25,519 nt of DNA from a virus (lineage: Duplodnaviria > Caudoviricetes), in IMG/VR virus record IMGVR_UViG_3300020045_001608, positions 1-25,519 of that record, one strand, 5' to 3'. Shown here one piece after another: positions 1 through 25,519 of this stretch (position 1 is the stretch's first letter; the number at the start of each line of letters is the position of its first letter). The position numbers and the translations under genes are program-made. The notes under the pieces were generated by a model that had not been told where the DNA came from, made no database searches, and saw only the letters and a list, made by a program, of their open reading frames with translations.

Positions 1-128
1 ATACATTCCACAACAAAAGAACTAAACAACAAGTGTATCGATTTCAAATGTATTGGAATGGTTTAACTCCTTATCAATGCTTTCAGAATTATGATACTAA
101 AGTAATTGTAAAACAACATAATGTATGA
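1..128 (+). CDS. 3' end of a hypothetical protein, truncated by the window edge
   Basis: Frame starting at base 3 is open (TFHNKRTKQQVYRFQMYWNG...KQHNV) to TGA at 126-128, which overlaps the next ATG as ATGA, typical of coupled phage genes. Confidence 0.55.
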   Translation, partial: TFHNKRTKQQVYRFQMYWNGLTPYQCFQNYDTKVIVKQHNV

Positions 129-343
129 GTTCAAAAGAATATTTCTTAAAGTTATCGGAGCAAATTTACAACGATTTGCCCGATAACGAAAAACTTTATC
201 TTAATCATTTAGGATTAGAAGTTAGACAATTACCAAGCAATGACGATTTACAAAACGATGAGAATTATAAAAAAATTAGAAAACATCGTATTGATGCGTG
301 GAATGATGAACAAGAATATTTATTTAAAAAACGTAACGGATAA
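125..343 (+). CDS. hypothetical phage protein (72 aa)
   Basis: ORF track; ATGA coupling with the upstream ORF; no recognisable motif. Confidence 0.75.
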   Translation: MSSKEYFLKLSEQIYNDLPDNEKLYLNHLGLEVRQLPSNDDLQNDENYKKIRKHRIDAWNDEQEYLFKKRNG

Positions 344-367
344 AATTAACAATTAAAATTTAAAATT

Positions 368-994
368 ATGGCAATTATTGCAACATCAAACGGAAGTACA
401 AGTTTTGAACCAATAGCAACTGGAAACTATCCAGCACGTTGTTATTCTATGGTACATATCGGAACTATTGAAGAAAACATTTTAGGCACATTAAAAAAGC
501 TAAATAAAGTTAGAATTACTTGGGAATTACCAAGTGAATTAAAAGTTTTCAAAGAAGAAAATGGAGAGCAACCACAAGTAATAAGTAAAGAATTTACATT
601 ATCACTTCACGAAAAAGCAACTTTAAGAGGGTTTCTTAAAAATTGGAGAGGAAAAGACTTTACAGATGAAGAAGCAAAGGCTTTTGATATTGAAAAATTA
701 GTTGGTGCGCCTTGTATGTTAAATATCACACACAAAACCAAAAAAGATGGTTCGGGTGTTTATGCTGAAATAGGTTCGGTTTCAACAATGCCAAAAGGGT
801 TTACTTGTCCTGACCAAATTAATCCAAGTTTTATTTTTACTTACGAGAATTTTAACGAGGAAAAATTTAATTTACTACCTGACTATTTAAAAAATAAAAT
901 GGTTAATTCTGAGGAATATAAACAAGCTACAACTGGAGGTCAAGAAGTAGAAAGCCCATCAAAAGAAGAAGAACATGATGACCTCCCTTTTTAA
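368..994 (+). CDS. putative phage single-stranded DNA-binding / replication protein
   Basis: N-terminal FEPIATGNYPARCYSMVHIG pattern of phage OB-fold SSB-like proteins, acidic C-terminal tail EEEHDDLPF typical of SSBs, position in the replication module. Confidence 0.7.
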   Translation: MAIIATSNGSTSFEPIATGNYPARCYSMVHIGTIEENILGTLKKLNKVRITWELPSELKVFKEENGEQPQVISKEFTLSLHEKATLRGFLKNWRGKDFTDEEAKAFDIEKLVGAPCMLNITHKTKKDGSGVYAEIGSVSTMPKGFTCPDQINPSFIFTYENFNEEKFNLLPDYLKNKMVNSEEYKQATTGGQEVESPSKEEEHDDLPF

Positions 995-1046
995 AGAACA
1001 AATGCTACAACTTCTAATAAAAACCTTTGAACTTTATTAAAAAAAG

Positions 1047-1077
1047 TTTGGTATATTGGAATAATTGATTAACTTTG
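1047..1077 (+). promoter_or_regulatory. Bacteroidota housekeeping-sigma promoter (-33 TTTG / -7 TAACTTTG)
   Basis: TTTG at 1047-1050, 19-nt spacer, TAACTTTG at 1070-1077: exact match to the TTTG-N19-21-TAnnTTTG consensus in an intergenic gap. Confidence 0.8.
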
Positions 1078-1084
1078 TATTTAT

Positions 1085-1117
1085 AAATTAACCCGTGTAT
1101 AAAATACGGGTTAATTT
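1085..1117 (+). repeat. 12-bp perfect inverted repeat (leader hairpin, terminator or operator)
   Basis: AAATTAACCCGT (1085-1096) / ACGGGTTAATTT (1106-1117), 9-nt spacer, immediately downstream of the promoter. Confidence 0.75.
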
Positions 1118-1142
1118 TAACTTAAAATTTTAACATTGTAAA

Positions 1143-1292
1143 ATGACAAAAGAAATAAGAAAAGATTTGTATACTCAAAGCGAGTATGCAAAAAAGATAG
1201 GAGTAACAAGGGCAAGAGTAAACCAAATGATTAAAGAAAACATTCTTAAAATCGTTGTGGTAAATGGTGCAACTTTAATAAAGTTAAACTAA
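1143..1292 (+). CDS. small helix-turn-helix DNA-binding protein (Cro/excisionase-like, 49 aa; not in ORF track)
   Basis: Manual translation MTKEIRKDLYTQSEYAKKIGVTRARVNQMIKENILKIVVVNGATLIKLN; TQSEYAKKIGVTRARVNQMI is an HTH pattern; A-rich start context. Confidence 0.8.
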   Translation: MTKEIRKDLYTQSEYAKKIGVTRARVNQMIKENILKIVVVNGATLIKLN

Positions 1293-1327
1293 AAAAATTT
1301 GAATAAAAATTTAACAATGTTAATAAA

Positions 1328-2032
1328 ATGAGTAAAGATACTTTTTATTTTAGCCACGATTACAATGCGAGAAACGACATTAAAATTAAAAAGTTAATAG
1401 CAAAACATAATTATAATGGTTATGGTTTGTTTTGGGCAATAATTGAAGAATTATATAATAATGCCAACGCATTGCCTTTGGATTACGAATGTATTTCTTT
1501 TGACCTAAGAGTTGATGTTGAAATTTTAAAATCAATAATAAATGATTTTGATTTATTTATTGTTAATGATGGTTTTTTTGGAAGTTTATCAGTTCAAAGA
1601 AGATTAGAACAAAGAAACGAAAAGTCAACAAAAGCAAGGGAATCAGCAAATAAAAGATGGAATAAAGATGCGAACGCATTGCAAACGCAATCCGATAGCA
1701 ATGCTATAAAGGAAAGTAAAGTAAAAGAAAATAAAGAAAATGAAAATAAAGATATAACGGCTTTGCCTACTTTTAGTTTTTACCATTATTTAATTAACTT
1801 AGGTTGTAATAAACAATTAGTTTCTGATTGGATTAAGGTAAGAAAAAATAAAAGACTTACAAATACCGAAACTGCACTTAAAAAATTTATTACTCAGGTT
1901 GAAAAAAGCGGATATTCAATTGACGAAGTTTTAGAAAAATGTATTGAAAAAAGTTGGGGTGGATTTGAAAGTGATTGGTATTGTAAAGTAAAAAAACCTA
2001 TTGTTAAACCATTTTATGATAGTCCAGCGTAA
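1328..2032 (+). CDS. phage replication initiator (DUF4373 / Lin1244-like N-terminal domain)
   Basis: YFSHDYNARND...GYGLFWAIIEELY N-terminus, K-rich linker, C-terminal phage replisome-organiser-like segment (WIKVRKNK...IEKSWGGF); directly upstream of the helicase. Confidence 0.75.
   Translation: MSKDTFYFSHDYNARNDIKIKKLIAKHNYNGYGLFWAIIEELYNNANALPLDYECISFDLRVDVEILKSIINDFDLFIVNDGFFGSLSVQRRLEQRNEKSTKARESANKRWNKDANALQTQSDSNAIKESKVKENKENENKDITALPTFSFYHYLINLGCNKQLVSDWIKVRKNKRLTNTETALKKFITQVEKSGYSIDEVLEKCIEKSWGGFESDWYCKVKKPIVKPFYDSPA
1668..1711 (+). repeat. 11-nt-period degenerate direct repeats (candidate origin iterons)
   Basis: ATGCGAACGCA / TTGCAAACGCA / ATCCGATAGCA / ATGCTATAAAG inside the initiator gene, followed by a purine/A-rich tract. 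Confidence 0.5.
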
Positions 2033-3864
2033 TGAGTAATATACAAAATTGGGATTTAATCCAAACAAATAAAACAAGCGGAACTGCAAAAATAAAATGT
2101 CCTATTTGCACCGATACACGCAAAAACAAGTCAGATAATAGTTTGATGGTTTGGTTTAATAATGGTACTGCTAAATGCTTTAATCAAGGTTGTGAAGCGT
2201 TATTTTTTAAAGATAGTATTCAAAAATCGATAGTACAATCAAATTATACTTTGCCAAGTCAGGAATGGAAAAACTATACTAAGCTATCTGATGCACTTGT
2301 TAAACATTGCGAAAACGAAAGAAAGATTAATCAATATACGTTAAAGCATTTTGAAATTAGTGAAGAAAAATACTATCAACCATCATTAAACAAAGAAGTT
2401 AATAATATTGTATTTAACTATTTTGAGGGCGATGTATTAGTTAATAAAAAATATCGTTCAGGAAATAAAAAGTTCACTCAATCAAAAAATGGTAAACCAA
2501 TTTTCTATAACATCAATTCGATTATAGGCGAAGATGAGGTTTATATTGTCGAGGGCGAATTTGATGTATTAGCACTTTATGAAGTTGGAATAAAAAATGT
2601 AGTTTCAATTCCTAATGGTGCAAATGATAACGATAACTACTGGATTAATTCTGAAAAATATATAAAAGACGTTAAAAAGTTCTACATAGCAACCGATAAC
2701 GACGAAAGCGGAAACAATGTAGCTGAAAAAATAGCACAACGTTTAGGGCGTTATAGATGCGAAAGAGTTTTATTTAATGGTAAAGATGCAAACGACGACT
2801 TAAAAAGTGGAACTTTAAAAGAAAGCGTTTACAATAGAAAAAAATATCCAGTTTCAGGAGTTTTCACTACAGAAGACTTACTTGAAAAAATGGTTACTTT
2901 GTATGACAATGGATTACCAAATTGCATTGATATAAAAAATCGTGCTTTAAGTTGCTTAAATGATAAGTTCAAACTAATGTATGGTCATTTATGTATAGGC
3001 ACTGGAATACCATCACACGGAAAATCAAATTTTACAGAATGGTTGGTTTTAAATTACTTACTTGAAAACGATGTTAAAGCAAGTTTTTTCAGTCCTGAAC
3101 ACCAACCAATGGAATTACATATGTCAACTTTCGTTCAAAAAACAATTGGTAAAAACTATTTTTATGAAATAAAAGAAACACCAAAAGTTTCAAAGATGGA
3201 TATAATGCAGTTTCATAATTGGGCAAATCAAAAACTATACTTAACAAGTCCTGAGAATGGAGAGTTTGCAACTTGGGATTGGATTTTTGAAAAATTTAGA
3301 GAGCAAATTTATTCTTTTGGTATTAATATTTTTGTAGTTGATGCGTGGAATAAAGTAGAACATACTGGGACTAAAACTGAAAGAGAAAATATAGGGTTAA
3401 CACTTTCAAGATTAACACAATTCGCTCAACAAAATAACGTTTTGATAATAGTTATTGCGCACCCTACTAAAATGAAAAAAGAAAACGGAATATATGAACA
3501 ACCTACGTTGTACGATGTTTCAGGTAGTGCGGATTTCAGAAACCAAACACATGATGGATTTTGTATTTATAGATATTTTGGAGATGAAAGTTTTACTAAA
3601 TTTACAAACTTAAAAACTAAATATTCTTTTCAGGGCGAAATAGGAGCGAGTTTAGAATTTGATTATCATTTACCATCGGGGCGTTATTACGAAAGAGGTA
3701 CAGAACCGCAAACAGAAAACCTATTAGATAAGCTAATTAGTAAAGAACAAAAAGAAGATAATTTTTTACAAGAGTTAGTCCCATTACCTTTGATAAGTAA
3801 AGAAGAATTGAAAGGAGTTTTTGATGATATGCCATACGATGATGATGCACAGGTTCCATTTTAA
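2032..3864 (+). CDS. bifunctional DNA primase-helicase (T7 gp4/Twinkle-like; Zn finger + TOPRIM + SF4 helicase)
   Basis: CPIC...CFNQGC zinc-binding domain, TOPRIM motifs IVEGEFDVLAL and ATDNDESG, Walker A GIPSHGKS, Walker B FVVDAWN, VIAHP and YDVSGSADF DnaB-family motifs. Confidence 0.93.
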   Translation: MSNIQNWDLIQTNKTSGTAKIKCPICTDTRKNKSDNSLMVWFNNGTAKCFNQGCEALFFKDSIQKSIVQSNYTLPSQEWKNYTKLSDALVKHCENERKINQYTLKHFEISEEKYYQPSLNKEVNNIVFNYFEGDVLVNKKYRSGNKKFTQSKNGKPIFYNINSIIGEDEVYIVEGEFDVLALYEVGIKNVVSIPNGANDNDNYWINSEKYIKDVKKFYIATDNDESGNNVAEKIAQRLGRYRCERVLFNGKDANDDLKSGTLKESVYNRKKYPVSGVFTTEDLLEKMVTLYDNGLPNCIDIKNRALSCLNDKFKLMYGHLCIGTGIPSHGKSNFTEWLVLNYLLENDVKASFFSPEHQPMELHMSTFVQKTIGKNYFYEIKETPKVSKMDIMQFHNWANQKLYLTSPENGEFATWDWIFEKFREQIYSFGINIFVVDAWNKVEHTGTKTERENIGLTLSRLTQFAQQNNVLIIVIAHPTKMKKENGIYEQPTLYDVSGSADFRNQTHDGFCIYRYFGDESFTKFTNLKTKYSFQGEIGASLEFDYHLPSGRYYERGTEPQTENLLDKLISKEQKEDNFLQELVPLPLISKEELKGVFDDMPYDDDAQVPF

Positions 3865-4006
3865 CCCAACTAAAAACCTATTACAAAATAGGCATGATAA
3901 AATAACGCAAAAGTTTATAGATGGTAAAATAAGTTATTTTGATTATGAGCGATATGAATACCATTATGAAAAAATTAAACATTTATTTATTATTAACTTA
4001 AATTAA
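3821..4006 (+). CDS. hypothetical protein (start may be one of the ATGs at 3839-3845)
   Basis: ORF track; fills the gap after the helicase and overlaps its 3' end. Confidence 0.55.
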   Translation: MMICHTMMMHRFHFNPTKNLLQNRHDKITQKFIDGKISYFDYERYEYHYEKIKHLFIINLN

Positions 4007-4035
4007 AAATTATGAATTTAATAAAAATAAATTTG

Positions 4036-4043
4036 TATATTTG
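4036..4043 (+). promoter_or_regulatory. Bacteroidota -7 promoter element TATATTTG
   Basis: Matches TAnnTTTG in an intergenic gap (a second match, TAAATTTG, at 4028-4035); the -33 element is poor. Confidence 0.6.
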
Positions 4044-4047
4044 TTTA

Positions 4048-4126
4048 TCGGAGTGGACGCCGAATTAAAAACATTATAAAATTCCAACGCAGATAAAGAC
4101 GTCCACCTTTTGAAGCGTTGGTTTTT
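4048..4126 (+). ncRNA. candidate structured leader RNA: two hairpins with complementary loops (kissing loop) ending in a U-tract
   Basis: TCGG-[AGTGGACG]-CCGA (4048-4063); CCAACGC..AAAG-[ACGTCCAC]-CTTT..GCGTTGG (4084-4121) then TTTTT; GTGGACG is the exact reverse complement of CGTCCAC. Confidence 0.7.
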
Positions 4127-4132
4127 ACATTT

Positions 4133-4621
4133 ATGGAACAAGTAGAAATTTGGAAAGATATACCTAATCATGAAGGAACATATCAAGTTAGTAATTTAGG
4201 AAGAGTAAGGAGTTTAAAGTTTGGAAAAGAAAAAATAATGAAGCAAGTATTAGATAAAAAAAATTACTTTTTTCTTACTTTAATGGAAAATAAAAAAAAT
4301 AAAACTAAAAGAGTTCATAAACTTGTAGCTATGGCTTTTTTAAATCATATTCCTTCAAAAATGAATTATGTTGTTGACCACATAGATAACAATTCAAAAA
4401 ATAACAAATTAGATAATTTACAAATAGTAACAAATAGATATAATTGTCAAAAAGATAAAAAAGGATATAGTTCAAAATATATTGGTGTTTCTTGGTGTAA
4501 GCATTTTAAAAAATGGAACAGTAAAATTAGAATTGGAAATAAAAATAAAAATTTAGGTTATTTTAAAAATGAAGTTGAAGCAAGTATAGCTTATAAAAAT
4601 GCTTTAAAAGAAATATTATGA
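4133..4621 (+). CDS. NUMOD4-HNH homing-type endonuclease with C-terminal AP2-like DNA-binding domain
   Basis: EIWKDIPNHEGTYQVSNLGRVRS (NUMOD4); VHKLVAMAF...VDHIDNNSKNNKLDNL (HNH_3); SSKYIGVSW...W...LGYFKNEVEASIAY (AP2-like). ATG at 4133 preferred over the TTG at 4118, which lies inside the leader hairpin. Confidence 0.92.
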   Translation: MEQVEIWKDIPNHEGTYQVSNLGRVRSLKFGKEKIMKQVLDKKNYFFLTLMENKKNKTKRVHKLVAMAFLNHIPSKMNYVVDHIDNNSKNNKLDNLQIVTNRYNCQKDKKGYSSKYIGVSWCKHFKKWNSKIRIGNKNKNLGYFKNEVEASIAYKNALKEIL

Positions 4622-5031
4622 AGATCTTAGTAGTTAAAAACCACAGAGGACTTGTTCCAGTTTACGATAGCGATTATGAAAACTTCGCTAAAATTCCATT
4701 AAATGAGGAGTTTGAAATTGAGTACACAAAAAAGCGCAATTTAAAGTTTCATAAAAAATACTGGGCTTTATTAAAATTAGCTTTTGAAAATCAAAGCGAT
4801 TATAGAAGCATAAACGATATGCGCAGAGATATTGCAATAGTAAGCGGATTTTATGATGAGGTTGTAAATCTAATAACTGGTGAAATATTAAAAATTGCTA
4901 AATCAATTTCATTCGCAAAAATGGATGATACAGAATTTAGCGAACTTTACGAAAAAACAAAAGATACTATTTCTAAATGGTTGGGAATAGATAACGAAAC
5001 AATTGATAATGAGATACAACAATACTATTAA
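4618..5031 (+). CDS. DUF1367-like (Nin-region) phage protein
   Basis: RNLKFHKKYWALL and KSISFAKMDDTEFSELY motifs characteristic of the DUF1367 family; near NinG. Confidence 0.75.
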   Translation: MKILVVKNHRGLVPVYDSDYENFAKIPLNEEFEIEYTKKRNLKFHKKYWALLKLAFENQSDYRSINDMRRDIAIVSGFYDEVVNLITGEILKIAKSISFAKMDDTEFSELYEKTKDTISKWLGIDNETIDNEIQQYY

Positions 5032-5047
5032 TTAAAATTTTAAAATT

Positions 5048-5257
5048 ATGGATTTAAATGAAACATTTTGTGATTTATTGGACAATGATAATGGATTTGA
5101 TAATCAGTTATTAGCTAATAGATGTGAGATTATTTGTGAAAGACACACAAAACAAATGATTGTAAATTTTTTAAGAAGCGAAAGATTACAATTCAAACAA
5201 AAACAAGGAGATTTGTCAATAGATGAATTATTAATAGAATTGAAAAAAACTTTATGA
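5048..5257 (+). CDS. hypothetical protein
   Basis: ORF track; AAAATTATG start context; ATGA overlap with next gene. Confidence 0.7.
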   Translation: MDLNETFCDLLDNDNGFDNQLLANRCEIICERHTKQMIVNFLRSERLQFKQKQGDLSIDELLIELKKTL

Positions 5258-5451
5258 AAAAATACATAGCAATTAGTTTCATTAATAATATGAAATTCTA
5301 TTTAAAAAAAAATGGAGATTGGGAACAATCTTATGATAACTTAAAAATATATTTAGAAGACCAAGTCGGTAAGTATTTTTGCAATAAAAAAAGAACTTAT
5401 ATTTTAAAAACAAAATTTTCATTAAATGAAGTTGAAGAATATATAAACTAA
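5254..5451 (+). CDS. hypothetical protein
   Basis: ORF track; coupled to both neighbours. Confidence 0.65.
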   Translation: MKKYIAISFINNMKFYLKKNGDWEQSYDNLKIYLEDQVGKYFCNKKRTYILKTKFSLNEVEEYIN

Positions 5452-6080
5452 TGAAAGAACCTAAACAAAAGAACTGCATCGAATGTGGCAAACTATTTAA
5501 TCAATATAATTCTTTGGTACGTGTTTGCTCGACTGATTGCGCTATAAAAGTAGCAAAGGTTAAAGTAAAAAAAGAAGTTAGTAAGCAATGGAAAAAAGAA
5601 AAAAAAGAGATTAAAGAAAAGCTAATGACTAAAAGCGATTATGAAAAGTTATTGCAGAAAGAAATTAATACAATAGTTCGATTAATAGACAAAGACTTTA
5701 TTTGTATTTCAACACAAAAACCTTTAAACTACAAGTTTGATGCTGGTCACTTTTATTCAGTAGGCAGTAATCCATCGTTAAGATTTAATTTACTAAATAT
5801 TTACGCTCAATCGGTTTATGCAAATCAATACCTTTCAGGCGACCAAATTAATTTTATAAATGGTATTGAAGAAAATTACGGAAGTGGTCTTAAATCGATT
5901 GTTTTACGTCTTAAAAAAGATTATCCAATATTAAAACTAACTCAAGAAGAACTAAAAGAAAAAATTACAATAGCAAGGTCAATAGTTAAACACTTAAAAC
6001 TTGAAAATAAAACTTATAATTCAGTTCAAAGAATAGAGTTAAGAAGAAAGTTTAATAAAATGATTGGAATTTATGAGTAA
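5451..6080 (+). CDS. ninG: NinG/Rap-family recombination endonuclease
   Basis: N-terminal CxxC...CSxxCA, central VRLID...CIS...DAGHFYSVGSNPSLRFNLLNIYAQ pattern of lambda NinG. Confidence 0.85.
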   Translation: MKEPKQKNCIECGKLFNQYNSLVRVCSTDCAIKVAKVKVKKEVSKQWKKEKKEIKEKLMTKSDYEKLLQKEINTIVRLIDKDFICISTQKPLNYKFDAGHFYSVGSNPSLRFNLLNIYAQSVYANQYLSGDQINFINGIEENYGSGLKSIVLRLKKDYPILKLTQEELKEKITIARSIVKHLKLENKTYNSVQRIELRRKFNKMIGIYE

Positions 6081-6216
6081 AAAACAACCACCAAAACCCA
6101 CAATAGAACAAAAAATAAAAGACCTAAATTATCTTTTGGTAAACGATAGAGAAAATCCAAAAGTTAAGGAGTTGCAGAGGGAAATTAACTATTATGAATA
6201 TGGCATAGTTATTTAG
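6073..6216 (+). CDS. small hypothetical protein (47 aa; not in ORF track)
   Basis: Manual translation MSKKQPPKPTIEQKIKDLNYLLVNDRENPKVKELQREINYYEYGIVI; overlaps the ninG stop by 8 nt. Confidence 0.6.
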   Translation: MSKKQPPKPTIEQKIKDLNYLLVNDRENPKVKELQREINYYEYGIVI

Positions 6217-6231
6217 AACAATTATAAATTA
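6209..6231. promoter_or_regulatory. imperfect palindrome TTATTTA-N9-TAAATTA (Fur-box-like operator)
   Basis: TTATTTAGAACAATTATAAATTA just upstream of a promoter; related copies at 3983-4005 and 17924-17946. Confidence 0.45.
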
Positions 6232-6240
6232 GCTTAAAAG

Positions 6241-6271
6241 TTTGGTAGTATTAAAAATATTACTATCTTTA
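6241..6271 (+). promoter_or_regulatory. Bacteroidota-type promoter (-33 TTTG / -7 TATCTTTA variant)
   Basis: TTTG 6241-6244, 19-nt spacer, TATCTTTA 6264-6271 (one mismatch to TAnnTTTG). Confidence 0.6.
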
Positions 6272-6298
6272 CGTCATAATAATAAACAAATAGGAATT

Positions 6299-6472
6299 AT
6301 GACAACTACAACAGAAAGATTTATAGTAAAAGAAGTTATTAAATTTGGAATGTTATTCGGATATAGAATTTTTGACACTTTAGAAAACACTTACTTACCT
6401 TTTGATTTTGATGAGGATGAAAAGGTAGAAGCGGAAACAAAAGCAGAATTAAAAAACGCTCTATATAACTAA
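6299..6472 (+). CDS. hypothetical protein (57 aa)
   Basis: ORF track start 6242 lies within the promoter; ATG at 6299 (GGAATTATG) is more plausible. Confidence 0.7.
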   Translation: MTTTTERFIVKEVIKFGMLFGYRIFDTLENTYLPFDFDEDEKVEAETKAELKNALYN

Positions 6473-6508
6473 TAAAAATCAGTGATGCGACTGTAACACA
6501 TATTTATT

Positions 6509-6775
6509 ATGAAAGAAATTTTTATAATGCTTGGATTAACAATTTTACAAAATGCAAGTTTCACTCTTGTTAGTAGAGCAAGAAATAGTAATAGCATTTA
6601 TTATCATACAATTGCATCAGTTTTGAGTAATGGTATTTGGCTTTTAGTTATCAGGAATATAGTCACAAACTTTGGAAATACTACTTTAATGATTGCTTAT
6701 TTAATTGGCTCTGTAATTGGTAGTATATCTATGCATTATATTGCAATGAAATATTTTGAAAAACCTAACCAATGA
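6509..6775 (+). CDS. small membrane protein, about 3 transmembrane helices
   Basis: Three hydrophobic segments in 88 aa separated by short polar loops (SRARNSNS; RNIVTNFGN). Confidence 0.8.
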   Translation: MKEIFIMLGLTILQNASFTLVSRARNSNSIYYHTIASVLSNGIWLLVIRNIVTNFGNTTLMIAYLIGSVIGSISMHYIAMKYFEKPNQ

Positions 6776-6963
6776 TATACAACCACCTATTCAACCAAAC
6801 ACCTTTCACAAACTACAAATTAGGACAAATTTTAAACGTTTCTACAACACAAGTAATTCAGTATAGAAAATCAAAAAACGTTAACTACGAGCGTTTAATT
6901 GAGTTCATGGTAAAACTAAATATTAATAAATTAGAATACGAACAAATAAAAATAGAATTATGA
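6772..6963 (+). CDS. putative XRE-like HTH DNA-binding protein
   Basis: TNYKLGQILNVSTTQVIQY HTH-like pattern followed by YERLIEFMVKLNI helix; 63 aa. Confidence 0.6.
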   Translation: MIYNHLFNQTPFTNYKLGQILNVSTTQVIQYRKSKNVNYERLIEFMVKLNINKLEYEQIKIEL

Positions 6964-7379
6964 GAAAGCAAGATAAAATACAAGAGGCATATGGGGAGTA
7001 TTGGGATAAATTACATCATACTAATAAAATACAAGGATTTGAAAATGATGGTTGGTGTGATTTTTACAACTTTTGTTTTAATTATAATATTGTTGACCAT
7101 AAACCATTATTAAAAACGTTTGATATTAATATAGAAGATTGTTTAATACGTCCCAAATCACTACAAGGAATAGAAAACAATAATGGTTGGATTAAGATTG
7201 AAAGCGAAAGTGATTTGCCTAAAACAAGAGGTATTGAAGATATTTTTATATTAGATAAAGAAAATAGAATTTCTGTAGGTAGTACTATGTTATTATCAAG
7301 CAAAGAAACAAGAATTTATTGGAAATCTAATCTTACCCACTACCAACCAATAGTAAAACCACAACCACCAATTTATTAA
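6960..7379 (+). CDS. conserved-looking flavobacterial phage hypothetical protein
   Basis: RPKSLQGIENNNGWIKIESESDLP...THYQPI..P.PP C-terminal region reminiscent of DUF551-like domains. Confidence 0.7.
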   Translation: MRKQDKIQEAYGEYWDKLHHTNKIQGFENDGWCDFYNFCFNYNIVDHKPLLKTFDINIEDCLIRPKSLQGIENNNGWIKIESESDLPKTRGIEDIFILDKENRISVGSTMLLSSKETRIYWKSNLTHYQPIVKPQPPIY

Positions 7380-7382
7380 ATT

Positions 7383-7610
7383 ATGACAACAGAAAACAAA
7401 AAACCGAGTAATCCACAAGCTTATCCAAATAATAATAATTTAGATAGTGGAATGACCTTAAGAGATTATTTTGCTAATTCAGCAATGCAAGGAATGATTG
7501 CAAATCCAAATATATTAAGACCAAGCGGTAAAGACCCGAAAGAAGTAGATAAATTTTGCAGTGTGGCTTATGAATATGCCGATGCAATGCTTAAACAACG
7601 TGAATTATGA
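7383..7610 (+). CDS. conserved phage protein (GMTLRDYFA family)
   Basis: AYP...GMTLRDYFANSAMQG...AYEYADAMLKQR motif widespread in phage accessory ORFs; function unknown. Confidence 0.8.
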   Translation: MTTENKKPSNPQAYPNNNNLDSGMTLRDYFANSAMQGMIANPNILRPSGKDPKEVDKFCSVAYEYADAMLKQREL

Positions 7611-8083
7611 AACTACAATCAATGACCGACTATGTGTTGGGCGAAACAAGTAAATGTTCTTACAATGATTTTTATCAAAAAGTATTCAAATATGCGAACT
7701 TCCTAAAGTTAAACTTAGAAAATTGGATGTTTATTCCTTCTATTTTTAAAAATGGAGAATGGATTGTTTTGGAAGAGCCGAAAACACCACATACTTTTGC
7801 AAGTGAAAATTCTGATTTGTATATTAAGAAATATGAAAAAGAACTTGAACAATACCAACAAGCAAAAGAGAATGTAATTTTTGATGGGTTTTACATAACT
7901 AAAAAAGATGATAAACATATCAGATTAAAAAAAGGACAAATGTCTATAATATTCTTTATAGAAGATAACGAAATTACTTTTTATGATATTTTTTCAGATT
8001 CAGAAGATATTGAAACCATAGAAGACCTTGTAAAATACGATTTAACCCTAACAGATAACGCAATTAAAAAATATAAGTTATGA
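7607..8083 (+). CDS. hypothetical phage protein
   Basis: ORF track; ATGA coupling at both ends. Confidence 0.8.
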   Translation: MKLQSMTDYVLGETSKCSYNDFYQKVFKYANFLKLNLENWMFIPSIFKNGEWIVLEEPKTPHTFASENSDLYIKKYEKELEQYQQAKENVIFDGFYITKKDDKHIRLKKGQMSIIFFIEDNEITFYDIFSDSEDIETIEDLVKYDLTLTDNAIKKYKL

Positions 8084-8340
8084 GAAAACAAGAAACGATT
8101 GAGGAAGTTGCTGAGAGATATGCTTTTGATAATCTAATTAACAACAACTATAATAGCAAAATTGAAAAAGCATTTATCGATGGCTACAATTTCGCACAAC
8201 AACAAAACAAGAAATTGTATAGTGAGGATGAAACGGGTGAATTGGTTTACAACATTATAGGAGAGTATGCTAAACGCTATAATATCATTATAGATGGAGA
8301 AAAACTTAACGATTTATTTGAACAATTTAAAAAGAAATAA
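8080..8340 (+). CDS. hypothetical phage protein
   Basis: ORF track; ETIEEVAERY...AFIDG...LYSEDE...FEQFKKK pattern common in Bacteroidota phage small ORFs. Confidence 0.75.
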   Translation: MRKQETIEEVAERYAFDNLINNNYNSKIEKAFIDGYNFAQQQNKKLYSEDETGELVYNIIGEYAKRYNIIIDGEKLNDLFEQFKKK

Positions 8341-8387
8341 TAATGAAACAAACACCGATGCAAGAAATTAAAAGTTTATTGAGTTAA

Positions 8388-8420
8388 TTTGTGTTTGTAA
8401 AGAAAAAATAACTAATTTTG
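8388..8420 (+). promoter_or_regulatory. Bacteroidota-type promoter (-33 TTTG / -7 TAATTTTG)
   Basis: TTTG 8388-8391, 21-nt spacer, TAATTTTG 8413-8420, 6 nt before ATG 8427. Confidence 0.6.
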
Positions 8421-8426
8421 AAAATT

Positions 8427-8642
8427 ATGAAAAAACTATTATTACTATTAACATTTATTTTACTAACGAGTTGTTCAACCGATTCAGTAGACTTTTATAA
8501 ATATTGGAGAGCTACATACAACTCACAAATGTTAATAATCAAAACAGAAGAAACAACTAAAGAAATTTACGAAAAACATAATCCTGAAACTATTTACTTT
8601 GAGGATGGATTTAATCGTGAGTATTTTAAAACCAAGAATTGA
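8427..8642 (+). CDS. small lipoprotein
   Basis: MKKLLLLLTFILLTS-C signal peptide II with lipobox LTSC, followed by STDSVD; ATG 8427 preferred over TTG 8418. Confidence 0.8.
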   Translation: MKKLLLLLTFILLTSCSTDSVDFYKYWRATYNSQMLIIKTEETTKEIYEKHNPETIYFEDGFNREYFKTKN

Positions 8643-8661
8643 TTAATCAATTTTTTTCAAT

Positions 8662-8943
8662 ATGGAAAATGTAAAAGGAGGAGCGAGAGAGGGTTCTGGT
8701 CGTAAATCAAAAGCAGAAGAACAAAAGCTAATTGAGAAACTTTCTCCAATGGAAGCTACCGCACACGCTAAACTATCAGAAGCAATCGACTTAGGTAAAG
8801 ATTGGGCTATAAAAATGTTCTTTGAATATATGTATGGCAAACCTAAACAAATGATTGAACAAACTAATCTTAATGTTGATGCTGGTAAATTAACAGAAGA
8901 AGAAATTAAGAAGATTAATGACGAACTTAACAAATCTTACTAA
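8662..8943 (+). CDS. terS: putative terminase small subunit
   Basis: GGAREGSGRK N-terminal motif, WAIKMFFEYMYGKPKQ (DUF5681-like), immediately upstream of and overlapping terL. Confidence 0.75.
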   Translation: MENVKGGAREGSGRKSKAEEQKLIEKLSPMEATAHAKLSEAIDLGKDWAIKMFFEYMYGKPKQMIEQTNLNVDAGKLTEEEIKKINDELNKSY

Positions 8944-10315
8944 TTATCAAAAGGTATTAAAAGTTAGATGTGAGAATGATTTATTATTTTTCACAAGGTA
9001 TATTTATAAAGAAAACACAAGGCGTAATTTTATAGTTGCGCCTCATTTTATTGAAATAGCTAATACTTTAACCGATGTAGTTAATGGTAAGATTAAGCGA
9101 TTAATTATAAACATTCCTCCACGTTATGGTAAAACTGAATTAGCGGTAAAATGTTTCATAGCTTGGTGTTTGGCTAAAAATTCAACATCAAAATTCATAC
9201 ACCTTTCTTATTCCGATTCATTAGCATTAGATAATTCAAGCCAAACAAAAGAGTATATTGAAAGCGATGCATTTCAGTCACTTTGGCAAATGAAATTAAA
9301 GAAAGATGCACAAAGTAAATCGAAGTGGTTTAATGACGATGGTGGTGGGGTTTACGCTACTGCTTCGGGTGGCGCTATTACTGGTTTTGGTGCTGGTGTA
9401 ACCGATAGCAATGAGTTTAGTGGTGCAATTATAATTGATGACCCTTTAAAACCTGACGACGCTTTTAGCGAGGTTAAAAGAAATGCAGTTAACGAAAGAT
9501 ATAATAATACAATTAGAAGCCGTGTAAACGACAGAGATACACCTATTATTGTTATTATGCAAAGATTACACGAAGACGATATGAGTGGATTTCTTTTAAA
9601 TGGCGGAAGTGGCGAGGAATGGACTCATTTATGTTTACCAGCGTTAAATGAATTAAACGAGCCTCTTTGGAGTGACAAACATTCATTTGAGGAACTTGAA
9701 CAAATAAGACAAGCTAATAGATATACTTTCGCTGGTCAATATATGCAAACACCATCTCCTGATGAGGGTGGCGAATGGCGTAAAAATTGGTTTAATATAG
9801 TTAAAAAACAAGAAGTCCCACAAGGTATTAATTGGGAATTGTTTATAGATGGTGCTTATACTAAAGATACAAAGAACGACCCAACAGGATTACAGATACA
9901 AGGTAGGTATAACAACGATGTTTATATATATTCAAGTATAGATAAGTATTTAGAAATGCCTGAACTATTAAAACTTATTCCTAACCATATACAACAAACA
10001 GGATTGGATATAAAAATGGTTTTAATCGAACCCAAAGCAAGTGGAAAATCATTAAAACAATTACTTCAAAACCAAACAAAGTTAAATGTTTCAGAGTTAA
10101 AAGGAGAAATGTTACAAATGTCAAAGATTGAAAGAGCAAGGTCGGTAAGTCCATTTATTGAGGGTGGTCGAGTCTTTTTAGTTGAGGGGAGTTGGAATGA
10201 ACACTACTTACAGCAAGTAAGTATATTCCCAAATGGTAAACACGATGAACATATAGATTTAACCGCTTATGGAATTAATCGAAATTTAATGAGAAAAATT
10301 AGTCAAGTATTATAA
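8918..10315 (+). CDS. terL: terminase large subunit
   Basis: Walker A INIPPRYGKT, Walker B IIIDDP, IMQRLHEDD coupling motif, nuclease motifs FIDGA, IEPKASG and FPNGKHDEHID. Confidence 0.95.
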   Translation: MTNLTNLTNYQKVLKVRCENDLLFFTRYIYKENTRRNFIVAPHFIEIANTLTDVVNGKIKRLIINIPPRYGKTELAVKCFIAWCLAKNSTSKFIHLSYSDSLALDNSSQTKEYIESDAFQSLWQMKLKKDAQSKSKWFNDDGGGVYATASGGAITGFGAGVTDSNEFSGAIIIDDPLKPDDAFSEVKRNAVNERYNNTIRSRVNDRDTPIIVIMQRLHEDDMSGFLLNGGSGEEWTHLCLPALNELNEPLWSDKHSFEELEQIRQANRYTFAGQYMQTPSPDEGGEWRKNWFNIVKKQEVPQGINWELFIDGAYTKDTKNDPTGLQIQGRYNNDVYIYSSIDKYLEMPELLKLIPNHIQQTGLDIKMVLIEPKASGKSLKQLLQNQTKLNVSELKGEMLQMSKIERARSVSPFIEGGRVFLVEGSWNEHYLQQVSIFPNGKHDEHIDLTAYGINRNLMRKISQVL

Positions 10316-10324
10316 AAAATTAAT

Positions 10325-10340
10325 TAAATTTGTAGAATTA
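10325..10340 (+). promoter_or_regulatory. candidate late promoter (-7 TAAATTTG followed by TAGAATTA)
   Basis: TAnnTTTG match; 13-nt ATTTGTAGAATTA identical to 17954-17966. Confidence 0.55.
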
Positions 10341-10537
10341 TGGCAAAGAAAAAACTACCTTTAAAGGATTTAGGAAAAAATAAAGAACATTTATTGCGAT
10401 TGTTTCCTTTCTTAAAAAAAGAATACAGACCGATTGTAAAAAAGGATTTGAATAACGAAGAAACATTTAAAGAACTATTTGGGGAATTACCATACGAACC
10501 ACATTTTATCAAAGCAATCTATGAGTATCAAAAGTAA
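10340..10537 (+). CDS. hypothetical protein (65 aa)
   Basis: ORF track; first gene after terL. Confidence 0.7.
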   Translation: MAKKKLPLKDLGKNKEHLLRLFPFLKKEYRPIVKKDLNNEETFKELFGELPYEPHFIKAIYEYQK

Positions 10538-10958
10538 AAATGATATACCTTATTTGAAATTTATTGAGTTTCAAAAAGCTATTGAAGAACACGCAGAGGA
10601 TGAGTGGTTTGTTGCGCTTCAAGTAATGCAAAGATTTTATCCAAACAAAAAAACAAAGATAGCTGAAAGGTTAGAAGATTTTAGAAAGGCTCTTTTGTCA
10701 ACAACACCAGCAAAGATGAATTTTAAATTAGATTTACAATTTACTAACGCTGGTAAATTTATCGATGCTGACACATTAGTTCAAGAAAACGAAATAATAG
10801 AGTTTTTAAAATTAGTTATTAAACCTAAATATCGTTGGCAAAGGATAAATTACAATAAAATTAGTTTAGCGGATGTAACAGCGGTTCTTGCGCTTTTTAC
10901 GAAGTATCAACAGATATTAAAAGCCGATACGAGTGGATTTACAACCCACCTCCAATAG
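10521..10958 (+). CDS. putative tail assembly chaperone (G-like; short product)
   Basis: ATG 10521 (MSIKSKNDIPYLKFIEFQ) preferred; contains a CTT TTT ACG slippery site with an overlapping open -1 frame. Confidence 0.6.
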   Translation: MSIKSKNDIPYLKFIEFQKAIEEHAEDEWFVALQVMQRFYPNKKTKIAERLEDFRKALLSTTPAKMNFKLDLQFTNAGKFIDADTLVQENEIIEFLKLVIKPKYRWQRINYNKISLADVTAVLALFTKYQQILKADTSGFTTHLQ

Positions 10959-11155
10959 CAAGTTCGGGAGATGTGTCAGGCTCTGTTGAGAGAAAGGAAT
11001 TTGTACAACATTATGGAATATATGCCGAGATAACTTATTTACTTTGTACTACTTATAATTACACGCATGATGAGGTTTGGAGTTGGGATATAGATAAGTT
11101 TTTATTTCAAGGCGAATATTTGATTAGAAAAAGAATTGTTGAAAATATAAAATAA
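10898..11155 (+). CDS. C-terminal (T-like) extension of the tail assembly chaperone, reached by -1 frameshift
   Basis: Frame is open from 10865 to 11155, has only a weak GTG start (10973), and reads YEVSTDIKSRYEWIYNPPP...EFVQHYGIYAEITYLLC...EVWSWDI..FL, resembling T-domain helical patterns. Confidence 0.6.
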   Translation, partial: YEVSTDIKSRYEWIYNPPPIASSGDVSGSVERKEFVQHYGIYAEITYLLCTTYNYTHDEVWSWDIDKFLFQGEYLIRKRIVENIK

Positions 11156-11175
11156 AACGTATGAAGATATACGTT
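11156..11175 (+). promoter_or_regulatory. hairpin with GAAGAT hexaloop
   Basis: AACGTAT-GAAGAT-ATACGTT, a perfect 7-bp stem occupying most of the 27-nt intergenic gap. Confidence 0.65.
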
Positions 11176-11182
11176 ACAGATT

Positions 11183-11635
11183 ATGAACGAAATAACCAAA
11201 GTCTACGATTACGTTATTAACTTATTTAACTCAAATGAATTAGTTAATACGATTTCTATTGTACCAACTATTGAAATGGATAACAATAAAGAAAATATTT
11301 ATCCTTTGGTAAACGCTGACTTAACAGCAACAGCAATAGAAGATAATATTATTATTTGTGATTTCGAGATTACAATAGTTCAGCAAAGAAATACTACTAC
11401 TATTAAGACTGATTCTAAATTACTAAACGATACTAACTACCTTGACAATATGAATGAAACACATTCAATTACTACAAGGTTTGTTAATGTAGTTTCAGAG
11501 CAAAATAACGATGATAATATAGAGTTAGATTCAATTACTAAATTAAGACCTTTAAAAAATTGGGGGCGTAATTCATTAGATGGTTTTCAGTTTAATGTTA
11601 GTTTGTCAATTCCTAATAGCGGTAAAAGTTGTTAA
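11183..11635 (+). CDS. putative tail terminator / tail completion protein
   Basis: 150 aa, ENIYPLVN motif, beta-rich, position among neck/tail genes. Confidence 0.6.
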   Translation: MNEITKVYDYVINLFNSNELVNTISIVPTIEMDNNKENIYPLVNADLTATAIEDNIIICDFEITIVQQRNTTTIKTDSKLLNDTNYLDNMNETHSITTRFVNVVSEQNNDDNIELDSITKLRPLKNWGRNSLDGFQFNVSLSIPNSGKSC

Positions 11636-12018
11636 GCGAAGTTGAAATAAGAGCGATTGCGCAAAATGTTGTTAACAAAGCAAAGTCAACAGCGCACGTT
11701 GAACAAGGTTCTTTAAAGAAGTCAATAAATTTCACTTACATTAAAGGATTAGTTACGTTCAGACAATTGTATTATGGACAATGGAATGAAAATTCACAAC
11801 TTGAAAAGTATGCAAGTCAAATGATGCCGAGCGGAGTTCCTTACAAAGTTGTTTTAACTAAATTAGGAGGTGATACATACGAAAGCGGAAAAACAAAACA
11901 AGGGCGTAAAACTCAAAGAACAGCAGTTGCACAGGCGTTAAGAAATTCAAGTAGTAATGTAAGAAAGTTAATAGCATTAATTCAGGCAAAGCGTAAAGAT
12001 GGCAAAGAGAAGAAGTAG
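11629..12018 (+). CDS. putative tail completion protein (HK97 gp10-like), copy 1
   Basis: AKSTAHVEQGSLKKSI resembles the gp10-like PVxTGxLxxSI motif; basic; TTG start overlapping upstream stop. Confidence 0.55.
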   Translation: MLSEVEIRAIAQNVVNKAKSTAHVEQGSLKKSINFTYIKGLVTFRQLYYGQWNENSQLEKYASQMMPSGVPYKVVLTKLGGDTYESGKTKQGRKTQRTAVAQALRNSSSNVRKLIALIQAKRKDGKEKK

Positions 12019-12334
12019 AGAGCAGTTAAAAGTTGACCGACTTATTAAAGCCGAGTTACTTATATTAAAAGAAAAAATATTAGAAGAGGCTTACCCTATA
12101 ACAAGAGTCAAAACAACTGTTTTAAGAAATGAAATGAATGGACGTGTTGACCCAGACACAAGACTAACGATGTATCAAGCGTATTACGGAGCTTATAACT
12201 ACCCAAAAGGAAAAGAAAGCGGAGAAAAAAATACATTATTAATTACTATGAAAAAACTCATACCTGACACTACAAAAATAATAATAGGGAACATTAACGA
12301 AATCATTAACGCTCCTTTCAAACAAAAAAAATAA
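11999..12334 (+). CDS. putative tail completion protein (HK97 gp10-like), copy 2
   Basis: AYPITRVKTTVLRNEM...YQAYYGAYN parallels the preceding ORF; basic. Confidence 0.45.
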   Translation: MAKRRSREQLKVDRLIKAELLILKEKILEEAYPITRVKTTVLRNEMNGRVDPDTRLTMYQAYYGAYNYPKGKESGEKNTLLITMKKLIPDTTKIIIGNINEIINAPFKQKK

Positions 12335-13708
12335 ATGGCTACTATTACAATTACAAACTACGACAGAGCAACAGGATGTATTTATTTTGATATAATAGGA
12401 ACACCAACTCCGAGTGCCGTTTCTGTATTTAAAAGTTTAGACAATGGTGTTACTTGGATAGGTTTAGGAACTGCTGGGATTACTTCGCCTCGTTGTGGTT
12501 ATACCTACACCGCTGGTATTTGGTTTAAATTACGTTTAGAAAGCGAGGGCGTTTACTCAAATATTTGGAAAGAAGATTACACTATTACACGCACCGAAAT
12601 TAATACACCTAATAGCATATTGTTTTGCAATAGCCCTATTCATTTTAAAATACAAAATACTGCACAAGATAATACAATTAGAAGTGCCACGCTTAAATGT
12701 TGGGTATGGTCAGGAAATCAAAACAGAAGTTTAGGATTGCCAAATTTTAAACTATTTAAAGCTCAGGTTTCGGTACAAGATGACTATATCGATTTTCAAG
12801 TAGATGATTATTTGCGCTCCTTTCTTAATCCACAACTTGCTTACAACGAAATGAATTTACCAGCTATTATTAATCAAGGTGTATTCTTTCAATACGAGGC
12901 TACAATTACAAACGATGTAGGCTTTGAAGTTATTGAGAGTAATACTTACTTTGCTACACTTGGTTATCGTTGGAACTATGAACAATCGTTATTAGGTAGT
13001 AATGGTGTTAATCCAAACGGAAGTATAGGTTTCGGAGTTGTAGCGCAAAAATACTATAATCACAAAGTACCAAACTACATTACGCAATCATTTGATTTTA
13101 CTAAAAGTGTTGCAGATGCCACAAGTAGTAATATTATTACTTTGGTTCGTGATACACCTACAACTAATTTAAAATGTAGCCGTGACCCTTATGTAATTGT
13201 TTATTTAGATAAGAGGGGTTTATGGAATATGTTTACACCTTTTGGAAAAACTATTGTATCAACTAAAATAACTACCGAATACGCAAACAGAGCGTTTCGA
13301 GATAGTAGCAATGTAGATAATAGATACCAACATCATAAGGGACGTACTAAATTAGAAAACCCTCAAAGTTACCAAATTAATACAGGAAACTTAAACGAAG
13401 ATATGGTGCAGATTTACGAAGAAATACTTTACTCTGAAAAGATTTACTTAATCGAGTTTAAAGGAGATTTGCAAACCACAACTACAATAGGCATAACAAT
13501 CGATAACACCTATATTACAATTGATGACGAAACAATTACAATCGATAGCACAACAGTTACTGATGACTATTTGGCTTTTTATAAAACATTTAGACAAATA
13601 CCCGTTTATATTCCCGATGCGGAGTTTATAAGAAAAACAAGGTTAAACAATAAGACAGATATTAACTACTCTTTGAAATTAGAGGAAACTTCAAATAAAA
13701 TATTATAA
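12335..13708 (+). CDS. minor tail structural protein (distal tail/baseplate-like)
   Basis: 457 aa, beta-rich; YLDKRGLWNMFTPFG and INTG...EEILYSEKIYL motifs seen in Bacteroidota siphophage tail proteins; position before tail tip and tape measure. Confidence 0.65.
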   Translation: MATITITNYDRATGCIYFDIIGTPTPSAVSVFKSLDNGVTWIGLGTAGITSPRCGYTYTAGIWFKLRLESEGVYSNIWKEDYTITRTEINTPNSILFCNSPIHFKIQNTAQDNTIRSATLKCWVWSGNQNRSLGLPNFKLFKAQVSVQDDYIDFQVDDYLRSFLNPQLAYNEMNLPAIINQGVFFQYEATITNDVGFEVIESNTYFATLGYRWNYEQSLLGSNGVNPNGSIGFGVVAQKYYNHKVPNYITQSFDFTKSVADATSSNIITLVRDTPTTNLKCSRDPYVIVYLDKRGLWNMFTPFGKTIVSTKITTEYANRAFRDSSNVDNRYQHHKGRTKLENPQSYQINTGNLNEDMVQIYEEILYSEKIYLIEFKGDLQTTTTIGITIDNTYITIDDETITIDSTTVTDDYLAFYKTFRQIPVYIPDAEFIRKTRLNNKTDINYSLKLEETSNKIL

Positions 13709-15921
13709 TGAAAACCGATGTATATGTTTCAATTGATGGATTGACTTACAATCAACTCGACTTGTACAAAGACGAAACTATTGTAATGAAATATGCAAGT
13801 AAGGATTTAAACGATATTACAAAAGTTTTCGCTCCTTACTCACAAGATTTTACTTTTGAAGCATCAAAGAACAATCGTAAATATTTAGGTTTCTATGGCG
13901 ATACCGATGTAATTAAAATAAAAACAGATTCTAAATACTTTTGTAAAATATATGTTGGAGGTCAATTAGATTCATTTGGGTTTCTTAAATTAAAATCAGT
14001 TAAGTACGAAAATAATAAAGCACAATCGTTTTTAGCATCATTCTCTACAAGTGTGACTAATTTAAAAGATAAGTTAGGAGACGAAACAATACAAGACTTA
14101 ACCGAAACCGCATTAATTCAATGGACACGTGAACACGTTTCTGATTTAATAAGTAGTACCGAAACATATACTTTCGATGGCGTTCAAACAAAGGTTTACG
14201 TTCCTTTAATATCTAATAATCGAGTCTGGCAATACGATAGTAATCCAGTTGCATTGGATAATATTAAAGTAGGAAGTACAGGTTATGTAAATTCAAGTGA
14301 GTTACGACCAGCGGTTAACTTAAATTCAATTTTAGAGTTTATTAAAAAGAAATATAATTTACTTATTGAATTACCAATAGCGCAAAGACCTGAGTTTTCA
14401 AAGGCTTTTATGTGGTGCAACACAGAGTTTTTAAGTAAGACTTCGCAAATAAAATTGAATTGCGATAATAGTATGTTGACTACTTACTCTATTGTTGTAG
14501 GTGATGGCGGAAACCAGCCTATTTCAAGTGCAACAACAGAGCGTAAATACTCAATTACTCAATCGTTAAATGCTTATAAAATAACAAAGAATAGCGTTAC
14601 AGATAGTGCGTGGAGTATTTATCCTTATTGCGAATTTAATATTAACTTTCAAAACTTATATAACGTATCAAATACAGGAGATAATAAGTTAGATATACTA
14701 TTAGTTTCAAAAACAACAGGAGAACTTATAACCTCAACTACACAAGATTATAGCGAGGGGAATTTCAAAGCTACAATAAGAATTAATGATAGTTATTTTG
14801 TAACTTCGGATTTAGAGTTTTATGTTTATTTGCAGTTTTCAAATCCTACTACATTTGAATATACGAGAACAAATTTATCTTTTCCTTATCGAAAAACTAT
14901 TTTTGCAAGTGGAGGTTTTCAAAGATATAATTTTGACTTTTATCAGTATGAAAATGGTAATACTTATTTTGCATCAAATAATTCATTTGCGACAATAAAC
15001 ATATTTAAGGCTTTGCCAAATATGAAAGTGATTGACTTTCTTACATCGTTAATTAAAACTTTTAATTTAGCAATTTATGATAGTTCGCCTGATAATGATA
15101 ATTTATTTTTTCTTACACCAGCTAATATTGAAGAAAGCAACCAAGTATATTCAAAGTTAGAAGTAGATTATACGCCTTATGTTGATATTAAAGAAAGTAC
15201 CAAAGCAAGTGTTGAACAATACAATTATTATAACTTAAAACACACTACATCGAAATATAGAAGTAATGTAGACTTTAAAAGAATTTACGGAAGCGAATAC
15301 GGACAGATATATTTTCCTGAAACAAAACCATCGGAAGCGAAAGAATTTAAAATAGAAACTGGATTTAGTATTATTAATCCTATTACTATTCAAGGGACAA
15401 ATGATTTAATAAGTGCTTATGGTTTTACAAGCGATGCTCCGAGTATTGGAGGTTCAGGAGAAAGCAGATACACACCTAATTATGATGAGCCTACAATTTT
15501 CTATAATAATGGCATTCAAACATTGACAGAAGATTATTTATTTCAATCGGGTTCGACTGCTCCAATAATTATTTCAAAAAGTACCTATCAGTTAACATTA
15601 CCTTTCTTAATTACTAATAATGGAGATAGTTTAGGATTTTCTATACTTGTTTTCGAGGGTAGTACTTATCCAAACAATCTTTATAGTATGTATTACCAAA
15701 AACAATTAGAAAGATTAATTGACCCGAATGTAATGGCACAAAGTTTCACACTTGATTTACCAACAAACGAGATGTATTTAAACGAATTTACACAAAATAC
15801 TACACCAACAGGCTTTAGATTACAGAATGATGTTATAATAATGGAAAATAGATTCACAATATTAGATGCTCAAATCGACAAAACAACAGGGAAAACTAAA
15901 ATAACACTACTAAATTACTAA
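13708..15921 (+). CDS. tail tip / baseplate hub-like structural protein
   Basis: LDLYKDETI...DLNDITKVFAPYSQDFT..ASKNN N-terminus and LPNMKVIDFLTSLIKTFNL motif of Bacteroidota phage tail proteins. Confidence 0.7.
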   Translation: MKTDVYVSIDGLTYNQLDLYKDETIVMKYASKDLNDITKVFAPYSQDFTFEASKNNRKYLGFYGDTDVIKIKTDSKYFCKIYVGGQLDSFGFLKLKSVKYENNKAQSFLASFSTSVTNLKDKLGDETIQDLTETALIQWTREHVSDLISSTETYTFDGVQTKVYVPLISNNRVWQYDSNPVALDNIKVGSTGYVNSSELRPAVNLNSILEFIKKKYNLLIELPIAQRPEFSKAFMWCNTEFLSKTSQIKLNCDNSMLTTYSIVVGDGGNQPISSATTERKYSITQSLNAYKITKNSVTDSAWSIYPYCEFNINFQNLYNVSNTGDNKLDILLVSKTTGELITSTTQDYSEGNFKATIRINDSYFVTSDLEFYVYLQFSNPTTFEYTRTNLSFPYRKTIFASGGFQRYNFDFYQYENGNTYFASNNSFATINIFKALPNMKVIDFLTSLIKTFNLAIYDSSPDNDNLFFLTPANIEESNQVYSKLEVDYTPYVDIKESTKASVEQYNYYNLKHTTSKYRSNVDFKRIYGSEYGQIYFPETKPSEAKEFKIETGFSIINPITIQGTNDLISAYGFTSDAPSIGGSGESRYTPNYDEPTIFYNNGIQTLTEDYLFQSGSTAPIIISKSTYQLTLPFLITNNGDSLGFSILVFEGSTYPNNLYSMYYQKQLERLIDPNVMAQSFTLDLPTNEMYLNEFTQNTTPTGFRLQNDVIIMENRFTILDAQIDKTTGKTKITLLNY

Positions 15922-15924
15922 TAA

Positions 15925-17910
15925 ATGGAAGATATTAGACAAAATATTGAGCTAAATTATAACACAAATGCCGAAACAACCGCAAAAGAAGTAGAAGTTT
16001 TAGCAAATTCTGTTGATAATGTAACCGATTCTCAGGATAAAAACACCGCTTCAACAAAGAAAAATGAACAATCGATGTCTTCTTTTAAAACTCAATTACG
16101 TCAAGCTAATCAGGAGTTATTAAAAGTATCACAGACTTATGGAGAAACATCACAAGAAGCGGTTAAAGCAGCTAAAAAAGTAGCGGAGTTGAAAGACCAA
16201 ATGACATTCGCAAAGGATTTAGTAGATAAATTCAATCCTGACCAAAAGATGAAAGCGTTAACTGCTGCTACATCATTAGCAGGAACTGCAATGACAGGAG
16301 TAGTTTCGGGGATGGCTTTATTTGGTGACCAATCGGAAGACACTGCTAAAACACTTTTAAAAGTTCAATCTGCTATGGCTTTCGGTCAAGCATTAAGCGG
16401 TTTGTCTGATTTAGGTGACCAATTCCAAGTATTAAAAACAACCGCCATTGATGCGTTTAAAGGAATAAAAACAGCTATTGGAAGTACAGGAATAGGTTTA
16501 TTAGTTATTGCTTTGGGTGCGCTTTATACTTATTGGGATGACATTAAAGAAGCGGTAAGCGGAGTTAGTGCGGAACAAAAAAAGTTAAACGCACTATCAC
16601 AAGAAAATGTAAATGCTGAAAATGAAAAATTAAAAGCGTTAGGAAGTCAAGACAATATTTTAAAACTACAAGGTAAAAGCGAAAGAGAAATATTAGCTAT
16701 TAAAGTTAAACAAACAGATGAAGCAATACAAGCTACTGAAATAAATCAGAAGAACCAAATACAAACTAATAAGTTAGCTGTAGATGGCGCGAGACGTAAT
16801 TACGAAATGCTTAAGTCCTACATTGATTTTGTTTCAACACCTTTAAGGTTTCTATATAAAACAGGAGCAGAGTCTATTAATGGAATTATTGATTTATTAA
16901 ATAAGATACCCGGAGTTAAAATAAAAGGAAGACTTGACGAAGCATTAGGAGATAAAGCAAGTGACTACTTAACTAAATTAGGTTTTGACCCTGAGAAAAC
17001 CAAAAGCGATGGCGACAAAGTAGTTAAAGAAAGTCAAGATGCATTAAACAAATTAAAAAACGACAGAGCTGGTTATTTATTAAGCGTTAGAGAAATAAAT
17101 AAAAAAGAAGCAGAGGACAGAAAGAAAGCCGAAGAAGACGAAACTAAACGACAAAAAGAGGAGTTAGAAAAAAGACAAAAAGCAAATGAGGATTATTGGA
17201 ATAAATATTTAGAAATTGCAACTAATAAAAGCAAAGAGAAAATTGATAATCAAAAAGCGTTCGATGCTTTAGATGCTGAAAATACTGCTTTTGTAAATGA
17301 AAAAAATCTAACTGATTTAAAAGAAAAAAACGATAAAGAGTTAGAAATTGAAAAAGCGAAAACAGAGCAAAAAAAATCTATACAAGATGCTGAAATAAAT
17401 TTAGCTGAAAGTGCAATCGGATTTTTAAGTGCGATAGCTGGTAAAAATAAAGTATTACAAAAAGCTGGTATTATAGCCGAAAGTGCTTTAGCAATTGGAA
17501 AATCATTTATACAAACATCAGCAGCGAATGTAGCGGCTACCGCACAAGGTGCAGCGTTAGCAATTCCAACATCAGGCGCATCAGTAACGGCAGCAGCTGG
17601 TTTGGTAACTATGAATAACGTTAGTTTAGGTTTAGGTGTAGCTTCAAATATTGCAGCAACCGCAAAAGCATTAAGTGCATTAGGTGGTGGTGGTGCTCCA
17701 AGTGGTGGAGGAACTACAACAACAGGAGGTGGAACAAGTGCAAGTCCTCAAATGTCTTTTCAAACAAGTAAAGAAAATCAAATAGCTACAAGTTTAGGAA
17801 GTAAAATAAATGAACAACCACCGATAAAAGCATACGTTACAATGGGCGAAGTTTCGACAGGTTTATTGCTACATAATAAAGCAGTTTCAGAAAATTCAAT
17901 CGGAGGATAA
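15925..17910 (+). CDS. tail tape measure protein
   Basis: Alpha-helical, Ala/Gly/Lys-rich; LLKVQSAMA and STGIGLLVIALG hydrophobic motifs, long coiled coil, Gly-rich C-terminus ending ..PIKAYVT..EV. Confidence 0.8.
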   Translation: MEDIRQNIELNYNTNAETTAKEVEVLANSVDNVTDSQDKNTASTKKNEQSMSSFKTQLRQANQELLKVSQTYGETSQEAVKAAKKVAELKDQMTFAKDLVDKFNPDQKMKALTAATSLAGTAMTGVVSGMALFGDQSEDTAKTLLKVQSAMAFGQALSGLSDLGDQFQVLKTTAIDAFKGIKTAIGSTGIGLLVIALGALYTYWDDIKEAVSGVSAEQKKLNALSQENVNAENEKLKALGSQDNILKLQGKSEREILAIKVKQTDEAIQATEINQKNQIQTNKLAVDGARRNYEMLKSYIDFVSTPLRFLYKTGAESINGIIDLLNKIPGVKIKGRLDEALGDKASDYLTKLGFDPEKTKSDGDKVVKESQDALNKLKNDRAGYLLSVREINKKEAEDRKKAEEDETKRQKEELEKRQKANEDYWNKYLEIATNKSKEKIDNQKAFDALDAENTAFVNEKNLTDLKEKNDKELEIEKAKTEQKKSIQDAEINLAESAIGFLSAIAGKNKVLQKAGIIAESALAIGKSFIQTSAANVAATAQGAALAIPTSGASVTAAAGLVTMNNVSLGLGVASNIAATAKALSALGGGGAPSGGGTTTTGGGTSASPQMSFQTSKENQIATSLGSKINEQPPIKAYVTMGEVSTGLLLHNKAVSENSIGG

Positions 17911-17923
17911 AAAAAATATAAAT

Positions 17924-17966
17924 TTATTTAGATTAATTAAAAATAAGTAATATATTTGTAGAATTA
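17924..17966 (+). promoter_or_regulatory. head-operon promoter (-7 TATATTTG) overlapped by a Fur-box-like palindrome
   Basis: TATATTTG 17951-17958; TTATTTAGATTAATTAAAAATAA 17924-17946 covers the expected -33 position. Confidence 0.6.
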
Positions 17967-17967
17967 A

Positions 17968-17987
17968 ATAGTGTGAAGACGCACTAT
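17968..17987 (+). promoter_or_regulatory. hairpin with GAAGAC hexaloop
   Basis: ATAGTGT-GAAGAC-GCACTAT, 7-bp stem closed by a U-G pair, at the 5' end of the predicted transcript. Confidence 0.65.
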
Positions 17988-18029
17988 ACTAATCAGAAAA
18001 TGAACGTGAAAACAACACAAGTACAAATC

Positions 18030-18066
18030 AAATCCTTTATCGATTAATTTCGGTTAAGGATTTTTT
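18030..18066 (+). terminator. intrinsic terminator/attenuator-like hairpin in the head-operon leader
   Basis: AAATCCTT.ATCGA-ttaatt-TCGGT.AAGGATTT with T-run 18061-18066, 12 nt before ATG 18079. Confidence 0.6.
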
Positions 18067-18078
18067 ACGTTAAAAAAA

Positions 18079-19011
18079 ATGAAAACATATAAAATAACAT
18101 TTAAAGGAGGTCACAAAGTTAGCTTGGTAAAAGACCCAGCTATTGAGGAAACACTTTTAAAATTCAATGCAGAGCAAGAAGAAAAACTATACTTTGCTAA
18201 TGATGAAAAAAGAGTAGTTTATTCTGTGGCTATGATTCCAAATAAGTTAATATTTCGTAAAGATATTAATGGAGAACCAGCGCAAGTGTTTTATGATGAT
18301 GAAGCTATTTTTGATTTTCAAAAACAATATTTAAAAGATAATAGAGGTGTTAATATTAATCACGAACAATTTAATACAGATGGAATTTATCCTTTTGAAA
18401 ATTGGATAGTAGCTAATAGTAAAAACGATAAATCAAATGAATTAGGATTAAACGCTCCAACAGGAAGTTTAGTTGTTGCATTTAATATTGAAAATGATAA
18501 TACTTGGAATGATGTTAAAGAGGGTAAACTCGATGGTTTAAGTATTGAGGGTTTTACACGAATTGAAGAAGTAACCACAAACACAATTAATATGAATACA
18601 GAAAAAAACCCGCAAACTTTGTGGGACACGCTTAAGGCGTTTTTTGCAGTTGAAACACCGACTGAAAAAACACCCGAAGAAATTGCAGCGGAAGCAACTA
18701 AGGAGGCAGAAGATAATCCTACCGAAACTGCTGAGCAAACTTTGCAAAAACAAGTTGATGAGTTGACTGCAGAAAACGAAAGTTTAAAAGCTGAAATAGC
18801 AAACTTAAAAGCAGAGCAAGTGAAAGCTGAAACTGAAATGGTTTCAATGAAATCAGAAAAAATGGCAATGACTACTGAAATTGAAAAATTAAAAGGAGAA
18901 ATTGTTGAAGTAAAAATGGTTAAAAATGTTCCTCAAAATGAAAATTTAGATAACATTCCATACGAAAAAATGACTAACAAACAAAAAGTAAAATTTAACC
19001 GAGAAAACTAA
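18079..19011 (+). CDS. prohead protease (XkdF-like serine protease) fused to a coiled-coil scaffold
   Basis: VSLVKDPAIE, AMIPNKLIFR, NINH, WNDVKEGKLDGLSIEG (catalytic Ser motif); acidic coiled-coil C-terminal half; directly upstream of the capsid gene. Confidence 0.85.
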   Translation: MKTYKITFKGGHKVSLVKDPAIEETLLKFNAEQEEKLYFANDEKRVVYSVAMIPNKLIFRKDINGEPAQVFYDDEAIFDFQKQYLKDNRGVNINHEQFNTDGIYPFENWIVANSKNDKSNELGLNAPTGSLVVAFNIENDNTWNDVKEGKLDGLSIEGFTRIEEVTTNTINMNTEKNPQTLWDTLKAFFAVETPTEKTPEEIAAEATKEAEDNPTETAEQTLQKQVDELTAENESLKAEIANLKAEQVKAETEMVSMKSEKMAMTTEIEKLKGEIVEVKMVKNVPQNENLDNIPYEKMTNKQKVKFNREN

Positions 19012-19017
19012 CAAACT

Positions 19018-20049
19018 ATGGCATTAACATTTACAGGCACTAAGACTGCACAATCAGAATATCCTGAGATAATTCAAGAGGTATATGCTGACTCTCCTAC
19101 ATTTAGAGGAGAAACAATTGAAATCGTAGAGGGGCATAAGTCAGGAATGGATATTTACGAAAGCTCAGCTTCGGTAACATTCTCAGCTGCTAACTATGGC
19201 TCAGTAACTACTGATAACGTTGATTTACAAACACAAAAATCAACAGTTAATTTAAAAACATTTAACGTTGAGGGTATTATAGACGAAAGCTCTTTACTAA
19301 ACACTCGTTTTGAGAAATCAATGAAAGCTGGTGCTTATGAAGTTGTTTCAGATGAGTTCGATAAACGTGTATTAATCCAAGTACAACCAGCAACAAGTGC
19401 AAAACTTGAGGCTAATGTATGGAATGGAGCAACAGCAGCAACTAAAACTGCAATTGCAGCGTTAACACCAGGAGCTGGTCAAGGAAGTATTACAGCAGCA
19501 GCACAAACGAAAGTAGCTGCAATGCCTACAACTTTATTCGACTCGATTCCAGCAACAATGTTGTATAATGATTCTCAATCAAAAGCAACACCCGGAGCTG
19601 GTTTAGGAGATTATATTAAAGTAACAGGAACATCAATCTCAACTTCCAATATCGTAGCCGAGTATGTGAAAATTTACAACGCAATCCCGAATGATATTTT
19701 AGTTCAAACAGGAGATAATGCGCCAGTAATTTTCGCACCAAAAGCACACTATAAATTAATAAAATCGGTTAATAGAGTTCAAGGTGCAGCGTTACAAGAA
19801 AACTTTGTTGGTAACTCTTTTAACGATATGTATTTTAACGATGTTAAAATTATATTTGTTGATTTAGTTGATTTTGTAATTGCAGCACAAAAATATAACT
19901 TGAAATTAGTTATGGACTTGTTATCTGATAGCTCTCAATTGATTATCGAGAAAGAAGCTAACGCATCAACACGTAGAATTTTGAAAATTATCAACACAAT
20001 GAATACTTGGGTTGTTAAACAAAAATGGAACGTTCTTTACAACGGATAA
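19018..20049 (+). CDS. major capsid protein
   Basis: 343 aa, follows the protease/scaffold, followed by a terminator; codon usage suggests high expression. Called mainly by size and synteny. Confidence 0.8.
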   Translation: MALTFTGTKTAQSEYPEIIQEVYADSPTFRGETIEIVEGHKSGMDIYESSASVTFSAANYGSVTTDNVDLQTQKSTVNLKTFNVEGIIDESSLLNTRFEKSMKAGAYEVVSDEFDKRVLIQVQPATSAKLEANVWNGATAATKTAIAALTPGAGQGSITAAAQTKVAAMPTTLFDSIPATMLYNDSQSKATPGAGLGDYIKVTGTSISTSNIVAEYVKIYNAIPNDILVQTGDNAPVIFAPKAHYKLIKSVNRVQGAALQENFVGNSFNDMYFNDVKIIFVDLVDFVIAAQKYNLKLVMDLLSDSSQLIIEKEANASTRRILKIINTMNTWVVKQKWNVLYNG

Positions 20050-20058
20050 AATATTAAC

Positions 20059-20082
20059 AAGGGCGTGAAATACCGCCCTTTT
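20059..20082 (+). terminator. rho-independent terminator
   Basis: AAGGGCG-tgaaatac-CGCCCTT followed by TT, after the capsid stop. Confidence 0.75.
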
Positions 20083-20096
20083 AAAACTTAAAATAT

Positions 20097-20657
20097 ATGT
20101 CAATTACTTGTAAAACACTTACAAAAAGTTTAAAGAAACCTTGCGTTAAATCAATCGCTGGTGTCCGTGCTATTTCATTTGGTTTATACGACCCTATGGA
20201 TAGAATTGCAACTACTTCCGCTGGTGTTGTTGATGTCGCTACTGTTTATGGAGCTGGAACACTTTCAAGGTTTGAAGTTAAAAGCACTACTTCTAAATAT
20301 ACAGAAACAAGAACAACAGGAGAAGACACAAACTCAACTAACGTAAAAGGAACATTCCCTTTGATGTTAGCTATTCCACCCGATGTAACTACTCGTTTAG
20401 ATATTGCCAAAATTGAGCAAACATTAGCAGAACGTCAATGGACTTTGTTTATTGAATACAAAGATGGTTCGATTGTTTGCGCTGGTTCTCAAAATGGTGC
20501 AGATGTATTGACTTCTGATAGTGATTCAGGAGCAACTGGGACAGATAGAAACGGATTTATGGTTAATATCACAACAGATGAGCATGACTATTCAAGTTTG
20601 TATGTTCTTTCAGGCGATGCTTTAGTAGATTACGCTGCTGCAATTATGACTTATTAA
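20097..20657 (+). CDS. major tail tube protein
   Basis: 186 aa; C..LTKS.KKPC..SIAGVRAI N-terminus and G..NG...SG....DRNGF C-terminal motifs typical of Bacteroidota siphophage tail tubes; followed by a terminator. Confidence 0.7.
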   Translation: MSITCKTLTKSLKKPCVKSIAGVRAISFGLYDPMDRIATTSAGVVDVATVYGAGTLSRFEVKSTTSKYTETRTTGEDTNSTNVKGTFPLMLAIPPDVTTRLDIAKIEQTLAERQWTLFIEYKDGSIVCAGSQNGADVLTSDSDSGATGTDRNGFMVNITTDEHDYSSLYVLSGDALVDYAAAIMTY

Positions 20658-20682
20658 TCATAATGGATTAAATTAAACATAG

Positions 20683-20710
20683 AAAAGGCGGGATAAACTC
20701 GCCTTTTTTT
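20683..20710 (+). terminator. rho-independent terminator
   Basis: AAAAGGCGGG-ataaa-CTCGCCTTTT followed by TTT. Confidence 0.85.
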
Positions 20711-20726
20711 ATAAAAAATAAAGAAA

Positions 20727-21053
20727 ATGAAAGTACTTTTTATCGATACTGATTTAAACTTTTCTTTAATTCCACGAAAATATCCAACTATTAACGATAC
20801 ATTATCGGTAACTTTAAGAAATGAGGATTCTGATTTAAAAATAGTACCTAATTTTTCCTTTTCAGTAAACGAAAAATTAAATATTACTTTAGAAAATAAT
20901 GCAGATTTCAAAGTTTCAAATAAATATGAAGTCGAAATAAAAAACGATGGAGATATTATTTATTTAGGAAAACTTTTATTTTTAGAAGAAAATACCGACG
21001 TACAAAATTACACTTATGGAAGTCAATCAAACTCAAAATTCCAATATGAATAG
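20727..21053 (+). CDS. hypothetical virion protein (possible head closure/neck protein)
   Basis: 108 aa beta-rich ORF with IIYLGKL motif, between tail tube and portal. Confidence 0.6.
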   Translation: MKVLFIDTDLNFSLIPRKYPTINDTLSVTLRNEDSDLKIVPNFSFSVNEKLNITLENNADFKVSNKYEVEIKNDGDIIYLGKLLFLEENTDVQNYTYGSQSNSKFQYE

Positions 21054-22362
21054 TTCGCCTCAAGTGTTTGAAAGCACTATGAAGTTTAGTAAGTTCGAGC
21101 CTATTGATATTAAACCAGTAATGGGGCGTAAATGGATTACTAACGGAGTTAATAACAAGAACTATAAAAGCTATCAGGATGCTTACGATGACAGCCCAAC
21201 CAACGCCTCGATTATCAATGCAATGGTTAACTTTATTTATGGCGAGGGACTAATAGACAAAGGCGGTTTAAATGTTTCTCAATACTTAAGCAAAGAAGAT
21301 GCTAAATTGATATGCAAAGACCATAAACTATTCGGGGGTTATTCAATTCAAATTATTTGGCACGAAAAGAAAATATTAAAAATAGAATATTTGCCAGTTT
21401 ACAAACTTGGCATAAATGTAACCGATAATTTAAAAGTTGATGGTTATTGGTATAGTTGGGATTGGACTAATTACGGACGTTATAAAAGAGAGTTTATTCC
21501 AATTTTTACAGGAGTTTATAAAGAGGGTCAAGACGTAGAAGCGTTGCTTATTCGTAATCCAACAAGTGAGCCTTTTTTTCCTATACCTGACTATTTCAGT
21601 TGTATTCGCTGGTGCAAAGTAGAGGGAGAACTTTCAAACGCTGGTATTAAACACTTCTACAACTCAATGAGTGCTATGACTATTATTAATTATAATAATG
21701 GTAGAATTACAGATGAGGAAGTGGCAAAAAAACAAGCTGAAAAAGTACGTGAAAAAGCAGTAGGAACTGAAAATCAAAGTGCAGTTTTAGTAAGTTTTAA
21801 TGAGGGTGCAGAAGAAAGTTTAGTAGTTGACCAATTACACCCTCCTGAATTAAACCAACAAAATGTATTTTATAGCGAAGAAGCCGAAAGAAAAATTATA
21901 GTTGGTCATAGCGCACCGCCTATATTATTTGCTGGTAGCGGAAATAGTAATGGATTCTCAAACAATGCGGATGAAATAGCAATATCTACTAAACAATTAT
22001 ATAGAAGAAATATTAATCCGATGCGTGAGGTTATTTTAGATGGATTAATGAAAGTATTTAAGGTAATTGATAGTAAATATAATTTAGACTTTAAAAATTT
22101 TGAAGAGGAAAATATAGAAAATAATGGAGTTATTAATTTACCAACTACAGAAGTAGTAAGTTTAGACAATAAAACACTTGAAGCACAAGCGCAATTGAAA
22201 GGAAGTGTCGGAGGTGTTCAGTCATTACTTGAAGTACAAGCGTCTTATGTTGCTGGAACTACAAGTTACGAAAGTGCAATAGCTATTTTAGATTTAATCT
22301 TTGGATTTAATAGAACGGAAGCGGTAAGATTATTAGGAAATCCACAAAACGAAGCGATATGA
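21016..22362 (+). CDS. portal protein (start may be 21046)
   Basis: W..NG.NN.....Y.DSPTNASIIN....FIYGEGL, PIPDY, I..GH..PPILF...GFSNNADEI motifs of Bacteroidota phage portals; size about 440 aa. Confidence 0.85.
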   Translation: MEVNQTQNSNMNSSPQVFESTMKFSKFEPIDIKPVMGRKWITNGVNNKNYKSYQDAYDDSPTNASIINAMVNFIYGEGLIDKGGLNVSQYLSKEDAKLICKDHKLFGGYSIQIIWHEKKILKIEYLPVYKLGINVTDNLKVDGYWYSWDWTNYGRYKREFIPIFTGVYKEGQDVEALLIRNPTSEPFFPIPDYFSCIRWCKVEGELSNAGIKHFYNSMSAMTIINYNNGRITDEEVAKKQAEKVREKAVGTENQSAVLVSFNEGAEESLVVDQLHPPELNQQNVFYSEEAERKIIVGHSAPPILFAGSGNSNGFSNNADEIAISTKQLYRRNINPMREVILDGLMKVFKVIDSKYNLDFKNFEEENIENNGVINLPTTEVVSLDNKTLEAQAQLKGSVGGVQSLLEVQASYVAGTTSYESAIAILDLIFGFNRTEAVRLLGNPQNEAI

Positions 22363-22832
22363 TAACACTATTAGTAAAAGCAAACGATGTTGTACAATTA
22401 ACAGGCATAGGTGGGAATGTTGATACAGACCAATTAAATCCATCGATTAATATTGCGCAATCAACACATATAAAAAGGATTTTAGGATTAGATTTATATA
22501 ATAAAATACTAACCGACTATAAGAATGACGACTTAATTGGTAATTATTTGACAATTTACAATGATTATATTTCTTTTATGCTTTCTTTTTTTTCTGTTTC
22601 AATTTACTTATCTTTGAACAACGCAAAAATTAGTAATGCTGGTACGTTTAAAATGAATATTGAAAACGGAACACAACCAACACCGAGCGAAATAAATACT
22701 TTAGGTAAAAATCACGAGAGTATAGCAATAAGTTATGAAACTAATTTTTATGAGTTTATGAAAACAATTGATATTCCTGAGTATAACAAATCGGAAGTAA
22801 AAGAAACAACTAACTTAATCCCTTGGTATTAA
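22359..22832 (+). CDS. putative head-tail adaptor
   Basis: T.IGGNVDTDQL.P.I.IAQ..HI..ILG.DLYNKI motif (DUF6712-like); directly after portal. Confidence 0.65.
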   Translation: MITLLVKANDVVQLTGIGGNVDTDQLNPSINIAQSTHIKRILGLDLYNKILTDYKNDDLIGNYLTIYNDYISFMLSFFSVSIYLSLNNAKISNAGTFKMNIENGTQPTPSEINTLGKNHESIAISYETNFYEFMKTIDIPEYNKSEVKETTNLIPWY

Positions 22833-22833
22833 T

Positions 22834-24708
22834 ATGGCACAAGTAATACATAATATTTCAAGTCCTAACGATGGATTAGGGGATGAGTTAAGAGTTGCTT
22901 TTGACCATCAAAACGAAATGAATACCGAACTTTACGATACGAAAGTTGATAAAGAAACTGGCAAAGAATTAAGTTCAAATGATTTTACTGATGCGCTTAA
23001 AACAAAACTTTTAGGTATTGAAGATAGTGCTGAGGTTAACGTTCAACCCGATTGGTCGCAAAGTGATAATACAGCAGACGATTATATTAAAAATAAACCA
23101 GTATTAAACAATTATGTTAATACAATTGGATTCTTTGATTACAATAATGATGATACTACACCGCTTACATTAGTAGCCGATACCGAAAAGAAACTCGAAA
23201 ACGATACAATAGGTGCTTACACTAATATTGACCATCCTACACACGGAGTTACAAGACTGTTTGACCCTACTACAAATAATATTGTTTTAGATGAGTTAGG
23301 CGTTGGTGATTTAGTAAAATTACGTGTTGATATTAATGTAACAACCGCAACCGCAAACCAAGTATTCAAATGTATTTTACGTTTAGGAATTGGAACAGCT
23401 CAGGAGTTTGAAATAATAATTCACGAAGAACAAATAAAAAGTACAGGACCGCACCAAAGAGCTATATTTACAGGTTTTTACGTTGGGAGCGAAGAAGTAC
23501 GTTTAGCACTTGGGGAGTTAGTTTTAGTTTCTGACCACGCTGGTAGTGTAGTTGTAAATGGTTTCTTATTTGAAGCAATTAAACGAAATGTAAACTTTGT
23601 CGAATTAAGCGGTGGCGGAGGCGGAACAACTCCAACACTTAACGAAGTTATTTTACAAGGTGATGAAATTTTAAACACTGCTGGTAATTTAAAAATAGTT
23701 TTAGATAAAGAGGATAACGGAATGTTTCTTTATGAACTTGTTTCAAGTGTTTGGGAAGAAAGAGGATATTATAATTCACAAGGTTTTACTTTAGGCGGTT
23801 TCGGTGGTAATCCTACTTTTGATTTGAATATTTATACTGGAACATTAACTATTTATCAAGGTGCAGACACTATTCAATTTTCGCCAACTTCAGCTACTAA
23901 AAATGGTGTTGAATTTGCTACTATTGCTGACATCCCAATAACACCTACCGACGTAGGTGCTTTAGCAATAGACGGAAGTAATGCTAATGTTGATGTTGAT
24001 TTAAGTGCTTTCGGTATTAGAGCTGGCGAGGTAGTTACTCAAACTAATGGTACTACAAAGAAAATGACTTTAAAGTCAACTAATGTTAACACCGACCACA
24101 CCGCAGAATGGCAAGATAAAGACTACACCGCTATTGCAGATGTCCAAGATATTACAGATGCTTTAGCTACTTTCAAAACAACAGAGTTTTTAGACGCTAC
24201 AAGTTCTATTCAAGGTCAATTAGATAGTAAACAATCATTACTAACTTACATTCCTTATAAGTTTGTTCAAACGTCACAAACCGCACACACAGGAACAACT
24301 TCAAAAACAATTGTAGCAACCGCTACAATAACGGCAAATAGTTTTAGTGTTTCAGATGTTGCAAAAGCGATTTTTGGAATTAATAAACCAGCGACCACAA
24401 GTGCTTACACCATAAGATTAGATATTAACACCTCTAATACTTTGTCGGGAGCTACAACAATTGCGACTTTTACAGGTTCAGCAACTGCACAAGTAGCCGT
24501 AATGACACGTAAATATTCATTATTCGGTGGCGATTTGTATGGTTACCCTTTTACAACCTCACAACTTTCAGATTCGGCAGCGTTATTAGCTGGAACTTTA
24601 GGAAGTACTGCTTTTGATACTACAAACACAATTTATATGTTTTGGACTATTCAATTAGTCAATTCAGCAGATAGCGTTACACCAAATTTAGCAACCTTAT
24701 CAAATTAA
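22834..24708 (+). CDS. tail fibre / receptor-binding protein
   Basis: N-terminal PNDGLGDELRVAF...NTELY anchor motif, KVDKETGKELSSNDFT...VQPDW...YIKNKP fibre motif, poly-Gly hinge, Thr/Ser-rich beta C-terminus. Confidence 0.8.
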   Translation: MAQVIHNISSPNDGLGDELRVAFDHQNEMNTELYDTKVDKETGKELSSNDFTDALKTKLLGIEDSAEVNVQPDWSQSDNTADDYIKNKPVLNNYVNTIGFFDYNNDDTTPLTLVADTEKKLENDTIGAYTNIDHPTHGVTRLFDPTTNNIVLDELGVGDLVKLRVDINVTTATANQVFKCILRLGIGTAQEFEIIIHEEQIKSTGPHQRAIFTGFYVGSEEVRLALGELVLVSDHAGSVVVNGFLFEAIKRNVNFVELSGGGGGTTPTLNEVILQGDEILNTAGNLKIVLDKEDNGMFLYELVSSVWEERGYYNSQGFTLGGFGGNPTFDLNIYTGTLTIYQGADTIQFSPTSATKNGVEFATIADIPITPTDVGALAIDGSNANVDVDLSAFGIRAGEVVTQTNGTTKKMTLKSTNVNTDHTAEWQDKDYTAIADVQDITDALATFKTTEFLDATSSIQGQLDSKQSLLTYIPYKFVQTSQTAHTGTTSKTIVATATITANSFSVSDVAKAIFGINKPATTSAYTIRLDINTSNTLSGATTIATFTGSATAQVAVMTRKYSLFGGDLYGYPFTTSQLSDSAALLAGTLGSTAFDTTNTIYMFWTIQLVNSADSVTPNLATLSN

Positions 24709-24710
24709 TT

Positions 24711-24860
24711 ATGATAACAATAGTAGACAAAAACACAGAAGAAGTACTTTACTCGACTCATTTTCAAGTTGAACTTTTAGAAAATGAAATCGCAGTCGAT
24801 GGATTAAGTGGCGATTTTACATATTACAATTTAGTAACCAAAGAATTTTATAATAAATGA
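24711..24860 (+). CDS. small protein following the tail fibre (49 aa; not in ORF track; possible fibre-associated/chaperone)
   Basis: Manual translation MITIVDKNTEEVLYSTHFQVELLENEIAVDGLSGDFTYYNLVTKEFYNK; ATGA overlap with next gene. Confidence 0.7.
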   Translation: MITIVDKNTEEVLYSTHFQVELLENEIAVDGLSGDFTYYNLVTKEFYNK

Positions 24861-25120
24861 GAAACTTTATAAAAAAAAATTACGACAGACATTTACTTTA
24901 TACATTTGTAATCTTCTTTTTTGCATTATTTAGAATGAATTTAAAAGATGCTGAATGGTTCGGAGTATTATTTATTTCTACACTATTTGCTTTTATCTTA
25001 AATTTAGGTAGAGAAATGTATTACGAGAAATTTCACGAAGCACCATTTGATATTTACGATGCTATTTATGGCGGTGTAGGTGGTTTGTTAGCGGGAATAT
25101 TATTTTTAACATTTATATAA
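24857..25120 (+). CDS. small membrane protein (about 3 TM)
   Basis: Hydrophobic segments with H...RE...D..D...GG pattern of small phage VanZ/YfiM-like membrane proteins. Confidence 0.75.
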   Translation: MRNFIKKNYDRHLLYTFVIFFFALFRMNLKDAEWFGVLFISTLFAFILNLGREMYYEKFHEAPFDIYDAIYGGVGGLLAGILFLTFI

Positions 25121-25122
25121 TT

Positions 25123-25251
25123 ATGAAAGAATTAAACGAAGAACAACAAAAAGCGGTAAAAGATGCGTTAGACTTATTGGATAGCGTTGGATTAGTAGAT
25201 TGTGTAATAGTTCCGTCAATCGGTGCGCCACGTCCTCACAGACCAAAATAG
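25123..25251 (+). CDS. small peptide ORF (42 aa; not in ORF track)
   Basis: Manual translation MKELNEEQQKAVKDALDLLDSVGLVDCVIVPSIGAPRPHRPK; AATTATG start; stop abuts next ATG. Confidence 0.7.
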   Translation: MKELNEEQQKAVKDALDLLDSVGLVDCVIVPSIGAPRPHRPK

Positions 25252-25519
25252 ATGAAAAATTTAGGAGCGTTTATATTACTTTATAATTTAGTTTGTATTT
25301 TAATAATGCAGACCAATTGGTATTCTAACCATTGGCAAATTATAGATAGTATAGACACTCCTTTTTACATTGCTTCGGCTATAATAGTATTATTTCTTTA
25401 TCGTAAATTAAACATATTCCAAAAACAATGTTATCTATTCGCTTTTATTTTTTTAGCGTTTAAATTAATCGATTTGAATTATCCTATTGATTATGTGAAT
25501 TACAAGTTTTGGAGCGTTT
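25252..25519 (+). CDS. multi-pass membrane protein, truncated by the window edge
   Basis: MKNLGAFILLYNLVCILIMQTNWYSNHWQIIDSIDTPFYIASAIIVLFLYRKLNIFQKQCYLFAFIFLAFKLID... open to the end of the window with three hydrophobic segments. Confidence 0.7.
   Translation, partial: MKNLGAFILLYNLVCILIMQTNWYSNHWQIIDSIDTPFYIASAIIVLFLYRKLNIFQKQCYLFAFIFLAFKLIDLNYPIDYVNYKFWSV

Follow-up and report, generated by a model that had tools for sequence, protein, structure and literature searches.

Short terminated leader RNAs precede several phage operons, some of them carrying replication genes, as in lambda pR′-6S-tR′, P4 CI, P1/P7 C4 and IsrK, and these lambda-, P4- and P1-type units either depend on the Q protein or have their targets at separate sites. 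A fixed partnership between a nuclease and a long RNA is characteristic of the IscB/omega (HEARO) systems, in which the nuclease carries RuvC and a bridge helix. The closest layout to the one described below is that of the guanidine-IV riboswitch (GGAM-1/mepA) and of Gd4v, which, according to the accessible text of the reports, comprise a pair of hairpins linked through a loop-loop pseudoknot, with the 3′ hairpin being the terminator (PMC7736828, PMC11611296, PMC9788692). In guanidine-IV, the kiss to the terminator loop is reported to promote read-through, and stretching of the linker has been proposed as the cause (PMC7736828, PMC11611296). Homing endonuclease genes of the T4 family (I-TevI/II/III, segB, mobE, segF, and seg43(25)) are kept at low expression by hairpins at the start codon and weak intrinsic terminators, which are presented in the accessible sections of that paper as gene-specific single hairpins hiding the Shine-Dalgarno sequence or as terminators within the gene, with no description there of loop-loop pairing (PMC2988022). 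Gene control in Bacteroidota phages has been little described.

We analyzed a Caudoviricetes record of 25,519 nucleotides (IMGVR_UViG_3300020045_001608, positions 1-25,519; hereafter the window), the gene content of which includes a replication initiator, a primase-helicase, NinB-like and NinG proteins, and morphogenesis-type genes. A two-hairpin leader, located between the promoter box at 4036-4043 and a free-standing endonuclease gene, appears to represent an uncatalogued phage RNA family, which may work like a kissing-loop terminator attenuator. The positions that the initial annotation had given for the promoter box, hairpins, start codon, and open reading frame all proved exact on recheck (Table 1).

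Table 1. Features of the leader, the endonuclease cassette, and the flanking genes in the window.
Feature	Position	Strand	Remarks
Toprim primase-DnaB helicase gene (upstream context)	2032..3864	+	basis for the RNA-independent sample of relatives
8-bp direct repeat, left copy, cassette 5′ junction	4009..4016	+	start context of DUF1367 in relatives
18-codon ORF from the orphaned start codon, through hairpin 1	4012..4068	+	read from sequence
-7-like box, second copy	4028-4035	+	
Bacteroidota sigma-A -7 box (TAnnTTTG), TATATTTG	4036..4043	+	predicted transcription start near 4048
Hairpin 1	4048..4063	+	4 bp; loop 4052-4059 (A+GTGGACG), kissing bases 4053-4059; -3.4 kcal/mol
A-rich linker, 20 nt	4064..4083	+	
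Hairpin 2, terminator-like	4084..4121	+	7-bp base, 4x4 internal loop, 4-bp top stem
Hairpin 2 internal loop, tandem GA	4091-4094 / 4111-4114	+	
Hairpin 2 loop (A+CGTCCAC)	4099-4106	+	kissing bases 4100-4106
U tract, 5 U after hairpin 2	4122..4126	+	predicted termination site
Free-standing NUMOD4-HNH endonuclease gene, 162 aa	4133..4621	+	weak AP2-like C-terminus
8-bp direct repeat, right copy	4615..4622	+	HNH stop overlaps the NinB-like start codon
DUF1367 / NinB-like recombination gene	4618..5031	+	cassette sits at its start

In Flavobacterium psychrophilum, the -7 box occupies positions -12 to -5, according to the consulted part of the report (PMC9723704), which places the predicted transcription start near the first base of hairpin 1 and gives an RNA of ~80 nt up to the U run. 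Hairpin 2 has a fold energy of -11.8 kcal/mol, with 5 G-C pairs in its 7-bp base, which ends 11 nt before the ATG at 4133; the GC-rich stem is followed directly by the U run, i.e., the layout of an intrinsic terminator, from which termination is predicted. Contigs of three metatranscriptomes did not cover the element, which has no bearing on its expression. A simple scan for terminators does not call hairpin 2, which is a long, interrupted hairpin, and this counts against the attenuator reading developed below. The -7 box is not enriched in the window (4 occurrences versus 3.2 expected from shuffles) and the nested folding signal of the window alone is weak (z = -0.94), so that the beyond-chance evidence for the leader is comparative. 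The 18-codon ORF running through hairpin 1 is likely a by-product of the cassette insertion.

The comparative evidence centers on the 7-nt loop-loop complementarity, which the initial annotation had proposed to form a kissing complex and had suggested checking by covariation; this check was run and the pairing is real, being maintained by compensatory changes. All 24 rows of the seed alignment pair at all 7 kissing positions, 4 of which show double changes. In a metagenomic set collected with a search pattern from which loop 2 was absent, 49 of the 49 complete distinct rows pair at all 7 positions (a 50th distinct row is without hairpin 2), with double changes numbering 29, 22, and 25 at the three pattern-free kissing positions, the other four being invariant partly because the search pattern constrained them. 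The stem pairs of hairpin 1 covary, and double changes are found at all 11 modelled pairs of hairpin 2. An exact-loop scan of IMG/VR yielded 119 loci, most of them chance matches, with 15 displaying the full layout and 3 a part of it. A pattern leaving both loops free gave 120 matches, including 14 flagged copies and new complementary loop pairs. A covariance model built from the 24 copies matched 53 times among 100 (of 121) metagenome loci and 52 times among 100 (of 122) viral loci, with 2 strong matches in 81 GTDB loci. Across all loci, 167 of the 170 matches of the profile search could be parsed and 156 had 7/7 kissing pairs; they collapse into 120 distinct cores, two of which are misparses, leaving 20 loop words. 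The spacing is also constrained: the distance from box to loop is 8-9 nt in 107 of the 120 copies and that from loop to loop is 36-47 nt in the core family (120 copies), and such tight loop-to-loop spacing favors cis pairing within one molecule. On average, ~6 of the 8 nt after the hairpin 2 stem are T across the 120 copies. A conserved -33 TTG was considered and rejected, a TTG at a spacing of 18-20 nt being present in 27 of 119 copies and not evident in the window. Scaling of linker length with hairpin length was considered and rejected, the only correlation being a negative one that stems from how the boundary is drawn. These alignments support the existence of a genuine family of covarying ~80-nt kissing-loop RNAs following a Bacteroidota promoter box.

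The complementary words could in principle act in DNA, as inverted protein-binding half-sites or as hairpins of single-stranded DNA, given that, in duplex DNA, the loop words constitute an inverted repeat and that the neighboring genes act on DNA. Yet the words vary freely while staying complementary, a promoter box and a U tract go with the leader, and in 98 of 117 copies the fold of the + strand is better than that of its complement. Moreover, G-U pairs occur on the + strand, and the internal loop of hairpin 2 recurs as tandem GA in 71/117 copies and as AGUA/GAA, presumably a bulged-G motif, in 15/117. The strand bias, G-U pairs, and recurring internal loops together point to an RNA on the + strand, and we consider a DNA-level role highly improbable.

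To assess the distribution of the design irrespective of its sequence, we relied on a sequence-free finder requiring a promoter box, a small hairpin, a terminator-like hairpin, and at least 6 complementary loop bases, which control chimeras with unmatched loops passed in 27 of 506 trials. In 34 records chosen for carrying the core type, it recovered 66 elements, i.e., 1-5 per record, the leader thus recurring up to five times per genome. Among 80 loci picked by primase homology alone, the finder fired in 49, one of which was dropped as an in-gene match (48/80), compared to a single match on the opposite strands of the same loci; in 45 of the 80, the design lies upstream of the primase, heading the replication operon. 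Among related phages sampled without bias, more than half accordingly have it at the head of this operon. The 48 distinct elements of this sample contain 39 kissing words, 6-10 bp in length. In one subtype, the terminator hairpin is short and the linker spans 32-45 nt, with an extra hairpin in the linker of some copies (G014:10071, G013:31352, G031:35355, and G039:28577). In a further copy, G014:14922, the closing pair of hairpin 1 is broken and no ATG is found at the usual place, possibly reflecting decay. Other structured leaders, with long-range complementary ends, precede the initiator at L830:1186-1270, L844:1787-1860, and L777:1673-1790; in these phages, the initiator leader occupies the same place and the kissing-loop type is absent.

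The leader is always located upstream of a gene, and many unrelated gene classes follow it. We classified the proteins encoded behind 120 leader copies by clustering and Pfam into 55 endonucleases (NUMOD4-HNH, GIY-YIG, HNH, and T5orf172), 40 replication proteins (DUF6291 and Lin1244-type initiators, Prim-Pol, BT4734-like primases, and helicases), and 25 others; methylases are also found behind the leader. Control specific to HNH nucleases, as initially envisaged, does not agree with this distribution, in which 65 of the 120 copies precede genes not classed as endonucleases, although two of these 65, from the “other” group, are HNH proteins by PHROGs. Among cultured Flavobacterium phages, 34 records (25 from GenBank and 9 RefSeq duplicates) match the window element, and all have it in front of an annotated endonuclease, so the leader is present in cultured phage-host pairs; the carriers are described as lytic only in the part of the source consulted (PMC7077304). 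Host chromosomes yielded few copies: 2 of 81 GTDB pattern matches were true copies, 1 of 151 Flavobacteriaceae genomes had a match, with 27 candidates scored per genome, and the two GTDB/host contigs of which the genes were inspected were phage-like. The cultured phage hattifnatt9-1 (L691, MN812207.1) carries three leaders with three loop codes, at 9358, 13299, and 14334, the first before a helicase, the second before an HNH gene, and the third before a small ORF and an initiator. The annotated start of its helicase, 9441, falls inside the leader, and the ATG at 9478 seems the more likely start.

The endonuclease in the window matches NUMOD4 (E = 1e-16) and HNH_3 (E = 9e-9) above the Pfam cut-offs, whereas the AP2 match is weak and below the cut-off (E = 0.002); accordingly, the first two parts of the NUMOD4-HNH-AP2 architecture assigned at the outset stand, and the third does not reach the cut-off. 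Its N-terminal 108 residues (NUMOD4-HNH) align with the solved HNH homing endonuclease 1u3e_M (E = 5e-16), which we take to be I-HmuI. The protein has this N-terminus in common with the I-HmuI type (PDB 1u3e) but is free-standing and possesses an AP2-like C-terminus. Both its NUMOD4 and HNH domains and its optional presence between conserved genes are those of a free-standing HNH homing endonuclease. In the window, the cassette comes after the NinB-like start context, and a second copy of the context is found at the HNH stop; the 8-bp repeat is common in the genome, with 11 copies on the + strand, and hence marks a start-codon context rather than a unique target. Of 12 NinB-like (DUF1367) relatives, 11 have upstream DNA, and the leader and HNH gene are present there only in L753, whereas L755 and L757 are empty: their upstream sequence, the same as in the window, continues directly into the DUF1367 start. 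Comparison of these loci indicates that, in the window, the leader and HNH gene are an optional insertion located at the start codon of the NinB-like gene.

The cassettes at related loci show how loosely the RNA and the nuclease are coupled. In L753, the 5′ junction and the RNA are the same as in the window letter for letter, whereas the HNH protein is 42% identical, so that HNH proteins with only 42% in common follow a near-identical element of 99 nt; in L037 and L451, the RNA has one extra base and is followed by a third HNH, and the 5′ junction of the window is absent. Five other HNH relatives (44-57%, from the pattern search) are without the leader. Thus, the leader and nuclease arrived together, with no co-evolution, and the earlier claim that the RNA travels with the gene is supported for entry into this locus. 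The same observations speak against the suggestion that the RNA is a partner of the HNH protein. A partner, guide, or antitoxin RNA would be in keeping with joint entry into the locus, but the leader also precedes GIY-YIG endonucleases, initiators, helicases, and methylases, and no variable guide segment lies upstream of the protein, which is of homing-endonuclease type; we regard such a role as most unlikely. In line with the original description of the nuclease as not IscB-like, the features of IscB/omega (HEARO) systems were not found: a 162-aa NUMOD4-HNH protein is combined with an RNA uncoupled from it. The leader may, in addition, provide a homology arm by which nuclease genes are exchanged. 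One HNH relative without the element, L121, shows another structured leader at 2380-2480, the ends of which are complementary and which includes a T run.

The family could not be assigned to any catalogued RNA. The initial annotation had not recognized a named Rfam family, and none was recovered: covariance models of Rfam 15 gave no match to the window at gathering score or with a significant E-value (best local E 0.46 or worse) and 0 matches in 16 homologous loci, and no description of the leader was found in openly accessible literature searched by title and abstract start. An unnamed listing among the 8,496 DNA-virus candidates of a study consulted in part (PMC10690425) is possible. Unlike in the lambda pR′-6S-tR′, P4 CI, P1/P7 C4, and IsrK units, both complementary loops of the leader reside in one 80-nt RNA, and separate target sites of the C4 or CI type were not found, each 7-mer occurring once in the incomplete 25.5-kb contig. 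As in guanidine-IV and Gd4v, insofar as the accessible text describes them, there is no overlapping antiterminator strand and the RNA is in cis to diverse genes, and covariation confirms that the loop of the 5′ hairpin pairs with that of the predicted terminator hairpin. The riboswitches, however, have highly conserved ligand-binding loop nucleotides in those descriptions, whereas the leader has dozens of interchangeable perfect Watson-Crick codes, and hairpin 1 of the leader, unlike that of guanidine-IV, begins at the predicted +1. The 39 kissing words among 48 elements speak against conserved ligand-pocket loops. Furthermore, guanidine-IV and Gd4v are described upstream of sugE, MATE, GNAT, or transaminase genes in bacteria, whereas the leader precedes phage nuclease and replication genes, and none of the former were found among the 120 downstream proteins scanned. 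A guanidine-IV-like riboswitch, with a ligand stabilizing the kiss, is suggested by the same layout and by a few near-invariant loop positions in the core family. These positions are largely fixed by the search patterns, the loops differ across subtypes in length (6-10 bp kiss) and sequence, and the downstream genes belong to DNA metabolism rather than transport or metabolic pathways; hence, we consider this possibility very unlikely.

Based on these comparisons, we tentatively propose, with a probability of about 0.45, that the leader acts as a transcription attenuator without a ligand: its 5′ loop would kiss the loop of the predicted terminator and thereby set the fraction of read-through. 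Host RNA polymerase would start at ~4048, making hairpin 1 the 5′ end of the transcript, and the hairpin 1 loop would capture 4100-4106 on their exit from the polymerase, while the 7-bp base of hairpin 2 is still open. The kissed form would then slow or strain this closure, as proposed for the guanidine-IV riboswitch, and partial termination would produce an ~80-nt RNA and a dosed amount of the long transcript. As a duplex, the kiss is worth -10.5 kcal/mol, compared to -3.4 for hairpin 1 and +0.6 for the top stem of hairpin 2, and in stepwise folding it is the best available pairing while the polymerase is at 4119-4131. A rough polymer estimate of linker strain amounts to 0.9-2.3 kcal/mol with the full terminator versus 0.2-0.5 before its formation, which is too small to exclude a hairpin of -11.8 kcal/mol; thus, the kiss and full terminator probably coexist, and any effect of the kiss must be kinetic, with a sign that the sequence does not fix. 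Several observations count against attenuation: extension of the kiss, expected of a strand-exchange antiterminator, is not enriched over permuted flanks, and some copies before initiators have 3 nt between the stem and the U run.

The same attenuator may have been native to the phage replication operon and subsequently acquired by homing-endonuclease cassettes, in which hairpin 2, ~10 nt from a start codon in poor context, would also lower translation. The distance from hairpin to ATG is 9.7 nt ahead of endonucleases versus 18.0 nt ahead of replication genes. Of the 55 endonuclease copies, 41 have T at position -3, whereas A occupies it in 22 of the 40 replication copies; such gene-class comparisons, however, overstate significance because the copies are related. 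An A at -3 favors translation in Bacteroidetes, as stated in the part of the report available (PMC7366714), and the short ATG distance and mostly missing A at -3 of the endonuclease copies are in line with the damping described, in the sections consulted, for T4-type genes (PMC2988022). Attenuation combined with damping of nuclease translation is plausible. Two further comparisons, subject to the same relatedness of copies, weigh against the attenuator: the U tract is equally long across gene classes, and hairpin 2 is weaker before endonucleases (-12.6 versus -16.1 kcal/mol).

The differences in ATG distance and -3 base, together with the position of hairpin 1 at the predicted +1, would also suit a purely post-transcriptional role, whereby a compact 5′ structure shields the end of the mRNA and restricts the loading of ribosomes, with the U run belonging simply to the A/U-rich initiation region; endonuclease genes of the T4 family are reported to have hairpins close to their starts in the text available to us (PMC2988022). 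Nevertheless, all gene classes keep a GC-rich stem base with ~6 T in the 8 nt that follow, even where the ATG is 30-60 nt away, and we deem this explanation improbable.

If the kiss and the full hairpin coexist, the opposite effect also has to be weighed, namely, that the kiss nucleates the top stem, reinforces the terminator and locks the ~80-nt RNA, with read-through depending on a phage factor or a changed polymerase, in the manner of promoter-proximal terminators that antitermination releases. The top stem alone is unstable (+0.6 kcal/mol), the kiss and full hairpin look geometrically compatible, and perfect Watson-Crick kisses generally form without helpers, according to the portion of the source consulted (PMC10907184). 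A candidate factor would be a small protein with a weakly Pur-alpha-like structural model (Foldseek E 0.04 and TM ~0.5 versus Borrelia Pur-alpha), which is often the first gene behind the leader. This protein of 60-90 aa, with four strands and a helix, takes that position in 22 of 45 replication operons (e.g., L384:471-698, L798:1639-1848, and 22 more in alignment A9); the structure atlas gave no named family for it. It was rejected as an obligatory factor, being absent from the window and found in only 4 of the 32 element-bearing records (28/32 without it), and no common factor was found in these records. Considering that the sole tested precedent with the same layout is an ON switch, we regard reinforcement of the terminator as unlikely, if still a reading to be reckoned with.

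Another possibility is that the short terminated RNA acts in trans on nascent leaders with the same code, counting phage genomes or co-infecting kin, in the manner of the P4 CI or P1 C4 RNAs. The 39 kissing words among 48 elements, the three codes on the three copies of hattifnatt9-1, and the fact that only 1 of 51 within-genome pairs is able to cross-pair would be expected in that case; this last number is, however, not below chance (3.0 expected, P = 0.17; 1/7 versus 1.1 in the core family), and selection for orthogonal loops within a genome was rejected as not significant. In addition, G029 has two copies sharing one code, no second target for either loop was found in the window, the tight loop spacing suits cis pairing, the carriers are lytic only in the accessible description (PMC7077304), and 150 of 151 Flavobacteriaceae genomes lack a match at 27 candidates scored per genome. 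Action in trans is, on balance, doubtful. The same low standing applies to a broader, speculative scheme, in which terminated 80-nt RNAs would block the cis kiss of nascent leaders of the same code, operons would dose themselves by counting their own RNA as a measure of phage genome number or co-infecting kin, and one subtype would be co-opted by homing endonucleases as a front end that is portable and exchangeable and keeps expression low. Within this scheme, with hairpin 1 at +1, a kissed ring might even allow the terminator to close only on transcripts from its own promoter while passing those initiated upstream.

Should the cis-acting attenuator be confirmed, a kissing-loop/terminator mechanism tested so far only in a metabolite riboswitch would extend to a ligand-free phage setting, and the cassette would illustrate how selfish endonuclease genes can arrive with a ready-made promoter and damper. 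The availability of dozens of natural loop codes makes the effect of loop-loop pairing on intrinsic termination directly testable.

The initiator operon of the window itself is without a kissing-loop leader, which many relatives have at this place; instead, the initiator-primase operon is headed by a long palindrome followed by a 49-aa HTH ORF (1143-1292) within the region 1087-1292. The ORF matches HTH_37 below the cut-off (E = 3e-4), and a close homologue is present in 4 of the 80 primase loci, 3 without and 1 with the leader, numbers too small to conclude that an HTH repressor is a mutually exclusive stand-in for the leader, and this idea was not retained. Farther downstream, at 17951-18072, prohead protease and capsid-type genes are preceded by a -7 box and two hairpins, the second of which is terminator-like and has a U run. 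The loop of this first hairpin has no complement elsewhere in the window, and the region is possibly a promoter-proximal terminator of the late operon.
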